DNA of 7,629 nt from a virus. Taxonomy: Monodnaviria; Loebvirae; Hofneiviricota; Faserviricetes; Tubulavirales. Below are positions 1 through 7,629 of this stretch, one piece after another. The DNA lies in IMG/VR virus record IMGVR_UViG_2574180160_000002; one strand, 5' to 3'. Each line of letters opens with the position of its first letter. The first letter of the stretch is position 1. Under the pieces are notes generated by a model, which was given only the letters and a program-made list of their open reading frames with translations, searched no databases and was not told the origin of the DNA. Position numbers and translations under genes: made by a program.

Positions 1-1218
<1,218 letters not shown>

Positions 1219-1247
1219 TTAAGTGCTGTTTTTCAGTCATGAAGATA

Positions 1248-1373
<126 letters not shown>

Positions 1374-1422
1374 AGGTGCAGTCCATGAAAACAAAGCGCG
1401 GATTAAGCTGCGGTGCACACTA

Positions 1423-1466
<44 letters not shown>

Positions 1467-1467
1467 C

Positions 1468-1500
<33 letters not shown>

Positions 1501-1513
1501 GTAAGCTGGTTGA

Positions 1514-1643
<130 letters not shown>

Positions 1644-1656
1644 AGTGTCCTCTGTC

Positions 1657-3227
<1,571 letters not shown>

Positions 3228-3229
3228 TG

Positions 3230-4546
3230 TTACCCCCTGTCAACAAAAAGAACACGACGAACAATAAAGTAACAACGTAAAGTCGTTAATGCATAAAGAG
3301 CATACTCCAGTAAAGGTCTGATAATGTCATCATAAGCTGAAGCAAAATCAGATGTGTCAATTGTAAAATACAGCCCATTTATCCCCGGCAATGGAAATTC
3401 AATCTGAACTGGCTGAGCACCAGAACGACGCAGTTCACCAGTTAAAAGTAATTTATCAAAATTAATATAAAGCCACTCATCAGGAAGAAGACTGAAAAGC
3501 CTGTCAGCAAATGAAGACATATCATCCTGTTCAGGCGTTACAGAATGAATTAATTCATTTAACTGTGAATCATAAGAACTAACCGCACTGGTAATATCAT
3601 CCTGAGAAACAGAAAAAGTATTATTTAAATCATTCACTGAACCCCATATTGTTTTTAACCAGCCCAAAATACCATCAAACCAGCCATTGTCATCGCCGGA
3701 TGAGCCACCGGAGCCTGAACCTGAACTACCGCTACCGGATGAACCACCGGAGCCAGAACCTGAACCACCACTGCCGGATGAGCCGCCGGAACCCGAGCCG
3801 GAGCCACCGCTACCGGATGAACCACCGGAGCCAGAACCTGAACCACCACTGCCGGATGAACCGCCAGAGCCTGTCGTATTATCGCAATTGTCGTCGTCAC
3901 AACCAGAGCCACTCCCTGTATTGCCGTCAGGATTTTTATTGGCGGCAGCCACGCCAACAGAACGCATACTTTGAGCGATACAATTCCCGTCGTCATCACA
4001 CTCGTTAAAATCAATCAAATAACGACAGCCATTAATTTCCAGGGACTGAGATTCCTGCCCGTTACCCGTATCAACCCAGACAACATCACCAAGAGAATAT
4101 GAAAAGTCCTTAATTACCGGACGGGAAAGACAATTTTCTTCGGTAACCGGCTTATTATATTCAGGTGTCAAATCCCCCTCACCACCCTGAAAAGCAAGGG
4201 TGCAGGCTGTCCACTTTTGCTTGTCTGAATCCCAGACTTTATATGCTGACCACCGGGCACGGACAAAAGACCCGACAGTCGAAGGTGCATTAACAGGCGT
4301 GGAAAGTGGCACACCACAATAATGAATTATTCCGGAACATGCGTCATAACTGCCCGAACCACAGAAAAGATGACCGGCCGCCCTGGCTAATTTAATCGAC
4401 GTCCCCGCGTCCGAATAATCTGTCCTGCAGGATGAATGGCCTGCACACTGAACAAGTGCATCCGGATTTTCTTTCTCTTCAGCGAAAGAAAACGAGGAAA
4501 AGAACAAAAACAGAAGCGGAATAATAAAGTGAATCAAACAAAACAC
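3230..4546 (-). CDS. III: Adsorption / minor coat protein pIII-like, 438 aa
   Basis: Hydrophobic N-terminal signal-like sequence (..IIPLLFLFFSSFSFA), Cys-rich N-terminal domain, internal Gly/Ser-rich linker made of tandem repeats, hydrophobic C-terminal anchor (YALYALTTLRCYFIV). Position after gene VIII and before VI. Start is uncertain: GTG at 4544-4546 overlaps the AGGAG; TTG at 4535-4537 has better spacing (AGGAG-8nt-TTG). Confidence 0.8.
   Translation of the reverse strand: MFCLIHFIIPLLFLFFSSFSFAEEKENPDALVQCAGHSSCRTDYSDAGTSIKLARAAGHLFCGSGSYDACSGIIHYCGVPLSTPVNAPSTVGSFVRARWSAYKVWDSDKQKWTACTLAFQGGEGDLTPEYNKPVTEENCLSRPVIKDFSYSLGDVVWVDTGNGQESQSLEINGCRYLIDFNECDDDGNCIAQSMRSVGVAAANKNPDGNTGSGSGCDDDNCDNTTGSGGSSGSGGSGSGSGGSSGSGGSGSGSGGSSGSGGSGSGSGGSSGSGSSGSGSGGSSGDDNGWFDGILGWLKTIWGSVNDLNNTFSVSQDDITSAVSSYDSQLNELIHSVTPEQDDMSSFADRLFSLLPDEWLYINFDKLLLTGELRRSGAQPVQIEFPLPGINGLYFTIDTSDFASAYDDIIRPLLEYALYALTTLRCYFIVRRVLFVDRG
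3696..3872. repeat. Tandem 39-bp coding repeat (about 4.5 units; 78-bp higher-order period) encoding the Gly/Ser linker of pIII
   Basis: Units start with ccggatga at 3696, 3735, 3774, 3813 and 3852. Units 2 (3735-3773) and 4 (3813-3851) are identical. Encodes (GGSSGSGGSGSGS)n on the minus strand; reverse frames give the PDEPPEPEPEPPL artefact ORFs. Confidence 0.9.
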
Positions 4547-4558
4547 TCCTGGTATGAT

Positions 4559-4582
4559 TAAAAAAGCGCCCCGGAGGGCGCT
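4559..4582 (-). terminator. Rho-independent terminator downstream of gene VIII
   Basis: Perfect 7-bp GC-rich stem (4565-4571 agcgccc pairing with 4576-4582 gggcgct; loop cgga), followed on the minus strand by a T-run (plus-strand aaaaa at 4560-4564). Lies 16 nt after the pVIII stop and immediately before the pIII ribosome-binding site, as for the strong terminator after gene VIII in Ff phages. Confidence 0.6.
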
Positions 4583-4597
4583 GTCATTAAATAACTA

Positions 4598-4858
<261 letters not shown>

Positions 4859-4864
4859 TTAAAA

Positions 4865-5035
4865 TTAATTAACAGCATCACTGAACATCCGGCAGACCAG
4901 AGTGAAAATAACACCAAGACCAAAGCCAAGAAGCCAGCAGACAATCCAGACATAAAGAACGGACCAGTAAAGCTCCCCGTCCTGTACGCCAGAATTCAGT
5001 GCGGATAAAACACCGCTGAAATCAAATTCAGTCAT
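4865..5035 (-). CDS. Small hydrophobic protein (56 aa), candidate minor coat protein (pVII/pIX position)
   Basis: ATG at 5033-5035 overlapping the stop of the upstream small ORF (ATGACTGA). One strongly hydrophobic segment (WSVLYVWIVCWLLGFGLGVIFTLV). Position between the gene-V-position ORF and gene VIII. No clear Shine-Dalgarno; an alternative GTG start at 5068 gives 67 aa. Confidence 0.4.
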   Translation of the reverse strand: MTEFDFSGVLSALNSGVQDGELYWSVLYVWIVCWLLGFGLGVIFTLVCRMFSDAVN

Positions 5036-5168
5036 AATAACGCTGAACAGTAATGCTTTGTGAGTCACAGGCGCGAATCAGTTTTATTCCGATGCCAAAA
5101 CCTGAAGAAAATAAAATCATTGCAGGCGCAGCAAATAAAACAAAGTTCAGAAAATCAGCGTCAGACAT
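5028..5168 (-). CDS. Small hydrophobic protein (46 aa), candidate minor coat protein (pVII/pIX position)
   Basis: ATG at 5166-5168, 4 nt after the stop of the 141-aa ORF; weak AAAGG upstream. MSDADFLNFVLFAAPAMILFSSGFGIGIKLIRA... has one hydrophobic segment. Tight packing with neighbours is typical of the inovirus VII/IX region. Confidence 0.4.
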   Translation of the reverse strand: MSDADFLNFVLFAAPAMILFSSGFGIGIKLIRACDSQSITVQRYYD

Positions 5169-5172
5169 ATCA

Positions 5173-5598
5173 TCAGCCTTTTTCTTTACCTGCGGGCAGT
5201 GCACCCAGCGGCTGACCGTCAAAACGTTTCATGGAGCCGGAAATAAAACGATACCAGACACCATGACGTTCTGAGCCTGTCGACCATGAGTTAACATCCA
5301 CCGTGAGATAAACAGGTTTGCCCTGCAAATCAGGACATGAATTAAAAAATTTAAAATCCTCCTCAGTACAGGAAAAGCGCTCATGCTCCTCACGGCGGAC
5401 TTTTAATTTTCGATCCTCATACGGATAGGCAATAACAATGGCATATTTGGGTTTAGCCTCAGGGTTATAATGAGAACCCGTGGGTTTTAACTCCTCATCA
5501 TTTATGACAGTGGCGTGAATAAAATATCCCGCCATTGTCATGCCTGAGGTAAAACCCTCAGGGGAAGGAAACGGAAAACTGTCGTAAATTTGATTCAT
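5173..5598 (-). CDS. Hypothetical 141-aa soluble protein in the gene-V (ssDNA-binding protein) position
   Basis: ATG at 5596-5598 with GAGGAG 6-7 nt upstream; stop at 5173-5175. No signal peptide or transmembrane segment. Lies directly downstream of rep, where inoviruses encode the ssDNA-binding protein, but it is longer than Ff gV (87 aa) and I see no obvious similarity to it. Confidence 0.6.
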   Translation of the reverse strand: MNQIYDSFPFPSPEGFTSGMTMAGYFIHATVINDEELKPTGSHYNPEAKPKYAIVIAYPYEDRKLKVRREEHERFSCTEEDFKFFNSCPDLQGKPVYLTVDVNSWSTGSERHGVWYRFISGSMKRFDGQPLGALPAGKEKG

Positions 5599-5628
5599 AA
5601 ATCAGACTCCTCAATGTTAAAAATTCAG

Positions 5629-7629
<2,001 letters not shown>

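Follow-up and report, generated by a model that had tools for sequence, protein, structure and literature searches.

We propose that the 141-aa ORF at positions 5173 to 5598 (minus strand) of the DNA analysed here encodes the ssDNA-binding protein of a filamentous phage: a functional analogue of the Ff gene V protein (gVp), with a predicted OB fold that is nearer to the cellular SSB and PriB proteins than to gVp itself. We put the probability of this reading at about 0.7. It is favoured because the ORF is a real gene, because it holds a conserved core position, because its predicted fold is an SSB-like OB fold and because no alternative SSB was found.

Gene order and occurrence of the prophage

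The window, by which we mean the whole stretch of 7,629 nucleotides, represents a nearly entire filamentous (inovirus) prophage with all genes on the minus strand. Comparison with the M13 annotation revealed the Ff order gII-gV-gVII-gIX-gVIII-terminator-gIII-gVI-gI-gIV. The first position is filled by a 666-aa gpA-type (HUH) rolling-circle Rep (5629-7629), which matches Pfam PF05840 (Phage_GPA, E 5.9e-49) and phrog_91, 'nicking at origin of replication' (E 5e-129), and which is, on these sequence matches, a replication initiator of the P2 gpA type. As the preliminary description had stated, the 141-aa ORF follows rep directly, in the gene V position. In the ORF list and its translation the ATG lies at 5598-5596, 30 nt past the Rep stop, and the stop codon (5175-5173) is included in the coordinates given above. 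Direct reading of the sequence also bore out the strong ribosome-binding site that had been described, a GAGGAG Shine-Dalgarno element at 5612-5607 on the minus strand, separated from the ATG by an 8-nt spacer.

Two small hydrophobic proteins in gVII/gIX-like positions follow. The first, of 46 aa (5028-5168; maximum KD of the translation 1.93), has its ATG 4 nt past the stop of the 141-aa ORF; the second, of 56 aa, is encoded at 4865-5035 (maximum KD 2.39), and both are annotated CDS in a close relative. The precursor of the major coat protein (4598-4840; 80 aa when counted from the ATG at 4840) has a signal-peptide-like N-terminus, a hydrophobic core and a basic C-terminus, and weakly matches phrog_1646, the major coat protein (E 0.0035). 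Directly 3' of the coat gene, between it and the gIII-like gene, a consensus scan located a GC-rich hairpin on the minus strand (4565-4582; AGCGCCC-TCCG-GGGCGCT, a 7-bp stem with 6 GC pairs) that is followed by TTTTT. This hairpin is terminator-like by its sequence and would end the Rep-SSB-coat block in the manner of the Ff terminator after gVIII. Beyond it are encoded a 438-aa Gly/Ser-repeat protein in the gIII position (3230-4546), a 118-aa protein in the gVI position (2871-3227), Zot/gI (1657-2868) and the secretin (1-1209). An Rfam scan of the whole window returned nothing.

Within the gIII-like gene, positions 3695-3873 hold tandemly repeated units of 39 and 78 nt (2.3-4.5 copies), which give the putative adsorption protein a (GSGGSSGSGGSGS)n linker of Gly and Ser. 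Related E. coli prophages cease aligning at these repeats, and many of the matches span only 3695-7629.

E. coli chromosomes match the window at 95-98% identity across 80-91% of its length, and the Rep gene was detected in 48 of 5426 complete E. coli genomes (~1%), mainly from human isolates. A search of the phage collection with the window found no matching record; a CUS-1/YpfPhi-like identity had been expected for the phage, and the relation to CUS-1 was not confirmed. Strain 100416 (locus L001, NZ_CM128593.1, 1-16438) carries a 98%-identical prophage as two head-to-tail copies ~8.7 kb apart. Tandem arrays are typical of XerCD/dif-integrating inoviruses. Between Rep and the secretin of the next copy, L001 encodes a divergently transcribed 62-aa ORF (7662-7850) with no Pfam match, which may be a repressor.

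When every other substantial ORF of the window was scanned against Pfam, no further SSB or gV candidate was detected. The same was true of two small ORFs of L001, including the 62-aa ORF in the ~0.7 kb that is absent from the window, neither of which matched an SSB/gV family in Pfam. The separate gV homologue that the preliminary description had raised was found neither in the window nor in this remaining ~0.7 kb of the closely related tandem prophage.

A conserved gene downstream of gpA-type Reps

The claim that the ORF is coding was upheld. When compared with six homologues (55-98% identity), it gave dN/dS values of 0.11-0.19 and is under purifying selection; moreover, the identical protein is present on 696 E. 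coli contigs. On these two grounds we regard the ORF as a real gene. Its product matches phrog_30648, a family of unknown function, over residues 1-141 of 141 (E 1.6e-95), all 26 aligned family members match this phrog over their own full length, and 'hypothetical protein' is the label of the 141-aa protein in every source. The protein has a pI of 6.1, and its translation and hydropathy profile contain no signal peptide and no hydrophobic segment. It ends in ...RFDGQPLGALPAGKEKG (...LPAGKEKG) and contains the conserved motif RFDGxPL.

The phrog_30648 family is very small. Three word-indexed searches covering 5.8 billion proteins, together with an exhaustive profile search over 1.84 billion representatives, saturated at ~25 clusters, and iteration over these billions of proteins gave no connection to any annotated family. 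The hosts are Escherichia, Providencia, Xenorhabdus and one Psychromonadaceae MAG. Even the distant members, P0023 (24% identity) and P0027 and P0020 (33%), lie in inovirus prophages, each after a PF05840 Rep and before coat, Zot and secretin genes. All family members found have a gpA-type Rep before them, and the position after Rep is kept down to 24% identity.

The genomic context was also assessed independently of the family, using an alignment of the Reps as the query in IMG/VR and in GTDB species genomes. In IMG/VR, a family member lay directly downstream of Rep in 19 of 20 loci; in the remaining locus the gpA is 27% identical and its contig, of 37.8 kb, does not belong to an inovirus. 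Among GTDB species genomes with a Rep at least 36% identical, six of seven loci (Xenorhabdus species and the Psychromonadaceae MAG) possess a family member, while the seventh (L032), which lacks one, appears degraded. More remote gpA relatives (26-31% identity, from Pseudoalteromonas and other bacteria) are without a family member. Since the position after the gpA-type Rep is conserved, we conclude that the gene is a core part of the replication module of gpA-Rep inoviruses and not variable cargo.

These observations bear on the suggestion, made in the preliminary description, that the ORF might be a cargo or regulatory gene. In such a case the product would be an OB-fold protein with a role other than DNA binding, for instance in host interaction, as a toxin B subunit-like or protein-binding module. 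Cargo genes are variable and reside at module boundaries, whereas this gene occupies the same core position in different genera and has a dN/dS of ~0.1-0.2. A PADLOC search of the protein found no match, and a signal peptide and a hydrophobic segment are, as stated above, both absent. We therefore consider a non-DNA role improbable.

Several further features were observed at the loci of relatives. Xenorhabdus-type relatives encode, between Rep and the family member, a conserved ORF of 68-80 aa (MSFSLYA.YI.MD.LL.CRDAAS...; L031 5522-5758, L033 5546-5752, L034 5549-5758 and L035 5522-5764) that has no counterpart in the E. coli phage of the window; a 69-aa ORF is situated at the same position in L006 (4528-4737). 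In a Psychromonadaceae-type ENA contig (L003, 1153-5326), one prophage copy has its gpA-type Rep interrupted, directly 5' of the family member, by an IS21-family insertion (IstA/IstB genes); next to it, the same contig carries another inovirus of a different kind, whose Rep is Rep_trans-type. In Providencia manganoxydans (L004, 2774-4126), two genes, one with a SIR2_2 domain and one with DUF6953, directly flank the inovirus Rep region on its upstream side and may represent defence cargo at the prophage boundary.

Predicted fold and relation to known ssDNA-binding proteins

The absence of sequence similarity to Ff gV, noted in the preliminary description, held under more sensitive comparison. 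The Ff gV family PF02303 gave no match at E<=10 in 13 family members, while M13 gV itself matched PF02303 at 1.3e-42. When the family profile was aligned by hhalign with the SSBs of M13, Pf1, Pf3 and VGJφ, probabilities were between 0.2 and 0.45% (0.3% for M13 gV). Likewise, the 13 members did not match PF00436 (SSB) at E<=10, nor the Pfam families PF17878 (Pf3-type) and PF06950 (DUF1293, VGJφ-type), and a profile search of PDB sequences with the family recovered no SSB or PriB chain at E<=10. Searches of NCBIfam with the 141-aa protein, and of the phage collection by tblastn, found nothing.

One sub-threshold match was recurrent. PF17426 (Putative_G5P) scored 13.6 bits against the 141-aa protein (E 0.075), which does not reach its gathering cut-off of 25 bits; the match was seen again in 10 of the 13 close members (best E among the 13, 0.006) and in none of five distant ones. 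Residues 85-122, the beta4-beta5 region, align with profile positions 65-102. PF17426 proteins have Rep_1 rolling-circle Rep genes as neighbours on SPHINX/BMMF group 2 sequences, small circular DNAs isolated from foods (PMC10378824), a rolling-circle replicon context like that of the 141-aa family. Remote homology between the two families is possible on this sequence match. The Acinetobacter plasmid p4ABAYE was guessed to carry a PF17426 member, and none was found there.

A different lead came from the comparison of the family profile with PDB sequences, in which aminopeptidase C (5wdk, 3pw3) was matched at E 0.007, followed by cruzain and ficin at E ~0.5-1.6. The protein might on this basis be the remnant of a papain-like (C1) peptidase domain, and the motif through which these weak matches ran, V-N-S-W...G-x-W-Y, does resemble the papain Asn175-Ser-Trp177 region. 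However, the alignment registers were inconsistent and the catalytic residues are absent. As the fold search described below contained no papain-fold protein, we regard the resemblance as a coincidence of motif and the peptidase explanation as effectively refuted.

Structure prediction was performed with AlphaFold2. An alignment of 13 close sequences yielded an unusable model (pLDDT 38), and distant members were added for a run with 26 sequences, in which the best model reached a pLDDT of 81.5 and a pTM of 0.72 (69.5-81.5 across five models). The model comprises strands at residues 20-31, 52-62, 67-76 and 95-101, with a short helix after the first strand and a helix at 79-86, followed by a low-confidence loop (107-112) and a β5 region (113-125). 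The predicted order β1-β2-β3-α-β4-β5 is that of an OB fold, a five-stranded barrel with a helix between beta3 and beta4.

Foldseek comparison of the model with the PDB ranked SSBs, mitochondrial as well as bacterial, and PriB highest, with E values from 1.5e-3, and SSBs were more numerous than PriB among the fold matches. Against viral models, nearly every named match was to a phage SSB, among them the SSB of Thermus phage OH3, which is filamentous. Neither Ff gVp nor the Pf3 SSB was among the 50-60 fold matches listed. On present evidence the predicted fold is thus nearer the SSB/PriB subclass, which possesses the helix, than gVp. The preliminary description had offered a divergent OB-fold ssDNA-binding protein as one possibility and had proposed structure prediction and fold search as the check; the nucleic-acid-binding (OB) fold of the model, its SSB nearest neighbours and the conserved position after Rep favour that possibility. 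Within the model, the β2-β3 hairpin is long and carries a conserved basic tip (R63, K64, K66, R68, R69), and the aromatic residues F26, W105, W115 and Y116 are invariant or near-invariant in the family. From the sequence and the modelled secondary structure, we propose the basic hairpin tip (R63-R69) and these four aromatics as DNA-contacting elements.

Comparison with Ff gV reveals a shared slot and a divergent protein. Both genes come immediately after the replication initiator and immediately before the genes for two very small membrane proteins and for the major coat protein; both would encode a small, soluble OB-fold protein from a strong ribosome-binding site in a terminator-closed block. 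The adjacent Rep, however, is gpA-type here and gII-type in Ff, the pI is 6.1 as against 9.2, and the model differs from gVp in the helix between beta3 and beta4 and in long N- and C-terminal extensions. At 141 aa against the 87 aa of M13 gV, the protein is 62% longer, in agreement with the ~60% given in the preliminary description. The label 'atypical' that accompanied this figure is apt in relation to Ff, but as a statement about inoviruses it was overstated with respect to length. Inovirus SSBs belong to PF02303 (Ff), PF17878 (Pf3), DUF1293 (VGJφ) or, in the case of Pf1, to no Pfam family, and those known range from 78 to 144 aa; a length of 141 aa is therefore atypical only against Ff and not for Inoviridae.

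The Pf1/Pf4-type SSB, at 144 aa, with a near-neutral pI and without a Pfam family, is similar to the 141-aa protein in these respects, and its gene likewise precedes small-protein and coat-protein genes. It differs in a long Pro/Gln/Ala-rich C-terminal tail that the 141-aa protein lacks, and the hhalign probability was 0.45%. VGJφ ORF112 (112 aa, DUF1293) and CTXφ RstB are the gV-position proteins of integrative, XerCD-dependent filamentous phages and are, like the 141-aa protein, unrelated in sequence to Ff gVp; both reportedly bind ssDNA. The 141-aa protein is distinct from ORF112 in turn (hhalign 0.3%), and the Reps of VGJφ and CTXφ are of another type. The best structural matches, bacterial SSB, mitochondrial SSB and PriB (PF00436), are of comparable size (~100-140 residues) and share the predicted beta1-3/helix/beta4-5 topology, with no sequence similarity; the acidic C-terminal tip by which SSB proper interacts with other proteins is missing here. 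By sequence the 141-aa protein is outside the Ff, Pf1, Pf3, VGJφ and SSB/PriB families, while according to the model it shares their fold. It most probably also shares the job of the known inovirus and cellular SSBs.

Proposed role in replication and export

An ssDNA-binding protein in this position would act as follows. The 141-aa gene would be translated from its strong ribosome-binding site inside the Rep-to-coat transcription unit, and the protein would accumulate and coat the plus-strand ssDNA displaced in rolling-circle replication by the gpA-type Rep. Coating would block reconversion of the ssDNA to the double-stranded replicative form, and the resulting nucleoprotein rod would pass to the export machinery of Zot(gI) and the secretin; there the major coat protein would presumably replace the 141-aa protein on the ssDNA. 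DNA binding itself is part of what we infer here, as are cooperativity, the oligomeric state and any translational repression of Rep by the protein.

The main rival to this scheme, so ranked because the family is confined to gpA-type Reps, holds that the protein is an accessory factor of replication specific to gpA-type Reps, and that host SSB coats the progeny ssDNA; the preliminary description had likewise mentioned a partner of the gpA-type Rep. Such a factor could be a PriB-like OB-fold adaptor that assists in loading host helicase or primosome onto the origin, or else a modulator of Rep nicking. The family was seen only beside gpA-type inovirus Reps, although co-occurrence with a single Rep type would also be expected from vertical inheritance of a Rep and SSB module. 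PriB structures are among the good fold matches, but are outnumbered by SSBs.

Also consistent with an accessory factor is an element, common to small plasmids, of which the phage has two copies between the Zot and secretin genes. This 447-bp gap (1210-1656) contains no Pfam-recognisable ORF and harbours two direct copies of a 57-nt element (1248-1304 and 1587-1643) that share 93% identity at a spacing of 339 bp. Small plasmids of E. coli, Salmonella and Shigella (1.5-2.8 kb among the matches listed) contain sequence that is 91-96% identical to 1584-1656, and the queried region matched 353 plasmid records, mostly typed mobilizable. The motif TTCCGCTTCCTCG..CACT..CTCGCT..CGGTCG..GCGGCGAGCGG is one that we take to be the pBR322/ColE1 region holding the PriA (n') primosome-assembly site. 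On that reading, the pair of elements may represent a PriA-dependent complementary-strand origin in duplicate. No significant structure resulted when the 57-nt elements were folded as ssDNA. Against the accessory-factor explanation, the strong ribosome-binding site and the transcription unit shared with the coat gene suggest that the protein is made in stoichiometric and not catalytic amounts. We consider this explanation unlikely.

A more speculative extension concerns the origin of the protein. Inoviruses with a gpA-type Rep may have independently recruited an OB fold of the SSB/PriB type, in a non-orthologous replacement of the ssDNA-coating function in which no gVp-type protein was inherited. 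The recruited protein might work with Rep and the primosome-site-like element, and would then serve as both packaging SSB and replication co-factor. We offer this combined proposal tentatively, as rather unlikely in its entirety.

The assignment of the 141-aa protein as an ssDNA-binding protein leaves the understanding of filamentous-phage replication unchanged: most likely, on the predicted structure, the role is the ordinary one of coating ssDNA and the protein family that carries it is a new sequence family. It nevertheless provides a testable functional assignment for phrog_30648 and may permit better annotation of the gpA-Rep inoviruses of Escherichia, Providencia and Xenorhabdus. With it, one more sequence-unrelated family would join the inovirus ssDNA-binding proteins, a result that supports the view that OB-fold proteins which differ in origin occupy the gene V slot.
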